Sequence record: OK335775.1
DNA length: 64,000 nt
From: Escherichia phage PSD2002
Direction: 5' to 3' (one strand)
Part shown: positions 1 through 64,000 of the stretch, in pieces
Layout: the number at the start of each line of letters is the position of its first letter
How positions within the stretch are numbered: the stretch's first letter is position 1
Notes under the pieces: model-generated
The model's database searches: none
What the model saw: the letters and a program-made list of their open reading frames with translations, nothing else
Told to the model about the DNA's origin: nothing
Translations under genes and position numbers: made by a program

Positions 1-1480
1 AACCTGCCGGAGACATCCAAGGCTGAGAAACATCATCAGTACGTGCACACAAACCAGCCATATCAGCGGCCAGAGGCACCCAACGGTTTACGTCATTATA
101 TTTGTCATACTGATATTTATAGTTACCGTCAATAGCAGCATAAGTGGTGCTAATGTTCATGTTGTTGGCATCGAAAGTACCTGCACCGGTACGCCAGTCG
201 ATAAGGTTATCTACTGCACGAGTCAATGGAACGTTAACCAACAGACCTTTAGGAGGAGAAATAAATGCCAAGCAATCCTGACGTTCATCAGCAATGCTCA
301 CAACATGTTTCTGGACGGTCGAAGCAACTTCGTCACCTTCACCGGCAACAGCACCTGCAATAAGAAGGTTGATGTGTAATGCTTCACGGTCGGCAAACAA
401 ATCCCAACCCTGCATCAAATCACCTGCAGTAACCTGGTCGTTAGCAGAAACACCGCCCATCAGATTAATGATACCACTGAAGCCTTTAGGCCAGTTCAGC
501 GAGGTAGCGAAGATATAGTTCGAAGTACCTTTAGCGAAATAGTCATCAAGATAAATGTTATTACCGTAAACGTCTTTTTCGCCTTCTTTGGTAGAAAGTA
601 CGACGGATTCTACGATTGCACCGTCACGGCGAACAATAATAGCATATTGGTCTTCTGTTTGAGGGCCGTAGTTGAATACCGCTTTAGCAACAGAAGCACG
701 CGTACCACCATTTGGATAAATATCCAACATTTTAGTAGAACCTGCATCATAAGCTGCTTTAGAAACAATTTCAACTTCCAGAGTACTACCAATTTCACCA
801 GGATAAAGAGCGACCACGCCTGGCATAGCGAATTGTTTAAGGGACGCCTGGAATTCCAGAGAAGTTATCGCTTCTTGACTATTCTCTGCTTCGGTCAACA
901 GAATACCTGAATCGGTTACAATTTTACCAACAGTAATGGTACCGGAAACACCGGAAGAGGCAGAAGTAACTTCAGCAGTCCATGCTGGTCCAAGGTCAGG
1001 ATATTGATTGATAGAACGGGCATAAGAAATAATCTTGGCCGTAGGAATAAACACCGATAGAATTTTACCGTCTGTATCAACCGAAGTTACACGCCCTTCA
1101 GATTCGACTACAGTTTGGTTATGTTTAATATTGATTTTATCGCCTACAGCATAGTTAGAACCTGCAGTAGTAATAGTGGTTTGGACGTTACCTGCTACCG
1201 GAGATGCGTTTTTAGCAAACTCACGACTAACAACACGAACTGTACGAAGGTCGTTACCGTACTGGAGGAAGTTCATACCAGACATAAAATAATCTGCTAC
1301 TTCGTTATTAGGGCCTCCAAACAAATCCACCAGTTCAACTTCGTTAGTAATTTGAGTTACCTGGAAAGCAGGGCCCCACTGGAATTTACCAACCAGCGCT
1401 GCACGACCCGTTGCGTTACGAACGACAGTACTCTGTACGGACGTTTCTTTGAGCTCAATGCCCGGTGATAATAAAGCCAT
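1..1480 (-). CDS. 18: tail sheath protein gp18, N-terminal part (3' end lies beyond window start)
   Basis: Minus-strand translation from ATG at 1478-1480 reads MALLSPGIELKETSVQSTVV...GKFQWGPAFQ, matching recalled T4 gp18 N-terminus; ORF runs off position 1. Confidence 0.9.
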   Translation of the reverse strand, partial: MALLSPGIELKETSVQSTVVRNATGRAALVGKFQWGPAFQVTQITNEVELVDLFGGPNNEVADYFMSGMNFLQYGNDLRTVRVVSREFAKNASPVAGNVQTTITTAGSNYAVGDKINIKHNQTVVESEGRVTSVDTDGKILSVFIPTAKIISYARSINQYPDLGPAWTAEVTSASSGVSGTITVGKIVTDSGILLTEAENSQEAITSLEFQASLKQFAMPGVVALYPGEIGSTLEVEIVSKAAYDAGSTKMLDIYPNGGTRASVAKAVFNYGPQTEDQYAIIVRRDGAIVESVVLSTKEGEKDVYGNNIYLDDYFAKGTSNYIFATSLNWPKGFSGIINLMGGVSANDQVTAGDLMQGWDLFADREALHINLLIAGAVAGEGDEVASTVQKHVVSIADERQDCLAFISPPKGLLVNVPLTRAVDNLIDWRTGAGTFDANNMNISTTYAAIDGNYKYQYDKYNDVNRWVPLAADMAGLCARTDDVSQPWMSPAG

Positions 1481-1509
1481 TTTGAATCCTCTTGGTTATG
1501 CTTTATTGT

Positions 1510-3819
<2,310 letters not shown>

Positions 3820-3823
<4 letters not shown>

Positions 3824-4686
3824 GGGTTTCTCCTTGGTGCTGGAGGCGCTGGCTCGACAGGCACTGGAATATCTTGTGAATATGTTTGAACGGAACTTCC
3901 ATCCCATTCTTTTTCTTCTACACCTCTAGGAACCACTTCGCTATCAACCGATTCAAAATTACCTTCGGGAGCGAGTTCCTTTGAGTTAGCAAAGAAATCA
4001 AGATAAATGGTTTTAATTTCGCCTTCCATTTCTTTAACCGGAGGATATAACCATCCGTTAACCTCAAACATCATAGACCATTCTAAGCGACGACGTGAAG
4101 TGGTATCGCCTTCTAATTGTTCGTCCATTGCAATAGACTGGAACACAATACGAATATCACGGTCAAATTTAATTTCGTTTGTATAGAGTTCAGTGATTGT
4201 TGTATTAAAGTGAGGTTGGAAATAAGGCATAATCTGTTCCACAATTTGGAACATATCATCTTGGGTTCTAGTGTAAATACCCAGTTCGAAAATCATTTTA
4301 ACCGGAGTAGGAGAATATTGGCTGACACGCTTACGTGGGTCGCCATTCTCAAATTGAATTTGTGTTCTGTTTTGAAGGGCTGTTTTATATTGTGAGTTGT
4401 AAAGCATATCAACCATTTGGAGGTTCATACGCGGAAGAACTGTTTCCACTTTAGCTTTTTGTTCGGCCCGTTCTTTAGCTGTCATATTAGGATTTGGAAT
4501 ATTCTGTACTGCCGTCCATTTACCTAAGTTAGCCATAAATCTTTCTTTAGAAGCATATGTAATAGGAACCTTAATAAATTTAAGTCCTGTATCTTCTCTT
4601 TGACGTGCTACTTGAACATGGGAAAATAAATCACCCATCAAAACAATATAGCGACGTAGCGAACTATTATACCAATGTCCAAACAT
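3820..4686 (-). CDS. 15: tail sheath stabiliser/completion protein gp15
   Basis: [22 protein letters not shown]... resembles recalled T4 gp15; synteny between 14 and 16. Confidence 0.85.
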
Positions 4687-4725
4687 CAAACCTCCTAAAA
4701 TGGCGCACCATGCGCCATGTATTAT

Positions 4726-5499
4726 TTAATCATCTAAAAAAGCATCATCAAATGCTGTAGGAGGAGCATCCTCTCCTCGTCCATTAATTACAACATAAGG
4801 ATGTACGAATTCCGCCGCTTCAGCATTAATCTCATTGACCTCTTCATATTGAATGTCTGAGATATCCGCCAATCCGTCGATATTCTTAACAGGCATTAAA
4901 TCAAGCTCACTAAACTCAGGAATATTAATACCTTCATTTCTCTGTAATTCGGGACGAAGTTCTTCACCATTGTAAATGAACTTGGTAGCAGTGATGCGAC
5001 GCTGGACGTTAGCTCCTACTTGATAGAATGGGTCATAAGGTTGTACCCAGTTAATTTCGAATAGGCTGTTGTCCATTGGGAAATAAATCAAATCGCCTGA
5101 AACAGGTTCAGTGCCATTGCATTGATGTTTAAAAAGGTTAGGGTTAATTGTGATTGTTACTTCATCATTAACCATCATACCTAACTTACTGAAATAAGTA
5201 TTGTCACCGGAATAACCTTCAAAGGAATCTAAATAACCTGCAAATTTCCAGGCTTTAGTAAATTTGTTCTGAAGGTCTTCGCCAAATAGCTGGTCTGGAT
5301 TAACGTATTCACGTGGTATATAATAAAGCTCAATACCACGCATTTGAATAGACTCAGCAACTAAAGCATCAGCCAATGTTTGGGTATTCTCATGCTTGTA
5401 GAAGTTGACAAAGGGATTGAGAATTTCGGCTTCGTTCGTATTAGCGTAACCTGTATTATTTTCTAGTTTGGCAAATAAACTCGAATCGAAAGTAGCCAT
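4726..5499 (-). CDS. 14: neck protein gp14
   Basis: 257-aa ORF, size and position as T4 gp14 (256 aa). Confidence 0.75.
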
Positions 5500-5501
5500 A
5501 A

Positions 5502-6437
5502 TTATCCAATTAAAATAGGTGTTGGTGGGTCGAGTAAATCTAATTCTTCGCGAAGGCGTTCTTTTTCTAAACGGGCTTCTTCAATCAATCGAATACCGTC
5601 TACAGTGGTTCCACCTGCAAGTTGCATGCCTTGGTGTTTGGCCAAAATATTACCATTGACTTCTTTAACCAATGCCGTGGCATAATCTTTGACCCAACGG
5701 TTATTATATGAACCATCTTGCAAACCAAGGTCTTCACCTGCTCTCATACCTGAAATACGACGAGCCGGGTTGTCCCAAATAGCTCCGGGGCTCCATTCAT
5801 TTTCGTCGCACCCACCAGAGGCATATCCATATCCTGCGGTATTTCCTACCATAGAATCGACCCCATTAAAAGAGCGAGTATAAACTTCAATTACAATAAA
5901 ATCGCCTTTAACAAAGTTACCCATTACCTTCAACTGCTCAGTGGCATCGTTATACCAATAATCAGGCAATGGAACCAAAAGGTCTTGCATCATAGAACGA
6001 TATTGCATTAATTGTGTAAAATAACCAAGGTCAGCACCGAAGGCATTAGGTCCAAAGCTATTACAAGAAGTTCCAAGACCACCATTAATACCGGCTAAAC
6101 CCAATACAAAATCAGTAAACCATGGATAAGTCGCTTGACCGTCCATAGATGTTAAAGAACCCACATTGGTTCTTAAAATTTGTGTCACCGCAAATATATT
6201 ACGACCTTTAAGGTCAAATACGCCGTTACGGAATTTTTCTTCGTCATCATGGCCTATATAAAAAGCCTGATAACCTTTGTTATAGCCGTTATAATGATAC
6301 TCACCGTAGAGCTCCAGGGCGCGCTGGATGCAATCGTATACTTGGTCTGTAGTTACTTCAATATTCGTAATCGGTGCACCCAGGCGGCGCAGGATTGCGT
6401 CCTTGAGTTGCTTAGGGTTATATGATTCACTTGCCAT
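5502..6437 (-). CDS. 13: neck protein gp13
   Basis: 311-aa ORF, size and position as T4 gp13. Confidence 0.75.
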
Positions 6438-6458
6438 GGTTTATTCCTCTAATAACCG

Positions 6459-6466
6459 TATTTATA
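6459..6466 (-). promoter_or_regulatory. late promoter (TATAAATA) upstream of gene 13
   Basis: Minus-strand TATAAATA about 22 nt upstream of gene 13 start, immediately after the wac terminator. Confidence 0.55.
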
Positions 6467-6490
6467 GCAAAAAAGGGCCGAAGCCCTTTT
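6467..6490 (-). terminator. rho-independent terminator downstream of wac
   Basis: Minus strand reads AAAAGGGC-UUCG-GCCC followed by UUUUUU; plus strand also shows hairpin plus U-tract. Confidence 0.75.
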
Positions 6491-6491
6491 A

Positions 6492-8561
6492 TTATGGTGC
6501 TGGGTTTAAAGTCACAAAATCTGACAATAGCACCCACGCATTATCAACAAGAACATATGGAAGTCCATCAGCAACTGGAGCCGCTGGTGGACGTTTACCA
6601 AGTTCAGTTTCTAGTGCAGTGATTTTAGCTTCAGCCGCAGTTAAACGGGTTCCTAAATCAGCAACTTTATCAGATTCAACTTTAACAGCAGCTAAACCTG
6701 TTTCAAGAGTACCAACTTCACCTTCAACTGTAGTGACTCGGACGGTCAAAGGAGCTATTTTAGCAGTGTCCAATTTAATATCAGCAATTTCACCTTCATT
6801 AGCAGCTACTCGTCCAGTTAAAGTAACGATATCGCCTTTGTTCTTAGTTATATCAGCTTTAATAGGAGTTAATTGTGATTCTATAGAACTCACATCTAAG
6901 GCCAAAGCAGTAACATCAGAATCAGTGGTATCGGTTTTAGATTCAAGTGCCGTTATTTTTCCATTAACGGTAACATCACTTTCTTCTAAAGCTGTGATAC
7001 GACTATCTTGCTCGGTGTCTTTAGATTTTAACAAAACGATATCGGCTTTAATTTCTCCTACTGAAGTGTTTAAAGCTCCGGTACGTGTATCAAGAGAAGA
7101 AATTGAAGCATCATTATCGTCGACTCTAGAAGTTAAGGCAGTTACTTTACCATTGGTAACAACTAAATCAGCCTTAATAGATTCTATTTCTGTAGAGTTA
7201 TTGAGAACTTCGGTCCATGTAGCATTACGACGAGCATAAAGCTTACCATCGGAAGGAGCATCATTTAACTTACCTAACATCTGGGTTTCTAAAGAAGTAA
7301 CCGCATTAATAAGACCACGTTCTTCTACAGTAGCACCGTTAGGGTTTGTCCCATCAACCTTATTGGTGAGTTTAAGTAAAGTACCCTTAATACCAGATTG
7401 GTTATTCCCAATTTCTACTTGAATATCCTGGATAGATGAAGTAGATTGGTTTGCTTGGATAATAACGTCATTTAAACGCTTATTAATGGTCCCAGCTGCC
7501 GGAGATACTTCACTACCTAAACGGCGGTTGATATCAGTAACTTGGAAACGTAAGCCATCACTTGAACTAACACCCACTATGGTTTTAAGGTCATTTACAT
7601 CAGTACGAAGACCGCTTAAACGTCCATTAATAGAAGTAGGAGTTGATTCAGAACCTATTTGGGTTTCAATTGATGTTACACGAGGTTTTAAATCAACGTT
7701 GACTGAATTTTCTAGGGTAAGAGTTTTGCTTTCTAAAGTAGTTACTCGGTCCTTTATAGGCATACCGGAGAAATCAATATTAGTCTTAATTTCGTCGATA
7801 GATGTATTGAAATTAATTGCAGCCGTTTCTAATACAGAAATTCGGGTATAAGCCTGTTGTTTACCTACCGTATCGGAATGGGGCCCGAGTTCAGCACGAA
7901 TTTCATTTAATTTAATACCTAGTTGCCCGACGTCAGAATCTTCATAATTCCTTTCAAGGGTATCAATGCGAAGACGATGGTCGACCAATTGAGTGGTATT
8001 ATCAATGATGCGACGTTTCATACCGGTGGCTTCGCTGGTTTCACCAGGAGGCAACGGATTACCATTTATATCCCGGTTTTCATAATGACCTATTTCGGTT
8101 TTAAGAAGAACAATATTTTCACGTACAGTTAAATATGGGCCATCTTGTAAAGGGTCATGGTAACCAACGTCTTCTTTTAGGTGGTCTAAATTTATGGTTA
8201 AATTGTTTAGCCCAGTAGTGGTTTCGCCTTCTACTCTCTTAAGCTCTACGATATCAACACGGTTTTTCTCAATTTGTTGGATGACGGAAATATCCGTAGC
8301 CATTTCTAAGGCATCATTGATATTATTAACGTTTTCTACCAGTTCGTTAACTTTATCTGCGGTTTTCAAATCATTCGCATCAAGAGCTTCAACGTTTTTC
8401 TGAACTCCTAAAGCAGCAGCGTTCAAATTACCTTCATTGCCGTATTTTGTTTTTGCTGCAGACATACAATCACCCTCGCGTATCCATTGGATACGCTTTT
8501 GAGGAGCATCAGGTACGCCGTCAACAAATGGTAACTCACTAAGTTCCAATTTGTTAATCAT
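6492..8561 (-). CDS. wac: fibritin (whisker) Wac, extended coiled-coil version
   Basis: 689-aa ORF between 12 and 13; N-terminus LPFVDG...IQWIREGD and C-terminal foldon-like ...YVLVDNAWVLLSDF; heptad-like repeats (KITALESK...). Confidence 0.8.
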   Translation of the reverse strand: MINKLELSELPFVDGVPDAPQKRIQWIREGDCMSAAKTKYGNEGNLNAAALGVQKNVEALDANDLKTADKVNELVENVNNINDALEMATDISVIQQIEKNRVDIVELKRVEGETTTGLNNLTINLDHLKEDVGYHDPLQDGPYLTVRENIVLLKTEIGHYENRDINGNPLPPGETSEATGMKRRIIDNTTQLVDHRLRIDTLERNYEDSDVGQLGIKLNEIRAELGPHSDTVGKQQAYTRISVLETAAINFNTSIDEIKTNIDFSGMPIKDRVTTLESKTLTLENSVNVDLKPRVTSIETQIGSESTPTSINGRLSGLRTDVNDLKTIVGVSSSDGLRFQVTDINRRLGSEVSPAAGTINKRLNDVIIQANQSTSSIQDIQVEIGNNQSGIKGTLLKLTNKVDGTNPNGATVEERGLINAVTSLETQMLGKLNDAPSDGKLYARRNATWTEVLNNSTEIESIKADLVVTNGKVTALTSRVDDNDASISSLDTRTGALNTSVGEIKADIVLLKSKDTEQDSRITALEESDVTVNGKITALESKTDTTDSDVTALALDVSSIESQLTPIKADITKNKGDIVTLTGRVAANEGEIADIKLDTAKIAPLTVRVTTVEGEVGTLETGLAAVKVESDKVADLGTRLTAAEAKITALETELGKRPPAAPVADGLPYVLVDNAWVLLSDFVTLNPAP

Positions 8562-8570
8562 TTTTTACCC

Positions 8571-10097
8571 TTATTCTACTTTAATAATAAAAAGAACGGA
8601 CATTGTCCATGGACGTGTTTCGTTGGCAATAAGACCTTCACTATTCAATGTGGTATGTCCATCACGGTTCCAAGGATCGGTGGTCTCAAAACCTTCGTTG
8701 GTATAATAACTACGGTTATCCCAGTCAAGGCCTTTACGAGTACCAACATATCCGGAGTTAGCGGTGTTACCAAAAGCGCCATAGTTATCATGTTCACCAA
8801 AACCACCAGCATGTTTATGATAACGTAATGCTTGGGCTTGAACGGAAGATTGCGGGAAAGAACCAACACCATTACCTAAACGGGCTTTACCTTTACCGTC
8901 TTCTCCTCGGTTACCGGCAATATGCGGGTTAACTTCGCCTTCAGAATATCCACCGACCATGTTAGCGCCACGAGGATATAATCCACGGAAATCTGGAATA
9001 GCACCCCACCATCCCCAACGCCCACCAACAGCATTTAAATATGCTCCACCAGTGTAAGTCCCACCTACACAAGCACGCCATTTACCAGGTATATTACCTT
9101 CATTGCCACCCCACATGCAAATAGTACCCACCGGAACGCTATCTGATAATTGGTCATGGGTAACAACATCAACACCATTACGACGTAATGCTCCATTAAC
9201 GTTTAAAGTACCCCATATTTCGCCGCCTGAAGTAGAAATAACGTTAGCATTATAAGCCAGCGCCGTATTACCATCGCCTTGGCCTACAGTAGTAGATAAA
9301 CGAACCAACCCAATACGTCCAGTATTACCTGTACGAGCTAACAAAGAAGCCGGTGTAACTGCGGCGGTATGGTCGGTACCATTAGATACCATATCCCAAC
9401 CTGCGAGTTTAATAATACCGCTTCGTTCTTCGGTGGAAGTTAATGTGGCTAATCCTGCCGGAGAAATAGCGATACCTACCGAAAGACTTCCATTACCAAC
9501 CTCTGCATTGGTCGCTAAACGAACTAAACCTTCATTTGTAGTCGTTGCTGTAGAATAAACCGGTAACGCGGCCGTCGCTGCACCAATTGCCTGAGATACT
9601 TTAAGTGGGGTCATTGCTGTGGTATCATCGGTACCAGCTAATGCGGCAGGTGTAGTTGAAATCTTGATAACGCCTGTGGCGTTCTCTGTTGATAAACGGT
9701 TCTCAAATGTATAATCCATTACCGCTTTCAAAGAAGTTGCTACGATTGCAGCCTGGGGCTCTGTGCCTGCTATAGCTTCAGCGTTAGTAGCATAACGGGT
9801 GATACCTACATAAGTTTCTGTTGCCTGAGTAGGAATATCTAAACGGGCTTTTAAAGTTGCCGGTGTCACTGCACTATAAGCATCCAGACCATCCATTACT
9901 TCTTGTGTTGTGGCAAGACGAATAATGCCTTGGGACGTTTCTGTAGCTGAAGGAACATTACCTGTGACGCCGATTAATGAAATAGTTGCCAATGCTTCTT
10001 GAACATTAGTAATATCAGGCGGGAAATTCGACCCAGTAGGGTCGAATGATTTGAATTCCGATTTATCACTAATGTGTTTTAGTGTGTTTGTTGACAT
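8571..10097 (-). CDS. 12: short tail fibre protein gp12
   Basis: 508-aa ORF; C-terminal ...YHKHAGGFGEHD...GTRKGLDWDNRSY...GNETRPW matches recalled T4 gp12. Confidence 0.9.
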   Translation of the reverse strand: MSTNTLKHISDKSEFKSFDPTGSNFPPDITNVQEALATISLIGVTGNVPSATETSQGIIRLATTQEVMDGLDAYSAVTPATLKARLDIPTQATETYVGITRYATNAEAIAGTEPQAAIVATSLKAVMDYTFENRLSTENATGVIKISTTPAALAGTDDTTAMTPLKVSQAIGAATAALPVYSTATTTNEGLVRLATNAEVGNGSLSVGIAISPAGLATLTSTEERSGIIKLAGWDMVSNGTDHTAAVTPASLLARTGNTGRIGLVRLSTTVGQGDGNTALAYNANVISTSGGEIWGTLNVNGALRRNGVDVVTHDQLSDSVPVGTICMWGGNEGNIPGKWRACVGGTYTGGAYLNAVGGRWGWWGAIPDFRGLYPRGANMVGGYSEGEVNPHIAGNRGEDGKGKARLGNGVGSFPQSSVQAQALRYHKHAGGFGEHDNYGAFGNTANSGYVGTRKGLDWDNRSYYTNEGFETTDPWNRDGHTTLNSEGLIANETRPWTMSVLFIIKVE

Positions 10098-10762
10098 TAA
10101 TATAATCTCTTATAGTAATATAAAGGAATCGTGCCGTTAACTGTACCACCTGCTAACGATTGGGTAGAGTTACCTAAGTATTCCCACTTACCGTATCCAG
10201 CCCTTGGCTGTTGGACTATAGTATGGGAAATTGTACAACCCGATTGTTTATATGGTGAAAAAATATGATTCTGATAGTCATTGTATTTAATATTCAAGGT
10301 AGATTGGTCTAAGGCATCAATAGCAGTTTCGGCCAAAATATAGCTATTAGCAATAGCGTCTAAAAACACATCATTTACTTTAGATGCAACCAATACAGAT
10401 GAATCGCCAACTAAGACCTCTACAGGAAGTCCGAACACTTTAATAATAACCGGGTCGCCAAGTTCACCGCCTGAAGAAATAGAACCGGTAAATGTAATTT
10501 TATCAGATTGCTGGATAAATCCAGGTGCTCTGTTTTCTGTGGTAATAATAACAGAGTTCACAGGAAGCTCTGTTCTAAATGCAATATCATCTATTGCACT
10601 TTGGACCGTAGGAAAATAAACACCCTTCTGGGTTTGGTTTGCAGAAGGACCACCAATAGGACGTTGGTCAGCGACAGCAGTAGGCTTGTCACTAGTGTAA
10701 GATAATTCCAAATAATCGGCTAAGCGGGATTTTAACCCGCTTTTCATTTCAGTTAAAGTCAT
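10097..10762 (-). CDS. 11: baseplate wedge protein gp11
   Basis: 221 aa; size and synteny with T4 gp11 (219 aa). Confidence 0.75.
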   Translation of the reverse strand: MTLTEMKSGLKSRLADYLELSYTSDKPTAVADQRPIGGPSANQTQKGVYFPTVQSAIDDIAFRTELPVNSVIITTENRAPGFIQQSDKITFTGSISSGGELGDPVIIKVFGLPVEVLVGDSSVLVASKVNDVFLDAIANSYILAETAIDALDQSTLNIKYNDYQNHIFSPYKQSGCTISHTIVQQPRAGYGKWEYLGNSTQSLAGGTVNGTIPLYYYKRLY

Positions 10763-12573
10763 TATGCAATCCTCATCCAGCGATGAACAGTTAAGTATGG
10801 TGGTAGAGTATTAACCGGGATAGGAGTGGTTCCTTGAGCCTTATTAATACTGGCTTTATCTTCACGATATTTTGTATAAGCCGGTCCTTGTGAATCAGGG
10901 TCAACTAAACATCCACCTACAAAAATAGGGCCATCGTTATCAGCAATAAGGACTTTATCATCGGTATTAAGTTCAGGGATATTCTCATATTTCAAATTAG
11001 CCACATGAGCGCCACCAGTACCGCCAGCAGTTGACTGTGGAATACCAGCAGAATTCAGATCGTTGTTATTTGCATTAAACAAAGAACTAGCGTCAGGAGA
11101 CCAACCTACCAAGAACACATCAGATAAACGCTTCCATGAACCAAAGCCCATATAAGTTTTAGGGTTATTAGGGTTCACTGTGTTCTCGTAGATAGTTCCT
11201 ACAGGGTAAATTAAATCAAAAAACGTTGCTGCTGTATCTATTGTAATATTGGACGCGGCGACCGGTTCAACGTTAGGTGCAAAAGGATTGTCTACATCAG
11301 TGATACGAACTTGACCTGTTATATCGATAGAAGGCCCTTTAGAAATATAGATGTTGTTGGTATAATCCAAAATCTCATCAATTTCCATGGTGGTACCGAT
11401 ATCATTATTGTACCAAATTACTGTAAGAATATCGCCGTGTTCAAAGTTACGTCCAAATTCAATAGATTCAATCTTGTCTTCAGGAGTCAAATTAAAAATA
11501 TAATCTGATTTAGATTGGGTCCATTGACCACCAGCATTAAAACACTCGGTAGCAGTACGACCATCAGCACCTTCACAATAAAACGAAGGAAGTCCTGCCG
11601 TACCAGCTTGATGAAGTAATGTGCTATTCAGCATAACTTGGCAAGCATTTGGGTTGATAGGACTATTAACAGAAATATTCAAATCTGCGGCCGATATAAC
11701 ATGCGAAGTATTCAAATCAGCCACGAAAGAAGAACCAGGAACAGAAACGTTTTTAGTCAATTCTGAACTTTGGATTGTTATATCACGGCGGTTATAAGAA
11801 CTGCGCCATTGAGCAAGCCCGTCATTATATGATTTGATAATAACAGTATCACCTGCTTCACAAGGATATTTTAAACGGATGTCTTTACCATTCAAGGCAA
11901 CCAATTCACCTGGTTGAGCACCCGGAGAACCGAATTCTGCAGTAGCCGCATCAAAAATATCATCAATACCGTAGAACAAATTGTTACCACGTTGCGAAAC
12001 GCTTAAACTTGCTACGTTATAAGAAAGCCCTGGGAAAATGTCTAGAAAGTCTGTTTGACCTTCAGTGGCAATAAACTGCTTAGTTGCTACAGTAGCGAGG
12101 TCGTTATTTGGAATACGGTTTACTTGCTTATTTTCAACATATTCCCAACGTCCTGGGGCACAATAAACTAATTCAAGGTCAGAGAAGTTGCGAGCAATTT
12201 CTACTTGAGTAGCTGAACCCTTAATGGTATCACCTGTGGCAGGGATTAGGGTTACAGGGTTAGCTTGCCATGAGGAATACACGTCACGTACACGGATAAC
12301 AAAGTTATATTCTTCAGGGGAGCCTTTAGGAAGCTGAACGTTAATACGCCCACCTTGAGTATTAAGGGTATAGCTATGACCCATTACAGCGTTCAACAAA
12401 GCACCATCTGCAGTAGAATGCTGTTTCCAAGCGCCCGCTGCATGCGGGTTGTTGCCATCACCTAATTGGTAATAAAGCTCATTGAAGTTGTTATTAATTT
12501 TAAGACCACCTGCACGCAGGTAATCACCGGACCCGTCATCAACAGCGGAACCTACTTTTAAGTCTTGTTTCAT
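10762..12573 (-). CDS. 10: baseplate wedge protein gp10
   Basis: 603 aa; size and synteny with T4 gp10 (602 aa). Confidence 0.75.
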   Translation of the reverse strand: MKQDLKVGSAVDDGSGDYLRAGGLKINNNFNELYYQLGDGNNPHAAGAWKQHSTADGALLNAVMGHSYTLNTQGGRINVQLPKGSPEEYNFVIRVRDVYSSWQANPVTLIPATGDTIKGSATQVEIARNFSDLELVYCAPGRWEYVENKQVNRIPNNDLATVATKQFIATEGQTDFLDIFPGLSYNVASLSVSQRGNNLFYGIDDIFDAATAEFGSPGAQPGELVALNGKDIRLKYPCEAGDTVIIKSYNDGLAQWRSSYNRRDITIQSSELTKNVSVPGSSFVADLNTSHVISAADLNISVNSPINPNACQVMLNSTLLHQAGTAGLPSFYCEGADGRTATECFNAGGQWTQSKSDYIFNLTPEDKIESIEFGRNFEHGDILTVIWYNNDIGTTMEIDEILDYTNNIYISKGPSIDITGQVRITDVDNPFAPNVEPVAASNITIDTAATFFDLIYPVGTIYENTVNPNNPKTYMGFGSWKRLSDVFLVGWSPDASSLFNANNNDLNSAGIPQSTAGGTGGAHVANLKYENIPELNTDDKVLIADNDGPIFVGGCLVDPDSQGPAYTKYREDKASINKAQGTTPIPVNTLPPYLTVHRWMRIA

Positions 12574-13433
12574 TATACTGGAACTCCAATAGTTTGGGTT
12601 TCTACGACCTTAATTGCAAGCCTCATAGGATTGACAGAAGAAGCGGTCGCGATAATATAGTTTGATGTATCGAATTTAAAATCTAGGGAATAAATTTCGT
12701 CATCATCTGAAGTTTGTCCACGTTTAATAACAGCGTATTCAGTGGAATAAATCTTTCTAGCTTGGTTGTCGATAAACACAAGGTATTCTGAAGCTTTGTA
12801 AATGGTTTCGTTGGCATTCACTGCCGTAACTAAAAGTTTGACCAATGAATACTGACCGGAATAAACCACCGGAATATCACGAGCGACAGAAGATATATTA
12901 TATGTCTTATTTAATGGAACTCGTTTATCACCAAACATACTTTCAATTGAATAATCCCATACTGCAACGCCGTTTGTATCCGATACACACCATAAAAGAA
13001 CTCGTGTATAAGGTGTTACGATACGCAAAGTCGAAGTTGAATGGCTTGCAAAAGTATCCAATATACGGATTTCAAGATAATTAGTGGAAGAAATACTCCC
13101 GTTAGAGTTGATAATCTCGATTCCTTCACCGACTGCACCTTTTACAGTGGTTAATACGATAGAACCGGTAGAAGCATCGATATCTACCAAAGAGCCTAAA
13201 TCAACTGAACTTGCTTGGTCCGTATCACCAAATTTTTGATAGTAGCCTGTAGCGTGTAATTTCTGACCTGTTAATTCGCCGGTTAAAGCAGTTTTACGTT
13301 GGTCACCGAAAGTATTATAAATGTTGTTTAAGTCAGTGTTCAGTTTAACACCGCCGTCATAAAGAATGTCGCCGGTGCTGGCATTACCAATTTCACCGAC
13401 GTCAATTAGTTCTTTACCAGTTTGCTTAATCAT
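12573..13433 (-). CDS. 9: baseplate wedge / long tail fibre socket protein gp9
   Basis: 286 aa; size and synteny with T4 gp9 (288 aa). Confidence 0.75.
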   Translation of the reverse strand: MIKQTGKELIDVGEIGNASTGDILYDGGVKLNTDLNNIYNTFGDQRKTALTGELTGQKLHATGYYQKFGDTDQASSVDLGSLVDIDASTGSIVLTTVKGAVGEGIEIINSNGSISSTNYLEIRILDTFASHSTSTLRIVTPYTRVLLWCVSDTNGVAVWDYSIESMFGDKRVPLNKTYNISSVARDIPVVYSGQYSLVKLLVTAVNANETIYKASEYLVFIDNQARKIYSTEYAVIKRGQTSDDDEIYSLDFKFDTSNYIIATASSVNPMRLAIKVVETQTIGVPV

Positions 13434-13478
13434 AGGTATGCCTCATTATTGATATACTGTATTTATTAAACCCCGAAA

Positions 13479-13492
13479 GGGCCTTGCGGCCC
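13479..13492 (-). terminator. terminator-like GC hairpin between genes 8 and 9
   Basis: GGGCC-nnnn-GGCCC hairpin immediately after gene 8 stop; U-tract interrupted (UUUCGGGGUUU). Confidence 0.35.
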
Positions 13493-13495
13493 TTA

Positions 13496-14500
13496 TTAGA
13501 ATTCGAAGATAATGTTAATTTCTTCTGTTTGGTCCATGGAACGAATAACCGGAGGACGGTTTTCCATATAAATCATTTCACCGGAATGGCGGGAGAGGTC
13601 TATAACATCATAGTACTCTTTTTCGGCTTTAATGATCGGATCGGATGGGTGAGCTTTAGCTTCTAATGGATTAGAGATTATCGAAAGCTGTCTAAATCCT
13701 TTGTTACCAGGAAGACTAAATTCAGGGAAGTAAACTGAATCTAAGAATGCTTTAAAACGAATGGTATTGCCTTTAATACGATAAATCAATCCATAATCGT
13801 CTTGCTGCCAAGTAAGGTTATTCTCGTATCCCCAACGTTCTGGGTCTTCAGCAATTTCTTCCGGCCATGGAACCACAATATATTCATTAGTGCAACGGTT
13901 GATACTTACATCAGGTGGAATCTCATACAAATATTCCCAGAGATATCCATCACCTGTATCAACCATACCTTCCGTATCGCCTTGTCCTGCAGGGGCTTTA
14001 ACCGATTGTACGTTTGAAGTCCATTTACCACCAAGTTTAATACACTCAGTTTTATTATCAAGGGACAAAATAGAACATGTACCCGATTCAGGAATATCTA
14101 CACAACGATAAACCATCCACCCAGCGCCGACATCAGTACGGTTTTGCGGCTGGCTGTTCGCCACTACAATTTCACCAATCTGGAAAGTAAATGGGTTAGG
14201 ATAAGAGGTATCGCCCCAGTCTTTGCGCGGGACAACACAATCCAACATGCTCTTATAAACCTTAACACAACCCATCATGTTTGTCCAGACGTCTTCTACG
14301 CCCTCAGAATCATCTACAGGATATGGTGGTGCAAAACCCGGGTCATTTTCGTTATCGGCCCATGGTCGGGCCCTTCCGAAAGATACATACATGGTGTTCT
14401 GGTCTTCACCATCACCTATTGTTCTGTAAAAGTTGTACATTTTTTCCGTTCTAAATTTTGAAGTAACAATAGAACGATAAACTACTGTAGAATTAATCAT
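13496..14500 (-). CDS. 8: baseplate wedge protein gp8
   Basis: 334 aa, identical length to T4 gp8; synteny. Confidence 0.75.
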   Translation of the reverse strand: MINSTVVYRSIVTSKFRTEKMYNFYRTIGDGEDQNTMYVSFGRARPWADNENDPGFAPPYPVDDSEGVEDVWTNMMGCVKVYKSMLDCVVPRKDWGDTSYPNPFTFQIGEIVVANSQPQNRTDVGAGWMVYRCVDIPESGTCSILSLDNKTECIKLGGKWTSNVQSVKAPAGQGDTEGMVDTGDGYLWEYLYEIPPDVSINRCTNEYIVVPWPEEIAEDPERWGYENNLTWQQDDYGLIYRIKGNTIRFKAFLDSVYFPEFSLPGNKGFRQLSIISNPLEAKAHPSDPIIKAEKEYYDVIDLSRHSGEMIYMENRPPVIRSMDQTEEINIIFEF

Positions 14501-17500
14501 TAATTTTTACCTGAGTTGGAACTTTAGGGTCTCTAGGATTTCCAATACCGTCTTTAAGACGCTTATCAACCAGTGCACGCCAATTGGCAAAGGTCACCAC
14601 ACTTTGGTCAAACAATGGACTATGCTTTTTAATACGTTCGTGTGGTAATTGACCTTGGAATACAGAGAAATCATTTTCTGCATCATAATCGGCAGGAATA
14701 TCAAACGGTTCTCCTGCTTTAGGTCCTACGTTGTACGTTGGAGCACCTGTACGAGGGTCTCGTTCTATATTACCATCAAAACCTATTACAGCAACTCTAT
14801 CATACCATTCAGATGGCAAACCTGAGTCCCATTTATAGTTCTTAAGGATATTAATAATAGTTTCTGTATGTTTTAGCGTTAAACCTACGTTAACAAACAT
14901 AGAAAGCAAAGTTATACCTACAAAGCCGAAACCTACTGGATGAACAAATCTCAAAACATCGTTGCGGTAACGAGAGGTAGGGAGATTAGACTTAATAGTC
15001 ATAACATAATAAGAACGGTTACGGTTGATATAGTCGATATTGTTACTCAAAAGCTCTTTACCACGTACACCCCGAACAATCATACCCTTGAACGAAGTAC
15101 GTTCAGATTTAATTTCCTGACCGACTATAAAACGACCTAAAAGGTTATGAATGGTTAAACGCCATTGCAGTTTACCTTGTTTATAGTTACGTTCAATATA
15201 AGTAACATTACTACGTCCTGTAGGAGTATAAATGGTTTGGCCGACAATATCTTCACTGATATTATCAGATTCTACGATGATATCATATTCGATAGAGTTC
15301 TTGGACTCGATATCAATTTCGACATCTTCGTTGTAAAGCAATTTAAACAGGAATTTATATGAAGCTTCGGTACCTTTAGTAGACCAAAAATCGCTTTGGC
15401 GCGCCTGGAAAAAACGAACAACTTCATCGCGTTTTTCCTTCGACAAATAGATATTACGCTTATAGATTTCTGACCACAAATATTCCCATGAATCTTCTTC
15501 ACGTGGGTATTGGTTACGAATAAGATTCAACAAATTATTATAGTGTGTACCAGAACCATCACTAATAAATTGGAGATAGTATTCACAGAATTTTTCAAAG
15601 TTAGAATCTTGAAGCAAATAACTATCTGGAATCATTTTAACCAGTAAAGGCTGGAGGTCTGGGTCCTGCTCACCAACTTCCTCTTTAGGTTTCCATGGGA
15701 TTTCATGTTCTTGGTTTTGCAATTCTGCCGTAAACATAATTTCTTTAGGCTTCCAAATAACACGGACTTCATCACGCACGCGATAGTCAAATTCAAAATA
15801 TCCAACCAATTCGCCTGTAGATTTGTGAATCATCATTCCGGAAGAATATTTCTTAAAGCCATTAAACTCTATATTAGGAGATGTGACTTTACAAAAACCT
15901 TTATTCCAAATCTCATGAACAATACGTTCAGGTGAAGAACCACTGTTCAGGTCGATAATTTTCTGGTATAAAGCATCATTATAAACAACCATCGCATGGT
16001 CGCCAGTAGTAATCCATGAACGGGTTCCATCACGACGAGACCAACTAAAGAATGGTTCGGCATAATAAGCCATACGCCCAGGTTTAAATTCTTTGAAATC
16101 GGATTTAGAGTTAGACCTAAAACTCATCATCAAATAATGTTTATCGTGAATCCATTGTTCATCTTTAACATATTTAACGGCGGAGGTGACAATTTCAGGG
16201 TATTCCAAAGGAAGCTCAGAATCAACCTCTACTTCATATCTAAAGTTGCTTGAACTGAAAAATAATTCCTCTCCGTCGGTAGACATGCTGGTATATCCAT
16301 GCTCTATACGACGACGTTCTTCTTCTGTGTTTCCAAATACACGAGTCCATGTATCAGTTGAAGTGTCTAACCAATAAACACCTTTGGATTCAGAATCAAC
16401 CACATTGGATTCGACCGTAGGGTCCATTTTTTCTTCTTTAACTTCACCTGTAATTAAAGCAAATGTATGGCCTTGGATAGAATCTAATTTATAACAAACA
16501 GCTTTAGGGTTCCCTGTGATAGTCGAATATCCGCTTTCAAATATCTTCTCTCCATAAGTCGGAGAACTAGGGTCGGTGTCTATAGGGGCTTCAGATGTTT
16601 TTGCTTTATAAACTCTGTCTCTACCGGCAACATAAATGAATTCATCAGATGCGCACATGGCCTCGGCAATAGTAGAAATAGGTAAAGGAAGCTTTGCATA
16701 TGAACCGAATATCTCAATTTCAAATGGAAGGTCGATATCGCTACCTATTTTAGCAAAAGTTACATCTTGGGAACTAAATCTAACGTCATCAGCAGACCAA
16801 CGAATATCACTTGATTTACGTCCGTAAAATATTTGGTCATAACCTAGAACATAAGTGGTCGTGTCGGTTTGGTAGTGTACCGTACGTGAAACAGGGTTAC
16901 CTACTCGGTCATTAAACAAACGGATATAATGCCAGTTCTGCCCTTTATCATTAGAAACCTTAGCGGTACTTTGGAATCTTTCTAAAAGGTAAAGTACGCC
17001 ACCGAGTTCCATTAAAATAGAACGTTTAGGGTCTTTACAAACCGCTTGGATGCTTCCTTGGATTTCATGGAAACGGTCAGCTTTTAAAACATAATTTGAT
17101 ATAGATGACAAATGCGAATATGCAGGGGTAAAGTTAAAATCTTCACTCATCAAAGAAGCCATAATGGCGTCAGTATTAAAGTTCACATAATTCTGATTAT
17201 TTTTTGTGAATTTTTCTTCAATAAATTTATTAGACAAAGTGAATTCGCGCATATGCTCAAATGTATATGCGTTGGTAGAGAAAGTTTCAAATTCTTCAGT
17301 GTAAACCCATTCGGACTGCTCAAACCCCTGGGCGGCCACCGCAACTCGCATTTTATAAAATGAATTAGGAGAAATGAATGCCTCTTCAAACCATTCGTTA
17401 TTAGGGGTGTAACCTAAATTTCTCCAAAATAATCTATCGTCGGGAATTTCTACACCCGCATCCTTCGTTTGGGCCAGTTCTACGAAATAATAGAAGTTGG

Positions 17501-17588
17501 CGCCTACGTCATCCCAAAGAATGCTCACATGGTTAGCCGAGAGTTTATCAATTCTCAGACTAGTAACATAAGGCGCTTGTACAGACAT
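14493..17588 (-). CDS. 7: baseplate wedge initiator gp7
   Basis: 1031 aa (T4 gp7 1032 aa); synteny. Confidence 0.8.
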   Translation of the reverse strand: MSVQAPYVTSLRIDKLSANHVSILWDDVGANFYYFVELAQTKDAGVEIPDDRLFWRNLGYTPNNEWFEEAFISPNSFYKMRVAVAAQGFEQSEWVYTEEFETFSTNAYTFEHMREFTLSNKFIEEKFTKNNQNYVNFNTDAIMASLMSEDFNFTPAYSHLSSISNYVLKADRFHEIQGSIQAVCKDPKRSILMELGGVLYLLERFQSTAKVSNDKGQNWHYIRLFNDRVGNPVSRTVHYQTDTTTYVLGYDQIFYGRKSSDIRWSADDVRFSSQDVTFAKIGSDIDLPFEIEIFGSYAKLPLPISTIAEAMCASDEFIYVAGRDRVYKAKTSEAPIDTDPSSPTYGEKIFESGYSTITGNPKAVCYKLDSIQGHTFALITGEVKEEKMDPTVESNVVDSESKGVYWLDTSTDTWTRVFGNTEEERRRIEHGYTSMSTDGEELFFSSSNFRYEVEVDSELPLEYPEIVTSAVKYVKDEQWIHDKHYLMMSFRSNSKSDFKEFKPGRMAYYAEPFFSWSRRDGTRSWITTGDHAMVVYNDALYQKIIDLNSGSSPERIVHEIWNKGFCKVTSPNIEFNGFKKYSSGMMIHKSTGELVGYFEFDYRVRDEVRVIWKPKEIMFTAELQNQEHEIPWKPKEEVGEQDPDLQPLLVKMIPDSYLLQDSNFEKFCEYYLQFISDGSGTHYNNLLNLIRNQYPREEDSWEYLWSEIYKRNIYLSKEKRDEVVRFFQARQSDFWSTKGTEASYKFLFKLLYNEDVEIDIESKNSIEYDIIVESDNISEDIVGQTIYTPTGRSNVTYIERNYKQGKLQWRLTIHNLLGRFIVGQEIKSERTSFKGMIVRGVRGKELLSNNIDYINRNRSYYVMTIKSNLPTSRYRNDVLRFVHPVGFGFVGITLLSMFVNVGLTLKHTETIINILKNYKWDSGLPSEWYDRVAVIGFDGNIERDPRTGAPTYNVGPKAGEPFDIPADYDAENDFSVFQGQLPHERIKKHSPLFDQSVVTFANWRALVDKRLKDGIGNPRDPKVPTQVKIND

Positions 17589-17615
17589 TAAATCTCCTTA
17601 AACCTCCGAAGAGGC

Positions 17616-19574
17616 TTATATTGTAATTGGTTCCAACTCTATAGTTGTGTACTGAGGACGAAGGTCATCTTCAAATACGATTAAAGAACCGTCTTTGGTA
17701 AAGATGTTGTCTTGGTCTGGCCCTGCATAAAGTTCAATAGACTGGACTTCAAAACGATCGGAAGTAAGGCCTATTGCGGCGATATCCCAGAAAATAAAGT
17801 CCGAGTAATAATCAATTTCGCCAATAACATAGTAGACCGATTGGTCTGCAGGCGCTGCCATTTTATCAAAGTCATCTCCGGTGTAAGGTTGGATGTATTG
17901 GTTTTCAATTACATCGCCAGGTCGGAAAGGACCTATAACCATTTTACCATCGCCTCGTTCGTCTTTATCTGTGGCAACAATACGTACGTTGTAAGATTTA
18001 ACAACATCAGATACGTTTGTTGGGACGAACTCAAATTCACTAGAAGTTACAGAACGGTTGGTGTATTGATTATAGTATTTAATACCCGCTTCAGGTGTTT
18101 TGAAGAAGTTTAATACCTCGCGAACCATTGTTACCGTAGCCGAAGAGCCAAGGATACTGTGGTCTGCATTATCAATATAAGTCAGCATTTTAGACTTGGC
18201 AAATCCGTGGTTGAATATTTCAACTTCGTTAATATAATAACGGTCTATTTGGGAAAGGATTTGGGCCGTTAACCATTGTTCGGATTCCTGTAATTTGTTC
18301 AGTGCATATGAAACCTTAATTTTATGCTTCAAGAACAAGTAGTCAGGAGAAATAACCGAAGGGGTAATAGGTGCCAAGTTAAATTCTGAAAGATAATTTT
18401 GGATATCTTCGCGTTGAACCGCAGTCAAATACAATCCTGATTTAGGTTTAATGGTAACAAAGGCATAACCTGGTTTATTTGGGTCTGTAAAGGTTTGTAC
18501 TGCTTGTACAATAGAACCAAATCGCTCCGAAACGAATGTATCATAATCTGTACCGGTTACAGCACGCATCTGGGCTTCACGTTTAACTACAGCAAGTTCA
18601 CGAATACGTTCAATATCTTCAGGGTCACCACCACCGTCAGCACCTACATAATCCGGGTTTTCATCGTAGTTTTCTGTAATTTTTTCAACCGTAATATATG
18701 CCAAAGAATCCGCATAACTAAAGTCCACTGCCCCGTTAGCAACTTCACCATCTGTACGAAGGTATTCTATAACAATGGTAGCATCTTTAACAGGTTTTAA
18801 ACCACCAATATAATTAGCTTCTAATACCCCACCTGCAACTGATTTTTCAGCAACACCTTCACCAAAGAAGAATTCAGTATTACCATCTACGGTTTCACGC
18901 ATATAGTAAATTGTTGATGTACTACCAGCATGAACCATGGATTTATTAGTCCAGTTAGTCCATTCTGCGCCATCGACATAAAGTTTAACTTCCTGTCTAT
19001 CAATATCCGGGTCACGAATAAGAATAGGAGTTTTAGGGTCATACTTAAGTTCAGTACGGATAATACGACCTTGTGCTAAAGATACGATAGGAAGATATTG
19101 GTTATTAACATCACGTACGGCAATAACGTTTTCCGTGGTAACAAAAGAATACGGGTCTGCTGAAGTATCACGGGCATAGGCCAAGAATTTAGTACCACGT
19201 GGGATACGAATATTCTTTTCATTCAGGGCTTGGGTACAGGTCAACATGATACTTGTTTTGGCTGCTGATTTAGAACTTGGCAAATAGCCGTTATCCTGTG
19301 CAGCCTGGACGACGGAGGAACGCAAGTTAGCAGTACCGATGAAAGATTCATATACCGCGGTATTAGCAAACTGCTGCATATACAGGGTGTTGTAAGCTAA
19401 CATGTCAATCAGGATATTCATTCGCGAACCAACGAAATCGTAATCCTTAAATTCGTCCTGGCTAGAAAGCCAATCGATAATATTCTTTTTAATCTCTTCA
19501 AACGTAGCTCCCACAAATACTTTTGGGATAGCGTTAACGGTTCTTGTTAATTGGTAATTCGTAGGAGTAGCCAT
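17616..19574 (-). CDS. 6: baseplate wedge protein gp6
   Basis: 652 aa (T4 gp6 660 aa); synteny. Confidence 0.75.
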   Translation of the reverse strand: MATPTNYQLTRTVNAIPKVFVGATFEEIKKNIIDWLSSQDEFKDYDFVGSRMNILIDMLAYNTLYMQQFANTAVYESFIGTANLRSSVVQAAQDNGYLPSSKSAAKTSIMLTCTQALNEKNIRIPRGTKFLAYARDTSADPYSFVTTENVIAVRDVNNQYLPIVSLAQGRIIRTELKYDPKTPILIRDPDIDRQEVKLYVDGAEWTNWTNKSMVHAGSTSTIYYMRETVDGNTEFFFGEGVAEKSVAGGVLEANYIGGLKPVKDATIVIEYLRTDGEVANGAVDFSYADSLAYITVEKITENYDENPDYVGADGGGDPEDIERIRELAVVKREAQMRAVTGTDYDTFVSERFGSIVQAVQTFTDPNKPGYAFVTIKPKSGLYLTAVQREDIQNYLSEFNLAPITPSVISPDYLFLKHKIKVSYALNKLQESEQWLTAQILSQIDRYYINEVEIFNHGFAKSKMLTYIDNADHSILGSSATVTMVREVLNFFKTPEAGIKYYNQYTNRSVTSSEFEFVPTNVSDVVKSYNVRIVATDKDERGDGKMVIGPFRPGDVIENQYIQPYTGDDFDKMAAPADQSVYYVIGEIDYYSDFIFWDIAAIGLTSDRFEVQSIELYAGPDQDNIFTKDGSLIVFEDDLRPQYTTIELEPITI

Positions 19575-19575
19575 T

Positions 19576-21663
19576 TTAATTCCTAGTAGGAGATTCTAAA
19601 CAAGGTATGCAAATGGAAAGGGATGGAAATGCAATCGTTAAACCGAATATTCCCAGCATCTTATTAATCCATTGTACCACCTTACTTAAGGATAATGTTG
19701 ATATTTGGTTATACATTGATTTGCACAAGTCTTTCATTGACCTGGAACCATCAGTAAATTCGTGATATAAAGATTTTGCTTTAGTTACTGAGTTCTCGTA
19801 TATAACCATGATATCATCTACAGTAGCTCCGAGCATACCGAGAAGTTCTTCCATTTGAGCCACAATAGGAAGTTTTTTGAATTCTTCTAAAGCCATATCT
19901 AATACATCAGAAACGGAGGTTTGACTTTCGGTAATAGAGTTCTTAATCTGATTATATTTATTCTTTAAAAGTTCGAGTGCAGCTTCAGCTTGTGCTAATG
20001 CGGCTTCCTTCTGAGCAGTTAGCTCGTCTGTAACTTTTTCGTACATTCCTGAAAGATATTGTTTAAATTCAATAGCTTGTTTTTGTACTTCTTGCTTTTT
20101 GAGCTTAATCTCATTCCACAGATTGAGTGCCTGGGTTTTAAGAGCCTCAATCATTGCATAAGCTTCGTCTATTTTCTGGTCTACCTTTTCCATAACCATT
20201 TGATAAACATCTGATGCTGTGAATCCTGGAAAGTTACCGCTCATTATCATGTCCAGTGGTTTAACTTGCTTCATCATTTCCTTGACCGCAGTAATAACGC
20301 TCCAAACTGGGTTCGGAACTATAGGAGGCATACTCCATATTTGAGCGAGGTCTACACACAGTTTTGATAATGCAACACCAGCCATAAGCAATTGAGACCA
20401 GGCCCAGTCATACAAGTCTGTAATTGCATCAATAAGGTCACGCGAATACATCTTGACGCGTTCAACCGAATAATCGTATGCAGACCCAATGGCAGAATAA
20501 ATCGATTGGATGGTTTCTTCTAAATTAAAGTTTTTCCATGCTTCTTTTAATTTCTGTACACCATCACCTGAAGTGCAGAGGTCTTCTAGGTCAATAGTCA
20601 TGCCCATAATAGTAATCGAGGGTAAAAAGCTTTTAAGTAAGTCCCACCCACCGCCAACAATATCCAAGACCTGTGATATGGCATCTTTAAATGCAAGAAA
20701 AGCCATTTGCTGAACATATTGACACATAGCAACAGCTGAGTTGCCTAGCTCTTCCATTGCGACCGATAGCTTACTATAACCAGAATCGAAGAATTTTTCC
20801 CAATCGGTTCCACCAGATGATGGCCATCCAGGGAGCATATCCCAATATAATTTGAATGAATTCCTAGATGTATTCCATGAAGCCATAATCGCATTGGTCA
20901 ATCCGTTGTAAGGGAATTCCGCTGTAAAAGGAACACAGCTTATTGCCCTGGCTCGCCCGGTTATTTCTGGCGGTAAAGACCCGATGGATACCGGTCCCGG
21001 AATCGGAGTTCCTGGGATACTCATATCAACATCTAGATTTAATACCAGTCCAACATAAGTACAAGGTTTTGTCTCATAGTACTTCAAATAAGCCCTGCGG
21101 GAGTCACCAAGGCCGTTAAAGTTGACATACATATGATAATCAGCCGTAACTGCAATCATCGTCCTGGGGTCCATTCTGGGGCCTTGTGATGTCCATACAC
21201 CGCCACAGTTTTCGATGCGATACATATCATATTCAATAGATGTTTTATACAATACAGATTTTGATAAATCAGCGCCGTACCAATCATTACCGGGCAAAAG
21301 AGTTGCACCAATCGATTCTACATAATTTTCTAAATCCAATTGCGTAATAAAGAATATTCCGAGTTTAGCACACCAGATACCTTGACTTGTTCCATCTTCC
21401 GGTGGGGGAGGTGCAGGAAAAGTTTCGGACTTATTACCAAATGGATTTTGTGTGTATAAATGTGTAGCTAGTGGAATAATCTCGGTATCCCATTCAACGC
21501 CATTCCCAGGTTGAATAAAAGCACCTGTTGGGTTATATAATTCCCATTTAACCCGGCGATATTCACCGGGTCCTACTGCGTCATCACAGGGACTTGTTAC
21601 AGTCCCTACCACTTCATCAACTTTATCGTAGTAATTCATATTAACCGACCTGTACGTTGCCAC
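19576..21663 (-). CDS. unrecognised 695-aa protein in the baseplate operon (Cys-containing N-terminal domain, long coiled coil, C-terminal hydrophobic segment)
   Basis: Long ORF; start overlaps gene 5 end by 23 nt and stop abuts gene 6; no match to any T4 core protein I can recall; occupies the slot of T4 5.1-5.4. Confidence 0.6.
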   Translation of the reverse strand: MATYRSVNMNYYDKVDEVVGTVTSPCDDAVGPGEYRRVKWELYNPTGAFIQPGNGVEWDTEIIPLATHLYTQNPFGNKSETFPAPPPPEDGTSQGIWCAKLGIFFITQLDLENYVESIGATLLPGNDWYGADLSKSVLYKTSIEYDMYRIENCGGVWTSQGPRMDPRTMIAVTADYHMYVNFNGLGDSRRAYLKYYETKPCTYVGLVLNLDVDMSIPGTPIPGPVSIGSLPPEITGRARAISCVPFTAEFPYNGLTNAIMASWNTSRNSFKLYWDMLPGWPSSGGTDWEKFFDSGYSKLSVAMEELGNSAVAMCQYVQQMAFLAFKDAISQVLDIVGGGWDLLKSFLPSITIMGMTIDLEDLCTSGDGVQKLKEAWKNFNLEETIQSIYSAIGSAYDYSVERVKMYSRDLIDAITDLYDWAWSQLLMAGVALSKLCVDLAQIWSMPPIVPNPVWSVITAVKEMMKQVKPLDMIMSGNFPGFTASDVYQMVMEKVDQKIDEAYAMIEALKTQALNLWNEIKLKKQEVQKQAIEFKQYLSGMYEKVTDELTAQKEAALAQAEAALELLKNKYNQIKNSITESQTSVSDVLDMALEEFKKLPIVAQMEELLGMLGATVDDIMVIYENSVTKAKSLYHEFTDGSRSMKDLCKSMYNQISTLSLSKVVQWINKMLGIFGLTIAFPSLSICIPCLESPTRN

Positions 21664-23428
21664 CAGATACTTTAGCTAATGAACCGCCATCCATATGCAC
21701 AGTATTTGATGCGTTTAAATTAATGTTCGTCGCTGCAAAATTTAAATCTTGTTCGACATTTACATCCATATTTTGAGCATTGATTGTGGCCTTTTGTTTA
21801 ACGCTTATATCTGCATTCTGGTTGACATTAACTGTTGTATCTTTTTCAACCGTAATATATGCTTCTTGTTCAACAGTTATATCAGCAGTACCCATAATAA
21901 CTATTTTAACATTTCCTTTAACAAGCAGAGTTCCATTACCTTCTACAGTTTTGGTTTCATTCCCTCGAATATGAATGCTTTCAGACCCATCAGTTTGACG
22001 GCGCACGTTTGCCATATTATAATAGGTTTCATCGCCACCAACGTTGACTTTATTATTACCACCAACATAAGTATTTGAATCGCCTTGGGTCATATAATAA
22101 CCATCGGCTACCGTCTTAGAAGTTTTACGTCCATCAGGAGCAACTTCTTCATAACTACCGGTAGGATGGATTAAACGGTATCGTTCTTGCCCTGGGGTAT
22201 TATCGAATTCTTGGATATGCCCGCCTTCAGTTTGCATGGTTTGGACATATGGATATTCGCCTTTATAACTAGAATCAGGTTCTTTAAAAAGAATCCTTGT
22301 GTCTTCTGGAGTCCACGGGTCGGCAGGGTCTGAATTTGTAGGGGCCACAAAGGTTTGAATCATTCTATACGAACGGCCATTAAATGACCTTTCTTTAGGG
22401 GCCATAATACCATATGATTCCATGTTACCTGTGAGGATAATCATTGACACCCTTGATGCGCGACCTTTAGTTTGGTTAAACCATACCGAATTACGGGCTT
22501 CTTCAAATGCCTTTTTATAATCGCCTATTAACATTGCACTAAGCATTCCACGGAATTTAGCAAGCCCACCTAATCCCATTTGGAAAGCCATGTTTTCAAG
22601 AGCCATTTGTCTCGAACGGTTTTCTTTATTATAAACAGGACCTACAACACTATGCAGGCCTATATCATTTTGGACTTTTTTAAGGTCGTCTTGGAATAAT
22701 TTAGAAACCTCGTCCATTGATATTGCACCAGGGTTACCTTTAACTTCTCGTCCTACCTGATTAGATAATATTTTGTTTATTTGATTCATATCTCTAATAG
22801 GTTGTGGCGTAATAAGGTGACCTATACCTATAGTAGGATAACCTTCGGTATCCCAATATACCTTCAGTCTAAGCCCTTCATCACGATGAAGCATGTTTTC
22901 TATTGTGAAATTAGGATTATCATCAGGCTTGACTTGGCTCAAATCCAAACCGTCTGGGTTAATACCTACATCGGTGTTTGCATCTTGTATTACGTTGGAA
23001 GTGGCATCATATCCAACTTCACCACCTCGGTTTAAAGCCGCGGCATCATTACCTAAATAAAGTGGGTATTGACCTGTCGGGTCGCTAAAACCTTCATTAG
23101 GATTAGCCTTTTGTCTTGAAGCGGAACCGTATGTACCAAGGACCAGTCCGTTTAATTTCCACTTATCAAGAAAATGCCCATAAACCTGTGTACCAGGAAC
23201 CATACCGGTCATGGCGGTTTGAATACCTGAAACAGAGGCTGAAGATGTAGGCATTAATACCGACATCCATGGTAAATCTTCTGTACGAAGGCCTTTTACT
23301 GGACCTTGCACTTTTTCGTATGGATGCATGCCCCATACGCGCACGCGTACTCGGCCTTGTTGGAGTGGGTCCATTCGGTCTTCAACTACGCCGACGAACC
23401 AACTGACATTATCAGACATGTTAATCAT
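21641..23428 (-). CDS. 5: baseplate hub / tail lysozyme gp5
   Basis: 595 aa; N-terminal NVSWFVGVVEDRMDPLQQGRVRVRVWGMHP and lysozyme segment YWDTEGYPTIGIGHLI match recalled T4 gp5. Confidence 0.9.
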   Translation of the reverse strand: MINMSDNVSWFVGVVEDRMDPLQQGRVRVRVWGMHPYEKVQGPVKGLRTEDLPWMSVLMPTSSASVSGIQTAMTGMVPGTQVYGHFLDKWKLNGLVLGTYGSASRQKANPNEGFSDPTGQYPLYLGNDAAALNRGGEVGYDATSNVIQDANTDVGINPDGLDLSQVKPDDNPNFTIENMLHRDEGLRLKVYWDTEGYPTIGIGHLITPQPIRDMNQINKILSNQVGREVKGNPGAISMDEVSKLFQDDLKKVQNDIGLHSVVGPVYNKENRSRQMALENMAFQMGLGGLAKFRGMLSAMLIGDYKKAFEEARNSVWFNQTKGRASRVSMIILTGNMESYGIMAPKERSFNGRSYRMIQTFVAPTNSDPADPWTPEDTRILFKEPDSSYKGEYPYVQTMQTEGGHIQEFDNTPGQERYRLIHPTGSYEEVAPDGRKTSKTVADGYYMTQGDSNTYVGGNNKVNVGGDETYYNMANVRRQTDGSESIHIRGNETKTVEGNGTLLVKGNVKIVIMGTADITVEQEAYITVEKDTTVNVNQNADISVKQKATINAQNMDVNVEQDLNFAATNINLNASNTVHMDGGSLAKVSGGNVQVG

Positions 23429-24030
23429 TAGAGGGCTTTCTCCATTTCTCTAATTAAAGCGGAAACAAAGGACTCGATGTCATTAGGGTCTATAATCTTT
23501 ATTTCGCGCTTATATTCATTTTTACGAATGGCGTCCTCGTAAATATCTACTGCAGCCAAAGGACCTTCATATTGAGGATAACGTTTTTCTGTATCACCTT
23601 TATCGTACCAAGTATAAGGATTTTCCGGAGTATTTACTAGATTCCAGAATTTCTCACCCTTTTCATTGACATGATAAAGGACTTGGTTTCCGCCTGCAGT
23701 AGCATAACGTTGAATAGCTGCTTGATACGCAGATTCTTGGCCTGTAATCCAGCCGTAATAAGGGTCATATACGTTATTACACATCAATAAAACCCAATAT
23801 AATTGCACGTTACCATAAAGTTGATGGGCTAATTCTTCTGGACGAGGGGCCCCACTGATATAATATGTTTTAAGTGTATAATTTTTAGCCACTTTATCAA
23901 AATATTCTTTATAGTTTCTAAATATATCAGTCATCGGTACGCTCAGTACATCGGCATCAGTTAATGAGCCGGAATCTGGCTTGACTGTTTTTGATTCGTA
24001 ATTTATAGGATCGAAAAATGAGAAGAGCAT
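23428..24030 (-). CDS. 53: baseplate wedge protein gp53
   Basis: 200 aa (T4 gp53 196 aa); immediately upstream of gene 5; SD GGAGG. Confidence 0.75.
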   Translation of the reverse strand: MLFSFFDPINYESKTVKPDSGSLTDADVLSVPMTDIFRNYKEYFDKVAKNYTLKTYYISGAPRPEELAHQLYGNVQLYWVLLMCNNVYDPYYGWITGQESAYQAAIQRYATAGGNQVLYHVNEKGEKFWNLVNTPENPYTWYDKGDTEKRYPQYEGPLAAVDIYEDAIRKNEYKREIKIIDPNDIESFVSALIREMEKAL

Positions 24031-24075
24031 AGTGCCTCCGAGTATAAATAATATTAATATTTATAAGGAGGCACT
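24031..24075. promoter_or_regulatory. palindromic divergent late-promoter region (TATAAATA on both strands) with mirrored GGAGGCACT-ATG ribosome sites for genes 53 and 4
   Basis: AGTGCCTCC GAGTATAAATAATATTAATATTTATAA GGAGGCACT: 9-bp perfect inverted flanks, plus-strand TATAAATA 24043-24050, minus-strand TATAAATA 24058-24065. Confidence 0.7.
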
Positions 24076-24525
24076 ATGGCCTACTCAGGGAAATTTAAAC
24101 CTACAAACTTACAAAAATATAAAGGTGATTGGAAGAAAATCCAATATCGTTCCTCTTGGGAAGCATGGCTTATGCGTTGGCTTGACAACCATCCTAATGT
24201 CGTCCAGTGGAACTCGGAAGAGGTTGTGATTCCATATTTTAGTAACGCTGATGGAAAGAAACGTCGGTATTTTATGGACTTCTGGGTGAAGTTCGACAAT
24301 GGTCAACAATTCTTTTTCGAAGTCAAACCTTTTAAAGAGACCCATCCTCCAGCGGCGCCTGCTAAAATGACTACAGCTGCTAAAAAGAGATATATCAACG
24401 AACATTATACATGGAGTGTAAATAAAGATAAATGGAAAGCTGCTAAAGCTACAGCAGATAAAATGGGAATTAATTTCAGATTGATTACCGAAAACTCACT
24501 GAAAAAATTAGGATGGAAAGGATGA
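24076..24525 (+). CDS. 4: head completion protein gp4
   Basis: 149 aa (T4 gp4 150 aa); synteny 53/4/2/3/1. Confidence 0.75.
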
Positions 24526-25349
24526 GTATATTTTCTTACATCAACGAGGCTACTGAAACTACAAAAGGTTCCAAGCCTACTCGTTCAGAACAACAATGGA
24601 TAACTTTAGGCGTTGAATATGCCAACGCTAAGGCTAAAGGTGTTTCGGCTAAGAAATTCGCTGAAGATAAAGGCATCAAGTATTCTAGCTTTACATCTGC
24701 GATGTCTCGATACTCGAGTCGAATTAAAACTGCTGTACAGGTTGAAAAACTTCAGAAGAAACCTGGCAATAAATTAACCAAAGCCGAACGTCAATTAATT
24801 TTGGTGAATAGTTTTAGAAAGAGTATTCGCGATAAGATTGCTAACGAAGGCGCTGCCGTAAACAATAAATCAGCTAAATGGTTTACAGAAACATTAAAGA
24901 AAGGAATTCGTGGACACCAGGTATCTAAACCGTCTCCTGGTAAGCTTTATGCTTATATCTATGATGCCAAACATAAGGATACCCTACCATACTGGGACAA
25001 ATATCCTTTAATAATTTATCTTGGGTTAGGTAAGCATAATTTAATGTACGGACTGAACTTACACTATATTCCACCTAAAGCACGTCAGCAATTTCTGGAA
25101 GAATTGCTGAAGCAATACGCGAGTACGCCTACCATTACGAACTCGACTAAATTAAAAATCGATTGGAGTAAGGTAAAAGGATTCGCTGGCGCCGACGTGA
25201 TGATTAAGGCTTATATCCCTGGAAATATTAAGGGACCTTTAGTAGAGATAAAACCGTCTGATTGGGCTAATGTCGTAATGATGCCGCTCCAACAGTTCAT
25301 GTCTAAAGGCAAGCGTTATTCAGCTCAGAAAGTATGGAAGAATTCATAA
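24522..25349 (+). CDS. 2: DNA end protector protein gp2
   Basis: 275 aa from the ATG with better-spaced SD (T4 gp2 274 aa); synteny. Confidence 0.75.
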
Positions 25350-25431
25350 TCTATTATCCCAGCCAGTTATTGAATGGAACAGACCTAGGACCATTATACA
25401 CTGTCTGGGACTTAAGCAATATAGGAACCCT

Positions 25432-26022
25432 ATGAACGGTTTATTTAACCAAACTAACACTACTAACTTTATCTTAGAGGTTAGTGACGCAGGAATGACG
25501 CAGGCATTCAAATTGAACGTACAAGATGTAACACTACCGGGTATCCATATTCCGGTCTCAGACGTCCCGGGATCGACCCAGGGCATACATCGTGCTAAGC
25601 TGCCAGGTTCTACGGTAGAATTCGATCCATTGATTGTGAACTTTCTTGTAGACCGTGAATTGAAATCATGGCTTGATGTTTATAAGTGGATGTTGTCATT
25701 AAACAACTATGTAACCCATGATTCAGAAGCCTGGCACCCTAAAGGACAACCGGAAGCTATCACCCTCCACATCCTTGATAACAACAAACAAAAAATCGTA
25801 ATGAGCATTCATTACTACGGTGGTTGGCCATCTGACCTCTCGGAAATCCAGTACTCTTATAAAGAGGATTCTGACCCGGCGATAATCGCCACAGCAACAT
25901 TCAACTTCAAATCGTTTGCTGTAGAAATAGATGGTACAATAGTTACAGGTCGTCCACAAATTGATTCGTATGCCGAACAACGAGTGGCTCGTATGTCTAT
26001 GCATCCATCTATGAGAAAATAA
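25432..26022 (+). CDS. 3: tail completion / tail tube terminator gp3
   Basis: 196 aa; synteny between genes 2 and 1; SD AGGAA. Confidence 0.7.
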   Translation: MNGLFNQTNTTNFILEVSDAGMTQAFKLNVQDVTLPGIHIPVSDVPGSTQGIHRAKLPGSTVEFDPLIVNFLVDRELKSWLDVYKWMLSLNNYVTHDSEAWHPKGQPEAITLHILDNNKQKIVMSIHYYGGWPSDLSEIQYSYKEDSDPAIIATATFNFKSFAVEIDGTIVTGRPQIDSYAEQRVARMSMHPSMRK

Positions 26023-26772
26023 TGAAACTAATATCAATTGTAGGAATCAAACGTAGCGGTAAGGATACCGTTGCTAACTATGTAATCGAAAATATGGATT
26101 CGGTAAAATTTCAGCTCGCAGGTCCTATTAAAAAGTATCTGGCTGAAGCCTATGAATACATCTCTGATGACCCTGTATTCGACCGTAGTTACATGCCTAA
26201 ACTAGATTTTAACTGTTTTGAAGGTATCGGTTACGACCGTGAAGAAATCCTTCCTTTAAAACCAGATGATGTGATTGATATCTTTGAACATGCTATTGTC
26301 AAACTGAATAATATCCTTCCTATTCCAGGAATTGATACCGTAACTACGTATCATTATGGTCCTACCATTCAATATCTGTCTGAAGAAACAAAAGACCAAC
26401 TGTTTGAAGTAATAAATAAAAATAACAATTGGTCAGTACGTCGTCTCATGCAGACCCTTGGGACTGATATTATTGTTAACCAATTTGATAAGATGTATTG
26501 GGTTAAGTTGTTCGCTTTAGACTATTTTGATAAAATATACTCTGATGCGAAATACTATGTCGTACCTGATGTTCGTCAAACACACGAAATTGATTCGCTC
26601 AGAGCGATGGGTGCTACGATTATTCATGTAGTTCGCGCTGAAACCGGTCAAGTACAAGACTCGCACATCACTGAAGCGGGTCTACCAATTTTACCCGGTG
26701 ACGTTGTTATTGAAAATAACGGCACTCTTTCTGAACTATACACCACTATTGATAAATTATTAGGAAATAAAA

Positions 26773-26780
<8 letters not shown>
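26022..26780 (+). CDS. 1: deoxynucleoside monophosphate kinase
   Basis: MKLISIVGIKRSGKDT...WSVRRLMQTLGTDIIVNQFDKMYWVKLFALDY...MGATIIHVVR matches recalled T4 gp1. Confidence 0.92.
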
Positions 26781-27473
<693 letters not shown>

Positions 27474-27480
27474 GAACAAA

Positions 27481-27810
27481 ATGAAAACATATAACGAATT
27501 TGTACAAACTGAAGCAATTAATGAAGTAGCCATCCCTAAACCGGCTAAAGCTGACGGTACTGAGTACTACCATATTGAAACATCTTTTGATGCAGCTTCA
27601 GATATGGCTAACGGGCTTGGTGATTTCATCCGTCAAGCTAAGTCCGACCTGGCTAAATTTACAAAGACCCTTGATAAAGAGCAAAAGAAACCTTTCTCGG
27701 ATCTGGCTAAAAAACTGGACGCGTTAAATGACAAGGTCTTTAAAGAAGTTTACCACGGTATGATTGGTCTTACCCGTGAATTCAATGCTGAAGTTAAAAA
27801 ACTTCCCTAA
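27481..27810 (+). CDS. ipI: internal protein with capsid-targeting leader (ipI locus)
   Basis: Begins MKTYNEFVQTE, the T4 internal-protein capsid targeting sequence (CTS); position after 57B as T4 ipI. Confidence 0.65.
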   Translation: MKTYNEFVQTEAINEVAIPKPAKADGTEYYHIETSFDAASDMANGLGDFIRQAKSDLAKFTKTLDKEQKKPFSDLAKKLDALNDKVFKEVYHGMIGLTREFNAEVKKLP

Positions 27811-27818
27811 GTACAGAT

Positions 27819-27841
27819 AAGGAGCCACAAAGCTCCTTTTT
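27819..27841 (+). terminator. rho-independent terminator after ipI
   Basis: AAGGAGC-cacaaa-GCTCCTT followed by TTTT. Confidence 0.7.
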
Positions 27842-27858
27842 GTATCTAAACAAAAGGT

Positions 27859-27905
27859 GTTTACTTTCCTGGATAGCCGTGATACTATAGCCCTATCAAA
27901 ACAAA
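27859..27905 (+). promoter_or_regulatory. early promoter cassette (PeSL-like): GTTTAC -35, TGATACTAT extended -10, CCTATCAA
   Basis: GTTTAC 27859-27864, 18-nt spacer, TACTAT 27883-27888; member of the reiterated cassette family. Confidence 0.6.
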
Positions 27906-27925
27906 CTAACCAAACGGAAATCAAA

Positions 27926-28150
27926 ATGAAAACTTATCAAGAATTTATTACCGAAGCTAAAAGACATGAAGATGAACTGCCAATTGTTACAAAAACCTTT
28001 GATGGCACACTGGCTGATTTTAAAAAAGTCCCTAGTGATAAGCTTGCTAAATTGACTGGCTCTATCAATGAAAAAGGTGGCAAGGTCACATTTTCTGCTC
28101 AAGGCACTGCCAATCTTAAAAAACTTTTGAAAGCCGCAGGCGTAGAATAA
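27926..28150 (+). CDS. CTS-bearing small protein (predicted capsid-packaged internal protein)
   Basis: Starts MKTYQEFITEAK; 74 aa; ipI hyperplastic locus. Confidence 0.6.
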   Translation: MKTYQEFITEAKRHEDELPIVTKTFDGTLADFKKVPSDKLAKLTGSINEKGGKVTFSAQGTANLKKLLKAAGVE

Positions 28151-28151
28151 A

Positions 28152-28424
28152 ATGAAATCATACCAAGAATTTATCGCTGAATCTATTCTTAATGAAGAAG
28201 TAAAAATTAACAAATCTGTTAAGACCATGATTGATAATATAAATCATCTCTATAACATCGATTTGACTAATCACGTAACTTTAGGCAATAAGCGAAACTT
28301 TTTTGTATTTGATACTTCAGAACTTGACCAGAATCAAATTAACAATATTGAACGTTTTGCTAATGAAAAAGGGCTGCGCCACGAGACAGCCGGTTATAAA
28401 AAGTATGCAATTTATTTAAAATAA
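28152..28424 (+). CDS. CTS-bearing small protein (predicted capsid-packaged internal protein)
   Basis: Starts MKSYQEFIAESI; 90 aa. Confidence 0.6.
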   Translation: MKSYQEFIAESILNEEVKINKSVKTMIDNINHLYNIDLTNHVTLGNKRNFFVFDTSELDQNQINNIERFANEKGLRHETAGYKKYAIYLK

Positions 28425-28426
28425 TT

Positions 28427-28475
28427 GTTTACAACGGGCTTTAGCCGTGATACTATAGCCCTATCAAAACAAATG
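28427..28475 (+). promoter_or_regulatory. early promoter cassette (PeSL-like)
   Basis: GTTTAC 28427-28432; TGATACTATAGCCCTATCAA; SD GGAGA before ATG 28493. Confidence 0.6.
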
Positions 28476-28492
28476 AGTGAATGGAGAATAAA

Positions 28493-28678
28493 ATGAAACG
28501 TTGTGAATTAATTAGAAATGTTACTGCACTGGCCGCTGTTACTGCTTTTGGCTTTAGTATGTTTGCAGGATTCATGCTCGATATGCTTTCAACTTCCGAG
28601 AATATAATCTCTTTAGTAGTGGCATTTTTAATTGGTTCAATTTCTTTTGTTATGGATAAAATCTCTAAAGGTGAGTAA
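28493..28678 (+). CDS. small hydrophobic (membrane) protein
   Basis: Start trimmed to ATG after SD GGAGA; hydrophobic stretches. Confidence 0.5.
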   Translation: MKRCELIRNVTALAAVTAFGFSMFAGFMLDMLSTSENIISLVVAFLIGSISFVMDKISKGE

Positions 28679-28679
28679 A

Positions 28680-29060
28680 ATGTATAAAGTGTATGCAGAT
28701 TATCAGGCAAATCCATCTGAAAAACCAGATTGTCAAATTGGGTGGGCACACGACACCCTGCTTAAGGCGGTAGATAAAGCCCAGGAATTAGGGTATAGTT
28801 ATGTGGATATTGTTCAACCCAATGGGACCGTTATTACACTTGAAGAATTCAAGAATATCAAAACAAACTTTTTGCTCTTTGCGGGTGATAACTATTACCC
28901 TCGTGGCGGTTATGCCGACTTAATCGCAAAGGCCGCTACTGAAGATGAACTGCGCGATATCATTAAAGAAAATGAGAATAACCCTCTTTACGGTTCTAAT
29001 CGTTTTGACTGGTGGCAGATTGTTAATGCCAATACCCATACTATTGTAGACGAGGGTTAA
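28680..29060 (+). CDS. hypothetical protein
   Basis: ORF from MYKVYADYQ (start trimmed to ATG after SD GGTGAG). Confidence 0.5.
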   Translation: MYKVYADYQANPSEKPDCQIGWAHDTLLKAVDKAQELGYSYVDIVQPNGTVITLEEFKNIKTNFLLFAGDNYYPRGGYADLIAKAATEDELRDIIKENENNPLYGSNRFDWWQIVNANTHTIVDEG

Positions 29061-29351
29061 ATGTTATACGTTAAGGTTACTAATCCAGAGAATGGATATA
29101 ATTCAGACCAGGTTGCAGCAGAGCTACTGATTCGCAACTTTGGCAAAGGTGCTGTGCTTGATGTCCAACAGGTTAATATTGGTCGTAGTTCAAGCGACGT
29201 TAAACTAAAAGTTAACGGTCGCCGTTATAATTCTGTTAACTTTACTTTCTACACCGCAACTGAAAACGGGTTGGTCGAATACGACATCTTTAAAAATCCT
29301 TTGAAGATTGCTTCTATTAAACTTGATTACATTAATATGTGGCCACAATGA
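29061..29351 (+). CDS. hypothetical protein
   Basis: 96-aa ORF, ATGA-style junction with preceding gene. Confidence 0.5.
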   Translation: MLYVKVTNPENGYNSDQVAAELLIRNFGKGAVLDVQQVNIGRSSSDVKLKVNGRRYNSVNFTFYTATENGLVEYDIFKNPLKIASIKLDYINMWPQ

Positions 29352-29525
29352 ACCAAATTTGACCAGACTATTCCTAAAAATAGTAATATGCTTTAAGAGT
29401 AATGTGTTATTATTACTCTATCATTAATACCCTCTATTACCAAAGGTTCTTCCCTCAAAGAACCTTTCATAATAGACAAGGTCTATTAATCAAACTTACT
29501 TTACTTAATTTTATTTGAGGTGTTT

Positions 29526-29792
29526 ATGTTAGTATTAAAATTAGCTTTTTATGACCCGGCAACCAAGACAACAACAACCAAACGTTGTTCTATTTCATAT
29601 GAATGTCAATTTGGTGAAGTTGAGACCGACGGCGGGCCCTTTATGGCAATTGCCGATAGCACATTCGCTAAACCAAAAATAATTCCACTAGTTAACGCTG
29701 CGGCTTATCTGGTTGCTCCTGAAGAAATGACTTATCACACAATTCAGCACATGGCTAAAGATGATAATGCTCCTGCTGGATTTGTAGTTTAA
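29526..29792 (+). CDS. hypothetical protein
   Basis: ORF with SD GAGGT 5 nt upstream of ATG 29526; immediately precedes tRNA genes. Confidence 0.45.
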   Translation: MLVLKLAFYDPATKTTTTKRCSISYECQFGEVETDGGPFMAIADSTFAKPKIIPLVNAAAYLVAPEEMTYHTIQHMAKDDNAPAGFVV

Positions 29793-29797
29793 ATTAA

Positions 29798-29874
29798 GGC
29801 CCTGTAGCTCAATGGTTAGCAGCAGTCCCCTCATAAGGGAAAGGTTACCAGTTCAAATCTGGTCCGGGTCACCA
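29798..29874 (+). tRNA. tRNA, anticodon CAU (Met, or Ile if lysidine-modified)
   Basis: Hand-folded cloverleaf: acceptor GGCCCTG/CCGGGTC, D-loop AATGGTTAG, anticodon loop CU-CAU-AA, T-arm ACCAG-TTCAAAT-CTGGT, encoded CCA. Confidence 0.7.
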
Positions 29875-29879
29875 ACTAT

Positions 29880-29954
29880 GTCCCGCTGGTGTAATGGATA
29901 GCATACGATCCTTCTAAGTTTGCGGTCCTGGTTCGATCCCAGGGCGGGATACCA
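29880..29954 (+). tRNA. tRNA-Arg (anticodon UCU)
   Basis: Hand-folded: acceptor GTCCCGC/GCGGGAT, anticodon loop CU-UCU-AA, T-arm CCTGG-TTCGATC-CCAGG, encoded CCA; T4 also encodes tRNA-Arg(UCU). Confidence 0.75.
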
Positions 29955-30335
29955 AATGAAGACTATTATATAGTCAAGCCGTCGTATGAAGACTGATTAC
30001 CAGCATTCACCGGCGCAACAAACAAGAAACCGGGTCGCTACCGGTAAGTCGTCGGACTGATGTTCCCTGAGTAAGGACTGGCATTAACAAATCTTTACGA
30101 TCTGTTAACGTTCCCTTACATCACAGCAGAAACGGCGCACCGAATTATCGATTCGAGGAAATATCTTTGCCGTAAGCCGAGTAGCGTTTTTGACGGAACG
30201 TTCGGATATGGTCGAGATATGGCCTTTTAAAAATATTGAGTGGCGTCAACTACTTAATAACCGGGTTCGAATCCCGGCGTTTCGTACAAACACTTGCCTA
30301 GCAGGTGGAACCCCGACAAGGTTACCCTAGGTTAA
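29955..30335 (+). ncRNA. candidate structured stable RNA(s) downstream of tRNAs (contains an orphan tRNA-like T-arm)
   Basis: About 380 nt with no ORF of 60 aa or more in a gene-dense genome; perfect T-arm CCGGG-TTCGAAT-CCCGG at 30261-30277; ends at a terminator; T4 has stable RNAs C/D in its tRNA region. Confidence 0.3.
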
Positions 30336-30364
30336 AGGCCCTTCCGAAAGGTTGGGCTTTTTTT
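30336..30364 (+). terminator. rho-independent terminator (copy 1 of a duplicated terminator)
   Basis: GGCCC-ttCC-GAAA-GGtt-GGGC followed by TTTTTTT. Confidence 0.7.
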
Positions 30365-30399
30365 GTATAAATATGTAGTAAACTAACTTAGGAAATAAT

Positions 30400-30864
30400 A
30401 TGAAAACTTACAATGAATTTTTGACTGAACAATCTAGTTCAGATGTAAAAGCCGCTGCTATTGCAGCAATTCAAGCAGGTAAATATTCTTACAAAGACGC
30501 CTCTGATGAAGAACGTTTCCGTTTTATTAAAGATTTTAAAGCCGAAGGTTTTACTAATGCTAATACTGTTAGCCGAGTTTTTAAAAGCCTAGCTGCATCA
30601 GGTGAATTGTTCCAGAAAGCTACAGGTAAAGCACCTGCGTCAAAAGCGGACCCTAAAGCCGCTCAAGAAAAAAATATCGCCAAAGGAATTATTTCTAAGT
30701 ATGAAGCAATTCTTAAAGAGCTTTTAGTAATCAAAACAGAAGGCCAGAAACTGGCACGAGCACATAGCTTCAAAGATAATCCACATGCTCACGACTTAGA
30801 GTATGTTGAAGATATTCAGAAAATCATCAAAGACCGTATCTGGTCTGCTAAACAAATCAAATAA
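30400..30864 (+). CDS. CTS-bearing protein (predicted capsid-packaged internal protein)
   Basis: Starts MKTYNEFLTEQ; 154 aa, Lys/Ala-rich. Confidence 0.6.
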   Translation: MKTYNEFLTEQSSSDVKAAAIAAIQAGKYSYKDASDEERFRFIKDFKAEGFTNANTVSRVFKSLAASGELFQKATGKAPASKADPKAAQEKNIAKGIISKYEAILKELLVIKTEGQKLARAHSFKDNPHAHDLEYVEDIQKIIKDRIWSAKQIK

Positions 30865-30867
30865 CGA

Positions 30868-30888
30868 AAGCCCCAGATGGGGCTTTTT
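30868..30888 (+). terminator. rho-independent terminator
   Basis: AGCCCC-agat-GGGGCT followed by TTTT. Confidence 0.7.
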
Positions 30889-30978
30889 GGTTAACTTAGA
30901 GAAATATATGAAACTTTTAAAATAAAGCTATGTTAGCCTTCCACATAAACCCATTCCGGTTCTACAAGAACTGATTCT

Positions 30979-31007
30979 AGGCCCTTCCGAAAGGTTGGGC
31001 CTTTTTT
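30979..31007 (+). terminator. rho-independent terminator (copy 2, near-identical to 30336-30364)
   Basis: AGGCCC-ttccgaaaggtt-GGGCCT followed by TTTTTT. Confidence 0.7.
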
Positions 31008-31029
31008 GTTTCTAAAAAGTTTAAAAAGT

Positions 31030-31078
31030 TGTTTACACCTCCTTTAAACATGATACTATAGACCTATCAAAACAACAG
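31030..31078 (+). promoter_or_regulatory. early promoter cassette (PeSL-like)
   Basis: GTTTAC 31030-31035, 17-nt spacer, TGATACTATAGACCTATCAA, SD GGAGAG. Confidence 0.6.
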
Positions 31079-31094
31079 AGTGAAGGAGAGTAAA

Positions 31095-31358
31095 ATGGAT
31101 AATTATGGTGAATTGTTTAATTTCTTTATGAAATGCGTTCCGGAAGAATTTGGTGCTACAGTTAACGATATTAAAGTTATCGGTCCTGAACACCCGGTGT
31201 ATGAAACCTATGCAGTAATGGGTAATGAAGATGGACAGTGGTATACAATTAAAGTTGTGATTAATATGTTCTCAGCTGAAGGTTACGCCAAATCGTCTAC
31301 CAAAGTTTACCATGGTAATGATTTTGATGCAGAAAATTATTTCAATAATATGAAATAA
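31095..31358 (+). CDS. hypothetical protein
   Basis: ORF from MDNYGELFNFF after SD; 87 aa. Confidence 0.5.
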   Translation: MDNYGELFNFFMKCVPEEFGATVNDIKVIGPEHPVYETYAVMGNEDGQWYTIKVVINMFSAEGYAKSSTKVYHGNDFDAENYFNNMK

Positions 31359-31416
31359 AACGTTTACATGGGCTCATGATTAAGATATTATGAGCCCATA
31401 ATTTGAGGAGAACATA

Positions 31417-31815
31417 ATGAATATCGAAGATAAAGAAATGCAAGAGTTGTATAATTCATTAACACCTGAACAACAAAAATATGCCAAAGAACTAGAGAAA
31501 GCTCTTACTTTCAACTTGGCAAAAACTGATTGGGCCGCGATGTATGAAGAAAAAACTAGATTAGAAATTGAAGCTGCTGAGAGAAATGAATGGGTTGTCG
31601 AAACCAAGATTTCTGATGGTGGTTGCTCTGTTGAGGTGTCAGCTGTAGTTAAAGGTACCCATGGCGAAAAATCATGGGGCTGGCATAATGAAGCAAACAA
31701 ATGTATTGTTCTCTCAACGTCAAAAACTTATGGGCAAAGGGCTCCTGTATCCAAAGCTATTATTAAGCAAGCTCAATGGGAAGCCAATGAAATTTGCCTC
31801 GCAAAAATGAAATAA
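31417..31815 (+). CDS. hypothetical protein
   Basis: 132-aa ORF with SD GAGGAG; preceded by 10-bp perfect inverted repeat ATGGGCTCAT...ATGAGCCCAT (31368-31399). Confidence 0.5.
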   Translation: MNIEDKEMQELYNSLTPEQQKYAKELEKALTFNLAKTDWAAMYEEKTRLEIEAAERNEWVVETKISDGGCSVEVSAVVKGTHGEKSWGWHNEANKCIVLSTSKTYGQRAPVSKAIIKQAQWEANEICLAKMK

Positions 31816-31819
31816 AAAT

Positions 31820-31860
31820 GTTTACAACCCTCAGAGGACAGGGTATAATGTCCTCATGGA
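31820..31860 (+). promoter_or_regulatory. early promoter (GTTTAC -35, GGTATAAT -10) with inverted repeat GAGGACA/TGTCCTC flanking the -10
   Basis: GTTTAC 31820-31825; TATAAT 31844-31849; 18-nt spacing. Confidence 0.55.
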
Positions 31861-31891
31861 TTATAAATCTTAATCAACTGAAGGAAATACT

Positions 31892-32485
31892 ATGAACACT
31901 TTAAAGAAAATCGTTGAATTCATCCGTTCTAAACTGGGTACCGCAATGACTCAGAACCTGTCAATCGAAGACCAATACACCAAAGCGGCTTCTACCCTGA
32001 TTGATAAAATCACTGAACTCCAGACTGCTCATGTTAAGTCTGTGAATGAAGAAAAACGTATTCGTGCTTTGGCTAATGAAAAAGACCAGCTCGCTGCTTC
32101 TAAAGAACGTGAAATTCGTAAACTGATTGCCGAAGGCTCTGATGTCCAGGTACATGCTAAACTCGGCCTCCTTTATCGTCGTACGGCTACTCAACTTCGT
32201 AAGAAAGCTGATGATTATGTTGAAATGCGTAATGAAATTAAACTGAAGGTTAAGGAACTTGATGACTCTCGTCAGGAACTGGCTGTTAAGCTCGAGTACA
32301 TCCGTGAAACTCGTAATATGGCTGCCCTTGGTATTGCTACTGCCGATGATGTTGTTGAAATCGCTGCACTGACTAAGATTGATATTGAAGACACCCTACT
32401 GCGTGTAGAAACGTTTAAAGGCCCACAAGTTGGAATGGATACGACTTCTGCCGATATCGAAGACTACATTAATTCACTTAAGTAA
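31892..32485 (+). CDS. coiled-coil protein, possibly PspA/IM30-like
   Basis: 197 aa, largely heptad/helical (…[15 protein letters not shown]…[24 protein letters not shown]…); resemblance to PspA is by eye only. Confidence 0.5.
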
Positions 32486-32492
32486 TGTTACC

Positions 32493-32515
32493 GGGAGACT
32501 TCGGTCTCCCTATTT
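32493..32515 (+). terminator. rho-independent terminator
   Basis: GGGAGAC-ttcg-GTCTCCC followed by TATTT. Confidence 0.65.
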
Positions 32516-32533
32516 GGAGGAGAGGAGAATATT

Positions 32534-33070
32534 ATGAGTTTATATGATAACCTTATATCAAATATTGATTGGTTTAAAAATAGTGGTCTTTCCCATGAAA
32601 CCAATTCAGTTCTTTATAGAATTCGCCAAGACCTAGGCTATTCAAACGATTTCTTAAGCAGAACATCTAGCCGTGGGCATACTACCAAATTACCCTTTAT
32701 CTTTGCTTTAGCTGAGGACCTTTCTTTTGCAGATGCTTTAGAAATTATTGACCTTGAATTAGGTATACAACGTGTGGAGTTCGCTGGGCTACGCTATTCA
32801 GTATACTCTTTAAATGAACCAAGCGATTATAAACAGCTTGTTGATGCCGACGATGATTACCATTTAGTATGCTATTTGATGTTAGAAAATGGTGACCACT
32901 TTGGTATGGTCGACCGCCGCCCGAGTTATTCGGATATTAAAAATTACGATAAAGATGAGCTTATTATTTTAGCCAATGAGTATACATCAGAGATTCGTAA
33001 ACAACAACGTAAACTTAATCGTTTTATTACTGAATGTCGCGAATACGCTAAAGAGGTTCAAAATGCATAA
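32534..33070 (+). CDS. hypothetical protein
   Basis: 178-aa ORF; C-terminal ...RFITECREYAKEV shares junction motif with two downstream genes. Confidence 0.5.
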   Translation: MSLYDNLISNIDWFKNSGLSHETNSVLYRIRQDLGYSNDFLSRTSSRGHTTKLPFIFALAEDLSFADALEIIDLELGIQRVEFAGLRYSVYSLNEPSDYKQLVDADDDYHLVCYLMLENGDHFGMVDRRPSYSDIKNYDKDELIILANEYTSEIRKQQRKLNRFITECREYAKEVQNA

Positions 33071-33416
33071 GCCTAGTAAAACCGACCCTGGTTACGCATT
33101 AGCAGATTATGATATAGCTATTTCCTTATTCCTCGGCATTGCTACTAGTATGACTGCAGGGATAATTGGATTTCTTGTCGGTGGGATTATTAATGGTATG
33201 CCTCGCCATCCGTTTGAAGATATGAGCCTTGCATGGATTTGGGTTCCGGCTTTAATAGGATTTTTTATCCCATGGGTCTTTGATATTGCCCAAACTAATA
33301 AAATAAACAAGCCACGTAAAAAGAGATATGCTTTAGCTATGGCTAATTATAATGAGTATGTAAAACAAACTAAACGTAATGACCTTGAAACCTTTATTAA
33401 GGAATGTAAATCATGA
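33063..33416 (+). CDS. small membrane protein (two predicted TM helices), C-terminus ...FIKECKS
   Basis: ORF from MHKPSKTDP; hydrophobic segments; paralogous C-terminal half to 37287-37874. Confidence 0.5.
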   Translation: MHKPSKTDPGYALADYDIAISLFLGIATSMTAGIIGFLVGGIINGMPRHPFEDMSLAWIWVPALIGFFIPWVFDIAQTNKINKPRKKRYALAMANYNEYVKQTKRNDLETFIKECKS

Positions 33417-33703
33417 ATAAAATTGAAATTGAAATCCCGGAACACAATGACGAGAAATCTGCAGAAAAGGCTATATATGCTCTTCTGAATAAAGCGAATA
33501 CCATCGAATATGAATGTGAAGCTATTGCCGATAAGTATGGTATCCAATTCGGTACCGGTGGTTATGGTTCAGGCCGTACATATTATCCTGTCGGTTATGA
33601 ATGCTCCCAGTGGTTTAAAGATGAAATTGAAAACAACGGCGGTGAAGTTGAAAACGGTGTCGTTACAGTTGGTGCTTGGGTCTCCTCTTCGGCAATGTGC
33701 TAA
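33413..33703 (+). CDS. small protein, WxSSxxC-tail family member 1
   Basis: 96 aa ending ...GAWVSSSAMC; ATGA overlap with upstream gene. Confidence 0.55.
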   Translation: MNKIEIEIPEHNDEKSAEKAIYALLNKANTIEYECEAIADKYGIQFGTGGYGSGRTYYPVGYECSQWFKDEIENNGGEVENGVVTVGAWVSSSAMC

Positions 33704-33712
33704 GGAAACGCT

Positions 33713-33994
33713 ATGATGAATGATTACCGTAAAAATAAAGAGCTGGCTGACGCAGTAAATGATATCCATAAAGCTATTCGTCGTGCCGAGGAAATTGCTA
33801 ACAAATATGAGACTCATTTTAATATATACCCTGCTCGCGGTATGGGCGGTGACTATTATTCTCCTGGCGCCCTGAAAGCCGACCTTGCCCACTGGGAAGA
33901 ATACGGTGAAGCTCAGTACGCTATTGTAAACCAACATGATTACACTACCAGCCTAGAAAATGGTGGTTGGGTGTCCTCTTCTTCTGAATGTTAA
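33713..33994 (+). CDS. small protein, WxSSxxC-tail family member 2
   Basis: 93 aa ending ...GGWVSSSSEC; SD AAGGAAA formed by previous gene's Cys-stop codons. Confidence 0.55.
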   Translation: MMNDYRKNKELADAVNDIHKAIRRAEEIANKYETHFNIYPARGMGGDYYSPGALKADLAHWEEYGEAQYAIVNQHDYTTSLENGGWVSSSSEC

Positions 33995-34003
33995 GGAAAT
34001 AAA

Positions 34004-34216
34004 ATGACTATTGATGAAATTGAAAACCAAATCCGTGAATTAGTACGTAAAGGCCAGTCTGTGGCTGACGAAACGGGTGAAGAGTTCCGTGTTTCTGGTC
34101 GTGGAGAATACATTTCTCCAAAGAACCCGGAATATGATGATTACGAATGGGTCCGTGATGACTACGGTATTCCGGAAGGTGAAGGTTTCTGGTTTACATC
34201 CTCTATGTCTTGCTAA
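34004..34216 (+). CDS. small protein, WxSSxxC-tail family member 3
   Basis: 70 aa ending ...GFWFTSSMSC. Confidence 0.55.
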   Translation: MTIDEIENQIRELVRKGQSVADETGEEFRVSGRGEYISPKNPEYDDYEWVRDDYGIPEGEGFWFTSSMSC

Positions 34217-34227
34217 GGTGATAAAAA

Positions 34228-34452
34228 ATGTCTGATATTAATGAATTAGAAAAAGCTGCACTTGAACTGGCTGCACTGTATAAGAAAGTAAAAGATATGG
34301 CTTCTGCTCAAAGTTTTGGTGTTGAGCTCGACGATTATGACGGTGAAGTTCGTCTCGAAGATTGGCTGAATAGCTCGTGTTATGGCGAAGAAGCTGGTCG
34401 CACCTTCGTTGCTCAGGCCGATGGTAAAATCTGGTATCCGAGCTCATGCTAA
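34228..34452 (+). CDS. small protein, WxSSxxC-tail family member 4
   Basis: 74 aa ending ...KIWYPSSC. Confidence 0.55.
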   Translation: MSDINELEKAALELAALYKKVKDMASAQSFGVELDDYDGEVRLEDWLNSSCYGEEAGRTFVAQADGKIWYPSSC

Positions 34453-34673
34453 AATTAAAGAAAAGATACATTCGTAAAATAAATGGTCTTCGCGATTATG
34501 CCAAAGGTTGGCCGTTAAGTATTATTATGGCTGATAGACACCCGCGTTATAATACTGAGATGACTTATTACAAAAAGTACGATTCATATTGTCGGTCTAA
34601 AGCAGGTCGTTTAGATGGTTCTTATGAAGACTATTTCGGTAAAAAACCTACTCGTATTTCGTTAGGAAAATAA
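34446..34673 (+). CDS. hypothetical basic protein
   Basis: 75-aa ORF overlapping end of previous gene. Confidence 0.4.
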   Translation: MLKLKKRYIRKINGLRDYAKGWPLSIIMADRHPRYNTEMTYYKKYDSYCRSKAGRLDGSYEDYFGKKPTRISLGK

Positions 34674-34703
34674 TTTAACCACATGGATGTGGTAGGAGGA
34701 CTT

Positions 34704-35033
34704 ATGCATAAAGATTCAGTATTCAAATATCTTTTGAAAACAAATAAAGAATTCTATATGAATGGACAGGCCTTCTTGTTCGTTCGTGGTAAACGTGAGA
34801 TGTTTTACAAATGCGACCTCTCAATGCACCATCATATGTATCACACCCGCGGTGAGCCTATACTGGGGTTCTCTGGTGACGAGACTAGACACATAGCTAT
34901 GTACTACGACCATTTTAAGCTCAATGATTGTGGTGACAACGCTTTGGTCTGGAATCCATCTTGGTGTCGTTGGGATACGGTAGACAACGATAAATTATTT
35001 TTAGAATATTGCAGAAGCGATGTACAACTCTAA
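34704..35033 (+). CDS. hypothetical protein (His/Cys-rich)
   Basis: Start trimmed to ATG after SD GGAGGA; 109 aa. Confidence 0.45.
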   Translation: MHKDSVFKYLLKTNKEFYMNGQAFLFVRGKREMFYKCDLSMHHHMYHTRGEPILGFSGDETRHIAMYYDHFKLNDCGDNALVWNPSWCRWDTVDNDKLFLEYCRSDVQL

Positions 35034-35076
35034 AAATACGTGTTACTATTACCCTACACAAACATGAGGAGAACAT

Positions 35077-35316
35077 ATGTGGTATTACGCTCCGATGTCC
35101 GATAAGTCTAATGAACCGGTACGCATTACTCGCGCCAAGTTTAAAAAGATTTATGGCTTCTCTTATAAGAAGTCTGATTACGGTGTTCGTTTTGAAGATG
35201 CCCACTGTATCAATGACCCTTATGCTGAAGAAATCTCTAATGAGATAATTCCTATCATTAAGAATAATTCTGATGATATGTGGGAATTGCATAACGATTA
35301 CGTCGCTGAAATTTAA
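35077..35316 (+). CDS. hypothetical protein
   Basis: 79-aa ORF with SD GAGGAG. Confidence 0.45.
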   Translation: MWYYAPMSDKSNEPVRITRAKFKKIYGFSYKKSDYGVRFEDAHCINDPYAEEISNEIIPIIKNNSDDMWELHNDYVAEI

Positions 35317-35335
35317 GTTTACTGAGGAAAATATT

Positions 35336-36295
35336 ATGATGTTAGTTATTGGTTCTCGTGCACTGCACCACGCTGGTTTGATTGAAAGTAAGCATATCGA
35401 AAATTCTGATTGGGATTTCATTGCCGACCAAGGCTCATGGAATCACTTTAAAGCACGTATGTTCGGCGCCCATGTACACGTTGACAATCCTGATGTCCAG
35501 GCTTTTAAATGCATGTACAACGGTAAAGAAACCTATTTTGAAGCATATATCGTTCGTGCTCTGACTAACGTACGAGAAATTACCGGCGAGCTTCAAGACG
35601 AAGATTTCACTTCAAGCTATCGTCTCCTGAAATATGCTGAAAATCATATTAAAAAGGACCGTCTTACTGGTTTCTATTGGGCCACCCTTGATATCTGTCT
35701 GGCTATCAAAACCTCTCATCGTTTCCTTAAGAATAATCCGTTCTTCTTGAAAACTATGTCACACATCAAATACCTTCGTAATAAAGGTATCACCCTTAAC
35801 GAAGAACTCCAGGAAATTATGCTGCAACGTCAAAAAGAAACGTTGAGCTATTCTCACCCTAAATTGGACGTAAACAAATCATCGTTCTTTAATGATACCA
35901 TTTATACGCTGGACCATGACTCTATTCATGAAGCAGTGGCATTGGCAGGGCGCCCTGCATATACCTTTTATATGAAGGAAGGTTCTGAAGTCATGACCTC
36001 TCGTGAGAAGTTCGAGGCTTTGCCTGAAGCTATTAAACTGGCTGGTGTATATGAAGAAACTTGTGTCCTGGCACTAGAACGTTCACAGGTTCCTAATGAC
36101 TTCAATATTTCACCATCATTAAGTTTTTATATGGCTCTTGAGAAAGTGTGTACCTCAATCACTTCAGGTTGGTTCCGCGAGTACGCCTGGGAAAACTACC
36201 AAGCTGTAGTGAATATGTATAAGACTTTAGGTGAAAACGACTACATTGAACGGTTTAAGCGTAACCAACATTTAATTCGTCCTTTCGAAAAATAA
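35336..36295 (+). CDS. hypothetical protein with nucleotidyltransferase-like N-terminal motif and C-terminal R-x5-H
   Basis: 319 aa from MMLVIGSRALHH...NSDWDFIA (GS...DxD pattern); ...ERFKRNQH near C-terminus; assignment by motif only. Confidence 0.5.
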   Translation: MMLVIGSRALHHAGLIESKHIENSDWDFIADQGSWNHFKARMFGAHVHVDNPDVQAFKCMYNGKETYFEAYIVRALTNVREITGELQDEDFTSSYRLLKYAENHIKKDRLTGFYWATLDICLAIKTSHRFLKNNPFFLKTMSHIKYLRNKGITLNEELQEIMLQRQKETLSYSHPKLDVNKSSFFNDTIYTLDHDSIHEAVALAGRPAYTFYMKEGSEVMTSREKFEALPEAIKLAGVYEETCVLALERSQVPNDFNISPSLSFYMALEKVCTSITSGWFREYAWENYQAVVNMYKTLGENDYIERFKRNQHLIRPFEK

Positions 36296-36307
36296 TTGCA
36301 CAAAACA

Positions 36308-36352
36308 GTGTACAAGGTCTATAGGTGTGATACTATAGACCTATCAAAACAA
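36308..36352 (+). promoter_or_regulatory. early promoter cassette (PeSL-like) with 9-bp inverted repeat GGTCTATAG/CTATAGACC
   Basis: GTGTAC -35 variant 36308-36313; TGATACTATAGACCTATCAA; SD GGAGA. Confidence 0.55.
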
Positions 36353-36373
36353 CAGAGTGAAATGGAGAATAAA

Positions 36374-36586
36374 ATGAAACTTTCTAACCAAGCAATCAAC
36401 ATGTTAAACGAAGTTCGTGCAGCTGGTGCTAAATGCCTGATGGTTAACACTCGTGACGGTGACCTTCGTCAAGCATTTGGTGAATTGAAATCTGCTGACC
36501 TGGTTAAATGTTCAGTTGGTATTGGTAACGCACTTCGTGTATCCTTATCCCCTAAAGGTAAAATGTACTTTTTCAACAAAAAGTAA
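36374..36586 (+). CDS. hypothetical small protein
   Basis: ORF from MKLSNQAINML after SD; 70 aa. Confidence 0.5.
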   Translation: MKLSNQAINMLNEVRAAGAKCLMVNTRDGDLRQAFGELKSADLVKCSVGIGNALRVSLSPKGKMYFFNKK

Positions 36587-36600
36587 GTGAGGAAAATATT

Positions 36601-37287
36601 ATGAATAGTTCTAAAGTGTTTAATAGTCAAGCTCGTGCAGTAGGCGGTTTTGCTCATGCAATTAAAAACGACCAGATTAAAAACGAGCCTATGTTCTTTA
36701 ACTGCGATTTGAATTTTGCTTTTGATAATGGCGGCCCAATTACTCGTAGCTTTATCCAAAATCTTCCTGACGATTGGAAAGACTCGGATGTAGTATTTGA
36801 TTCCCGTGTACACATGTTAATGCCTGGCTGGTACCCTGCAATTCCAGGCTTCCACCATGATGATGTACCACGCCCGGATATTCCGGTGGGTCAACACTTT
36901 ATTACCGCAGGGCAACCTGATTATGATAATCCTCGATACCATTCTGAACATATTCTTGGTCTTGTTAACGCTGATGTGTGTCCTACTCATTTTGCAACCG
37001 GAACTGCACAGTTCAGTCAGATTCCTGAAGGCGAACTTATCTATCGCCAGTGGCATAAAGAAGTTCTGGAAAAAATTGAGTCCAATGAATTAACCAAGTG
37101 GAATGCTCCTGACCGCACGTTGCTCCAGTTTGATTGGCAGACATGGCATACAGGTTCTCGTGCAGTAAGTAATGGGTGGCGCTGGTTTGGTCGTGTGTCT
37201 CGTAATACAGACCGTGTTAAAAAGATTACAAATGAAATCCGCGTTAATGCTCAAGTATATCTGGAATTCCCTATGGAGGGCTGGTAA
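36601..37287 (+). CDS. hypothetical protein, possibly 2OG-Fe(II) oxygenase-like (HxD...H)
   Basis: 228 aa; motif GFHHDD followed by downstream His and Arg residues; assignment tentative. Confidence 0.45.
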   Translation: MNSSKVFNSQARAVGGFAHAIKNDQIKNEPMFFNCDLNFAFDNGGPITRSFIQNLPDDWKDSDVVFDSRVHMLMPGWYPAIPGFHHDDVPRPDIPVGQHFITAGQPDYDNPRYHSEHILGLVNADVCPTHFATGTAQFSQIPEGELIYRQWHKEVLEKIESNELTKWNAPDRTLLQFDWQTWHTGSRAVSNGWRWFGRVSRNTDRVKKITNEIRVNAQVYLEFPMEGW

Positions 37288-37874
37288 TGGCCCTTTATGA
37301 ACCTGGTTGTATGGGTATTGATACAAACTTCATCCGTCGGTCGGAAAATGCTGGAATTATTATCCCAAGTGGTGAGAATATGATTATTAAAAAGTCCTGG
37401 CGAAATATCGATGACGGTGATGAAGGAATTTCAGCCAGTACAATAGATTGGTCAGGTTGTACTGCCGAAATGAAACAGCTTTTAATTGAGGAATATAAAA
37501 TGGGCTATATCGTAAACGGCTGGCAAGCGGAACCACATAAAGAACAGACTCCAGACCCATTGATTTGTTATAGCAAAAAATACGGCTTCCGTGCCTGGAG
37601 TGATGAATACGACAAATTGGTGAGTTCTAGATTCTATGTTTGGATGGGTATATTATTTTTCCCACTCCTAGGGTTTTTCCTGACAACAGATAATGACCTG
37701 CCTATTTGTGTATTCGCTTCAGCGATGTCTGCTGCTATCTTAGGTCTTATCGCATCATTTTTATGGACCTCTGTTATCGAAGTACCTTTTCGTATTTCTA
37801 AAGTTAAAAAGGTATATGACGATATCACTAAGAAAAATACATTAAACTCTTTTATTAAGGAATGCCGTAAATGA
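37287..37874 (+). CDS. membrane protein (C-terminal TM helices), C-terminus ...FIKECRK
   Basis: 195 aa; hydrophobic segments VWMGILFFPLLGFFL and AILGLIASFLW. Confidence 0.5.
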   Translation: MALYEPGCMGIDTNFIRRSENAGIIIPSGENMIIKKSWRNIDDGDEGISASTIDWSGCTAEMKQLLIEEYKMGYIVNGWQAEPHKEQTPDPLICYSKKYGFRAWSDEYDKLVSSRFYVWMGILFFPLLGFFLTTDNDLPICVFASAMSAAILGLIASFLWTSVIEVPFRISKVKKVYDDITKKNTLNSFIKECRK

Positions 37875-38107
37875 GCATTGCAATTTATATTAAATCTGAG
37901 TCATGTGATTCTTATCTGTATTCCTATGATACCGGAACATCAGAAGAGAAAATTAAAGAAGACTTAGAAAGCGATATGGATATGTTCTGTCCTATTGGTG
38001 ACTATATGCTTCAAGTGTCTGATAGTGAAAGTCCATCATCAGAAAATAGACTTCAAATTATTATGCAAGATATTTTTAAACAATCATGGGAACGAGACGA
38101 TGAGTAA
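37871..38107 (+). CDS. hypothetical acidic protein
   Basis: 78-aa ORF, ATGA overlap. Confidence 0.45.
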   Translation: MSIAIYIKSESCDSYLYSYDTGTSEEKIKEDLESDMDMFCPIGDYMLQVSDSESPSSENRLQIIMQDIFKQSWERDDE

Positions 38108-38549
38108 GAAAGTGAAAGAACTATCTGCCGGTATTTTATTCATGACCGTTGATAAAGAACTGGTCATGGGCCGTGTAACAGGCTCTCGTAATCCAGAGAA
38201 TATGCGTCATAAATGGGACATTCCTAAGGGTCATGTCGAACCAGGCGAAGAGCCTATTCAAGCGGCAATGCGCGAAACCGAAGAAGAGATTGGATTCACA
38301 GCATACGATCCTGCGTTCCTGAAAGACCTAGGTGAGTTCAAATATTCAAGCAATAAGAATCTACATCTGTTCTTATATACAGTGCCTGTGGAACACGAGC
38401 AGTTCAAGGATTGCAAATGTACGGCTTACCATACGTTCCCTGATGGTCGTACTATTCCTGAATTCGATGCTTTTGCCTTGATTAAACGGCCACAATGGGA
38501 ATATGTCATGGGCCCGTCGATGTTTAAGGTTTTGGATTCACTCTTTTGA
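38100..38549 (+). CDS. nudE: NUDIX hydrolase (NudE-like)
   Basis: Nudix box GHVEPGEEPIQAAMRETEEEIGF; position immediately upstream of e as T4 nudE (e.1). Confidence 0.8.
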   Translation: MSKKVKELSAGILFMTVDKELVMGRVTGSRNPENMRHKWDIPKGHVEPGEEPIQAAMRETEEEIGFTAYDPAFLKDLGEFKYSSNKNLHLFLYTVPVEHEQFKDCKCTAYHTFPDGRTIPEFDAFALIKRPQWEYVMGPSMFKVLDSLF

Positions 38550-38577
38550 TATAAATACCTCCTATACTCAGGAGGTA
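38550..38577 (+). promoter_or_regulatory. late promoter (TATAAATA) overlapping a hairpin that sequesters the gene e ribosome-binding site
   Basis: TATAAATA 38550-38557; stem TACCTCC/GGAGGTA (38556-38562 / 38571-38577) contains the SD; same arrangement as described for T4 gene e. Confidence 0.7.
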
Positions 38578-38579
38578 TT

Positions 38580-39074
38580 ATGGATATTTTTGATATGTTA
38601 CGTCAAGACGAAGGTCTTGATTTAAATCTTTATAAAGACACTGAAGGTTATTGGACTATTGGCATTGGCCAATTGATTACTAAGAACCCTTCTAAAGATG
38701 TTGCTCGTGCTGAACTTGATAAGCTTATGGGTCGAGTTTGTAATGGTCGTATTACTATGGCTGAAGCTGAACAACTCTTTAACCGATCGGTTGAAAATGC
38801 TCGTAGAGCTATTCTGCGTAATCCTAAATTGAAACCTGTTTATGATGTACTGGACGAAGTTCGTCGTTGTGCTTTAATTAACATGGTCTTCCAAATGGGT
38901 GAAGCAGGCGTAGCAGGGTTCACCAACTCTTTACGTATGCTCCAACAGAAACGTTGGAACGATGCGGCAGTTAACCTGGCTCAATCCCGTTGGTATAAAC
39001 AAACTCCTAATCGTGCTAAGCGCGTGATTTCAACATTTAAAACAGGTACTTGGAAAGCATATGAAAACTTATAA
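38580..39074 (+). CDS. e: endolysin (T4 lysozyme)
   Basis: 164 aa; [25 protein letters not shown]...[31 protein letters not shown] matches recalled T4 lysozyme. Confidence 0.95.
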
Positions 39075-39459
39075 TGAATTTATCGCAGAGAATGTAATTC
39101 CTGCATCTAAAGAACTTTTGGCGATGTTTGAATCTGAAGAGTTCACTGAAGAACTGAATGAGAACTTGACCCAGGCCACTCCTCAGGTTATTCGCGTTCG
39201 TAATGCCCTTCAGACAGGCATGCAGGCTCGTGTATCTAAGACTATGAAGCTAGCATTCACCACTTCTAAAAATGAAGACTACGGTGATGGTATTGCAATG
39301 AACACTGGACAGTATTATGTTGAGTGGAATGGCGAAACCGGTACTGCTAAGATTCGCCAAACCAGAGCAGCGGGTGGTAAAATGTTGGACATTAAACTGA
39401 ACGTTAAAGAGAAAGACGTCGCGGCTTTGTTCAAGAATTGGATGAAGACCCATAAATAA
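39061..39459 (+). CDS. internal protein with capsid-targeting leader (ipII/ipIII locus)
   Basis: Starts [11 protein letters not shown]; position between e and denV as T4 ipIII/ipII. Confidence 0.65.
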
Positions 39460-39495
39460 GTTTACATCTCCTAGAATTGTGATAGTATATCTACA
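39460..39495 (+). promoter_or_regulatory. early promoter (GTTTAC -35, TGTGATAGTAT -10)
   Basis: GTTTAC 39460-39465, 17-nt spacer, TAGTAT. Confidence 0.5.
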
Positions 39496-39541
39496 GTTAC
39501 TTGAACAGACCAATTAAAATATTTACCTTTAAGGAACCCGT

Positions 39542-40138
39542 ATGAAAACGTATAAAGAATTTATCGCCGAAGCTTCTGTAGGAAAGGTCCAAGGCATTAA
39601 TAAAGATGAGTGGACTTACAAAGGAAACGGCGTTGACAACCCAGGAAACGGTTTTGACGCTAAAACAGCTCCTATTGAACGGTACTTGGCTACAAAAGCT
39701 TCCGACTTTAAAGCTTTCGCCTGGGAAGGACTTCGCTGGCGTAACGACCTAAATATTGAAGCTGATGGACTTAAATTTGCCCATATCCAAGATGTTGTTG
39801 CTAGTAACTTGGACGCAGCTTTTGTTAAAGCTGACGGTGACCTTCGTCGCTGGAATTTAAAACTGTTCTCTAAACAGAAAGGCCCGGTGTTTGTACCTAA
39901 AGCAGGTAAATGGACTATTGATAATAAATTGGCTAAAGCAGTTAACTTCGCCGGTCTTGAATTTGCCAAGCATAAATCCGCATGGAAAGGTCTTGATGCA
40001 ATGACTTTCCGTAAAGAATTTGCTGATGTTATGGTTAAAGGCGGCTTTAAGGCAGAGATAGATACCTCTAAAGGTACGTTTAAAGACGCTAATATTCAGT
40101 ACGCTTACGCCGTTGCTAATGCAGCCCGTGGTAATTAA
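39542..40138 (+). CDS. internal protein with capsid-targeting leader (ipII/ipIII locus)
   Basis: Starts MKTYKEFIAEAS; 198 aa. Confidence 0.65.
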   Translation: MKTYKEFIAEASVGKVQGINKDEWTYKGNGVDNPGNGFDAKTAPIERYLATKASDFKAFAWEGLRWRNDLNIEADGLKFAHIQDVVASNLDAAFVKADGDLRRWNLKLFSKQKGPVFVPKAGKWTIDNKLAKAVNFAGLEFAKHKSAWKGLDAMTFRKEFADVMVKGGFKAEIDTSKGTFKDANIQYAYAVANAARGN

Positions 40139-40162
40139 TAAAGCCTATACTTGATAAAAGTT

Positions 40163-40213
40163 GTTTACATCTCCTGTAGTCATGATACTATAGACCTATC
40201 AACTACAGGAGAT
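40163..40213 (+). promoter_or_regulatory. early promoter cassette (PeSL-like) with 12-bp inverted repeat ATCTCCTGTAGT/ACTACAGGAGAT enclosing the -10
   Basis: GTTTAC 40163-40168; TGATACTATAGACCTATCA; right arm of repeat supplies the SD GGAG for denV. Confidence 0.65.
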
Positions 40214-40218
40214 TAAAA

Positions 40219-40635
40219 ATGACTCGTATCAACCTTACCTTAGTATCTGAATTGGCTGACCAACACTTAATGGCTGAATATCGTGAATTACCACGTGTTT
40301 TCGGTGCAGTTCGTAAGCATGTTGCTAATGGTAAACGTGTCCGTGATTTCAAAATCAGTCCTACTTTTATCCTTGGTACAGGTCATGTTACATTCTTTTA
40401 CGATAAGCTTGAATTTTTACGTAAGCGACAAATTGAGCTTATAGCCGAATGTTTAAAACGTGGTTTTAATATCAAGGATACTACGGTCCAGGACATTAGT
40501 GATATTCCTCAGGAATTCCGTGGCGACTATACTCCACACGAAGCTTCTATTGCTATATCTCAGGCCCGTTTGGACGAAAAAATTGCACAACGCCCTACCT
40601 GGTACAAACATTATGGTAAGGCGATTTATGCATAA
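40219..40635 (+). CDS. denV: endonuclease V (pyrimidine-dimer DNA glycosylase)
   Basis: 138 aa; [50 protein letters not shown]... essentially identical to recalled T4 DenV. Confidence 0.95.
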
Positions 40636-40776
40636 GGGAGCAACCTGGACCTCATAATTCAGTGAGGGACTCCCGCCAACCTGTAATAAGGTCGAGCCCA
40701 AGTGCGGTAATGGGTAAATGCAGAAAGGGACGAATTATGTGCCAAGGAATGGCCCACAACTTAAAAAGAGACAATT

Positions 40777-41322
40777 ATGAAAACGTTTTTAACCGGTAGT
40801 TATCTATCCCTGATGAATGCTTTTGCAAACCATTCTGATGCTAGAGTAGAACACATTTGTAATAGTGGGTTTTATGTACCCGATTCACAAACCCTGTTTA
40901 AAGAATGCTGCACCTTAAAACTTGATGGTGGGCGCCAATCCGGTAAAACTAAAGCAGTATCCATTTTTGCGTCTGATTGGTTAGCTGATGGCGGCTCTAT
41001 TGTTATTTTGTCTAATTGCGCCGCGTATGCTAATGTTTCGGCTACTGCAATCCGAAAGGAATATTTTAATAACCATACAGAAAGTATTAAGTATCGTTTG
41101 TACACTGATTCTGTTCGTAGTTTTATTGGTAATACTGCATGCAAATTCCGTGGATTATCGCTTTCACGTGTTCTGTATATAATTGATGAGCCTGTTAAAA
41201 CACCCGATATGGATAAGATTTATGATGCCCATATAAAGGCGGTGCAACATTGCTGTCATGCATCATGTGTCGAAACCAATCAAACTGCACGTCCTCTGTT
41301 CTTTGTGATAGGAATGCAATGA
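40777..41322 (+). CDS. small P-loop NTPase
   Basis: Walker A GGRQSGKT and Walker B-like VLYIIDEP; 181 aa. Confidence 0.55.
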   Translation: MKTFLTGSYLSLMNAFANHSDARVEHICNSGFYVPDSQTLFKECCTLKLDGGRQSGKTKAVSIFASDWLADGGSIVILSNCAAYANVSATAIRKEYFNNHTESIKYRLYTDSVRSFIGNTACKFRGLSLSRVLYIIDEPVKTPDMDKIYDAHIKAVQHCCHASCVETNQTARPLFFVIGMQ

Positions 41323-41615
41323 TGACTGATGAAGAACTTTTTGAGTTCTGTTATTTCTCACGTAAGGTCCGAAGAGAGGACCTTACTGCAAATTTCGAGT
41401 ATGCTTATTTCTATCCATTAGAATATGTATTCATGACAGGCCCCTTTAAGGGCTCTCGTTTTAGATGTCATGCACCAAGCATCCGATTAATGAAACAGGT
41501 TCCTTACTTTACTCTGGAATTTATTTCTGGGCCGTGTAAGGGTATTATCACTCGCAGTCTCTTAACTTATGACCAAGAGATTCATATGATTTCTGACTGG
41601 AAAAAATATGTCTAA
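41319..41615 (+). CDS. hypothetical protein
   Basis: ORF from MMTDEELFEF; ATGA-type coupling. Confidence 0.45.
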   Translation: MMTDEELFEFCYFSRKVRREDLTANFEYAYFYPLEYVFMTGPFKGSRFRCHAPSIRLMKQVPYFTLEFISGPCKGIITRSLLTYDQEIHMISDWKKYV

Positions 41616-41826
41616 ATTGACAATTGAAGGCTCTGATGAAGCTCTGAAAAGATTTGTTGAATGGTTTAATGGACCAGGTGAACAAGACTTTCTGGAAGTC
41701 TGGGATGGCGGTCGGTGGAACGGTAAAGAAATGATTTACCCGACTACCTATATCTCCGTGCAAGGTTGGACTGAAGGCCTTCGTTTGGTAGAATATGATA
41801 TCGCAACTGGCGAGGAAGTGAAATGA
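41608..41826 (+). CDS. hypothetical protein
   Basis: 72-aa ORF. Confidence 0.45.
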   Translation: MSKLTIEGSDEALKRFVEWFNGPGEQDFLEVWDGGRWNGKEMIYPTTYISVQGWTEGLRLVEYDIATGEEVK

Positions 41827-42101
41827 TTGAAGATATAAAGGGTTATAAACCACATACCGACGATAAAATCGGTAAAGTGAATGCTATTAAAGATGCCGAA
41901 ATTCGGTTAGGGCTGATGTTTAAAGCTCTGGAAGAAGAACATGTTACTCATTATATGAACTTAGATACCGAAGAGGTTTCTGAACAAGAACTAGACCAGG
42001 CTCATGAACGCATCACCCAGATTCGTAATGCAATTGACCGTCTGAAAGAAGCAAGCATGTGGGCGTGTCGCTCTGTGTTCCAACCGGAAGAAAAGTACTA
42101 A
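41823..42101 (+). CDS. hypothetical helical protein (occupies the vs.3-vs.8 slot)
   Basis: 92-aa ORF between denV and regB. Confidence 0.45.
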   Translation: MIEDIKGYKPHTDDKIGKVNAIKDAEIRLGLMFKALEEEHVTHYMNLDTEEVSEQELDQAHERITQIRNAIDRLKEASMWACRSVFQPEEKY

Positions 42102-42107
42102 AGAGCA

Positions 42108-42160
42108 GTTTACATCTCCTGTAGACGTGGTACTATAGACCTATCAACTACAGGAGATTA
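42108..42160 (+). promoter_or_regulatory. early promoter cassette (PeSL-like), near-identical to the denV cassette
   Basis: GTTTAC-ATCTCCTGTAG-acgtgg-TACTATAGACCTATCAA-CTACAGGAGAT; GTTTAC 42108-42113. Confidence 0.65.
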
Positions 42161-42164
42161 CAAA

Positions 42165-42623
42165 ATGTCAGAAATTAATTCAGAAGTATTCATCCGCCGC
42201 AACAAATTACGTCGTCAGTTCGAAACCGAATTCCGCGAACTGAACACGTCCATCAAAAAAGCCGCCGTTAAGAGCGGAGTCCCGGCCTTCTTTATTAAGT
42301 ACTCTAATCACTTGTTGGACCGTGCTATCCAACGTGAAATCGACGAAAAATACGTTTTTGCTTTATTCAAGCAACTCCATAACCATGTTAAAGAAATCCA
42401 TGAATTTTTAATCCAGGAACCTCTGCCTGATGTAGAATCCGAAATTGTCCCTGGTAAAGTGTATCGTCCATTGCGTCTCGAAATTACCGATAAAACCTTA
42501 TGGCTAGGTATGACCGTAGACCGTAAACATCCTGATAAAGGATATTCCCTTAAATGTCGTATGGCATTTGTTAACTCTAAACGTTTAGAAGGTAAAACCA
42601 GCACGAAAGTAATTTACTTGTGA
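42165..42623 (+). CDS. regB: RegB sequence-specific endoribonuclease
   Basis: EVFIRRNKLRRQFETEFRE...HLLDRAIQREIDEKYVF...LRLEITDKTLWLG matches recalled T4 RegB. Confidence 0.9.
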   Translation: MSEINSEVFIRRNKLRRQFETEFRELNTSIKKAAVKSGVPAFFIKYSNHLLDRAIQREIDEKYVFALFKQLHNHVKEIHEFLIQEPLPDVESEIVPGKVYRPLRLEITDKTLWLGMTVDRKHPDKGYSLKCRMAFVNSKRLEGKTSTKVIYL

Positions 42624-42630
42624 GGACAGT

Positions 42631-43377
42631 ATGGAAACTATAAAATATCCATATGACTACTATAAAATAATAAATGACGCCTTATCTAGGGATACACCTA
42701 ATGATGCCTATACAGAAAAGCACCATATAATACCGAGTTGCGTTGGTGGTCCTGACACTCAAGACAATTTAGTTGAGCTTTATGCTGACGAACATTATTT
42801 GGCCCATATGTATCTAGCCAAAGCTAATCCAAACCACTATGGGTTGAATTTTGCTTGGCTAAATATGAGCTCTACTTCAAATTCAAAACAAAGGTCTTAT
42901 TTTGTAGATTCTGAAAATTATAAGTTGGCTAAAGAATCATTTTCAAAATTGCAATCTATTAATAAAATTTTATTTTTCTCTAAAAAGGAAAATAGGGCTG
43001 CTCATTCAATGGCTTTAATAAAGTATTTTGAAAAGGAAGGCTCTAAAGAACGGCTCAAAGAAATTTTAAATTCGCCAAAAGTAAAAGCTAAAATGTCTGA
43101 AAAACGGGTTAAGTATTTTGAAAATCCTGAAAATAGACAAAAATTTAAAGCCATACAAAATTCTAAAGAAACTATAGAAAGGAAAAAAGCCTCTTTGCGG
43201 AAATCCCCTATATGGCATGAACCGATGTATTCACAATTATATAAATTATGGGTAGATAATAATAAACTCAAGTGTGGAAGATTTAGTAAAATCGCAATTA
43301 AGAACGGCTTCCCTAATGTAGATTACCGAGGACTTATTGATTATGATTTTTCTAAAAAAAACTTAAATATTCTTTAA
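42631..43377 (+). CDS. free-standing HNH-family homing endonuclease (mob-like)
   Basis: HNH motif EKHHIIPSCVGGPDTQDNLVELYADEHYLAH; Lys-rich repeat region in C-terminus; AT-rich codon usage; inserted between regB and vs.1. Confidence 0.7.
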   Translation: METIKYPYDYYKIINDALSRDTPNDAYTEKHHIIPSCVGGPDTQDNLVELYADEHYLAHMYLAKANPNHYGLNFAWLNMSSTSNSKQRSYFVDSENYKLAKESFSKLQSINKILFFSKKENRAAHSMALIKYFEKEGSKERLKEILNSPKVKAKMSEKRVKYFENPENRQKFKAIQNSKETIERKKASLRKSPIWHEPMYSQLYKLWVDNNKLKCGRFSKIAIKNGFPNVDYRGLIDYDFSKKNLNIL

Positions 43378-43379
43378 TA

Positions 43380-43901
43380 GTGGCTATTATGTGTGGTTCG
43401 TTTTCTGTAAGTGCAGCAGAACCCGTATTTACAGAAACCCAGCTTGATAATTTACATTATGCGTATGCTTTCGGTGAACAATACCAAAAGTCGGGAAAGT
43501 TCAAAGAAAACCCTAATCAAAAAGGATTAGGATATATTATGGCCGGATTACTATGGCAGGAATCATCCGCCGGAATTAATCAGGGTTTAAATAAAGATAA
43601 GCACCATGCTTATGGCATGTTCCAAAATTACTTGCCTACTTTAAGAAGTCGTGTTCAACAGGTAGGTTGGAAGATGTCTGATAAAGAAATAATTCGTATG
43701 GTCCAAAAACGACAGAACAGTGCCTCTTGGGCCTACATTGAACTGTCTTATTGGATTGATGTTCACAAAGGTGACCTGAGAAAAGCGATTGCTTCTTATA
43801 ATGCGGGCTGGAACGTCAAAGTAGGCAGTAAATATGCTTCTGAAGTTCTAGAAAAGGCCAATTATCTAAAATCTAAAAAGATGTTTGAGGCGGTATATTA
43901 A
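43380..43901 (+). CDS. vs.1-like protein (lytic transglycosylase-like)
   Basis: 173 aa, GTG start per ORF track; position after regB as T4 vs.1. Confidence 0.5.
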   Translation: MAIMCGSFSVSAAEPVFTETQLDNLHYAYAFGEQYQKSGKFKENPNQKGLGYIMAGLLWQESSAGINQGLNKDKHHAYGMFQNYLPTLRSRVQQVGWKMSDKEIIRMVQKRQNSASWAYIELSYWIDVHKGDLRKAIASYNAGWNVKVGSKYASEVLEKANYLKSKKMFEAVY

Positions 43902-44258
43902 ATGATTAAGCAGATGACTATAGCGCTTATGTTGATTGCTCCGGGAGTATTAGCGTCACAAGTTTATGATAGTAATAATTCAATTGTCGAGTATGCTACC
44001 CGTACAGCAAAAGATTATTGTCATCCGAGTAATACTGAATGCATTATCGAATTCAGTTCAAAAATCACGGCTGCTTTTAAAGATGGGCAGAACGACGTAG
44101 AGCATCGACGAATGAAAGAGAAAACTCTTTCTAAAAGATACGAGCAACGTCTAAACGTTACTGAATGTATTCCATCTGATAAAAAGTACAAAGAAATGTG
44201 CGCGTCTATGGTAGACAGACTCGTTGACTCGTACAACCGAGGATTAAACTCTAAATGA
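43902..44258 (+). CDS. hypothetical protein with N-terminal signal/anchor segment (possibly vs by position)
   Basis: 118 aa; hydrophobic N-terminus MTIALMLIAPGVLAS. Confidence 0.4.
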   Translation: MIKQMTIALMLIAPGVLASQVYDSNNSIVEYATRTAKDYCHPSNTECIIEFSSKITAAFKDGQNDVEHRRMKEKTLSKRYEQRLNVTECIPSDKKYKEMCASMVDRLVDSYNRGLNSK

Positions 44259-44722
44259 TTATTGATTATATTAAGGGCGATATTGTCGCCCTGTTTCTTC
44301 AAGGTAATAATGTTGCACACGGGTGCAACTGTTTCCATACAATGGGTTCAGGTGTAGCCGGACAATTGGCTAAGGCTTATCCACCTATTCTCGCTATCGA
44401 TAAAACAACTTGTTTAGGTGATTTGGCAAAACTTGGCACGTTTACTCAAGCTACAGGTAATAATGGCCAAATTTGCTATAATTTATATACCCAATACGAA
44501 CCGGGCCCTAATCTTGATTACGGTGCTTTAGTAAACTGTATGATAGAATTAAACCGTACCGCAAAGGGTCTTTTGTTTAAACCAAGAATTTATATCCCTC
44601 GTATCGGTTGTGGTATTGCTGGTGGTGATTGGGACAAGGTTTATCAATTGATTAATTTGTTTACTCCTGATATTAATTTAGTGGTGGTAGATTATGAAAG
44701 CCCATTACCCGCATCCGTTTGA
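44255..44722 (+). CDS. macro-domain protein (ADP-ribose binding/processing)
   Basis: Motifs NNVAHGCNCFHTMGSGVAGQL and PRIGCGIAGGDW resemble macro-domain signatures. Confidence 0.6.
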   Translation: MIIDYIKGDIVALFLQGNNVAHGCNCFHTMGSGVAGQLAKAYPPILAIDKTTCLGDLAKLGTFTQATGNNGQICYNLYTQYEPGPNLDYGALVNCMIELNRTAKGLLFKPRIYIPRIGCGIAGGDWDKVYQLINLFTPDINLVVVDYESPLPASV

Positions 44723-44906
44723 CCCTAAAAATAAAGCGGAAATTATTCGACACTGGTCCGAAACCCGAGTAACTAAATGCCCTATAAAAAGTCAACACAA
44801 CACCGATAAATGGTATATCGGTGAATATGTTGAATATACTTTTATAGATAAAAATAAACGTAAGCAGCATGTAGAAGAATATTGCTTAAAGGTACAATGG
44901 TTATGA
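44694..44906 (+). CDS. hypothetical protein
   Basis: 70-aa ORF. Confidence 0.4.
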   Translation: MKAHYPHPFDPKNKAEIIRHWSETRVTKCPIKSQHNTDKWYIGEYVEYTFIDKNKRKQHVEEYCLKVQWL

Positions 44907-45088
44907 GCCTGAGTAAAGAACAGAAAGATAAATTGTTTGAGCTTATCCATGAACTTCTAGATGAGCATGCAGAAGCAAATTCTTTTTATGATGAATATGG
45001 CCCTATAGATGCCGAACACCAGGAAGAATTTGCTAATCGATTTGATGAGAAAGAAAATGAATTAATTGCTTATGTAAATAGTCTTTAA
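44903..45088 (+). CDS. hypothetical acidic protein
   Basis: ORF from MSLSKEQKDKLF, ATGA coupling. Confidence 0.4.
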   Translation: MSLSKEQKDKLFELIHELLDEHAEANSFYDEYGPIDAEHQEEFANRFDEKENELIAYVNSL

Positions 45089-45097
45089 GAAGGTAAT

Positions 45098-45670
45098 ATG
45101 GCTCAACTTTATTTTCACTATGCGGCGATGAATTCTGGGAAGACCGCTTCATTGCTAACAGCGGCTCATAACTACAAAGAACGCGGTATGGGCGTACTCC
45201 TTTTAAAGCCTGCGATAGACAATAGAGAATCAAGCCATAGCATTTCGTCTCGTATAGGGATTAGTCAAGAGGCTAATGCCGTGACTCCGGATATGGACCT
45301 ATACGAGTTCTATCGTTGGGCTGAATCTCAAAAAGATATCCACTGTGTATTTGTGGATGAAGCACAGTTCTTAGAACCTGCACAGATAAAACAACTGGCA
45401 AAGATAGTAGACAATTATAATGTTCCGGTTATGTGCTATGGGCTAAGAACTGATTTTCAGGGTAAACTGTTTCCTGGCTCTGCTGAATTACTCGCTACGG
45501 CAGATAAACTCGTTGAGTACAAAGGTGTGTGCCATTGTGGCCGTAAAGCTACTATGACTGCTAGGGTCCAGGATGGTATCGCAATTAAGGACGGCGCCCA
45601 AGTTTCTATAGGTGGCAACGATTCTTACGTGTCATTGTGCAGGAAGCACTGGATAGAAATAACGAGTTGA
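45098..45670 (+). CDS. tk: thymidine kinase
   Basis: FHYAAMNSGKTASLL...VFVDEAQFL...CHCGRKATMTAR; 190 aa. Confidence 0.9.
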   Translation: MAQLYFHYAAMNSGKTASLLTAAHNYKERGMGVLLLKPAIDNRESSHSISSRIGISQEANAVTPDMDLYEFYRWAESQKDIHCVFVDEAQFLEPAQIKQLAKIVDNYNVPVMCYGLRTDFQGKLFPGSAELLATADKLVEYKGVCHCGRKATMTARVQDGIAIKDGAQVSIGGNDSYVSLCRKHWIEITS

Positions 45671-45677
45671 GGGTATT

Positions 45678-45956
45678 ATGGACCTAAATTCAAAGATTTT
45701 AATTCTAGCGTTCGCTGTGGCTATTTCTTATATTGTTCTTTCGCCTATCATGGATGATGTGGCTTACAAAAGAGAGATAGAGGTTGTAGCAGCGACGTAT
45801 AATGCTAATAATAAAGAATGTCCTAATAAAAATGGGATGGATTTAATTAAAGCGCATTATATGCTTTCCATTAACTCGCCTATACAGAGGAATTGGGTTG
45901 AATATAATTTTAACGACGTGTTCTATTCTTATTGTCGTAAGCTTAAAAAGCTATAA
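45678..45956 (+). CDS. hypothetical secreted/membrane-anchored protein (tk.-1 position)
   Basis: 92 aa with N-terminal hydrophobic segment. Confidence 0.45.
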   Translation: MDLNSKILILAFAVAISYIVLSPIMDDVAYKREIEVVAATYNANNKECPNKNGMDLIKAHYMLSINSPIQRNWVEYNFNDVFYSYCRKLKKL

Positions 45957-46048
45957 ATAATAATACTAACCGTAGAGCTTTAGCTTTTGGTAATCGCTAT
46001 CGGTTAAGGCCGAAAGGCAAATAGTATAAAACAACAAAGGACTTTTGT

Positions 46049-46342
46049 ATGGATATTTTCCGTACAGCGGCTTGTATCCTTATGGCGGGATGTTTAAGCC
46101 CTACAGTTTCACTAGCAAATAATACTCACGATAAATTGATGGATGCATTTGCTAGTAGTGCGATGCCTGTTTATGCGCAAATGAGTAGACCTAGCATAAA
46201 GGCCTCCGAAGACTATTGGGCCTATGTTACGGCTTCCTGGAAGATTTCAAGTTGTCAGACTGTAGAAACATGCTCAATTGAAGGTCGTGCCATCGGAGAG
46301 CGTTATGTAAAACTAATGAAGGTGGAAGATGAAGTTCAATGA
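46049..46342 (+). CDS. rI: lysis-inhibition regulator RI-like protein
   Basis: 97 aa with N-terminal signal-anchor, Cys-x5-Cys...ERY C-terminal region; two genes from tk as T4 rI (tk.-2). Confidence 0.6.
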   Translation: MDIFRTAACILMAGCLSPTVSLANNTHDKLMDAFASSAMPVYAQMSRPSIKASEDYWAYVTASWKISSCQTVETCSIEGRAIGERYVKLMKVEDEVQ

Positions 46343-46712
46343 TTTCGTACCCGGTCGAGGGTCTGAAGTGGATTCTTATATTGGTTGGCTACTGGTTTCT
46401 TTAGCCTATTTTAAGTCAGCCCATTTAGAAACCAAAAGCTATGCAAGACACAAAGCATATGACTTCTATTATGTAGAAGTTCAAGGACCGCTGGACCAAT
46501 TTAGTGAGCAATATCTTGGATTCAGTGGCAAAGAATATAAAGCATCATTACCGTCTGCTTCAGACTTGCCTAAGGACCCGGTAGATTTTCTTGATGAGCT
46601 TCTTAAAGCATCTGATAAAATCTATGATACCCTTCCTAAGGCCATCCAGTCGACTTTGGACGATATCACTGGTGTCTTTTACCAGACTAAGTATTTGTTG
46701 ACGTTAGAATAA
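46329..46712 (+). CDS. hypothetical protein
   Basis: 127-aa ORF. Confidence 0.45.
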   Translation: MKFNDFVPGRGSEVDSYIGWLLVSLAYFKSAHLETKSYARHKAYDFYYVEVQGPLDQFSEQYLGFSGKEYKASLPSASDLPKDPVDFLDELLKASDKIYDTLPKAIQSTLDDITGVFYQTKYLLTLE

Positions 46713-46716
46713 TCAA

Positions 46717-46744
46717 AGGTCTCACTTCGGTGGGACCTTTTTTC
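46717..46744 (+). terminator. rho-independent terminator
   Basis: AGGTCTCAC-ttcg-GTGGGACCT followed by TTTTT. Confidence 0.75.
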
Positions 46745-46752
46745 GTTTAGGT

Positions 46753-46805
46753 GTTTACATCCTCTAGGAACATGATACTATAGACCTATCAACTAATGAG
46801 GAGAA
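46753..46805 (+). promoter_or_regulatory. early promoter cassette (PeSL-like)
   Basis: GTTTAC 46753-46758; TGATACTATAGACCTATCAA; SD GAGGAG. Confidence 0.6.
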
Positions 46806-46809
46806 CAAA

Positions 46810-47046
46810 ATGAAACTTACAAGTACTACGGTTTCATTAGAATATGAAATCAACGGTCGTATCCTTGAGATTAAGATATTCGACGACCGAAGTATCTTTG
46901 CCGATTATCGAGGATACAGAATTCGTCTAGAAAAGGACGAGCTCAAGGAACCCTGGCTCCTTAAAGACACATTAAAGGGTTGTGGATGTAAACTGAATAC
47001 AGCCCAGGCCCAAGAATTAATTTCTACTATCAACAAATACTGGTGA
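46810..47046 (+). CDS. hypothetical protein
   Basis: 78-aa ORF. Confidence 0.45.
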   Translation: MKLTSTTVSLEYEINGRILEIKIFDDRSIFADYRGYRIRLEKDELKEPWLLKDTLKGCGCKLNTAQAQELISTINKYW

Positions 47047-47050
47047 TATT

Positions 47051-47233
47051 ATGTTAACTACTGAACAGATTGAACAAATCCTTAAACTAGCTACTGCTAT
47101 TGAACGTGATTCTTATGATAGTGCAGTAGAACATTGCGAAGGCTATTCATATTCCGGAATAGAGCAGTGTAAACGAGATTTGGCTAATTCTAAAGCGGCC
47201 TTGGTTGAGTATCTGAATGGGTTGAAAGCCTAA
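47051..47233 (+). CDS. hypothetical protein
   Basis: 60-aa ORF. Confidence 0.4.
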   Translation: MLTTEQIEQILKLATAIERDSYDSAVEHCEGYSYSGIEQCKRDLANSKAALVEYLNGLKA

Positions 47234-47354
47234 TGGCTGTCGGCATAGGAGCATGAAGATGATTTATTACTTAGAACCCTGGGCTTGGTCAACAATGATT
47301 ATAGGCCCTATTTTAATCGGTTTATTCTTTTCATGGTTAGCGAGGAAATTGTAA

Positions 47355-47552
47355 ATGTTATACGATCCAAATGGTTGTTCTGAAGATGGTGTGATTGCCC
47401 TTTTAGCAGATGTTGAAGAATCTGACGATGACGTCTTTGTTAAAGATTGGGAAGAAAAAGGTGGAATTACGCTCCAACAAGAAAATGATATGATTTGTCT
47501 GAATGCAGACCAAGTCGAAGAGCTTTATAGTATTTTAAAACATAACCGTTGA
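47355..47552 (+). CDS. hypothetical acidic protein
   Basis: 65-aa ORF. Confidence 0.4.
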   Translation: MLYDPNGCSEDGVIALLADVEESDDDVFVKDWEEKGGITLQQENDMICLNADQVEELYSILKHNR

Positions 47553-47562
47553 GGAATAGAAA

Positions 47563-48123
47563 ATGATTATTGAAACAACTGAATTGTTTGGCGAACTGTC
47601 CGCTGAAGTAGTTAATAACGCAATTGAGCTTTCACAAGAAGACGATAAAATCGTACTGACTATCGCTGATATTAAACCGCTTTATGATTTAATGGTTTTA
47701 GATAGACACGATTATCTTAACGGTCGACATAGCGCTCCTATCGATATCAATGATGGTGTGTTTGCCTATATCTATAAAAATGAAACTGGGTTTAATCTGG
47801 AAAATGGTATTGAATGTCTGAGCATCAGCGATTCTGATAAATTCTTTGATTGTATTTTCAAACTGTTCCAGGAAGAATGCAAGCCAGAAGTTGAATGGAA
47901 AGTCCCAGGTCAAGATGCACTGATTCGTTCTAGTGAAACGTTTGAAGGCGATGAAGAGGAATTAGATTATAATACTGAACTGACTGTGCTTCAACATCAG
48001 GGTCGTGATTTGCTATCCTTGACCCAAAGACACGATGGTGAAAGTGAAGTGGTATTTACTAAGGATGAGCTCAAAGCTTTAGTCTCTTATCTGAACTCTG
48101 TTATCCCAACTATGAACTCTTAA
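47563..48123 (+). CDS. hypothetical acidic protein
   Basis: 186-aa ORF. Confidence 0.5.
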   Translation: MIIETTELFGELSAEVVNNAIELSQEDDKIVLTIADIKPLYDLMVLDRHDYLNGRHSAPIDINDGVFAYIYKNETGFNLENGIECLSISDSDKFFDCIFKLFQEECKPEVEWKVPGQDALIRSSETFEGDEEELDYNTELTVLQHQGRDLLSLTQRHDGESEVVFTKDELKALVSYLNSVIPTMNS

Positions 48124-48133
48124 GGAAAATATT

Positions 48134-48586
48134 ATGATTATCAATGCAAACTCTTGGCACGTTAAATTACACGACCGTTTTTATGACCGTCATTCTCGAC
48201 CACACTCTTTGTGTGCTTACTTCTGGAAAATGGTTTGGGCTTGTTTTGCTTGTGCTGTTGTTGCAGGTAGTACGCTTTTTGGATTAACTGTTGCAGGTGT
48301 TGGTGTATTAGAGCATTTCTTTGTATTAAGTACCCCTGTTCTGTTGAGTCTAGGGTTTGTTTTAGGATTGGTTGCAATAGCTCTTATTATTGCGCTATCC
48401 ATTGGTTTGGCATTCGGTGTGATGAATTTACACTCATGGTATGATTTACGTAAAGAAGAAAAGGAATGGCAACTAATTAAAGCTAAACGTGAAGGAAAGG
48501 AAATTAAAGAAAACATTGTTATCCAATATATCAAAGCTCGTAAATCTAAGGTCTGTCCGGTAATCCATTTTGAGGCGAAGAAATGA
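48134..48586 (+). CDS. membrane protein (multiple TM helices)
   Basis: 150-aa ORF with long hydrophobic core. Confidence 0.5.
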   Translation: MIINANSWHVKLHDRFYDRHSRPHSLCAYFWKMVWACFACAVVAGSTLFGLTVAGVGVLEHFFVLSTPVLLSLGFVLGLVAIALIIALSIGLAFGVMNLHSWYDLRKEEKEWQLIKAKREGKEIKENIVIQYIKARKSKVCPVIHFEAKK

Positions 48587-49593
48587 GAACAGTTGTTAAG
48601 GGCTACTTCGGTAGCCACCTTTATGGAACAAGTACTCCGGAATCTGATGTCGATTTTAAAGAAATCTTTGTTCCGCATCCGCGTGATATTCTGTTAGGTA
48701 CGGCTATGAACCATACCAACCTGAACACGAATAACACTGCTTCCAAAAACACTAAAGATGATGTTGACCATGAGCTTTATAGCCTGAAATATTTCTTTAA
48801 ACTGGCTGCTGATGGCGAAACCGTTGCTCTGGATATGCTCCACACTCCACCTGAACTGGTGGTTAAATCTGATTTACCTGATGTATGGAAATTTATCCAA
48901 GACAATCGTTCTCGGTTCTATACGACTAACATGAAAGCCTATTTAGGGTATGTCCGTAAGCAAGCTTCTAAATATGGTGTTAAAGGTTCTCGTCTGGCTG
49001 CTCTGCGTGGTGTACTGGCTATTGTTAACCAGATTCCTGAACAGTGGGTCGACTATCAAGAAGGAATCCCTGATAGACTTCGTCGTACTAAGGTAGAAGA
49101 TATCAAACATCGACTCCCTGAAAACGAATTCTGTGAATGGGTATTCCATAACCATGAGAAAACAGGCCCTCAAACGTTCTATACTGTTCTTGGACGTAAG
49201 TACCAAACTACTTTATCTTTAATCGAGCTCAAGCAATCTCTGAATAAGCTCGATGCGGAATATGGTGAACGGGCCCGTAAAGCTGAAGCTAACGAAGGTA
49301 TTGACTGGAAAGCTCTGAGCCATGCTTATCGCGCAGGGTATCAATTGTTGGAAATCTACCAAACAGGCGACCTGGTGTTCCCATTGCGCGAAGCCTCTAT
49401 CATTAAGCTGATTAAAGCCGGTGAATTACCATTTAAAGAAGTTCAAGAACTTCTTGAAGATACTGTTGATTTGGTTGAAGTCCTAGCCATCCAGGCATCT
49501 AAGAACGGTATGCCTGAGAAGGTAGACATGAAGTTCTGGGACAAGTTCGTTGAAGAGGTATACCTCGACAACCACAACTCGTATTATAAATGA
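48583..49593 (+). CDS. nucleotidyltransferase-fold protein (Pol-beta superfamily-like)
   Basis: N-terminal GS-x9-SDVDF motif (YFGSHLYGTSTPESDVDFKEIFVP); 336 aa. Confidence 0.55.
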   Translation: MRTVVKGYFGSHLYGTSTPESDVDFKEIFVPHPRDILLGTAMNHTNLNTNNTASKNTKDDVDHELYSLKYFFKLAADGETVALDMLHTPPELVVKSDLPDVWKFIQDNRSRFYTTNMKAYLGYVRKQASKYGVKGSRLAALRGVLAIVNQIPEQWVDYQEGIPDRLRRTKVEDIKHRLPENEFCEWVFHNHEKTGPQTFYTVLGRKYQTTLSLIELKQSLNKLDAEYGERARKAEANEGIDWKALSHAYRAGYQLLEIYQTGDLVFPLREASIIKLIKAGELPFKEVQELLEDTVDLVEVLAIQASKNGMPEKVDMKFWDKFVEEVYLDNHNSYYK

Positions 49594-49595
49594 TA

Positions 49596-49617
49596 AAAGG
49601 CCTTCGGGCCTTTTTTT
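49596..49617 (+). terminator. rho-independent terminator
   Basis: AAAGGCC-ttcg-GGCC followed by TTTTTTT. Confidence 0.75.
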
Positions 49618-49636
49618 GGGTTTAGTGCAAAAAAGA

Positions 49637-49680
49637 GTTTACACTCTCGTAGAGCATGTTATTATGGACCTATCAAATCT
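49637..49680 (+). promoter_or_regulatory. early promoter cassette (variant: GTTTAC, TGTTATTATGGACCTATCAA)
   Basis: GTTTAC 49637-49642; 17-nt spacer; TATTAT. Confidence 0.55.
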
Positions 49681-49702
49681 ACTGAGTGAAATGGAGAATA
49701 TA

Positions 49703-50683
49703 ATGTTAACTATCAAAATCAACAAAGGTATCTATCGCGGTAATGTAATCTCTGGTACGTTCATGAGTTCAGGTAAAACCTGGTTCCCTAATAAAATTCA
49801 TGAATCCGAAGCTCACCTAGGTGATGGCAAGGTATTCGTACAGATTGATGGTGTTGAACGTGGTGTATGGGTGTTCAAATGTGATATCGAAACCGAAGGT
49901 GCTGGAGCTCCTGCAATGGTTACTGAATCCGCTGAAGAAATGAAACATCGCATTAACAAACGTTTTAAAGTAATGAACATGATGACTAATGGAATCATCG
50001 ATGGTAAAATTCGTTCCCTTATCATCTCTGGTGCCGCAGGTATTGGTAAAACGTATTCTTTGGATAAAGCATTACAGAATGCCCACGAAAATGAAACTAT
50101 CGAATATAAATCAATCAACGGAAAGATTAGTGGAATCGGCCTTTACGAGCAGCTTTGGAATAACCGCGGCCCTAATAGTGTTCTTCTTATTGATGATGTT
50201 GATGTATTCTCTGATATGGATATCCTGAACCTGTTAAAAGCAGCATTGGATACTGGTGAAAAACGTAAGGTGTGCTGGAGCACTTCAAGTTCTTATCTTG
50301 ATGATAAAAATATCGATAAAGAATTTGAGTATGAAGGCACCATCGTGTTCATCACCAACGTTGATATCGACCGTGAATTAGAGCGTGGAACTAAACTTGC
50401 TCCACACCTCCAGGCTTTAGTATCTCGTTCAGTTTACTTAGACCTCGGAGTTCACTCTAACGAAGAGATTATGGTCCGTGTTGAAGACGTTATCCTGTCC
50501 ACTGATATGATGCAAAATCGAGGTCTGACTGATGCTGAGACTTATCAAGCACTGTCCTGGATGAAGGCTAATGTATCTCGTCTTCGTAACGTATCATTAC
50601 GTACAGCTCTTTATCTGGCTGACTTCATTGCCACCGATAAAAATGACTGGAGCGAAATCGCTGAAGTTACACTTCTGAAATAA
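49703..50683 (+). CDS. AAA+ ATPase
   Basis: Walker A ISGAAGIGKT, Walker B VLLIDDVDV, sensor-like VFITN; start placed at ATG after promoter and SD. Confidence 0.6.
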   Translation: MLTIKINKGIYRGNVISGTFMSSGKTWFPNKIHESEAHLGDGKVFVQIDGVERGVWVFKCDIETEGAGAPAMVTESAEEMKHRINKRFKVMNMMTNGIIDGKIRSLIISGAAGIGKTYSLDKALQNAHENETIEYKSINGKISGIGLYEQLWNNRGPNSVLLIDDVDVFSDMDILNLLKAALDTGEKRKVCWSTSSSYLDDKNIDKEFEYEGTIVFITNVDIDRELERGTKLAPHLQALVSRSVYLDLGVHSNEEIMVRVEDVILSTDMMQNRGLTDAETYQALSWMKANVSRLRNVSLRTALYLADFIATDKNDWSEIAEVTLLK

Positions 50684-50693
50684 AGGTGAAATT

Positions 50694-51035
50694 ATGTTTG
50701 AACAATTTATTTACAATCTTTATAAAGCAGGTCAGACTTTTTCCAAAGCTATGAAACAGTCTGTTGAAGACTATATTAATGAGTGTAGTACTAAGTTTTC
50801 TGAGAAATTCTATAAAAATCCGTGTAGTGGAGGAGACTTCAGGAGACTGCGCTTGGCCGTTAACACCCAGGCCTTAATAAATCTAGACCGCAAGCAGGTA
50901 AAGTTGGCAGGCGACTTCCGAGGTGAACTCTGCGCCATCAGGAATGAATATCGCATTCGTATTGAACATCAACGGAAAGAGAACACCCAATCAGCGTGGT
51001 TTAGTGGTCAAGCCGGTGAAAAAAGTTTCTATTAG
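50694..51035 (+). CDS. hypothetical protein
   Basis: 113-aa ORF. Confidence 0.45.
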   Translation: MFEQFIYNLYKAGQTFSKAMKQSVEDYINECSTKFSEKFYKNPCSGGDFRRLRLAVNTQALINLDRKQVKLAGDFRGELCAIRNEYRIRIEHQRKENTQSAWFSGQAGEKSFY

Positions 51036-51037
51036 TT

Positions 51038-51090
51038 GTTTACATCTCCAGTAGAAATGATACTATAGACCTATCAACTACTGGAGGTTA
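51038..51090 (+). promoter_or_regulatory. early promoter cassette (PeSL-like) with inverted repeat TCTCCAGTAG/CTACTGGAGG
   Basis: GTTTAC 51038-51043; TGATACTATAGACCTATCAA. Confidence 0.6.
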
Positions 51091-51092
51091 AC

Positions 51093-51617
51093 ATGAACGC
51101 TAAAGATATTTTTTCACTCATCAATTATAACAATGGTAATTTCAAATCCGAAAAACAAAGCAAGTTCTTTAACGACGTTGCTTGTGGTAATGAGATTACT
51201 GTATCTGGAGGAGAGATTTACAAAAGCCGTTGGAACTGGATTGTTGTCATCGATTCAGTCGGTATTGTAGAGCTCTATAAAAACACTAACAAAAAACGTA
51301 CTCTTCACTGGAGTCGTGAAACCAATCAAGCTTATCAAGCTGAACGTAACAAACGTTTAATGCCTACCGAATCTGACCTGGCAAACGTTAAATCTGATAT
51401 CGCTTATTTCGATAATCTGATTGCTGAACAACAAGCTGTTATTGATAAGTTTGACGAAATCAAAGCTTGTAAAGAGATTCCTGAATTCATGCGGGAATCA
51501 GTAAACGAACAGTACGCCCTCACTTCAGGTCGTATCGAGCAGTACAAATCACAACGAGCTGAACGCCAAGCTCTGCTTCAGAAATTTGAAGAGCGTTTAA
51601 AGACGGTTCTCGCATAA
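51093..51617 (+). CDS. hypothetical protein with C-terminal coiled coil
   Basis: 174-aa ORF. Confidence 0.5.
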   Translation: MNAKDIFSLINYNNGNFKSEKQSKFFNDVACGNEITVSGGEIYKSRWNWIVVIDSVGIVELYKNTNKKRTLHWSRETNQAYQAERNKRLMPTESDLANVKSDIAYFDNLIAEQQAVIDKFDEIKACKEIPEFMRESVNEQYALTSGRIEQYKSQRAERQALLQKFEERLKTVLA

Positions 51618-51643
51618 ACGCTTTATACCAAGGATGGTATAAT
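51618..51643 (+). promoter_or_regulatory. candidate MotA-dependent middle promoter (MotA-box-like CGCTTTA, 12 nt, TATAAT)
   Basis: GCTTTA 51620-51625; TATAAT 51638-51643; spacing typical of T4 middle promoters. Confidence 0.35.
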
Positions 51644-51680
51644 GGTTCTAGGTTCTTAATTACTTACTGAGGAAATTATT

Positions 51681-52520
51681 ATGTCACAGGCAATTAATCA
51701 AATTCGTTCTGAAGTTAAAAAAGTTGTTAAATTCGGACGTATTCCGAGTTCTAAAGAAGTGGTTGAAAAGGTTTTGGCCATGATGTGGGAAAAGTTTGAA
51801 GTTTGTATTTCTGTAGATGAATTCACTAAAATCTTTGACAAGACTAGGATGTTTACGTTAGAAGACCGAGTCATGAAATCTCTTCACAGGGCAGGTATGT
51901 TGACTCGTGCTAACGCCAGAATTATTCTTAGAAATTATAACAAAGGCTATGACCTCTATGGTCGTTTAATCCCGGCGATGTCATTTGATGAAGTTGTTAA
52001 AGACCTTCGTACTAACCAACGACGTTTACTAGCACTGGGTGCTCGTCTAGCTTTAGGTAAAGATAAGCAAATGCCATTTAAGACTAATGGTTCAGGCGAT
52101 TGGATTATCTTTAATATTGTCAACCAACCAGGTAACGAAAACGAGTATCTTACTTCAACTTTTAGTGGTTGTCAATATGACAACTGGAAATTCCATCTTC
52201 GATTGGCTTTGTCCGAACTCGAACGTAGCGGTATTCTTACCTTCGATAATGTTAATACCAGTACAGGCTGGCGTATTAAACTTGTTAAGCCGGGTAATGA
52301 AGTTAAGAGTCATTCAGAAGCTCCTAAACCGGAACCTGTACCAGTGCGCAGCAATGAGAAACATCAAGCCCAGATTGAGTATTTTAGCAATTTGCTTACT
52401 TGCTTGAATGTTACAATTCAGCAACAAGATGATGAGATTTTCCGACTCTCTGGTCTGAATGCTAAAGCCAAGGCTGAACGCCAGAAATATATCGATATCC
52501 TAAATCTTCTTAAGGATTAA
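51681..52520 (+). CDS. hypothetical protein with C-terminal coiled coil
   Basis: 279-aa ORF starting MSQAI; shared 5' cassette with 58948 ORF. Confidence 0.5.
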   Translation: MSQAINQIRSEVKKVVKFGRIPSSKEVVEKVLAMMWEKFEVCISVDEFTKIFDKTRMFTLEDRVMKSLHRAGMLTRANARIILRNYNKGYDLYGRLIPAMSFDEVVKDLRTNQRRLLALGARLALGKDKQMPFKTNGSGDWIIFNIVNQPGNENEYLTSTFSGCQYDNWKFHLRLALSELERSGILTFDNVNTSTGWRIKLVKPGNEVKSHSEAPKPEPVPVRSNEKHQAQIEYFSNLLTCLNVTIQQQDDEIFRLSGLNAKAKAERQKYIDILNLLKD

Positions 52521-52521
52521 T

Positions 52522-52737
52522 ATGGCTACTTTAATTATTGGTTCTATTTTTGGATACCTTGTGATAGGATTCATTACTACTGTATTAATCCACAAATTTG
52601 ACAGCTGTTTTGAAAAAGGTGATGAGTATGATGCAGTGTTCACTACTCTCGCCTGGCCTATATTCTGGGTTACAGGTATTGTTCTGGCTATAGTGTGGCC
52701 TATGGCTAAATTCTATAAAAAATTATTTGGACTTTAA
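52522..52737 (+). CDS. small membrane protein
   Basis: 71 aa, two hydrophobic helices. Confidence 0.45.
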   Translation: MATLIIGSIFGYLVIGFITTVLIHKFDSCFEKGDEYDAVFTTLAWPIFWVTGIVLAIVWPMAKFYKKLFGL

Positions 52738-52738
52738 T

Positions 52739-53608
52739 ATGAACATTAAAACACGTAAAGAATATTCCCGATATGATTTTGGTGTAACCAAGCGTATCGC
52801 TATCGATCGGCTGGCAGACTTTGGCCATATTTGTAATGGTAATTATACTTATGGTGTAGGTCGTAAAGGGACTTATATTAGTTCTTTAAATGATTATTGC
52901 CGAAGCCCAGCCCACCTGTTTGGTGCAACACTACGAGCTAATATCAAAGACCTCTTGGCTACTGCAGGACGTATTTCTACGGTTCCTGTCAATATCAAGA
53001 ATATTAATTTTACGGCTCGTAACCTAGTCATTAATATTCTGCCTGACGGTATTCAAGTTCGTTTCCGTCCTACCTCAAAAGGTAATAAGGCCCTTCGTGA
53101 AGCATTCGAAACCTTATTCAGAGAGGCAATGACCCGTATTAAGGCAGTAGAATCATATAAAGTTACAACCGATGAATATGCTGATTGTTTTGAGCGGGCT
53201 GATGCAGTGTATTTTAATGTTAAACTAACTCGTGAATATCTTTTGTCTTATGCCCCTTATCAATCCCAACAAAAGGACCCACAAATGGAACGTCGTATCT
53301 CTGCAGTATCATGTGACAGTGTAGGCCAGTATGCGGCCTATGACAAATTCAAAACCACTGCGGTGCCTAGTCCATTCAATTCCGAACCTTATCATTGGAA
53401 AATTAAACCTGATAATTCTTTGGTTGTTACTAACCCTACGATGAAACCTATCGAGAAGTATCATGAGGACCACCTCCAGGAATCAATCCACCGTTTAAAC
53501 GGCCAGATCGAAGATGAGAAAAAGAGTATTCAAGACGTATTGATTCGCATCAAGAACATGGAAATCCAGCGTGACAAGCTTAGCGCGGCAGTATTAGCTC
53601 TAAAATAA
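52739..53608 (+). CDS. hypothetical protein with C-terminal coiled coil
   Basis: ORF from MNIKTRKEY; about 289 aa. Confidence 0.5.
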   Translation: MNIKTRKEYSRYDFGVTKRIAIDRLADFGHICNGNYTYGVGRKGTYISSLNDYCRSPAHLFGATLRANIKDLLATAGRISTVPVNIKNINFTARNLVINILPDGIQVRFRPTSKGNKALREAFETLFREAMTRIKAVESYKVTTDEYADCFERADAVYFNVKLTREYLLSYAPYQSQQKDPQMERRISAVSCDSVGQYAAYDKFKTTAVPSPFNSEPYHWKIKPDNSLVVTNPTMKPIEKYHEDHLQESIHRLNGQIEDEKKSIQDVLIRIKNMEIQRDKLSAAVLALK

Positions 53609-53609
53609 T

Positions 53610-53639
53610 GTTTACATCCAAGGACGGATGGAGTATAAT
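53610..53639 (+). promoter_or_regulatory. early promoter (GTTTAC -35, GAGTATAAT -10)
   Basis: GTTTAC 53610-53615; TATAAT 53634-53639. Confidence 0.5.
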
Positions 53640-53666
53640 CTTTTTAAATCTACTGAGGAGAATATC

Positions 53667-54677
53667 ATGACTCGTACTGAATACATCAATGCCTTTACTA
53701 CGTATATCACTACCAACACCCCTCCGTTAACCCCATACGAGGTAATAGTTTCTAATATCAATAAATGGGTCGACCAAATTGATGATGCATTATCGCGCTG
53801 TTTCAAAGCTGAAATCGAAAAGATTGCAGGCCGTTTGTGCATTCATGATATCATTAAAACATTTAAAGGTTCTCGACTGCTTTCGCGCCTGGTCAATAAG
53901 GACATCCTTTCTGAGTTCGGTAAAGAGAAATATCCAGGTTCCAACCGTGTTGTTAGCTACAAATGGTTTGGTGATACCATAAAAGGTTATATCAAAATTA
54001 AAGGTATGGACCCTAATAGTTTATTTCCGCAACGTTGGGTTAGCGAATTCAAGGCTAACTCTGCATTAATTCTCAAAGCGGCCTCTAAAACTATAGTTTC
54101 CGGTGATTGTCGTACTATTCACCCGATGGCTAATTGCATGATTAAAACAAATAGTTATAAAGGAAAAGCTATTATTTCTGTTATTTGGTCACCTAATAGG
54201 AAACCTAAAGATGATGTGGAAGTTGTAAAGTATCAAGATATTGCTTACGATACCTTGAATACTATCGAACAAGCTTTAGCTCTGATGGATACCGTAGAGA
54301 AATATGAGACCCAAGAAGTTAAACACCACTTAGGCTGGAAAGGATATGAAGTCTTAGTAACAGTCCGTGAAATCAAATGTACCGTTCCAAAAACTGATGC
54401 TGAAATTTACCAAGAAAAATGTGAGGAAATTGTGAACACTGATAAAGAGCCTGCTACATTAGAAGACTTGATTAACGACTTGAACAGCCCTATCATGGCC
54501 CCTACACCAATTACTAAATCCAAGTTACCGGAAGTCGTTGCCTTGGAAAAAGCGTATAAAGATGCCCTTGCTATTAACAAAAAACTGACTGGCCAATATA
54601 CCGCCGCCAAGAAACTTTGGGAAGAGTCTACCAATCGTTTAGACCGTCTTGAACAGGCTCTGGGGCTGCTGAAATGA
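53667..54677 (+). CDS. hypothetical protein with C-terminal coiled coil
   Basis: ORF from MTRTEYINAF after SD GAGGAG; about 336 aa. Confidence 0.5.
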   Translation: MTRTEYINAFTTYITTNTPPLTPYEVIVSNINKWVDQIDDALSRCFKAEIEKIAGRLCIHDIIKTFKGSRLLSRLVNKDILSEFGKEKYPGSNRVVSYKWFGDTIKGYIKIKGMDPNSLFPQRWVSEFKANSALILKAASKTIVSGDCRTIHPMANCMIKTNSYKGKAIISVIWSPNRKPKDDVEVVKYQDIAYDTLNTIEQALALMDTVEKYETQEVKHHLGWKGYEVLVTVREIKCTVPKTDAEIYQEKCEEIVNTDKEPATLEDLINDLNSPIMAPTPITKSKLPEVVALEKAYKDALAINKKLTGQYTAAKKLWEESTNRLDRLEQALGLLK

Positions 54678-54985
54678 AACAACGTTTAGCTGAAGATATT
54701 GCTTCAGCATCTAATACTGGTTTATTGAAATTTATTAAAGCCGAGGATGTTGAAGCTGAATTGGTTGGTAAAATTCATGGTTGTGATGATTATGGTGATG
54801 CCGTTAATTGGGATGCTGTAATGGCTATGGTCGCACGACGAGAACAAGCTTCTAAGAATGTTCCTAACTGTCCTAAGTGCGGCACAGAACAGGTTCAATT
54901 GGTCCATTGGCAGACTAGTAATCTTCGTTACAAATGCCGCCATTGTAAACACCGATTTGAGCGAGACGAAAATGGCAAAGCGTAA
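54674..54985 (+). CDS. zinc-ribbon protein
   Basis: CPKCG...CRHCKH four-Cys motif; 103 aa. Confidence 0.5.
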
Positions 54986-55208
54986 AGAATATGTAGAGGC
55001 TGCCGATAAGGCGGTCCACGAACTTACCCTAGCTTATTATAAAGAGCATGGTAAATTCCCAGACAGTTATTCAGTTTTAAAATCTGCTTTAACTCGCTCG
55101 TATAATAATATACTATCTGATGTGTATAATTTAAAATATGAGCACATGGAAAAATATGGAACAGAACTCGACCGTTCTGAAGCATTCAAACAAATATTAG
55201 GAATTTAA
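54972..55208 (+). CDS. hypothetical protein
   Basis: ORF from [12 protein letters not shown]. Confidence 0.45.
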
Positions 55209-55209
55209 A

Positions 55210-55473
55210 ATGTTTAAAGTTTATGGTTATGATTCAAATATTCACCGTTGTGTTTTCTGCGATAATGCCAAACGTCTGCTTGATGTTAAGAAACAATCTT
55301 ACGAATTCATTAACGTGATGCCGGAAAAAGGCGTATTTGATGATGAGAAGATTGCTGAACTCTTGACTGCTCTTGGACGTGAATCTCAGGTAGGTTTGAC
55401 TATGCCTCAGGTATTTGCTCCTGATGGAAGTCATATTGGTGGCTTTGACCAACTGCGAGCATACTTCAAATGA
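55210..55473 (+). CDS. nrdC: glutaredoxin/thioredoxin NrdC
   Basis: MFKVYGYDSNIHRCVFCDNAKRLL...LTMPQVFAPDGSHIGGFDQLRAYFK matches recalled T4 NrdC. Confidence 0.92.
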   Translation: MFKVYGYDSNIHRCVFCDNAKRLLDVKKQSYEFINVMPEKGVFDDEKIAELLTALGRESQVGLTMPQVFAPDGSHIGGFDQLRAYFK

Positions 55474-55631
55474 TTGAATTATTGTTGGTTGTTTTGTATC
55501 TTATCATCGGTATTGGTTATGCTAAGACCCTAGCTAAATTAGATGATTCAGGTGACTTTTGTTGGTGGTTGACGTCTATGATTTGTTGGCCTTTATTTCT
55601 GGTTGGTGCTTCATTCTGGAACTTCAAATGA
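55470..55631 (+). CDS. small membrane protein
   Basis: 53 aa hydrophobic; start/stop junction CTTCAAATGATTGAATTA duplicated at both ends. Confidence 0.4.
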   Translation: MIELLLVVLYLIIGIGYAKTLAKLDDSGDFCWWLTSMICWPLFLVGASFWNFK

Positions 55632-55936
55632 TTGAATTAAACGAACAAACCATTTTTCTAGGTGATGGTACCGAAGATGACCTGGAATATAAACTATACG
55701 AATATATGGTTTGGTTAGCCAAAGCAGAAGGTATTGACTTTGTTGTAGCCCATCCATATGGCGAGAACACCGTTGTAATCGGTGGTACTGCTTATGAAGT
55801 CCAATGGCAATACGTTGGGCTTGAATCTGAAGAATTTGAAGAAGATGAACACGGCGATTGGCATCCAGTCGGCCCTTGGTACTGGGAACACGGTGAACCT
55901 GATTTTGAAGTAAGTAGTTGGTGGTGTGACCGTTAA
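55628..55936 (+). CDS. hypothetical acidic protein
   Basis: ORF from MIELNEQTIF. Confidence 0.45.
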   Translation: MIELNEQTIFLGDGTEDDLEYKLYEYMVWLAKAEGIDFVVAHPYGENTVVIGGTAYEVQWQYVGLESEEFEEDEHGDWHPVGPWYWEHGEPDFEVSSWWCDR

Positions 55937-55982
55937 GCCATGGTATACCGCTCGATGGGAAACTGTCGAGCCAGAGGAACCT

Positions 55983-56012
55983 GTTTACAACGATTCCGAA
56001 ATAGAGTATAAT
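55983..56012 (+). promoter_or_regulatory. early promoter (GTTTAC -35, GAGTATAAT -10)
   Basis: GTTTAC 55983-55988; TATAAT 56007-56012. Confidence 0.5.
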
Positions 56013-56058
56013 GAACCTTCAAACAATGATTTAATTGATATGGAGTTTGGGTTTTACT

Positions 56059-56235
56059 ATGAAAACTGAATTGATTTATACCGAAAAGTTAAACGGTGGT
56101 AAGGTCTGGAAACTTCTTATTAAAGGAAGTCCTACTGATCAGTTTATGGCCACTTGTGTAGGGTTATACACCCATCCTACTAAAAAGATGATTCGTCAAT
56201 TTAAACGTTTGCATCGTTCATTCTATGGGGTCTGA
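56059..56235 (+). CDS. hypothetical small protein
   Basis: ORF from MKTELIYTEK. Confidence 0.4.
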   Translation: MKTELIYTEKLNGGKVWKLLIKGSPTDQFMATCVGLYTHPTKKMIRQFKRLHRSFYGV

Positions 56236-56364
56236 TATGGAGGCTCTTATTACGGTATTTTGGGTAGGAGTTGTTTTATTCGGATTGTTGTTAGTGCTAA
56301 GTTACACTGCTAAACTATTAGGATATTAATAAATACCCTTATCTAATAATGGTAAGGGTTTATT

Positions 56365-56838
56365 ATGTTGTTGACCGGCAAATTATACAAAGAAGAAAAA
56401 CAAAAACTTTATGATGCACAATGTGGTAAGTGTTTGATTTGTAAACGTGAATTAAACCCTGATGTTCAAAGTAACCACCTTGACCACGACCATGAATTGA
56501 ACGGGCCAAAAGCCGGTAAGGTTCGTGGTTTACTATGTAACCTGTGCAATGCTGCAGAAGGACAAATGAAGCATAAGTTCAACCGTTCTGGTCTTAAAGG
56601 TCAAAACGTTGACTACCTCGAATGGTTAGAGAATTTGCTGGTCTATCTGAAAGCTGATTATACTGAAAACAATATTCATCCTAATTTCGTTCCTGATAAA
56701 ACCAAAGAGTTCAGCAGGTTAGGTAAGGAAGAAATGATTGCTGAAATGCTTTCACATGGAATGACTTATAATGAATCTGACACTAAGAAACAAATGGTCG
56801 ATTCATTTAAAAAACAACTGAGGAAATCGCTTAAATGA
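56365..56838 (+). CDS. 49: endonuclease VII (Holliday junction resolvase)
   Basis: 157 aa; MLLTGKLYKEEKQKLYDAQCGKCLICKRELNPDVQSNHLDHDHELNGPKAGKVRGLLCNLCNAAEGQ matches recalled T4 gp49. Confidence 0.95.
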   Translation: MLLTGKLYKEEKQKLYDAQCGKCLICKRELNPDVQSNHLDHDHELNGPKAGKVRGLLCNLCNAAEGQMKHKFNRSGLKGQNVDYLEWLENLLVYLKADYTENNIHPNFVPDKTKEFSRLGKEEMIAEMLSHGMTYNESDTKKQMVDSFKKQLRKSLK

Positions 56839-56944
56839 TTAATTTTTATGCCTTAACCGAATCCATGAATGATATTATCCGGCGCATGGGTGTTGAGTAT
56901 CCTGCTCAATGGTTATTTGTTGTAACTAATACGTGGACTATCGT

Positions 56945-57160
56945 ATGAACAAATTTCGTAATGCTGTTTCCGATATCCTGGCCAATATTACATTTGCCTT
57001 GTTTATCGTGTGCCTTTTAATCCTGGTCATCCCGTTTGGATTACTGTTTGTTATTATCGGTGCCCTGAGTACTGAAAAAGGTCTTGAAGGGTCTGAGTTC
57101 GAAAAACGAATCCAGTCTGTTCATGGTGTTATTTCTAAAATGATGAAGGTGAAAGAATGA
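56945..57160 (+). CDS. small membrane protein
   Basis: ORF from MNKFRNAVSDILANITFALFIVCLLILVIPFGLLFVIIGAL. Confidence 0.45.
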   Translation: MNKFRNAVSDILANITFALFIVCLLILVIPFGLLFVIIGALSTEKGLEGSEFEKRIQSVHGVISKMMKVKE

Positions 57161-57453
57161 AACGTTTTGAAGAATATGTAGCTTTGAATTGGACCGCTTG
57201 GGACAAGTTTGGTGATGATTGGTACTTCCATGACTGTGACCTGAACCCGGAATTCTTTAAAGGTAAGGAAGACGACCTCAAGGACATCTATGCTCTGTCA
57301 GAGATTCATGGTATTAAACCTACTGTCTATTTCTCTTTTGATGATACTGGGTTCCTTGTACAGGTTTACGTTCCATACGGAACTAATGAAGACGAAGTTC
57401 TAAAAACCTGGGACTACCAAGGAGTTATTTCCTGTGGACCAAAAGTTAACTAA
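57157..57453 (+). CDS. hypothetical protein
   Basis: 98-aa ORF. Confidence 0.45.
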   Translation: MKRFEEYVALNWTAWDKFGDDWYFHDCDLNPEFFKGKEDDLKDIYALSEIHGIKPTVYFSFDDTGFLVQVYVPYGTNEDEVLKTWDYQGVISCGPKVN

Positions 57454-57751
57454 AATTGAGATTTACGGTATCCCTGAGACAGTCATGCGCTGTCCAGGGT
57501 GCATTGCTGTTCTATCGCTCCTAAATTCCCTTTCTATCCCACATACTTTCTATCCTGTGATTAACCAGACGCCGTCAGGCGCAGTATATGACAAGCCTCT
57601 TATAGTATCATTGGCCAAACGTGCAGGCTTCAAGAGCTTAGCGATACGCTATCCTGTCATATTTGTCGATAATAAGAAAATAGAAAATATTCCTGCCTTC
57701 AAATCGCTTTTGATTGAACTTGGTTATGACCGAGATTTAATTGAAGATTAG
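57434..57751 (+). CDS. glutaredoxin/NrdH-like redoxin (CPGC motif)
   Basis: KIEIYGIPETVMRCPGC; GTG start per ORF track. Confidence 0.45.
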   Translation: MDQKLTKIEIYGIPETVMRCPGCIAVLSLLNSLSIPHTFYPVINQTPSGAVYDKPLIVSLAKRAGFKSLAIRYPVIFVDNKKIENIPAFKSLLIELGYDRDLIED

Positions 57752-57752
57752 T

Positions 57753-57805
57753 GTTTACTTCCTCTCCTCACGTGTTATAGTCTATCCTATCAACACATGA
57801 GGAGA
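57753..57805 (+). promoter_or_regulatory. early promoter cassette (variant) with inverted repeat TCCTCACGTG/CACATGAGGA
   Basis: GTTTAC 57753-57758; TGTTATAGTCTATCCTATCAA; SD GAGGAG. Confidence 0.55.
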
Positions 57806-57810
57806 ACATT

Positions 57811-57993
57811 ATGACTATCCAAGATAAAGAAATTAAAGTCGACCAGTATTATTCAGTAAATGGCTACCCTGTTCAAGTAACAAAGGTAACAAATCTCGAT
57901 GTATGGTATCAACCTTTGACTCACCCTGATGCTCCATTGATGGTGTGCGACCGTTCTTTATTTTGTTCAGTAGCAAAGGAAATTAAATCATGA
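57811..57993 (+). CDS. hypothetical protein
   Basis: 60-aa ORF. Confidence 0.4.
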   Translation: MTIQDKEIKVDQYYSVNGYPVQVTKVTNLDVWYQPLTHPDAPLMVCDRSLFCSVAKEIKS

Positions 57994-58244
57994 GTCTGAA
58001 ATTACATTCAATGAAAAATATCATTACCCTTAATCTGGATGATGAGCGCCTGATTTTTCTCACTGTCACTGATAAGAATATTGAAATCGCCAACGGCCCG
58101 AAAACTTATTGCTGTCCTGTTAAGAATTGGAAACGTGTAACATTTCTTACTCTGGCTGAACGCCTGAAAGATATTAAGTTAGATTTGGATGTCAAAGATG
58201 TCCAATACATTAAAAATCTTATTGGATACAAACTGCTGAGGTAA
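57990..58244 (+). CDS. hypothetical protein
   Basis: 84-aa ORF. Confidence 0.4.
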   Translation: MSLKLHSMKNIITLNLDDERLIFLTVTDKNIEIANGPKTYCCPVKNWKRVTFLTLAERLKDIKLDLDVKDVQYIKNLIGYKLLR

Positions 58245-58246
58245 CT

Positions 58247-58540
58247 ATGGGTAAAACTATCCGTCGTAAAGAATTGTCTGTAAAAGATTTTTATTATTCC
58301 GGACGCCGTAAAGCACCTGACGGCGTAAGTCAGGATTTGGTTGAAGAAAATATCTTCCGTTCTGACAAGTGGAAACGTATGCGCGGTGTTGATTCTGAAG
58401 TTAAGAACGAAATGAACCGCCAGCTTCGTAAAGAAGTGAGAAAGCTGAAAAAAGATGTTTACAATGACGATGAACCTGATTACAATACTTCTCATCAAGT
58501 TGCAAAACGTAAATCAAACGAGTGCTATCGTTACAGCTGA
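58247..58540 (+). CDS. hypothetical basic protein
   Basis: 97-aa ORF, Lys/Arg-rich. Confidence 0.45.
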   Translation: MGKTIRRKELSVKDFYYSGRRKAPDGVSQDLVEENIFRSDKWKRMRGVDSEVKNEMNRQLRKEVRKLKKDVYNDDEPDYNTSHQVAKRKSNECYRYS

Positions 58541-58547
58541 GGAAAAT

Positions 58548-58679
58548 ATGAATATTAAACGAATGCTTTTTAAGCAAGGGTTATATACTTTAAATGTTAC
58601 TCCAAAAGGCGATACAACCAAGTGGTCAGTAAATGACTGGGTTAAATTCATTGATGAAAACGGTAACTGGAAAATTTAA
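58548..58679 (+). CDS. hypothetical small protein
   Basis: ORF from MNIKRMLFKQ after SD GAGGAA. Confidence 0.4.
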   Translation: MNIKRMLFKQGLYTLNVTPKGDTTKWSVNDWVKFIDENGNWKI

Positions 58680-58880
58680 ATGAACCCTGAATCTAAATTA
58701 TCACAGCGAATCGCCGAATCTCGTCGTCAGTTCTTTGAAAATATGATAGCCCAAGGTATTGATGACGAAGTTTTTCTGAACTGGTTTTGGAATCACAAAT
58801 ATTCAAGTTGCTCAGGTGCTTTGTTAATTTCCGCAGCAATGATGTACGAAGGTTGGAAAGGCGCCAAAGCACAAAAATAG
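58680..58880 (+). CDS. hypothetical protein
   Basis: 66-aa ORF. Confidence 0.4.
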   Translation: MNPESKLSQRIAESRRQFFENMIAQGIDDEVFLNWFWNHKYSSCSGALLISAAMMYEGWKGAKAQK

Positions 58881-58909
58881 TTTACAAACTCTTGGGACCA
58901 GAGTATAAT
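58880..58909 (+). promoter_or_regulatory. early promoter (GTTTAC -35, GAGTATAAT -10) with flanking GGACC/GGTCC inverted repeat
   Basis: GTTTAC 58880-58885; TATAAT 58904-58909. Confidence 0.5.
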
Positions 58910-58947
58910 GGTCCTACGGATTATAAATTTTAACTGAGGAAATTATT

Positions 58948-59277
58948 ATGTCACAAGCTATTAAAAACGTACTGAACTCTTTCGCTTTCGATAAAGTAAA
59001 TGAACTGATGAATACAGGTTTTGTGACTCCTGAAATTCTCGACCAATGGGTTGCTGAACTGTTACCAATCATGCACTCTAAAGACCAGAAAATTGGTAAG
59101 AATGGTATTCGTGAAATCCTGGTTCAATATATCCTTGATGAATTCGATGTCGCTGCCTTTGGTGTCGAATCCAAAGCTTGGCACCCAGGTGAAATCACGG
59201 ATAAAACTATCCGTCGTATGAAAAACCAACGTAAGAAAAAATTCGTTGACCTGAAAATTGTTAAGGCAGCGAAATGA
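58948..59277 (+). CDS. hypothetical protein
   Basis: 109-aa ORF starting MSQAI; 5' cassette shared with 51681 ORF. Confidence 0.45.
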   Translation: MSQAIKNVLNSFAFDKVNELMNTGFVTPEILDQWVAELLPIMHSKDQKIGKNGIREILVQYILDEFDVAAFGVESKAWHPGEITDKTIRRMKNQRKKKFVDLKIVKAAK

Positions 59278-59540
59278 TTAAAATAAAACTCTCTAATTAC
59301 GATAAAAACTTGGAAATGATTGCTATGAAAGAAGAACTCTTGAATGATGTCCGCTTTACAGGTTATGCAGTTCAATTTAATGGTGATGGGACTCTCCAGA
59401 TTGAGGGTGACCACTTTATCATCGAATACGAATTTAAACAGTATTGGCTGTATGCAAAAGATGAGGTTGGCGGTGTTGATTACGTCGACGAGTTCGATAA
59501 CCTAGATGATGCCTTGGAAGGAGCTCGATTCCTACAATGA
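59274..59540 (+). CDS. hypothetical protein
   Basis: 88-aa ORF. Confidence 0.4.
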   Translation: MIKIKLSNYDKNLEMIAMKEELLNDVRFTGYAVQFNGDGTLQIEGDHFIIEYEFKQYWLYAKDEVGGVDYVDEFDNLDDALEGARFLQ

Positions 59541-59800
59541 AACCCATATCCACCACCCTCGCCTACGAAGGTCTCGGATTTTTCTTAATAGATAACTGTA
59601 TGGATGTTGAGTTTGTTTGTGGTGAGACTTCTTTAGTATGGAAGTCTCATATTTCCAAATACAACCATCGTGAATATCCAAGTCTTTTTAAAGAATTTTG
59701 TGGATATATGTCTGAACACGGGTGTACTGATACAATTTCTTATTCCGAGTTCACACAAATCCTTGAAACAGTATTTCAGGCTTATTGCTTACTCCGTTGA
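59537..59800 (+). CDS. hypothetical protein
   Basis: 87-aa ORF. Confidence 0.4.
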   Translation: MKPISTTLAYEGLGFFLIDNCMDVEFVCGETSLVWKSHISKYNHREYPSLFKEFCGYMSEHGCTDTISYSEFTQILETVFQAYCLLR

Positions 59801-59866
59801 TGCTTTAAAAGGGTCTTCAAATACTATGATATAATAGACCTATGATTTGAGTTATCTGAGGTAACA

Positions 59867-60424
59867 ATGACCGAAATTAAACTGACTAAAAATAACTATG
59901 TAAATAATAAGGAGCTTCTGAAAGCTATTACCCAATGGAAAACAGAGCTCAGAGAAAATACCGATCCTAATAAAATAGTTCGCCAGAACGACGTTATTGG
60001 CTTGGCTATTATGCTCATTGCTGAAGGACTAAGTAAACGTTTCAACTTCTCAGGGTATACCCAATCCTGGAAGCAAGAAATGATTGCTGATGGAATCGAA
60101 GCTTCTATTAAAGGTCTTCACAACTTCGACGAAACAAAATACGACAACCCACATGCATATATCACTATGGCTTGTTTTAATGCCTTCGTTCAGCGTATCA
60201 AAAAAGAACGTAAAGAAATGGCAAAGAAATATAGCTACTTCGTCCATAATGTCTATGACAGTAATGATGACGACATGGTAGGTATTGCAGATGAAACCTT
60301 TATCCAAGATATCTACGACAAAATGACTCAGTATGAAACCTCTTTAACTAAAGCACCAGGGTCTGATAAGAGTGCCGAACCTAAAGTCGGTGAACTGGAT
60401 TTTTTATATGGAACATCAGATTAA
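59867..60424 (+). CDS. 55: late-transcription sigma factor gp55
   Basis: [19 protein letters not shown]...[54 protein letters not shown] matches recalled T4 gp55. Confidence 0.95.
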
Positions 60425-60638
60425 TATCACTCCACTTTTAGATGGAATGGAAGACTTCGAAGCACTCCCTTATTTTATTAAATTGATATTACGGGATGTT
60501 AAAGGTCTTCCTATTGATATTGACCCACTTAACGTCAGGAATATTGAATTCACTTCTCCTGACAATAACGTAGATTACCGTTATCATGTTGAGAACGCTA
60601 ATTTCTACTTCACTATTGAATTGACTCCAAAGGATTAA
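60408..60638 (+). CDS. hypothetical protein
   Basis: ORF from [10 protein letters not shown]. Confidence 0.4.
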
Positions 60639-60639
60639 T

Positions 60640-60951
60640 ATGCAAAGCCATGACATTTCTCAATTGACTGATGAGCAAATTGAAGAAGCCCAGCAACGTT
60701 TAGAAGAGCACAATATTAAAGAAGCTAATTCTCAAGCGGCTAAGATTCTTAAGAAGAATGCTCGTGAAATCCGTCGTTTAAATCTCCATGCCCAAGGCGC
60801 TGTACTTGAAAACAACTTTGAAGCATATAAGTACGCTTTAATTAAATTACGTGGTATTTACCGTCAACCTGTTACTGATGAACTTGTTCAATTGATGTGG
60901 GAATCTACCCGCAAACAAATTTGGGAAATCGTCAATGGCTCTAGTAAATAA
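60640..60951 (+). CDS. hypothetical protein
   Basis: 103-aa ORF. Confidence 0.45.
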   Translation: MQSHDISQLTDEQIEEAQQRLEEHNIKEANSQAAKILKKNAREIRRLNLHAQGAVLENNFEAYKYALIKLRGIYRQPVTDELVQLMWESTRKQIWEIVNGSSK

Positions 60952-61135
60952 ACCCTTTAAACGGCTTCTTATTGGAGCCGCCTTTAGACTTCGCTCATAC
61001 GGTAATATCTGTATTAAGCAGTCCGAAACCGAATACAAAATGGTCGGCCAGTATTCCGATGGAATTTTTCGGATTGAGCCCGTAGCCAAGGTTTGGGTAG
61101 ATTCTCATCAACTTAAGAAATGGTGGCAGAGATGA
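60935..61135 (+). CDS. hypothetical protein
   Basis: 66-aa ORF. Confidence 0.35.
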   Translation: MALVNKPFKRLLIGAAFRLRSYGNICIKQSETEYKMVGQYSDGIFRIEPVAKVWVDSHQLKKWWQR

Positions 61136-61356
61136 TAACATGGACTGCAGGCTAATGAATGACGAATACGAAAAAGTTTAAGAGGTTGTATGAATGACGA
61201 ATTCGATGGATTTTGATAAGATTAAATCTGACAAAAATGAGATGATACTTCAATTTGAAGCCGCTCGTATTAAAGCAGAAAATGAAGGTACTATTACCTA
61301 TAAGCCTATCAAGTTCAGGTCTAATCACGAACCTCTGTACGGTGTATTAGTTGGTA

Positions 61357-61378
61357 AAGGAGCTTAGGCTCCTTTTTT
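61357..61378 (+). terminator. rho-independent terminator
   Basis: AAGGAGC-ttag-GCTCCTT followed by TTTTT. Confidence 0.7.
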
Positions 61379-61421
61379 GCTTTATATTTGGATGATAAAA
61401 TGAACCAACTGAGGAGAACAT

Positions 61422-61565
61422 ATGGAACTACTTTTAGGATATGTCGTGTTATTCATGGCATTCTACACATTCACACGAGCTTGTTGGATAGGATTCTTTT
61501 CCACTCCTGACGGGTTCATTTCAATAATTTTATTTTGCATTGCAATAACGGCGCTTGGCTTATGA
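61422..61565 (+). CDS. possible small membrane protein
   Basis: 47-aa hydrophobic ORF with SD GAGGAG, ATGA overlap with gene 47. Confidence 0.3.
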   Translation: MELLLGYVVLFMAFYTFTRACWIGFFSTPDGFISIILFCIAITALGL

Positions 61566-62584
61566 AAATATTAAACACAGGTGACTGGCACCTTGGAGTG
61601 AAGGCCGATGATGTGTGGGTACAAAATATCCAACGTCAAGGTATCCAAGACGCTATTAATTATTCTAAAGCAAATGGCATTACTGTGTGGATTCAATACG
61701 GTGATATCTTTGACGTTCGTAAAGCAATTACCCATAAGTGTATGGAATTCGCTCGCGAAATCTCCGATTTGCTTAAAGCCAACGGCATTACCATGTATAC
61801 GGTCGTTGGTAACCATGATATGCACTACAAAAACACATTGACTCCGAACGCTGCTTCTGAAGTTCTGGGTAAATATGACCATATCAAGGTTATTGAGAAA
61901 CCTACTACTGTTAATTTTGATGGCACTGAAATTGATTTGATTCCATGGATGTGTGAAGAAAACACGACCGATATCATGGACCATATCAAAAATACCACAG
62001 CAGATTTCTGTATTGGCCACTGGGAATTAAATGGTTTCTATTTCTATAAAGGAATGAAATCACATGGTTTAGAACCTGATTTCCTTAAGAAGTATAAGCA
62101 AGTATGGTCTGGTCACTTCCACACCATTTCTGATGCAGCAAACGTTAAGTATATTGGTACGCCATGGACCCTGACTGCTGGTGATGAGAACGACCCTCGC
62201 GGCTTCTGGATTTTCGATACAGAAACTCATAAGATGGATTTTGTCATCAATGAAACCTGTTGGCACCGTAAGATTCATTATCCAAATGCGACTATCGATT
62301 ACAAAGATTTTACAAATATCGCAGTTCGTGTTATAGTCGATAAAATCGATGATGGCCTTACTAAGTTCGAATCTGAACTTGAAAAGGTTGTCCACTCTTT
62401 ACGTATTGTGTCTAAGGTAGATAACAGCGTTGATATCGATGATTCTGAAGAGGAAGATGAAGTTAAGTCCCTCTTGGATATGATGTATGATTATATCGAT
62501 GCCCTTCCTGATGGCCACACTGAAGACGATGTTAAAGCCCTTAAGACTATGGCTGCACAACTTTATAATGAGGTTACACGATGA
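61562..62584 (+). CDS. 47: recombination endonuclease subunit gp47 (Mre11-like)
   Basis: MKILNTGDWHLGVK...WIQYGDIFDVRKAITHK...VVGNHDMHYKN matches recalled T4 gp47; start trimmed to MKIL. Confidence 0.95.
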   Translation: MKILNTGDWHLGVKADDVWVQNIQRQGIQDAINYSKANGITVWIQYGDIFDVRKAITHKCMEFAREISDLLKANGITMYTVVGNHDMHYKNTLTPNAASEVLGKYDHIKVIEKPTTVNFDGTEIDLIPWMCEENTTDIMDHIKNTTADFCIGHWELNGFYFYKGMKSHGLEPDFLKKYKQVWSGHFHTISDAANVKYIGTPWTLTAGDENDPRGFWIFDTETHKMDFVINETCWHRKIHYPNATIDYKDFTNIAVRVIVDKIDDGLTKFESELEKVVHSLRIVSKVDNSVDIDDSEEEDEVKSLLDMMYDYIDALPDGHTEDDVKALKTMAAQLYNEVTR

Positions 62585-62844
62585 CTTTAGATGAATTCAA
62601 AAAATCAGGCCTTGAACTAGAACACGACTGTATCGTTATTGATGACGATAACCAAACGAATATCATTAAGTTCTGGTTTGAAGCCGTGAGCACTCGCGAT
62701 ACCAACGAGCTTATTAAAGTTTATGTTGCTACCGATTGGGCTGTGGAATTTAGCTTTAATGTAATGGTAGATGATACTCCAGAAACATTAATCCATATGG
62801 CTGAATCATGCATCAAGGATGCTTATAATGATGAAAATGTATAA
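62581..62844 (+). CDS. hypothetical protein (46.1/46.2 position)
   Basis: 87-aa ORF between 47 and 46. Confidence 0.45.
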   Translation: MTLDEFKKSGLELEHDCIVIDDDNQTNIIKFWFEAVSTRDTNELIKVYVATDWAVEFSFNVMVDDTPETLIHMAESCIKDAYNDENV

Positions 62845-63043
62845 ACATGATTTTCATATTGGCGATGGCCGGTTCGGTAATGTAGAATGGGACGTGGATG
62901 GTTCTTGGTATACCGGAACTATGTATGCCACTTCTGAATATTCTGAAGGTGTTTCATGGGCCATGGAACTTGACGACGTGTTTGCTTCTTCCGAAGAAAT
63001 GCTAGAATATGTTGAACAAACAATTCGTGAGAACAATACATGA
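62819..63043 (+). CDS. hypothetical protein (46.1/46.2 position)
   Basis: 74-aa ORF between 47 and 46. Confidence 0.45.
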   Translation: MLIMMKMYKHDFHIGDGRFGNVEWDVDGSWYTGTMYATSEYSEGVSWAMELDDVFASSEEMLEYVEQTIRENNT

Positions 63044-64000
63044 AAACGTTTAAGTTAAAGAAAGTAACGTATAAAAATATTATGTCTGTAGGCCAGCAAC
63101 CTATTACAATCCAACTTGATAAGGTCCAAAAGACCTTAGTCACCGGTAAAAATGGCGCTGGGAAATCTACGTTCCTTGAAGCGGTAACATTTGCTCTGTT
63201 TGGTAAGCCTTTTCGTGATGTTAAGAAAGGGCAATTAATTAACTCAAGTAACAAGAAAGACCTTTTGGTCGAACTGTGGATGGAATATGATGGCAAAGAA
63301 TACTATATCAAACGCGGGCAAAAACCCAACGTTTTTGAAATCTCTTGTGGCGGTGAACGTCTTGATGAATCTGCCAGCAGTAAAGACTTCCAAGCAGAAT
63401 TTGAACAGCTTATCGGAATGTCATATGCCAGTTTCAAACAGATTGTCGTACTTGGTACAGCAGGGTATACCCCTTTCATGGGTTTGTCGACCCCTGCGCG
63501 CCGAAAGCTTGTGGAAGACCTGTTAGAGGTTTCTGTATTAGCGGATATGGACAAGTTGAACAAATCTTTGATTCGTGAGACTAATAGCCAAATCCAGGTA
63601 ATCGACGTTAAACAGGATTCTATTACCCAGCAAATTAAAATTTATAATGACAACGAAGAACGTCAGCGTAAATTATCCGGCGAGAACGCAGCACGTCTAC
63701 AGTTAATGTACGATGAGCTAGTTAAAGAAGCCAGGACTGCGAAGGGCAATATAGAAAAACTGACTGATGAATTACTCAATGTCATCGTCGATGATGACCC
63801 TAGCAACTCTATGAGTGACCTGAGCAATAAAGGATTTGCAATCAAGAATGATATGGCAACCTTTACTAAGGTCGTGAAATTATACGAAACCGGTGGTAGT
63901 TGTCCTACATGTATGCAAGGATTGGAAGAACATGGAAACATCCTTACTAAAATTAAGGATAAGAACTTTGAGCTTCAAAAATCTTTGGATAAGATTAATG
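63040..64000 (+). CDS. 46: recombination endonuclease ATPase subunit gp46 (Rad50-like), N-terminal part
   Basis: MKTFKLKKVTYKNIMSVGQQPITIQLDKVQKTLVTGKNGAGKST... matches recalled T4 gp46; continues past window end. Confidence 0.93.
   Translation, partial: MKTFKLKKVTYKNIMSVGQQPITIQLDKVQKTLVTGKNGAGKSTFLEAVTFALFGKPFRDVKKGQLINSSNKKDLLVELWMEYDGKEYYIKRGQKPNVFEISCGGERLDESASSKDFQAEFEQLIGMSYASFKQIVVLGTAGYTPFMGLSTPARRKLVEDLLEVSVLADMDKLNKSLIRETNSQIQVIDVKQDSITQQIKIYNDNEERQRKLSGENAARLQLMYDELVKEARTAKGNIEKLTDELLNVIVDDDPSNSMSDLSNKGFAIKNDMATFTKVVKLYETGGSCPTCMQGLEEHGNILTKIKDKNFELQKSLDKIN

Follow-up and report, generated by a model that had tools for sequence, protein, structure and literature searches.

The 45-bp gap between the divergent genes 53 and 4 of Escherichia phage PSD2002 (sequence record OK335775.1) is, on sequence comparison, very probably the Dhakavirus counterpart of the T4 gene 4/gene 53 late control region, with two crossed promoters of the gp55 type and a palindrome that is mostly geometric in origin. 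The element is real and ordinary for T4-type phages, and it belongs to a kind of control region that has already been catalogued. We analysed a stretch of 64,000 nucleotides, called the window here, and coordinates are those of the window unless they are given with a contig.

The gap lies at 24031-24075, exact in coordinates and sequence, between gene 53 on the minus strand and gene 4 on the plus strand, and is laid out as AGTGCCTCC-GAG-TATAAATA-ATATTAA-TATTTATA-A-GGAGGCACT. The two gene identities given in the initial annotation were confirmed by the Pfam matches and annotations listed below. Gene 53 is the first gene of a leftward late baseplate cluster, and its stop overlaps the start of gene 5; gene 4, the product of which has a TnsA-like endonuclease fold and 62% identity to T4 gp4, is the first gene of the rightward 4-2-3 cluster. 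Because the window is 99.9% identical over the junction region to the Escherichia phages QL01, WG01 and LQ5 and approximately 91% identical to JS98, we assign it to a Dhakavirus (JS98-like), a relative of T4. The features of the junction are as follows.

23428 to 24030, minus strand: gene 53, baseplate wedge subunit, 200-aa ORF (Pfam PF11246, E 9e-73; annotation in near-identical phages and JS98)
24076 to 24525, plus strand: gene 4, head completion protein, 149-aa ORF (Pfam PF08722, E 3e-24; annotation in near-identical genomes and JS98)
24031 to 24075, no strand: intergenic control region, 45 bp
24043 to 24050, plus strand: TATAAATA box of the putative gene 4 late promoter (P4), -13 to -6; exact match, conserved in T4, RB69 and others
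24058 to 24065, minus strand: TATAAATA box of the putative gene 53 late promoter (P53); exact match, conserved, RB69 orthologue predicted
24052 (minus strand) and 24056 (plus strand): two predicted transcription starts, placed by the box positions, the -13 to -6 rule and gp55 recognition
24067 to 24071, plus strand: Shine-Dalgarno GGAGG of gene 4, 4 nt 5′ of the ATG
24035 to 24039, minus strand: Shine-Dalgarno GGAGG of gene 53 (CCTCC on the plus strand), 4 nt 5′ of the ATG
24043 to 24066, no strand: A/T-only run of 24 bp with both boxes and the spacer, an easily melted core common to both promoters
24019 to 24039, no strand: left arm of the outer inverted repeat, TGAGAAGAGCATAGTGCCTCC, reaching into the first gene 53 codons (repeat search: 21 nt, 86% complementary; fold)
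24067 to 24087, no strand: right arm of the outer inverted repeat, GGAGGCACTATGGCCTACTCA, reaching into the first gene 4 codons (repeat search; fold)

The T4 late promoter consists of TATAAATA at -13 to -6 of the non-template strand, in which the T at -13 may be A (PMC1524935), and gp55 reads this box as melted non-template strand from -12 (PMC7892883). As the initial annotation had stated, one such box points each way: exact copies of TATAAATA were found at 24043-24050 on the plus strand and at 24065-24058 on the minus strand. The order of the boxes is crossed, with the plus box nearer to gene 53, the minus box nearer to gene 4 and 7 bp between them; the P4 box lies 25 nt from the gene 4 ATG and the P53 box 27 nt from the gene 53 start codon. 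Under the -13 to -6 rule, P4 is predicted to start at A 24056 (plus strand) with a leader of 20 nt and P53 at A 24052 (minus strand) with a leader of 22 nt. The proteins gp55, gp33 and gp45 are expected in a Dhakavirus, as in the Tevenvirinae generally.

With this layout, the plus box would give rise to gene 4 mRNA from approximately 24056 and the minus box to gene 53 mRNA from approximately 24052. Because each leader of about 20-22 nt would hold the complement of the other promoter's box, both would be AU-rich, and each would end with GGAGG-CACU-AUG. The predicted starts are approximately 3-4 bp apart, and each falls between the box and the start of the other promoter; with the boxes s bp apart, the gap between the starts is 10-s bp, which gives 3 bp for s = 7. 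Both open complexes (-12 to about +2) would need the same stretch of about 9 bp, 24050-24058, to be melted. Because each start lies inside the other promoter and these base pairs are common to both, we infer that only one polymerase at a time could occupy the unit; promoter use, start positions and mutual exclusion are in this sense all predictions from the arrangement of the boxes. Transcripts that overlap at their 5′ ends were considered as well and are ruled out by the 10-s geometry, under which the promoters and melted regions overlap and the RNAs do not.

Because the bare 8-mer TATAAATA is not enriched in the AT-rich window (9 matches vs 8.0 expected), and because the motif pair is common in unrelated AT-rich viral contigs, the case for promoters rests on position, orientation and conservation. 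All nine matches to TATAAATA in the window face along the local gene direction, and for the relaxed motif NATAAATA 14 of the 15 matches are oriented with the local genes and 1 is opposed. Seven of these 15 matches sit 21-29 nt 5′ of start codons, namely the P4 and P53 boxes and five others. Each of the two boxes in the gap is thus an 8-bp element that is aimed at a late-gene orthologue at the usual distance and that is conserved while the surrounding non-coding bases drift. When IMG/VR was scanned for TATAAATA-N7-TATTTATA, the matches listed were mostly unrelated AT-rich contigs (median GC 0.30); a gp4 homologue was present at 4 of the 120 loci among the matches listed, and the motif abuts gp4 in all four.

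Two further perfect copies of TATAAATA were observed on the minus strand near the left end of the window, one at 2012-2019 inside the 611-aa ORF 1513-3348 (terminase large subunit by position) and one at 1510-1517, at the 3′ end of this ORF and facing the next gene leftward. T4 has an internal late promoter in gene 17. A different motif, GATACTATAG(A/C)CCTATCAA(A/C), recurs approximately 15-20 nt 5′ of many plus-strand ORF starts between 27900 and 51100, for example before 27926, 28493, 31095, 36374, 40219, 42165, 46810 and 51093; it resembles the -10 element and the sequence downstream of it in early promoters of this phage.

The proposal of two divergent T4-type late promoters, each with a strong ribosome-binding site, is supported by the box pair at the same junction in other genera. 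A comparison with T4 and its relatives showed the same crossed pair in T4, RB69, JS98, Kanagawavirus and Jiaodavirus. In the same orientation, T4 reads CAT-gggccctcctgtt-TATAAATA-tattatc-TATTTATA-aggagaatcca-ATG and RB69 contains TATAAATA-ataatac-TATTTATA, likewise crossed with a spacer of 7; JS98, AnYang, Bp7 and other Dhakaviruses have the boxes and the 7-bp spacer as in the window, the spacer is 10 bp long in Kanagawavirus and Jiaodavirus, and in several other relatives the minus-strand box is AATAAATA. Conservation among these relatives is limited to the boxes and the Shine-Dalgarno sequences, and the sequence between them drifts. Serratia phage SP1 has a 67-bp gap with overlapping back-to-back boxes, TATTTATAAATA, instead of crossed ones, which fits crossing as the probable layout of short gaps that leave too little room for two full back-to-back leaders.

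The supplementary late-promoter table for RB69 (Nolan et al. 2006) contains the predicted promoters Pl:80613 (plus) and Pl:80684 (minus) (PMC1524935). Because their coordinates place both boxes exactly within the RB69 4/53 gap, a divergent pair at this junction has already been predicted in the literature. Promoter features are not annotated in the T4 GenBank records NC_000866 and AF158101, and our literature searches did not find a 5′-end map for T4 P4/P53. For annotation, the value of the element is that it fixes the predicted starts of two late units, 53-5-... to the left and 4-2-3 to the right, in Dhakavirus genomes without promoter features. The junction is also a convenient natural test bed for interference between gp55 promoters.

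In some relatives the junction is interrupted. Providencia phage PSTRCR_121 and Stenotrophomonas phage IME13 each carry an annotated homing-endonuclease gene immediately 5′ of gene 4 (L008 240-911 and L015 195-899), which in PSTRCR_121 lies between genes 53 and 4. In the IMG/VR contigs L021 and L024 the sequence 5′ of gp4 resembles the PSTRCR_121 insert, with a putative endonuclease identity. In these phages the 3′ end of the inserted gene contains the gene 4 initiation region.

When gp4 was used for a profile search, 80 IMG/VR loci were recovered, and in 74 of them a divergent ORF lies no more than 220 nt upstream. These gave 65 distinct spacers (median 49 bp), of which 38 contain a crossed [A/T]ATAAATA pair, vs 0.1 expected from shuffles, and none contains a back-to-back pair (0.1 expected from shuffles). 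In marine T4-like contigs (L017-L096) and the KVP40-like phage phi-ST2 (L011), the divergent neighbour of gp4 is not gp53 but gp48, the baseplate tail tube cap, as assigned by PHROGs (phrog_230); Pfam gave no match for the marine upstream neighbours. Most marine IMG/VR spacers keep the crossed NATAAATA pair with box spacers of 14-20 bp, and the pair is absent from the phi-ST2 spacer itself. Because the crossed pair is present also with gp48 as the neighbour, it is very old and tied to the gene 4 divergence point itself. This depth of conservation 5′ of gene 4 (38/65 spacers, even with gp48) is the mildly new aspect of the element.

The initial annotation had described the gap as a near-perfect palindrome. 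The flanks AGTGCCTCC (24031-24039) and GGAGGCACT (24067-24075) are indeed perfect 9-bp inverted copies, which give both genes the initiation context GGAGGCACT-ATG exactly as claimed, and the inverted arms are far beyond what shuffled sequences give; the wording was nevertheless generous, as ungapped self-complementarity amounts to 30 of 45 positions and the arm centres are offset. The centre of symmetry is 24053 for the outer arms and 24054 for the inner arms, because the GAG on the left opposes a single A on the right. The fold therefore contains a 3x1 internal loop between a 12-bp outer stem (including CAT/ATG) and an 8-bp inner stem formed by the boxes, closed by a 7-nt loop, and a few additional pairs extend into the first codons of genes 53 and 4. 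Fold energies were -32.9 kcal/mol for plus-strand RNA (z -7.3; 0 of 200 shuffles as stable), -33.6 kcal/mol for minus-strand RNA (z -7.8) and -17.0 kcal/mol for the DNA hairpin (z -7.3). An Rfam search assigned no family and returned only a chance match to a miRNA precursor (20.8 bits vs a gathering threshold of 60, E 0.14).

We then used a conditional null in which the two start codons, the two GGAGG elements, the two boxes and the coding flanks were fixed and the other 19 positions were randomised. The mean energy under this null was -21.6 ± 2.9 kcal/mol, compared with -30.5 kcal/mol for the real sequence, so approximately two thirds of the fold follow automatically from the functional elements. 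The real energy was attained in 0.6% of the conditional trials, and the 4-nt spacers between Shine-Dalgarno sequence and ATG were fully complementary in 0.4%. The palindrome follows mostly from geometry, with a start codon, a strong Shine-Dalgarno sequence and a box for each gene placed head to head in 45 bp, and the genuine excess over this automatic palindrome is the 4-nt CACT/AGTG match. A striking palindrome can thus come almost wholly from ordinary signals stacked head to head.

The idea of a designed symmetric element, which the initial annotation had put forward, does not agree with the variation of the flanks. In Dhakavirus records the left arm occurs as AGTGCCTCC or AGGGCCTCC and the right arm as GGAGGCACT, GGAGGCAACT or GGAGGCGACT, and of the six combinations that these allow five were observed (T/CACT, G/CACT, T/CGACT, G/CAACT and G/CGACT), without a compensatory pattern. 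Perfect flanks, one of these five haplotypes, occur in 13 of 51 Dhakavirus records, most of which have the JS98 form, and they are absent from T4 and RB69. Hairpin energies are -32 kcal/mol for the window type, -26 for the JS98 type, -14.6 for T4, -12.3 for RB69 and -9.4 for SonariX. Templated correction of a quasi-palindrome was tried as a source of the perfect arms and rejected, because it predicts AGTTGCCTCC or GGAGGCCCT from the JS98 type and neither was observed. The intermediate forms in KIT01 (G/CACT) and EcoM_005 (T/CGACT) suggest that the arms changed independently.

Co-evolution of the flanks was rejected as well. Across 11 lineages, the two initiation regions of one lineage are more alike than pairs from different lineages (p 0.005 for the longest common substring, p 0.07 for identity), and for the duplex energy of the flanks at 37 dereplicated loci the own partner was better in an unstratified comparison (p 0.0006). 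Because Shine-Dalgarno strength differs between clades, this signal is gone once the strong-SD enteric and weak-SD marine clades are separated: in a stratified permutation, pairing with the own partner was no better within clades (p 0.15 enteric, p 0.28 marine), and a stratified p of 0.046 was obtained only with the pre-selected window sequence as representative. The perfect flanks, with their extra 4-nt CACT, therefore look like a lineage-specific variant that is probably neutral or nearly neutral. The perfect flank may have a modest selected component; only 0.6% of the conditional randomisations attain it.

Near-identical initiation regions were also observed in phage JSE (AGGGTG-N-TAAAATG) and in Serratia phage SP1 (AATAGGAGGCA). 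In JSE, a Krischvirus (L014 830-886), the gene 53 region reads AGGGTGATAAAATG and the gene 4 region AGGGTGCTAAAATG; they are unlike those of Dhakavirus and form a 13/14 inverted repeat with an unusual GGGTG core, similar to a Shine-Dalgarno sequence, on both sides.

Because both predicted starts lie inside the loop, the late mRNAs of genes 4 and 53 would lack the 5′ arm and could not form the hairpin. The mRNA hairpin suggested by the initial annotation is thereby excluded for these transcripts, and according to the fold model it would be possible in read-through RNA only. This leaves one reading, which we consider unlikely, in which the palindrome has additionally been selected as a translational gate: read-through RNA, for example early plus-strand transcripts that cross genes 5 and 53 in antisense on their way to gene 4, would fold and bury the Shine-Dalgarno sequence and the AUG, and late RNA that starts in the loop would be translated. 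There is precedent in T4, where a hairpin hides the Shine-Dalgarno sequence and AUG of genes e, soc, 49 and I-TevI in longer transcripts and the late mRNA lacks the 5′ arm (PMC3014915). In prediction, the 53/4 helix likewise sequesters these signals in RNA initiated upstream, with the late start in the apical loop. The read-through hairpins are strong (-32.9 kcal/mol plus, -33.6 minus; z -7.3 and -7.8), and when the read-through RNAs in the accessibility model begin 80 nt further upstream, the modelled probability that GGAGGCACUAUG is unpaired in late vs read-through RNA is 0.58 vs 0.01 for gene 4 and 0.33 vs 0.00 for gene 53, a contrast at least as strong as for gene e of the window, which has the same layout (0.35 late vs 0.09 read-through). 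A source of such RNA could be a sigma-70-like plus-strand promoter with 11 of 12 matches at 21995-22023 within gene 5, near RepEA- and RepEB-like frames, and the corresponding strand of T4 has an early promoter on which oriE depends; the perfect spacer match, moreover, is a 0.4-0.6% event under the conditional null.

Against selection for such a gate, the hairpin is not kept up among relatives: its stability spans -9 to -33 kcal/mol overall, with -9 to -20 kcal/mol in T4, RB69, SonariX and others, the five Dhakavirus haplotypes mix left and right variants freely and without compensation with the perfect form in only 13/51 records, and own-partner complementarity of the flanks is no better than cross-lineage complementarity within clades (p 0.15 and 0.28). 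In addition, a terminator-like hairpin lies on the plus strand just upstream of the gap, at 23965-23992. Because the hairpin is not conserved, we rate a selected gating role for it, as modelled here, as improbable. We are similarly doubtful about an integrated device in which a mirror-image late-only gate would silence genes 4 and 53 on read-through RNA and the two promoters would form a mutually exclusive toggle set by the polarity of the incoming gp45 clamp; if true, it would couple the expression of head-completion and baseplate genes at a junction that is kept across the T4-like superfamily, whichever gene is the neighbour.

Several features of the surrounding sequence were observed along the way. 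Gene e (38580-39074, plus strand; PF00959 lysozyme) is preceded at 38550-38582 by TATAAATA and then CCTCCT-ATACTC-AGGAGG-TATT-ATG, the classic arrangement of T4 gene e, where late transcription begins within the 5′ arm of the hairpin that sequesters the Shine-Dalgarno sequence. Antisense to gene 5, the plus strand carries three features: the sigma-70-like promoter TTGACG-17-TATAAT (21995-22023), a RepEA-like frame at 22144-22266 (tblastn E 2e-9 vs T4 RepEA) and a 45-aa ORF at 23269-23406 that resembles T4 RepEB in its length and ends (MV... / ...GPF-LQ--R-TN). Together they may be an oriE-like early unit or may mirror the conservation of gene 5 on the other strand. The terminator-like hairpin and T-run at 23965-23992 (plus strand), TGAGCCGGAATCTGGCTTG ACTGTTTTTG, lies antisense to gene 53 approximately 40 nt before the gap. 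JS98 has an identical copy, whereas T4 and Kosakonia phage 305 have none, and chance may account for the site, as 7 of this kind were counted vs 3.3 expected in the scanned stretch.

It is very improbable that the inverted repeat is an operator for a dimeric DNA-binding protein, for which a protein of the T4 DsbA type would be one candidate. Inverted symmetry and a 24-bp A/T-only core would suit such a protein, and low-affinity, A/T-rich DsbA sites are reported to overlap two T4 late promoters; however, the affinity of DsbA is micromolar and its gene non-essential (PMC2988020). Furthermore, relatives differ in the sequence and length of the flanks and of the central spacer (7 or 10 bp), and conservation is confined to the boxes and Shine-Dalgarno sequences.

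A replication element, that is, a cruciform or DNA-unwinding element at the switch of transcription and strand bias near an oriE-like region, is hardly credible: although the cumulative GC skew of the window has its minimum exactly at the junction (approximately 24 kb), T4 oriE lies approximately 2 kb away and T4 origins cluster near such switch points, the core is 24 bp of A/T only and the DNA hairpin reaches -17 kcal/mol (z -7.3), the skew minimum is accounted for by gene orientation turning from minus to plus there, T4 oriE itself maps inside gene 5 and not at the 53/4 junction, iteron-like repeats were not found in 19000-24200, and relatives retain the boxes and not the arms. Extrusion as a cruciform, also raised by the initial annotation, is unlikely because the all-AT inner stem of 8 bp, the 7-nt loop and the 3x1 internal mismatch loop are poorly suited to it; a cruciform would call for a long and perfect inverted repeat with hardly any bases at its centre, and the gap offers 30/45 ungapped matches around 7 nt.

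With two crossed late promoters as the preferred reading, the closest known system is the 4/53 junction of T4 and RB69, which is like that of the window in its genes, its divergent layout, its two perfect crossed boxes and its 7-bp spacer. The junctions differ in their flanks: in the window both leaders are predicted to end with GGAGGCACT-ATG, which gives perfect arms of 9 bp (12 with the ATG) and a hairpin of approximately -32 kcal/mol, whereas T4 has the flanks GGAGGGCCC/AGGAGAATCCA and a hairpin of only -14.6 kcal/mol, and RB69 has a hairpin of -12.3 kcal/mol, a 61-bp gap and a TTG start for gene 53.

Back-to-back late promoters of the TATTTATAAATA type resemble the window in that opposed -10-like elements lie on a common AT-rich core at a divergence point, and the coordinates of RB69 Pl:118620/118672 are as expected for this form. 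In the back-to-back form, however, each box is nearest to its own gene and the starts are approximately 20 bp or more apart, whereas in the window the boxes are crossed, the predicted starts are approximately 3-4 bp apart and each leader holds the other box. Opposed -10-like elements on one AT-rich core are also found in bacterial symmetric bidirectional sigma-70 promoters.

Compared with the gates of T4 genes e, soc, 49 and I-TevI, the 53/4 hairpin is alike, in prediction, in the sequestration of the Shine-Dalgarno sequence and AUG and in the placement of the late promoter. For the T4 genes, early or middle RNAs that enter the gene from upstream are documented, whereas read-through at 53/4 is putative. 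The 53/4 hairpin is also symmetric and would serve both strands, its arms are the ribosome-binding sites of the two genes themselves instead of a dedicated anti-Shine-Dalgarno segment, and its strength is not conserved among relatives.

What the first reader, a model, noticed from the sequence alone, without database searches (positions are those of the whole stretch)
27481..28424. Expanded set of capsid-targeting-sequence proteins (six ORFs starting MK(T/S)Y(N/Q/K)EF)
Six ORFs begin with the T4 internal-protein capsid-targeting leader, which in T4 is cleaved by the prohead protease and directs proteins into the head: 27481 (MKTYNEFVQTE), 27926 (MKTYQEFITE), 28152 (MKSYQEFIAE), 30400 (MKTYNEFLTE), 39061 ([10 protein letters not shown]), 39542 (MKTYKEFIAE). 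T4 has three such proteins, and IPI* is a known injected inhibitor of the GmrSD restriction system. The extra, sequence-diverse members are candidate injected anti-defence effectors of unknown specificity.
Basis: partly seen in the sequence, partly recalled or inferred. Interest (0 to 1): 0.6.

Follow-up and report, generated by a model that had tools for sequence, protein, structure and literature searches.

The report
Six T4-type injected internal proteins
This T4-like coliphage has six small genes whose products begin with the known ten-residue tag that loads proteins into the phage head for injection with the DNA; this is a well-documented, fast-shuffling anti-restriction toolkit, so the set is real but ordinary, although two of the six families are still labelled 'hypothetical' in every database record I read.

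Summary
Exactly six ORFs in the 64-kb window start with MK[TS]YxEF, at the stated coordinates and all on the + strand; 200 shuffles gave none. The window is a Dhakavirus (JS98-like T4 relative). The ORFs sit in the two classic T4 ip loci (57B–trna.4 and e–denV), plus a third site between the tRNA genes and e.8. 39542 is the IpIII orthologue (87% identical in the mature part). 27926 is Ip8 and 28152 is Ip9, both already named. 27481 belongs to a rare family annotated 'internal virion protein'. 30400 (510 phage records) and 39061 (49 records) were annotated 'hypothetical' wherever I looked. Only the leader is shared; the mature parts are unrelated to each other and to T4 IPI and IPII. The concept is established: Repoila 1994 described polymorphic ip genes, Silas 2025 showed that T4 Ip1–3 each block a different GmrSD enzyme, and a 2025 preprint found an McrBC-blocking Ip. 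Six per genome is normal for this genus, since QL01 also has six. A truncated IMG/VR scan yielded 57 mature-domain families. Verdict: a true, well-read feature made of new or unnamed members of a known kind. Targets remain unknown, and packaging and processing were not testable here.

The parts
27481..27810 (+). CTS ORF, 109 aa, MKTYNEFVQTEAINE|V. It belongs to the rare phrog_7857 'internal virion protein' family. It starts 8 nt after the 57B stop codon. Predicted cleavage is after E15.
   Evidence: phrog_7857, E 1.4e-24; only 8 phage records; the [IL]xE site is conserved at the aligned position; exact match to PSD2002 UCR81287.1.
27819..27888 (+). Stem-loop (27819-27838) followed by a T4-type early promoter (TTTACT 27860-27865, 17-nt spacer, TACTAT 27883-27888). 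This is a PeSL-type element and forms the recombination junction between the E33-type and QL01-type cassettes.
   Evidence: The PeSL definition (TTTACW N17 TAYWAT preceded by a stem-loop) is from PMC4122927.
27926..28150 (+). Ip8, 74 aa, MKTYQEFITE|A. The mature part is 64 aa with pI 9.6.
   Evidence: the QL01 homologue is noted as Ip8; phrog_8765; 107 phage records; ip8 in VR5; 96% identical to QL01 Ip8.
28152..28424 (+). Ip9, 90 aa, MKSYQEFIAE|S. The start codon lies 1 nt after the Ip8 stop. The mature domain is predicted as an alpha/beta sandwich.
   Evidence: phrog_7673, E 6.5e-56; 77% identical to RB15 Ip9, Q38376; AF2 mean pLDDT 81.
30366..30373 (+). Canonical T4 late promoter TATAAATA, starting 34 nt before the 30400 ATG.
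30400..30864 (+). CTS ORF, 154 aa, MKTYNEFLTE|Q, in phrog_2280 ('unknown function'). It sits in a third CTS locus between the tRNA genes and e.8. The mature part is 144 aa with pI 9.5.
   Evidence: 510 phage records, hypothetical in every listed row that carries annotation; the leader and an [L]xE site are kept in homologues.
38550..38557 (+). Late promoter TATAAATA upstream of lysozyme gene e (38580-39074). It probably also serves 39061, whose first 14 nt overlap the end of e.
39061..39459 (+). CTS ORF, 132 aa, [10 protein letters not shown]|N, in phrog_15461 ('unknown function'). It lies between e and ipIII; in T4 ipIII directly follows e and ipII lies between ipIII and denV.
   Evidence: 49 phage records, all listed rows hypothetical; leader invariant, linker variable, core conserved; AF2 mean pLDDT 53, not usable.
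39461..39488 (+). T4-type early promoter (TTTACA, 16-nt spacer, TAGTAT, with TG before the second hexamer) upstream of the IpIII gene.
39542..40138 (+). IpIII orthologue, 198 aa, MKTYKEFIAE|A. The mature part is 188 aa with pI 9.5.
   Evidence: phrog_5341, E 6.6e-115; 87% identical to T4 IPIII, E 1e-122; 90% identical to VR5 ip3.

Best explanation
The six ORFs encode T4-type internal proteins (Ips). Each has a ~10-residue N-terminal capsid-targeting sequence, MK(T/S)YxEF(I/L/V)xE. By analogy with T4 IPIII, this leader would direct the protein into the scaffolding core of the assembling prohead. The prohead protease gp21 would then cut after the Glu of the (L/I)-x-E site. That is after residue 10 in five proteins and probably after E15 in 27481. 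The mature 6.8-20.7 kDa, mostly basic proteins would remain in the head and be ejected into the cell with the DNA. There they would most likely bind and block host nucleases that attack the phage's modified DNA (type IV restriction: GmrSD-like or McrBC-like) or other first-line defences, each protein with a narrow specificity. The genes are swapped between phages as cassettes at conserved terminator/early-promoter elements (PeSLs). Shown here: the motif, its significance, the loci, the homologies, the unrelatedness of the mature parts, and the mosaic junction. Inferred: packaging, cleavage, injection, and any anti-defence target. IpIII has the strongest inference because it is 87% identical to T4 Ip3, a demonstrated inhibitor of the ECOR17 GmrSD system.
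For: There are six motif ORFs in the window and none in 200 shuffles. Y4 and F7 are invariant, and five of six have [IL]8/E10. These are the positions reported as critical for targeting and processing (PMC9026906; sequences). The genomic positions match the T4 ipI and ipII/ipIII loci. Four of the six match PHROG families annotated as internal virion or head protein, and 39542 is 87% identical to T4 IPIII. 28152 is 77% identical to RB15 Ip9. The leader is invariant across homologues of 39061 that are only about 56-57% identical overall (alignment identity), while the adjacent linker varies. The [IL]xE site is conserved in the 27481 family, and the leader plus an LxE site is kept in the 30400 family. 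Profile-profile comparison aligns only the leader between families. Mature parts are small and mostly basic, like T4 IPI*, IPII* and IPIII*. A late promoter lies directly upstream of 30400, and another lies upstream of e/39061. The closest RefSeq relative, QL01, encodes the gp67/gp68/gp21 protease/gp22 core cassette. On function, T4 Ip1, Ip2 and Ip3 each inhibit a distinct GmrSD enzyme (PMC12373910). IPIII lacking its CTS still works when expressed in the host (PMC9391042). The CTS protein Bas37_0260 inhibits McrBC (10.1101/2025.11.20.689424). The cassette junction sits at a stem-loop plus early promoter shared with E33 and QL01, matching the PeSL description (PMC4122927).
Against: I found no virion proteomics or N-terminal sequencing for this phage or its genus. 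27481 deviates from the canonical leader (V8, T10) and its mature part is not basic (pI 7.0). Ip8 and Ip9 lie behind a terminator-like stem-loop and an early-type promoter, with no canonical late promoter nearby, so late synthesis is not shown. Ip4-10, which include Ip8 and Ip9, gave no reproducible inhibition of 15 GmrSD groups. An anti-GmrSD role for these is therefore unsupported and their targets are unknown. No mature domain has a functionally informative sequence or fold match. Some internal proteins also act in head assembly, as reported for the T4 IPIII mutant (PMC9026906).
Confidence: 0.8

Rival explanations
1. Some or all of the non-IpIII proteins are mainly structural cargo rather than defence inhibitors. 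They would be basic proteins that help core or head assembly, or neutralise and organise packaged DNA, and their variability would reflect weak constraint.
For: T4 IPs are basic, are estimated at about 360-370 copies each per head, bind DNA at low salt, and an IPIII mutant has slower head assembly and a reduced burst (PMC9026906). Four of the five non-IpIII mature parts here are basic: Ip8, 30400 and 39061 clearly (pI 8.9-9.6), Ip9 only weakly (pI 8.0). Ip4-10 showed no reproducible anti-GmrSD activity.
Against: All three T4 IPs, and Bas37_0260, now have specific defence targets. Mature domains are well conserved within each family (87-88% mean column identity for Ip9 and 39061), which argues for specific folds rather than generic polycations. 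27481 is neutral and Ip9 is nearly neutral. The Ip9 domain also exists without a leader in phages that lack the T4 head system.
Confidence: 0.15
2. One or more of the ORFs, most plausibly 27481 or the early-promoter-driven Ip8/Ip9, carry a relic leader. They would not be packaged and would act as ordinary early cytoplasmic proteins.
For: 27481 has a non-canonical leader with V8 and T10. Ip8 and Ip9 follow a stem-loop and an early-type promoter, with no TATAAATA nearby. Leaderless Ip9-domain proteins exist in other phages.
Against: The leader is kept intact in distant homologues of every family. Synonymous variation shows selection on the peptide. T4 IPI also has a longer, divergent 19-residue propeptide, yet it is packaged.
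Confidence: 0.05

Closest known systems
T4 IPIII (Ip3), inhibitor of the two-gene GmrSD system of E. coli ECOR17
   Same: 39542 is 87% identical over the mature part. It has the same leader apart from Q5K, the same position next to denV, and similar size and charge.
   Different: There is a short insertion near residues 29-35 and about 13% substitutions. Whether the same GmrSD variant is blocked is untested.
T4 IPI* (Ip1, GmrSD-CT596 inhibitor) and IPII (Ip2, GmrSD-ECOR21/BrxU inhibitor)
   Same: They share the delivery principle (leader, gp21 cleavage, injection) and the genomic loci. 27481, Ip8 and Ip9 occupy the ipI slot after 57B. 39061 sits in the e-ipIII-ipII-denV block.
Polymorphic Ip genes of T-even phages (Ip4-Ip10 and above; Repoila et al. 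1994), including Ip7, Ip8 and Ip9
   Same: 27926 is Ip8 (96% identical to QL01 Ip8). 28152 is Ip9 (77% identical to RB15 Ip9, 100% to QL01 Ip9).
   Different: 27481, 30400 and 39061 carry no Ip number in any record seen. 30400 and 39061 were 'hypothetical' in every annotated record and cluster member I read.
Bas37_0260, a CTS protein at the ipI locus of Tequatrovirus Bas37 that inhibits McrBC (bioRxiv 10.1101/2025.11.20.689424)
   Same: It has the same leader (MKTYQEFIAE), the same locus and a small size.
   Different: It shows no similarity beyond the leader to any of the six window proteins.
Phage P1 Dar anti-restriction proteins packaged in the head (recalled from my own knowledge, not tested here)
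   Same: The logic is the same: anti-restriction proteins are pre-loaded in the capsid and delivered with the DNA.
   Different: The proteins and packaging route are unrelated, and there is no CTS/gp21 system.

Membership tests
T4-type CTS internal proteins (Ip) | N-terminal capsid-targeting sequence MK(T/S)(Y/F)xEF, with the residues critical for targeting at positions 4 and 7 | tested here: met
   All six ORFs have the motif, with Y4 and F7 invariant. Positional requirements are from PMC9026906.
T4-type CTS internal proteins (Ip) | gp21 prohead-protease site (L/I)-x-E at the end of the leader | tested here: met
   The site is I/L-x-E10 in five ORFs. In 27481 it is I13-N14-E15, which is conserved in homologues and comparable to the 19-residue T4 IPI propeptide. 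Only the sequence motif was tested; cleavage was not observed.
T4-type CTS internal proteins (Ip) | Encoded in the variable ip loci (57B-trna.4 and e-denV) | tested here: met
   Five of the six lie there. 30400 lies in a third variable site between the tRNA genes and e.8, which also holds CTS ORFs in IME08 and Bas37.
T4-type CTS internal proteins (Ip) | Phage encodes the scaffolding core and gp21 protease that read the leader | tested here: inconclusive
   These genes are not inside the 64-kb window. The closest RefSeq relative, QL01, has the portal, gp67, gp68, head maturation protease, scaffold and major head protein genes.
T4-type CTS internal proteins (Ip) | Present in mature virions in processed form and ejected into the host | not testable with these tools
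   This needs virion mass spectrometry and injection assays. I found no proteomics for this genus.
GmrSD (type IV restriction) inhibitors Ip1/Ip2/Ip3 | Sequence homology of the mature part to a demonstrated inhibitor | tested here: met
   This is met only for 39542 (87% identical to T4 IPIII). It is not met for the other five.
GmrSD (type IV restriction) inhibitors Ip1/Ip2/Ip3 | Demonstrated inhibition of a GmrSD enzyme | not testable with these tools
   Published tests of ip4-10, which include Ip8 and Ip9, against 15 GmrSD groups gave no reproducible interaction (PMC12373910, Supplementary Fig. 9).
PeSL-mediated cassette shuffling (Arbiol 2010; Comeau 2014) | A stem-loop followed by an early promoter (TTTACW N17 TAYWAT) at the boundary of an indel between close relatives | tested here: met
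   The stem-loop is at 27819-27838, followed by TTTACT, a 17-nt spacer and TACTAT. Sequence identity switches from E33-type to QL01-type within the shared promoter and 5'UTR.

The most novel reading that the evidence does not exclude
30400 (phrog_2280; Tequatro-, Mosig- and Dhakaviruses) and 39061 (phrog_15461; Dhakavirus, Klebsiella, Serratia and Erwinia phages) would be two unnamed families of injected effectors, and the tRNA-e.8 interval would be a third Ip hotspot that published descriptions ('two Ip loci') omit. Dhakaviruses are predicted to carry arabinosylated rather than glucosylated cytosine derivatives (PMC13326640). Some of these proteins, together with Ip8, Ip9 and 27481, could therefore block defence systems other than the GmrSD variants already tested. 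The Ip9 domain occurs without a leader in a 44-kb phage and fused inside giant Ackermannviridae proteins. That points to an effector domain shared across phage families and delivered by different routes.
Probability: 0.35. Interest if true: 0.45.

Novelty: new member of a known kind. Interest (0 to 1): 0.3.

Why it matters
Injected internal proteins act before any phage gene is expressed, so they decide whether modified phage DNA survives type IV restriction and therefore help set host range. All four characterised examples (T4 Ip1-3 and Bas37_0260) proved to be highly specific nuclease inhibitors. Each uncharacterised Ip family is therefore a ready-made probe for a host defence variant, and is relevant to choosing or engineering therapeutic T4-like phages. 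This window adds nothing conceptually new. It does give a concrete shortlist (27481, Ip8, Ip9, 30400, 39061), flags two widespread families that annotation pipelines miss, and shows a clean example of cassette exchange at a PeSL element.

Tried and rejected
- **Pfam and PADLOC:** scans of all six proteins gave only sub-threshold noise.
- **PDB sequence search:** there were no hits for Ip9 and only E>0.01 hits for the others. 39061 gave M.HhaI residues 189-275 at E 0.011 as a single sequence, but its family profile instead gave flagellin D3 at E 0.02. The two results are inconsistent, so I treat them as chance.
- **39061 structure:** the AF2 model is too poor (mean pLDDT 53) for a fold search. 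The afdb50 library was unavailable.
- **Exhaustive HMMER search with Ip9:** it found only 11 clusters at 50% identity (the ten small ones I read look phage-type), with no functional clue.
- **Remote homology between Ip families:** hhalign aligned only the leader.
- **Match to the McrBC inhibitor Bas37_0260:** none of the six window proteins matches it beyond the leader.
- **'Six is an unusual expansion':** rejected, because QL01 also has six, IME08 and Bas37 have four CTS ORFs each in the stretches examined (57B to e.8 and beyond), and phage Marfa has four leader-pattern matches in one 8.8-kb stretch.
- **Literature search for virion proteomics of Dhakaviruses:** nothing usable was found. Repoila 1994 and Rifat 2008 are not held in the library.

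Full report
**Observation.** A six-frame search of the 64-kb window (39.3% G+C) finds exactly six ORFs beginning MK[TS]Y.EF. They are all on the + strand, at 27481 (109 aa), 27926 (74 aa), 28152 (90 aa), 30400 (154 aa), 39061 (132 aa) and 39542 (198 aa). A looser scan for 10-mers with at least 5 of 10 identities to MKTYQEFIAE adds no further ORF start. 200 shuffles of the window produced none. The six leaders use different synonymous codons, so the peptide itself is conserved. The reported coordinates and sequences are correct.

**What the window is.** Megablast places it in the genus Dhakavirus, the JS98-like T4 relatives. The best matches are E33, QL01 and WG01 at 97-99% identity over the aligned parts. 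The exact 27481 protein is recorded for Escherichia phage PSD2002.

The gene order matches the T4 map. It runs gene 3, gene 1 (dNMP kinase), 57A, 57B, [27481, 27926, 28152], trna.4/.3/.2, tRNA-Met, tRNA-Arg, [30400], e.8 ... nudE, e, [39061, 39542], denV. Five ORFs therefore lie in the two classic ip loci. 30400 lies in a third variable interval between the tRNA genes and e.8, which is empty in T4. That interval holds other CTS ORFs in IME08 (orf129, 205 aa) and in Bas37 (bas37_0243 and bas37_0244).

**Identity of each protein.**
- 39542 is the IpIII orthologue: 87% identical to T4 IPIII in the mature part (E 1e-122), in phrog_5341.
- 27926 is Ip8: 96% identical to the QL01 protein noted as Ip8, called ip8 in VR5, in phrog_8765, found in 107 phage records.
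- 28152 is Ip9: identical to QL01 Ip9 and 77% identical to RB15 Ip9 (UniProt Q38376), in phrog_7673, found in 192 records.
- 27481 belongs to phrog_7857 ('internal virion protein'). It occurs in only 8 of 50,697 phage records: E33, an Enterobacter phage (two records), a Citrobacter phage (two records), two Providencia phages and a Morganella phage.
- 30400 (phrog_2280) occurs in 510 records across Tequatro-, Mosig- and Dhakaviruses.
- 39061 (phrog_15461) occurs in 49 records of Dhakavirus, Klebsiella, Serratia and Erwinia phages.

In every annotated row and cluster member I read, 30400 and 39061 are 'hypothetical' or 'uncharacterized'.

Outside the leader the six proteins are unrelated to each other and to T4 IPI and IPII, both by BLASTP and by profile-profile comparison. 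None matches the McrBC inhibitor Bas37_0260.

**Anatomy of the leader.** Published mutagenesis of IPIII maps targeting to residues 4 and 7 and processing to residues 8 and 10 (PMC9026906). All six ORFs have Y4 and F7. Five have [I/L]8-x-E10, the gp21 site.

27481 has V8 and T10, and its only [LIV]xE site is I13-N14-E15. That site is conserved as LNE or LEE in homologues from IME523 and Morganella phage Rgz1, while the intervening residues vary. I therefore predict cleavage after E15, a longer propeptide like the 19-residue one of T4 IPI.

In the 39061 family the leader is invariant across members down to about 56-57% overall identity, followed by an indel-rich acidic linker and a conserved core. 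Predicted mature products are 6.8-20.7 kDa. Four are clearly basic (pI 8.9-9.6), Ip9 is only weakly so (pI 8.0), and 27481 is neutral (pI 7.0).

**Expression signals.**
- A canonical late promoter TATAAATA starts 34 nt upstream of 30400.
- Another precedes lysozyme gene e, whose last 14 nt overlap the start of 39061.
- IpIII and Ip8 are preceded by T4-type early promoters of the form TTTAC(A/T), 16-17 nt, TA(G/C)TAT.
- A stem-loop follows 27481.

Late synthesis of Ip8 and Ip9 is therefore not evident from consensus motifs alone.

**Mechanism (inferred).** By analogy with T4, the leader docks the protein into the gp22 scaffolding core. gp21 then removes it, the mature protein stays in the head, and it is ejected with the DNA (T4 copy numbers are estimated at about 360 per species) (PMC9026906 and PMC3012670). 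The core/protease cassette is outside the window but is present in QL01.

On function, T4 Ip1, Ip2 and Ip3 each block a different GmrSD type IV nuclease without cross-protection (PMC12373910). IPIII lacking its leader works from a plasmid (PMC9391042). Another CTS protein, Bas37_0260, blocks McrBC (10.1101/2025.11.20.689424). The most likely role of the uncharacterised proteins is thus specific inhibition of modification-dependent nucleases or other early defences.

Against a GmrSD target for Ip8 and Ip9, ip4-10 gave no reproducible inhibition of 15 GmrSD groups. Dhakaviruses are predicted to carry arabinosylated cytosine derivatives (PMC13326640), so the relevant nucleases may differ. This last point is inference.

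**Evolutionary context.** The ipI locus of the window is a mosaic.
- From 57B through 27481, the stem-loop and the early promoter, it is near-identical to E33, which lacks Ip8 and Ip9.
- From the shared promoter and 5'UTR onward it is QL01-type, and QL01 lacks 27481.
- The junction has the architecture of a PeSL element: a stem-loop followed by TTTACW, N17, TAYWAT. PeSLs have been proposed to mediate cassette shuffling in T4-like phages, including at the IP locus (PMC4122927).

Six CTS genes per genome is not unusual. QL01 also has six: Ip8, Ip9, the 30400 type, the 39061 type, IpIII, and Ip7 after denV. They contain 183 CTS ORFs that fall into 57 mature-domain clusters, and each of the six window proteins has its own cluster.

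**Verdict.** The phenomenon has been known since 1994 and is under active study. What is modestly new is the recognition that two widespread 'hypothetical' families (30400 and 39061) carry the leader, that the tRNA-e.8 interval is a further Ip site, and that the Ip9 domain also circulates outside T4-like phages without the leader. I rate it as a new member of a known kind, with interest 0.3.

Noticed in passing
window 28152-28424; L006:2507-2725; L013:4278-6545; L014:2688-6062: The mature Ip9 domain (phrog_7673) also occurs without a CTS outside T4-like phages. It is a stand-alone 72-aa ORF (53% identical) in the early region of the 44.5-kb phage SHAK7858. It is also embedded near the C-terminus of large phrog_3867 proteins of unknown function in Kuttervirus aagejoakim (755 aa, residues 678-737) and phage LHE287 (1124 aa, residues 928-981). 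An exhaustive HMMER search found both CTS-bearing and leaderless small versions.
   Followed up: partly
window 30366-30864; L002:5249-5866; L009:529-1691: The interval between the tRNA genes and e.8 is a third site for CTS ORFs: 30400 here, a different 205-aa CTS ORF in IME08, and two (187 and 157 aa) in Bas37. T4 has none there, and the recent literature I read speaks of 'two Ip loci'.
   Followed up: partly
window 27811-27925: A PeSL-type element (stem-loop 27819-27838 plus early promoter TTTACT, 17-nt spacer, TACTAT) marks the exact switch from E33-like to QL01-like sequence. It is a clean example of cassette exchange at a conserved regulatory element.
   Followed up: yes
window 39061-39074: The first codons of the 39061 leader (ATGAAAACTTATAA) overlap, in another frame, the last codons and stop of lysozyme gene e (...A Y E N L stop). 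The gene abuts e with a 14-nt overlap, whereas in T4 ipIII starts 88 nt downstream of e.
   Followed up: no
window 33413-34452: Four tandem small paralogous ORFs (96, 93, 70 and 74 aa) all match the C-terminal part of phrog_899 (unknown function). They share a C-terminal W-x-(S/T)-S-S-x-x-C-like ending.
   Followed up: partly
loci L015-L134 (IMG/VR scan): A truncated scan for the CTS-coding pattern recovered 183 CTS ORFs in 57 mature-domain clusters. Some are unusually large (406, 492 and up to 610 aa) and may be packaged enzymes. The hits include metagenomic contigs as well as cultured-phage genomes.
   Followed up: partly
window 29798-29954: The window has only two tRNA genes (Met-CAT and Arg-TCT), where T4 has eight plus two small stable RNAs. 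IME08 has three and Bas37 ten at the same place.
   Followed up: no
protein P0009, compared with window 28632-29060 and 30400-30864: A 94-aa metagenomic protein joins the middle of trna.3 to the last ~30 residues of the 30400-type protein. This looks like a deletion that removed trna.2, the tRNAs and most of the Ip gene.
   Followed up: no

Follow-up and report, generated by a model that had tools for sequence, protein, structure and literature searches.

Probable homologs of the phage T4 stable RNA genes rnaD and rnaC distal to the tRNA genes of an Escherichia phage

The locus distal to the tRNA genes

The window analysed here is a 64,000 nucleotide stretch from Escherichia phage PSD2002 (sequence record OK335775.1; one strand, 5' to 3'), which, judging from its sequence, derives from a T4-like phage. 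We report on the 445 nt between positions 29955 and 30399, which follow directly after the tRNA genes. Used as a query, these 445 nt gave matches in 800 phage records, with 99.8% identity to Escherichia phage QL01 (a Dhakavirus). Just upstream, ARAGORN and Rfam both predict tRNA-Met (29798-29874) and tRNA-Arg (Table 1); the latter is identical to T4 tRNA-Arg at 75 out of 75 positions and has its CCA encoded.

A preliminary description had set this DNA apart as a noncoding stretch of roughly 450 nt, without any open reading frame (ORF) of 60 aa or more and with a perfect T-arm but no recognisable D or anticodon arms. These observations hold: the longest ORF in 29955-30399 is 46 aa, the T-arm (CCGGG-TTCGAAT-CCCGG) lies exactly where it had been placed, and ARAGORN predicts neither a tRNA nor a tmRNA in the region. 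Rfam at the gathering score identified tRNA-Met and tRNA-Arg only and no further family in the window, and a permissive Rfam scan (E≤10, positions 29700-30500) returned noise only, the top match being tRNA-Sec with 16.6 bits against a threshold of 47. A canonical tRNA or tmRNA is thus excluded by ARAGORN and by Rfam at both settings.

The stable RNA genes rnaC and rnaD, encoding the species 1 and species 2 RNAs, respectively, have been known from phage T4 since the 1970s. In the T4 genome (NC_000866) rnaC is annotated at 70908-71046 and rnaD at 71053-71171, adjoining tRNA-Arg, and in RB3 (KM606994) the features annotated under the match are tRNA-Arg, rnaD ("species II RNA") and rnaC. The stretch aligns with the annotated rnaD and rnaC over their full lengths, in the same place and on the same strand, and is thus the counterpart of the two T4 stable RNAs, which was one of three suggestions made earlier. 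We estimate at approximately 85% the probability that it represents this phage's rnaD (30022-30141) and rnaC (30148-30286), positioned distally in the tRNA transcription unit, before a trailer hairpin and a terminator (Table 1); the ends of the two genes were here inferred from the T4 annotation. A second suggestion, a new structured RNA, is not supported, both genes being already annotated in T4 and RB3. The pair is consequently an already known kind of element and its recognition is routine for annotation. Moreover, the expectation of stable RNA in the stretch was correct with respect to the presence of stable-RNA genes, but the stretch is not one element: it encompasses two RNAs, a lineage-specific spacer and a trailer. 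The gap after the tRNA genes is the place of two known T4-family stable RNAs, which most phage records omit or mislabel (as hypothetical proteins or tRNA-Met).

Table 1. Predicted features of the stable-RNA region (positions refer to the whole window)
Feature	Position	Strand	Basis and remarks
tRNA-Arg (UCU)	29880..29954	+	ARAGORN; RF00005, 48.8 bits; final tRNA gene ahead of rnaD and rnaC
67-nt spacer between tRNA-Arg and rnaD	29955..30021	+	Alignment to RB3 and T4; absent from both
rnaD homolog (T4 species 2 RNA), ~120 nt	30022..30141	+	Pairwise alignment to T4; annotated in T4 and RB3
rnaC homolog (T4 species 1 RNA), 139 nt, cloverleaf-like four-way junction	30148..30286	+	Alignment, fold and covariance model R1
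rnaC acceptor-like stem P1, CGAUUCG / CGUUUCG	30149..30155 / 30278-30284	+	7 bp, two conserved central U.U
rnaC long arm A (in place of the D-arm)	30162..30226	+	GG..AUAUCU/AGAUAU..CC, CCGUA/UAUGG, hairpin AGCGUUU-UUGACG-GAACGUU; loop UUGACG at 30190-30195
rnaC arm B (in place of the anticodon arm)	30234..30259	+	10-bp stem; 6-nt loop CGUCAA at 30244-30249
rnaC T-arm, CCGGG-UUCGAAU-CCCGG	30261..30277	+	5-bp stem, 7-nt loop; runs straight into the P1 3' strand (30278-30284)
3' trailer	30287..30333	+	Hairpin CACUUGC-CUA-GCAGGUG at 30291-30307; conserved
Intrinsic-terminator-like hairpin, AAAGGCCC-UU-CC-GAAA-GG-UU-GGGCUUU + U7	30334..30364	+	Fold; T4 homology

The degree of conservation relative to T4 differs along the locus. 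Specifically, tRNA-Arg is 100% identical, rnaC 98.6% (137/139) and rnaD 86.7% (104/120), whereas two adjacent protein genes, trna.2 (65.6%) and trna.3 (69.3%), are less similar; rnaC is hence held as tightly as a tRNA. For rnaD, the 5' and 3' modules are identical to T4 and the central hairpin has diverged. With covariance models the window sequences scored 168 bits for rnaC (model R1) and 157.4 bits for rnaD (model R2, which was built from rnaD). The order tRNA-Arg, rnaD, rnaC, trailer and terminator as well as the strand are shared with T4, and the differences are few: the 3' end of rnaD reads CACCG instead of CACCA, the terminator stem carries a UU/UU mismatch in contrast to the perfect T4 hairpin, and the gap between tRNA-Arg and rnaD is 67 nt compared to 1 nt in T4. 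In T4 and RB3, rnaD starts 1-2 nt past the CCA of the preceding tRNA, while here the 67-nt spacer separates the two; this is a positional difference and no reason to doubt the rnaD homology.

The 80 nt past rnaC, comprising the trailer hairpin and the terminator, are 85.4% identical to T4. The trailer is located 3' of rnaC in T4-type phages and directly 3' of rnaD in relatives without rnaC, and its hairpin is presumably an RNase III site in a 10.1S precursor. In T4, RNase P cuts a dimeric species 2-species 1 precursor, and T4 deletions covering the whole tRNA region are viable. That the region ends in a strong terminator, as previously suggested, agrees with the predicted GC-rich hairpin and U7 run at the 3' end of the trailer, as found in Rho-independent terminators, which is homologous to the perfect T4 terminator hairpin GCCCCGACCGAAAGGUUGGGGCUUUUU. 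This structure escaped a simple terminator scan owing to the UU/UU internal mismatch in its stem. This hairpin is predicted to mark the end of the tRNA/stable-RNA transcription unit.

Fold of rnaC and its comparative support

To describe rnaC we used homologs collected by blastn walks, by pattern scans of IMG/VR and of metagenomes, and with covariance model R1. This resulted in 33 distinct sequences from Tequatro-, Dhaka-, Gapriver-, Karam-, Kanagawa-, Winkler-, Moon-, Gelderland-, Mosuguk- and Marfavirus as well as from Edwardsiella phage PEi20 and Citrobacter phage Ursula. For the single window sequence the minimum free energy (MFE) fold has a z-score of -4.25, which together with the matches in 800 phage records places the region far from chance. 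The MFE fold, RNAalifold (27 sequences) and a manually built model converge on one architecture, a four-way junction, and rnaC is accordingly predicted to be an oversized tRNA-shaped molecule with a cloverleaf-like layout.

The model comprises 46 pairs. Among the 33 homologs 92.4% of the cells pair compared to 36-49% in slid controls, changes on both sides are present in 29 of the 46 pairs, and the observed values were reached by none of 500 shuffles; the 33-sequence alignment was fitted to the model and is thus biased towards it, and a MAFFT alignment of 27 sequences agrees. The window sequence fits every helix of the covariation-supported model. For P1, the third pair is G-C in 22, A-U in ten and G.U in one (Pectobacterium phage PM2) of the homologs, and the two U.U mismatches are present in 32 of 33. 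The exception is again PM2, where both U.U have been replaced by U-A and pair 1 by A-U. In arm A, all 16 pairs of helices 3-5 show two-sided changes with 87-100% of the cells paired, and for the arm B stem the corresponding number is nine out of ten pairs. The model also has a 12-nt A/U linker, listed between arms A and B, and two A's separate arm B from the T-arm. The middle pair of the T-stem varies as well (U-A in 17, G-C in 13 and A-U in one), and the T-loop sequence is non-canonical in approximately 8 of the 33 homologs. Past P1 on the 3' side follow a discriminator-like U (30285) and an A (30286). Hence the covariation analysis across related phages gives paired-helix support for rnaC, as it does for rnaD (see below), and the T-arm that had appeared to be an orphan is the T-arm of rnaC.

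The acceptor-like stem that had been seen together with this T-arm is present, but the supported 5' strand is CGAUUCG, situated at the far 5' end of rnaC (P1; Table 1), and not ACGGAACG (30194-30201), which is closer by. Visual inspection, the tRNA-Sec model and one annotation pipeline all favour pairing of the P1 3' strand with ACGGAACG. We rejected it since the ACGGAACG segment is replaced, and the P1 3' strand kept, in KaAlpha, Kosakonia 305, the Marfavirus clade and PM2; in Karam-type sequences such pairing would also create an A.C mismatch. In the comparative model ACGGAACG is instead the 3' strand of the arm A hairpin that carries the UUGACG loop.

The loops of arm A (UUGACG) and arm B (CGUCAA) are exact reverse complements in 32 of the 33 homologs, and pairing between them is possible in 99.5% of the cells compared to 17-50% when the loops are slid. 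In the Klebsiella-phage (Marfavirus) clade, represented by five sequences and two from metagenomes, both loops have changed jointly to UUGGCG and CGCCAA, i.e. an A-U pair has become G-C, and the PM2 loops retain four of the six pairs. We therefore regard a 6-bp loop-loop (kissing) contact between arms A and B as likely, though short of proven: its support is one evolutionary event plus the invariance, and the invariance of the loops could instead reflect binding to something else. With only 2 nt between arm B and the T-arm, an intramolecular kiss needs arm A to be bent back; an intermolecular dimer is equally allowed and the contact could be of either kind.

The rnaD family, the Dhakavirus spacer and the distribution of rnaC

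We modelled rnaD as a separate structured RNA composed of a 5' hairpin and a long stem that is closed by the 3' end. The 5' hairpin (ACCGG-GUCGCUA-CCGGU, 30029-30045) has 5 bp and a 7-nt loop, and in the closing helix GUCGUCG (30048-30054) pairs with CGGCG-C-AC (30133-30140), which ties the body to the 3' end. The inner parts are a 4-bp helix, UGUU/AGCA, followed by a long central hairpin that is variable in sequence between lineages. Among 19 close homologs the 5' and 3' modules are identical and combined with three unrelated central segments, and the architecture was common to all 17 homologs that were folded, despite the three unrelated central hairpins. For one pair in the 4-bp helix, read from these 19 sequences, we noted U-A in nine, A-U in six and U.U in three, and A.A in none. 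Moreover, model R2 detects diverged relatives of rnaD within the arrays of tRNA genes in Marfavirus, Moonvirus-like and Karamvirus-like phages. These relatives carry compensatory changes in the first hairpin and the 4-bp helix as well as a G-C to C-G change in the closing helix. Together, the alignments indicate that rnaD constitutes a conserved structured RNA family that is wider than blastn suggests.

The spacer upstream of rnaD was found only in 26 Dhakavirus-type records, with at least 98.8% identity. It starts with a 5' hairpin (GACUAU-UAU-AUAGUC) and continues as AAGCCGUCG...GACUGAU...ACCAGCAUUCACCGGCGCAAC, where the rnaD counterpart of these modules is AAGUCGUCGGACUGAU...ACAGCAGAAACGGCGCACC, a likeness that was read directly from the sequence. 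Its predicted fold is a scaled-down version of that of rnaD (z = -3.38), and the spacer looks like a truncated rnaD copy.

With respect to rnaC, four T4-like IMG/VR genomes (L131-L134) lack the gene cleanly, such that rnaD is joined to the trailer (…GCGCAC-CGAA-CACUUGCC…), and two of these four have the Dhakavirus spacer. In two further genomes, L129 and Yersinia phage P8, the place of rnaC is taken by different DNA. Clean absence or replacement in relatives implies that rnaC is accessory and not essential. The first, loose pattern used on IMG/VR returned 109 stretches, mostly chance matches, with only five new homologs, and the metagenome scan gave 12 rnaC loci and no new clade. Scanning 185,579 bacterial species genomes with a pattern for the rnaC 3'-domain gave no match, and a bacterial origin of rnaC was rejected on this ground. 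At the search sensitivity used, rnaC occurs only in T4-like phages that infect Enterobacterales. A putative second rnaC copy in L016, a 28.6-bit match to model R1, turned out to be tRNA-Gln; R1 gives weak matches to true tRNA-Gln genes.

rnaC as a tRNA-like RNA and its possible role

The likeness of rnaC to tRNA (RF00005) comprises the 7-bp acceptor-type stem formed from both ends and stacked on a 5-bp T-stem with a 7-nt UUCGAAU loop, the four-way junction, the position in a tRNA array and, in some clades, a UCCA tail. Past P1 the tail is UACA in the window and in most homologs, whereas PM2 and the Klebsiella-phage clade encode UCCA. Karamvirus, Winklervirus, Gelderlandvirus and others have rnaC located mid-array, a few nt past the CCA of a tRNA and 2-8 nt before tRNA-Trp or tRNA-Gly. 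Also, one annotation pipeline labels part of rnaC as a 95-nt tRNA-Met. In contrast to tRNA, rnaC is 139 nt long and has neither a D-arm nor a 7-nt anticodon loop, these being replaced by an arm of ~65 nt and a 10-bp hairpin with a 6-nt loop; it has the 12-nt linker and the tandem U.U in the acceptor stem, and its lock would be the loop-loop helix between arms A and B rather than the elbow formed by the D- and T-loops. Full tRNA-like recognition of rnaC is not guaranteed given the two U.U mismatches in 32 of the 33 homologs, a window tail that is UACA and not NCCA, and a non-canonical T-loop in roughly one quarter of the homologs.

Other stable RNAs share parts of this layout. One with a tRNA-like T-arm module is the stable noncoding YrlA (Y RNA-like) RNA of bacteria, which presumably acts by binding a protein (Ro/Rsr). 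In YrlA the two ends are joined in the Ro-binding stem and the tRNA-like module lies further inside, in contrast to rnaC where the ends form the acceptor stem, and the Rfam scans gave no Y RNA match in the region. The tRNA-like domain of tmRNA and the C4 antisense RNA of phages P1 and P7 are likewise non-tRNA RNAs with an acceptor/T-arm-like module, and are hence handled by tRNA maturation enzymes; C4 has been named among the non-tRNA substrates processed by RNase P (PMC11143913). Unlike tmRNA, rnaC lacks both a tag reading frame and a pseudoknot ring, in keeping with the ARAGORN and Rfam results, and it differs from C4 in having no known antisense target, with RNase P processing being in the case of rnaC an inference.

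In T4, both RNAC and RNAD are classed as late RNAs, reportedly validated by Northern blot with an RNAC probe, and the excised RNAs accumulate as stable species (PMC9697503). Their roles were stated as unknown in 2010 (PMC3014915), 2022 (PMC9697503) and 2025 (PMC12685909), and in the 2010-2025 literature that we searched for the species 1 and 2 RNAs, their structure and function, we found no structure and only such statements about function. Given also that neither rnaC nor rnaD has an Rfam family, the kissing-loop cloverleaf model may not have been described before.

The array position, the UCCA tails, the tRNA-Met call, the tRNA-Gln matches and the acceptor/T-arm helix together fit excision by RNase P and 3' trimming. 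According to this scheme, rnaC would be made as part of a tRNA precursor and, owing to the tRNA-like appearance of its acceptor/T-arm helix, be excised by the enzymes with which the host matures tRNA. RNase P would generate the 5' end, and the 3' end would be formed through trimming or, in other genera, through the RNase P cut of the tRNA 2-8 nt downstream. The loop-loop contact would lock the RNA into a compact, nuclease-resistant particle. As to what such a particle might do, the role that we tentatively put first, with the odds still against it, is to mimic tRNA and in this way bind or titrate a tRNA-recognising protein, rather than to decode or to pair with messages. The more specific version, where rnaC is a purpose-built, kissing-locked mimic acting as a decoy or inhibitor of a host tRNA-recognising factor (e.g. 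a defence nuclease that cleaves tRNA, or an enzyme of tRNA maturation or charging), is speculative and in our judgement unlikely. In this version the acceptor/T-arm helix, in some clades with its UCCA tail, would secure acceptance by proteins that handle tRNA, and the kissing helix would fix the remainder in a shape foreign to tRNAs; if true, it would explain why rnaC travels with phage tRNA arrays and why it is gained and lost between close relatives. Irrespective of the role, the comparative model sharpens an old question through the U.U-containing acceptor-like stem, the compensatory loop variant, the UCCA tails and the natural clean deletions of rnaC.

The main rival explanation, which we likewise regard as doubtful, is a purely cis-acting role for rnaC and rnaD as structured end-pieces of the tRNA operon transcript. 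They would provide sites for RNase P and the trailer nuclease and hold off 3' exonucleases, which would allow efficient maturation of the tRNAs upstream, and the excised RNAs would be by-products without a function of their own. This would account for their position, always within or distal in tRNA arrays and on the same strand, for the conserved trailer and terminator that end the T4-type unit, and for the clean loss of rnaC with rnaD, trailer and terminator remaining. A spacer or processing signal would, however, not need 98.6% conservation or two invariant complementary loops, nor conserved junction nucleotides such as CGRUUCGAGGA, and an rnaC located mid-array, as in other genera, cannot shield a 3' end. 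The stability of the excised RNAs in T4 (PMC9697503) also argues against a role in cis only.

It is quite improbable, in our estimation, that rnaC or rnaD is a trans-acting base-pairing regulator whose UUGACG and CGUCAA loops would target mRNAs or tRNAs of the phage or its host instead of one another. In its favour, most homologs have these loops unchanged, the nested fold leaves them exposed, and a convergent SNP in rnaD was reported for a T4-like phage adapting to a semi-permissive host (PMC12685909). On the other hand, the two loops are exact complements that have changed together in one clade, and a joint change is what mutual pairing predicts and is unexpected for two independent targets.

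The third of the early suggestions, a degenerate tRNA, would make the T-arm region a functionless pseudogene decaying after a duplication. A perfect T-arm with an acceptor-like stem beside real tRNA genes gives that impression, some pipelines call a tRNA or pseudo-tRNA here, and the gene is lost in some relatives. Nevertheless, we consider this reading very improbable: rnaC is conserved at the level of a true tRNA across genera where the neighbouring genes show 66-69% identity, 29 of its 46 helix pairs have compensatory changes, and the arms that are not tRNA-like are the best-supported helices.

Finally, the least tenable reading is an overlooked small protein-coding gene. ORFs of 21-46 aa on both strands, a "hypothetical protein" feature in many of the matching records and a single marginal match to PHROG (E = 0.016 over 12 residues) might point to it, but it was ruled out: none of the six frames stays open across the 33 rnaC homologs (minimum stop-free stretch 11-24 aa), the variable alignment columns show no 3-base periodicity (36/37/38), the small ORFs of the region have no Pfam match, and the substitutions are compensatory within RNA helices. 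The "hypothetical protein" features over the stretch in GenBank records are most likely miscalls.

Variable presence of rnaC and a bracketed downstream ORF

Four T4-like genomes from IMG/VR (L131-L134) cleanly lack rnaC, which is present in the window, and in these rnaD, the trailer hairpin and the terminator are joined without a gap. Downstream of rnaD in genome L129 and in Yersinia phage vB_YenM_P8 there is instead unrelated DNA and an ORF. Given that rnaC is absent from the former and replaced by other DNA in the latter, it behaves as a cassette that closely related phages either carry or lack.

The window has two copies of a 21-nt terminator core, GGCCCTTCCGAAAGGTTGGGC (chance expectation 0), and these bracket a 154-aa ORF that T4 and RB3 do not have at the corresponding place. 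This ORF looks like a gene cassette that was inserted or duplicated along with a terminator copy. Immediately upstream of it is TATAAATA, a match to the T4 late-promoter consensus.

tRNA genes, spacer and upstream region

Only two tRNA genes, Met-CAU and Arg-UCU, are present at the locus, whereas T4 has eight and RB3 ten; immediately upstream of the pair is a 90-aa ORF. The intergenic region 5' of this ORF and the tRNA genes carries TATGCTTTA, followed approximately 12 nt on by TATTAT, which together resemble a T4 MotA-dependent middle promoter, and also a hairpin, AAAGGTTCTT-CCCTCA-AAGAACCTTT. The spacer between tRNA-Arg and rnaD is confined to Dhakavirus, resembles a truncated rnaD paralog, and has a predicted fold that is a miniature of the rnaD architecture.

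Further tRNA-array gaps (about 150-300 nt) in related genera, for example in Kosakonia phage Kc304 and in L016, where the RNA is rnaD-like, hold more structured-looking RNAs. T4-like tRNA arrays may include additional unannotated stable RNAs.

Coordinates of features at the locus and in related phages (window positions unless a locus is named)
Feature	Position	Strand	Remark
Upstream intergenic region	29352-29519		
90-aa ORF	29520-29792		
tRNA genes	29798-29954		
Spacer	29955-30021		
Region compared for rnaC absence	30142-30290		
Terminator core, copies	30337-30357, 30980-31000		
Late-promoter-like match	30367-30374		
154-aa ORF	30400-30864		
Kosakonia phage Kc304 gap RNA	L004 1042-1205		ends ...CCCACCA immediately 5' of rnaC
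rnaD-like RNA	L016 600-890	minus	
'tRNA-Met', Enterobacter phage vB_Ecl_id4496	L027 1047-1141		

Annotation in public records

Rfam 15 has no family for rnaC and none for rnaD, and only a few records, T4, RB3, RB5, ATK47 and GiZh, label either RNA. In many T4-like genomes 'hypothetical protein' CDSs have been wrongly placed over both, and in Enterobacter phage vB_Ecl_id4496 the 3' part of rnaC is mis-annotated as a 95-nt 'tRNA-Met'.

What the first reader, a model, noticed from the sequence alone, without database searches (positions are those of the whole stretch)
33413..34452. Tandem family of four small proteins ending in W-x-S-S-x-x-Cys
Four consecutive plus-strand ORFs (96, 93, 70 and 74 aa) end in GAWVSSSAMC, GGWVSSSSEC, GFWFTSSMSC and KIWYPSSC, each followed directly by the stop codon. 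Three also share an upstream G-x-G-x-x-Y-(Y/I)-x-P motif, and all have helical N-terminal halves. The Ser codons differ between copies (tcc/tct/tcg/agc/tca), so the tail is conserved at protein level and is not just a repeated nucleotide junction. A C-terminal Ser-Ser-x-x-Cys could be a short RiPP-like core (Ser dehydration plus Cys addition) or a C-terminal recognition tag. No obvious modifying enzyme is adjacent, so function is open. I do not recognise this family from T4.
Basis: partly seen in the sequence, partly recalled or inferred. Interest (0 to 1): 0.78.

Follow-up and report, generated by a model that had tools for sequence, protein, structure and literature searches.

The report
Cys-tailed small proteins partnered with nucleotidyltransferase
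Four neighbouring small acidic phage proteins that all end in Trp-x-Ser-Ser-x-x-Cys belong to a large, uncharacterised, phage-only family that nearly always sits just upstream of one highly conserved MenT-like nucleotidyltransferase, so the two probably form an undescribed module whose biochemistry is still unknown.

Summary
Four tandem plus-strand genes (96, 93, 70 and 74 aa) in a Dhakavirus-like T-even phage all match phrog_899. None matches Pfam, NCBIfam, PADLOC, a PDB sequence or a PDB fold.

The family is large, with 414 clusters at 50% identity. Of 182 small members, 173 end exactly in Cys, 166 have Trp at -7, and about 167 have Ser-Ser at -4/-3. The proteins are strongly acidic. The motif also recurs inside 40 of 173 members, against about 1.5 expected by chance.

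Best reading: the small proteins are dedicated partners of this enzyme, and the tail is what the enzyme engages, most likely as a Ser acceptor. This is inferred. Antitoxin-like regulation and a RiPP-like crosslink remain possible.

The parts
33413..33703 (+). Paralogue 1, 96 aa, pI 4.4, ends GAWVSSSAMC. Its start overlaps the stop of the upstream e.3-like gene (ATGA).
   Evidence: phrog_899 E 1.5e-23; AF2 pLDDT 91
33713..33994 (+). Paralogue 2, 93 aa, ends GGWVSSSSEC
   Evidence: (E 7.3e-20)
34004..34216 (+). Paralogue 3, 70 aa, ends GFWFTSSMSC
   Evidence: (E 6.2e-14)
34228..34452 (+). Paralogue 4, 74 aa, ends KIWYPSSC. It lacks the YGxGG loop and carries a second, internal motif copy.
   Evidence: (E 1.4e-9); the same subtype sits in the array in 10 loci
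33677..33700 (+). Tail motif W-V-S-S-S-A-M-C of paralogue 1. The equivalent tails are at 33968-33991, 34190-34213 and 34432-34449.
   Evidence: family-wide W -7, S -4, S -3, C 0
34363..34380 (+). Internal copy of the motif (W-L-N-S-S-C) inside paralogue 4
   Evidence: internal copies in 40 of 173 members against 1.5 expected
35336..36295 (+). Conserved partner gene: a 319-aa nucleotidyltransferase-fold protein (Pfam DUF7277 + DUF7275). The conserved start is 35336, not the 35273 given by the mechanical ORF list.

Best explanation
The four genes are members of a phage-specific family of small (about 60-110 aa), strongly acidic proteins. Each has one long N-terminal helix packed on a small beta-sheet. 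They work together with the nucleotidyltransferase encoded just downstream. The most conserved element is the flexible C-terminal motif W-x-S-S-(x0-2)-Cys, together with the YGMGGTYYP loop. I propose that this is the part that enters or docks at the enzyme's catalytic centre.

My preferred mechanism is that the enzyme uses an NTP to nucleotidylylate, or phosphorylate, a Ser hydroxyl of the motif. On this view the small proteins are dedicated acceptor substrates, made early in infection. The diverged paralogues would provide several differently shaped carriers or effectors for one conserved enzyme.

Shown here: the family, the tail conservation, the internal recurrence of the motif, the enzyme's fold and catalytic signature, the tight two-way gene linkage and the restriction to phages.

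Inferred: that the two proteins touch, that the tail is the contact, that Ser is the acceptor, and that the module serves host takeover or counter-defence linked to RNA/tRNA-end metabolism.
For: Linkage, small-first: 37 of 40 loci found through the small proteins hold the NTase downstream on the same strand. The other 3 are cut by a contig end.

Linkage, enzyme-first: 75 of 80 IMG/VR loci found through the NTase hold 1-6 small genes within 5 kb (73 by HMM alone). Nearly all lie upstream, with a median gap of 346 nt and some gaps of only 9-60 nt or an overlap. All 7 Proteobacteria-phage loci sampled from GenBank also have them: Otagovirus, Phapecoctavirus, Klebsiella phage KP13-26 (Stephanstirmvirinae), Hadassahvirus, a Salmonella jumbo phage, Menderavirus and Biquartavirus.

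Asymmetry: the NTase exists without small genes in 5 of 80 loci and in distant clades (Vibrio, Bacillus G, actinophages). In the 37 small-protein-first loci with enough downstream sequence, the small genes were never found without the NTase. This fits an accessory or substrate of the enzyme.

Precedent: DUF1814 NTase active sites can transfer phosphate to a protein Ser/Thr. MenT1 T39 and MenT3 S78 are auto-phosphorylated (PMC11375011; PMC10435456). The phage enzyme has no conserved Ser/Thr at the corresponding position two residues before D25 (alignment).

Tail: it is the lowest-confidence part of an otherwise confident model (last block pLDDT 76 against 92-96), which suggests it is accessible. 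The motif is repeated internally in 40 of 173 members against 1.5 +/- 1.2 in shuffles, as expected of a recognised short motif.

Paralogues: they are ancient (20-30% identity) and kept in order across T-even genera, so they are not redundant.
Against: No physical or biochemical evidence exists. I could not run a complex prediction, and no paper or database names either family. The linkage could reflect co-regulation only. In this window three unrelated small ORFs sit between the array and the enzyme.

Both Ser are almost never replaced by Thr, which is unusual for a simple acceptor site. The invariant Cys has no role in a plain Ser-nucleotidylylation model. Pol-beta NTases of this clade are known to act on tRNA 3' ends or small molecules, not on protein partners. 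The enzyme is not basic overall (pI 6.4), so there is no simple charge match to the acidic partners.
Confidence: 0.42

Rival explanations
1. The small proteins are antitoxin-like regulators or inhibitors. The enzyme is a MenT/AbiEii-like NTase that would poison tRNA 3' ends. The upstream small proteins bind it, as MenA1 binds MenT1. Their conserved tail plugs the active site or ligates a metal through the terminal Cys ('cysteine switch'), timing or restraining its activity.
For: The order 'small gene, then NTase', often with tiny gaps or overlap, is the classic antitoxin-toxin layout. The best fold match is the MenT1 toxin. MenA1 is also a short protein that blocks MenT1 (PMC10435456). The enzyme's C-terminal domain has invariant His, Asp, Glu and Cys residues that could form a metal site (H128, H174, D193, H194, D195, H198, C243, C272).
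Against: One inhibitor would suffice, yet 1-6 ancient, retained paralogues are found. The enzyme occurs alone in several phages. The module is absent from bacterial chromosomes, where such toxin-antitoxin pairs live (3 of 100,044 species genomes, all MAG contigs). There is no sequence match to PF08843 or to any PADLOC model. Internal motif repeats are hard to explain for a plug.
Confidence: 0.25
2. The small proteins are independent anti-defence or host-takeover proteins, for example acidic nucleic-acid mimics or decoys. Their tail is recognised by a host protein, and they merely share an early operon with the enzyme.
For: They are strongly acidic (net -6 to -10, pI 4.2-5.0). They lie in a hyperplastic early region behind sigma-70-like promoters. 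Diversified paralogue arrays are typical of arms-race genes. A fifth paralogue is present in some relatives and absent here.
Against: Chance synteny does not explain linkage kept across unrelated phage groups with otherwise different neighbourhoods. It also does not explain why the small genes were never seen without the enzyme in the 37 loci with enough downstream sequence.
Confidence: 0.13
3. This is RiPP-like tail chemistry. A Ser of the tail is activated and eliminated to dehydroalanine, and the terminal Cys adds to it, giving a lanthionine- or AviCys-like C-terminal ring. The nucleotidyltransferase would supply the activation by O-nucleotidylylation.
For: S-x-x-Cys at a C-terminus is the spacing of AviCys rings such as that in epidermin (my own knowledge). 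Ser, Ser and Cys are the invariant residues. A conserved enzyme that could activate a hydroxyl is adjacent.
Against: No LanB, LanC, LanM, LanKC, LanD, YcaO or radical-SAM gene was detected by sequence searches of the window genes or among the neighbours shared between loci. The proteins are folded domains, not leader-core peptides. The spacing between Ser-Ser and Cys is 2 residues in most members but 0 in the fourth subtype and in many internal copies, which does not fit one ring. Elimination from a nucleotidylylated Ser has no precedent that I know of.
Confidence: 0.07

Closest known systems
MenA1-MenT1 and AbiEi-AbiEii (DUF1814 nucleotidyltransferase toxin-antitoxin pairs)
   Different: There is no sequence-level membership (no PF08843 hit). 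The module is phage-only rather than chromosomal. It has 1-6 partner paralogues instead of one. The partners have a different fold and an invariant W-x-S-S-x-x-Cys tail. The enzyme carries an extra, highly conserved helical domain (DUF7275). Toxicity is untested.
MntA-HepT (MNT-HEPN) and GlnD-PII: nucleotidyltransferases that modify a dedicated partner protein
   Same: The working model is the same: a Pol-beta-fold enzyme encoded next to, or dedicated to, a small protein that it nucleotidylylates on a side-chain hydroxyl (my own knowledge of these systems).
   Different: In those systems the acceptor is Tyr, and the partners are a HEPN RNase or a PII signal protein. Nothing here is homologous to them. 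Modification here is only a hypothesis.
Class I-IV lanthipeptide and AviCys-containing RiPP precursors
   Same: Ser/Ser/Cys are the conserved residues at the C-terminal end, and the S-x-x-Cys-COOH spacing matches.
   Different: No cognate enzymes are present, the protein is a folded 70-96 aa domain, the Ser-Cys spacing varies, and the context is a lytic phage.
PHROG 899 / Pfam DUF7277 and DUF7275 (database families without function)
   Same: The window proteins are straightforward members.
   Different: These entries carry no function. As far as the searched libraries show, they do not record the tail motif or the link between the two families.
RlaP (PF10127), the RNA-ligase-associated Pol-beta nucleotidyltransferase of phages
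   Same: It is a phage NTase. In several loci it lies near RNA ligase, polynucleotide kinase and tRNA genes (PMC7824862).
   Different: There is no PF10127 match at E <= 1. The RNA-ligase neighbourhood is seen only in some lineages.

Membership tests
phrog_899 (small-protein family, function unknown) | Significant match to the family HMM | tested here: met
   E 1.5e-23, 7.3e-20, 6.2e-14 and 1.4e-9 for the four ORFs
W-x-S-S-x-x-Cys tail family as delimited here | C-terminal Cys with W at -7 (or -5) and Ser-Ser before it | tested here: met
   All four window proteins; 173 of 182 homologues end in Cys
W-x-S-S-x-x-Cys tail family as delimited here | Lies next to a DUF7277/DUF7275 nucleotidyltransferase gene on the same strand | tested here: met
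   In the window, the last stop codon ends at 34452 and the enzyme starts at 35336. The same arrangement holds in 37/40 and 75/80 loci.
Lanthipeptide / AviCys RiPP precursor | Adjacent dehydratase/cyclase (LanB/C, LanM, LanKC, LanL) or LanD decarboxylase | tested here: not met
   No such Pfam or PHROG match in the ten genes from 31892 to 36292. No such family appears among the neighbours shared across 40 loci.
Lanthipeptide / AviCys RiPP precursor | Leader-core peptide architecture (short, largely unstructured precursor) | tested here: not met
   AF2 predicts a compact helix-plus-sheet domain with pLDDT 91
Lanthipeptide / AviCys RiPP precursor | Dehydrated Ser and a thioether in the mature product | not testable with these tools
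   Needs mass spectrometry
DUF1814 / MenT-AbiEii nucleotidyltransferase (for the partner enzyme) | Pol-beta NTase fold with the G-S...D-x-D catalytic motif | tested here: met
DUF1814 / MenT-AbiEii nucleotidyltransferase (for the partner enzyme) | Sequence match to Pfam PF08843 | tested here: not met
   Only DUF7275 and DUF7277 were reported at E <= 1; no PADLOC model matched
DUF1814 / MenT-AbiEii toxin-antitoxin system | Growth inhibition by the enzyme, relieved by the upstream partner | not testable with these tools
   Needs expression assays
DUF1814 / MenT-AbiEii toxin-antitoxin system | Resides in bacterial chromosomes, plasmids or defence islands | tested here: not met
   Only 3 loci in one genome each of 100,044 species, all on 73-87 kb MAG contigs. 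All three carry the small genes directly upstream of the enzyme.
RlaP (PF10127) | Sequence match to PF10127 | tested here: not met
   No hit at E <= 1
Ubiquitin-like sulfur carriers (ThiS/MoaD) | Beta-grasp fold ending in Gly-Gly | tested here: not met

The most novel reading that the evidence does not exclude
This is a previously unrecognised protein-modification system of large lytic phages. A MenT-like nucleotidyltransferase would covalently load nucleotides, or short nucleotide chains, onto the Ser/Cys tail of a set of small acidic carrier proteins. That would create protein-nucleotide conjugates used against the host, for example as decoys for tRNA-end or nucleotide-sensing defences.
Probability: 0.25. 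Interest if true: 0.88.

Novelty: new variant of a known kind. Interest (0 to 1): 0.7.

Why it matters
The module is widespread. The enzyme is found in 733 of 50,697 GenBank phage records, and the small family forms 414 clusters at 50% identity. It occurs in T-even-like, rV5-like, Otagovirus and jumbo phages, many of them used for therapy, yet neither gene has a function.

The enzyme is far more conserved than typical phage accessory genes, and the small proteins carry one of the sharpest terminal motifs I have seen in phage 'hypothetical' proteins. The pairing turns two anonymous database families into one hypothesis that standard biochemistry can test.

If the enzyme modifies the tails, it would extend nucleotidyltransferase biology from tRNA ends and antibiotics to dedicated protein carriers. 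If the small proteins regulate a MenT-like enzyme, it would show lytic phages using toxin-antitoxin logic for their own ends.

Tried and rejected
1. Pfam, NCBIfam and PADLOC scans of all four proteins and of 138 homologues found nothing.
2. A profile search of PDB sequences returned only designed helical proteins that match the N-terminal helix.
4. Literature searches found nothing relevant. I searched the DUF and PHROG accessions, RB69 ORF names, motif strings and phage nucleotidyltransferase terms.
5. RlaP was considered for the enzyme because RNA ligase and PNK are neighbours in some loci. I rejected it as a family assignment because there is no PF10127 match.
6. T4 nrdC.1, nrdC.2 and nrdC.3 were suspected to be the T4 counterpart because of synteny in Aeromonas phages. 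I rejected this: neither HMM hits T4 1-50 kb or 64-74 kb. The rest of T4 was not checked.
7. One hit, a 1,367-aa protein (P0153), is a compositional false positive on a repeat protein.
8. The first locus search with the 138-sequence alignment failed for lack of a conserved stretch, so I used a narrower alignment.
9. A capsid-targeting (internal protein) role was considered because Ip genes are nearby. I did not pursue it, because the N-termini do not resemble the T4 targeting sequence as I remember it.

Full report
**What is there.** The window is a Dhakavirus-like T-even phage, 99% identical to Escherichia phage QL01 over 33000-35000. The region corresponds to the T4 'e.1-e.8' interval between the tRNA cluster and the lysozyme gene. 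Four plus-strand ORFs lie head to tail with 9-11 nt spacers at 33413-33703, 33713-33994, 34004-34216 and 34228-34452. Each spacer starts with TAAGG, which is the stop codon plus a Shine-Dalgarno sequence. They encode proteins of 96, 93, 70 and 74 aa ending in GAWVSSSAMC, GGWVSSSSEC, GFWFTSSMSC and KIWYPSSC. Pairwise identity is only 20-31%, but all four match one PHROG, phrog_899 'unknown function' (E 1.5e-23 to 1.4e-9).

**How big the family is.** A word-indexed search found only T-even relatives. A full HMMER scan of 1.84 billion representatives with a 20-sequence profile found 414 clusters at E <= 1e-3. Of the 182 small proteins I could read, 173 end exactly in Cys and five more have one residue after the Cys. 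W sits at -7 in 166, S at -4 in 167 and S at -3 in 166. Positions -2 and -1 are free. A second conserved element is the loop YGMGGTYYP. Mean net charge is -7.9 over a mean length of 89 aa. The window proteins have pI 4.2-5.0.

**The motif is more than a chain end.** An extra internal W-x(1-2)-S-S is present in 40 of 173 members, against 1.5 +/- 1.2 in composition-matched shuffles. Fourteen of these internal copies are followed by Cys within 0-2 residues. Paralogue 4 of the window is one of them (DWLNSSC at 34363-34380).

**Tandem arrays are the rule.** Across 39 IMG/VR loci found with the loop motif, arrays of 1-6 paralogues occur in T4-like phages, jumbo phages of 350-370 kb, and phages of 58-120 kb. 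The paralogue types are ancient and kept in order across T-even genera. Copy number is also fluid. Gaprivervirus VR7 and the Dhakavirus ABTNLS3 carry a fifth, 65-aa member (...TSWVSSSYEC) between paralogues 2 and 3, and it is missing here. The unit junctions share about 35 nt that could mediate such gain and loss.

I clustered all same-strand neighbours within 5 kb of the arrays. Only one family is shared widely: a protein of about 310-340 aa present in 37 of 40 loci. The three loci without it end at a contig edge just after the array. In the window it is 35336-36295 (319 aa; Pfam DUF7277 + DUF7275).

The family is very large, with more than 2,000 clusters at 90% identity and 733 of 50,697 GenBank phage records. 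It is unusually conserved, with 46% mean column identity across distant phages. G6, S7, D25, D27 and E69 are invariant, and there is a dense set of invariant polar residues in the helical C-terminal domain.

**Linkage tested from the enzyme side.** Of 80 IMG/VR loci found with enzyme peptides, 75 hold 1-6 small-family genes within 5 kb (73 by HMM alone). Almost all lie upstream, with a median gap of 346 nt and some gaps of 9-60 nt or an overlap. Seven GenBank phages from different Proteobacteria-phage lineages all show the pair.

The five exceptions are real: one T4-like contig and one small clade. In that clade one copy of the enzyme is split. Distant enzyme homologues in Vibrio KVP40-like phages, Bacillus phage G, and Streptomyces and Gordonia phages have no detectable small partner. 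So the enzyme is the older and wider component, and the small proteins are an add-on. In the loci where downstream sequence was available, the small proteins were never seen without the enzyme.

A scan of one genome from each of 100,044 bacterial and archaeal species found the enzyme only three times. All three were on 73-87 kb MAG contigs, and each has small genes directly upstream. The module is therefore phage-specific.

**Expression.** Two strong sigma-70-like promoters lie upstream: 31363-31391 (10 of 12 matches) and 31821-31849 (11 of 12). No T4 late-promoter box occurs on the plus strand between 30373 and 38550, and the only terminator-like site on the plus strand in the scanned interval is a weak one inside paralogue 3 (34073-34090). 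I infer early co-transcription of the array and the enzyme. This is not shown.

**Mechanism.** Three facts constrain it: a two-way but asymmetric linkage; one conserved enzyme facing 1-6 diverged partners that share only a loop and a tail; and a tail motif that behaves as a repeatable short linear motif.

I think the most likely reading is that the tail is what the enzyme engages, and that a Ser hydroxyl of the motif is an acceptor for nucleotidyl or phosphoryl transfer. There is a chemical precedent in the closest structural relatives. MenT1 and MenT3 transfer phosphate to their own active-site Thr/Ser two residues before the first catalytic Asp (PMC11375011; PMC10435456). The phage enzyme has no conserved Ser/Thr at that position, so an acceptor supplied in trans is conceivable.

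This step is inference. It does not explain the invariant Cys or why Thr almost never replaces Ser.

The main rival is that the small proteins are MenA-like regulators whose tail plugs the active site or a metal site. The gene order fits this rival. The paralogue number, the lone enzymes and the absence from bacterial genomes fit it less well.

No cognate enzymes were found by sequence searches of the window genes or among the neighbours shared between loci, the proteins are folded, and the Ser-Cys spacing is 2 in most copies but 0 in others.

Pure co-location of unrelated early genes is the null hypothesis. The breadth of the linkage argues against it.

**Comparison with what is known.** The enzyme works like, and folds like, DUF1814/MenT and aminoglycoside nucleotidyltransferases, but it is not a sequence member of those families. 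The module resembles toxin-antitoxin pairs in layout and enzyme-substrate pairs such as MntA-HepT in logic (my own knowledge). It differs from both in being phage-only, multi-partner and defined by a terminal W-x-S-S-x-x-Cys motif.

In some lineages the module sits beside RNA ligase, polynucleotide kinase and tRNA genes. This hints at RNA-end metabolism, the known activity of MenT enzymes, but it is not universal.

I found no publication or curated entry describing the tail motif or the pairing, within the limits of the searchable library.

**Verdict.** This is a real and sharply defined family, and a newly recognised, strongly supported gene partnership. The function is unknown, and the hypotheses can be tested with standard biochemistry.

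Noticed in passing
window 33994-34004; L057 1205-1402; L003 3592-3789: Relatives (Salmonella phage ABTNLS3, phage VR7) carry a fifth 65-aa paralogue (MSRELDC...TSWVSSSYEC) between paralogues 2 and 3, and it is absent here. The unit junctions share about 35 nt (tail codons + TAAGGAAA), a plausible substrate for unequal recombination.
   Followed up: yes
window 35273-36295 and 32976-33416: The mechanical ORF list starts both genes too early. The starts conserved in homologues and in the QL01 annotation are 35336 (319 aa enzyme) and 33063 (117 aa e.3-like membrane protein).
   Followed up: yes
window 33063-33416: This is a T4 e.3-like protein with predicted membrane segments. Its stop overlaps the start of paralogue 1 (ATGA). 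It is the upstream neighbour in T-even phages only, not in other lineages, so it is probably not part of the module.
   Followed up: partly
window 34446-34673, 34704-35033, 35077-35316: Three small ORFs (phrog_7065, phrog_9796 and one with no PHROG match at E <= 0.01) separate the array from the enzyme. They are not conserved with the module in other lineages, where the gap can be under 60 nt.
   Followed up: partly
window 31363-31391 and 31821-31849: Two near-consensus sigma-70-type promoters (TTTACA-17-TATTAT and TTTACA-17-TATAAT) lie upstream of the e.6-like gene. They are probably early promoters for the whole block.
   Followed up: no
window 29798-29874 and 29880-29954: tRNA-Met(CAT) and tRNA-Arg(TCT) genes lie about 3.5 kb upstream of the array. 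These are the only two tRNAs in the 64 kb window.
   Followed up: no
L056 2437-3751 (Klebsiella phage KP13-26): The tail motif also ends proteins with other bodies that the family HMM does not detect: 52 aa ...WRSSSYDC and 139 aa ...WCSSSMTC. A 145-aa protein ends ...WISSSICW. These are either very divergent members or cases where the tail has moved onto other scaffolds.
   Followed up: no
L120 4788-5714: In one of the few lineages that lack small partner genes, the enzyme gene is split into two ORFs (55 aa + 209 aa) and may be decaying.
   Followed up: no
L051, L052, L053: Three MAG contigs binned as Thermosynechococcus, Bacteriovoracales and Saccharibacteria carry the complete module. They are probably phage contigs that were mis-binned.
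   Followed up: partly
L046 (Streptomyces phage BillNye), L047 (Salmonella phage SE_PL), L004-L016 (jumbo contigs): In several unrelated phages the enzyme lies within a few kb of RNA ligase, polynucleotide kinase and tRNA genes. This hints at a link to RNA-end repair.
   Followed up: partly
window 33569-33937 (- strand): A 122-aa antisense ORF overlaps paralogues 1 and 2. The QL01 annotation does not include it, and it is most likely spurious.
   Followed up: no
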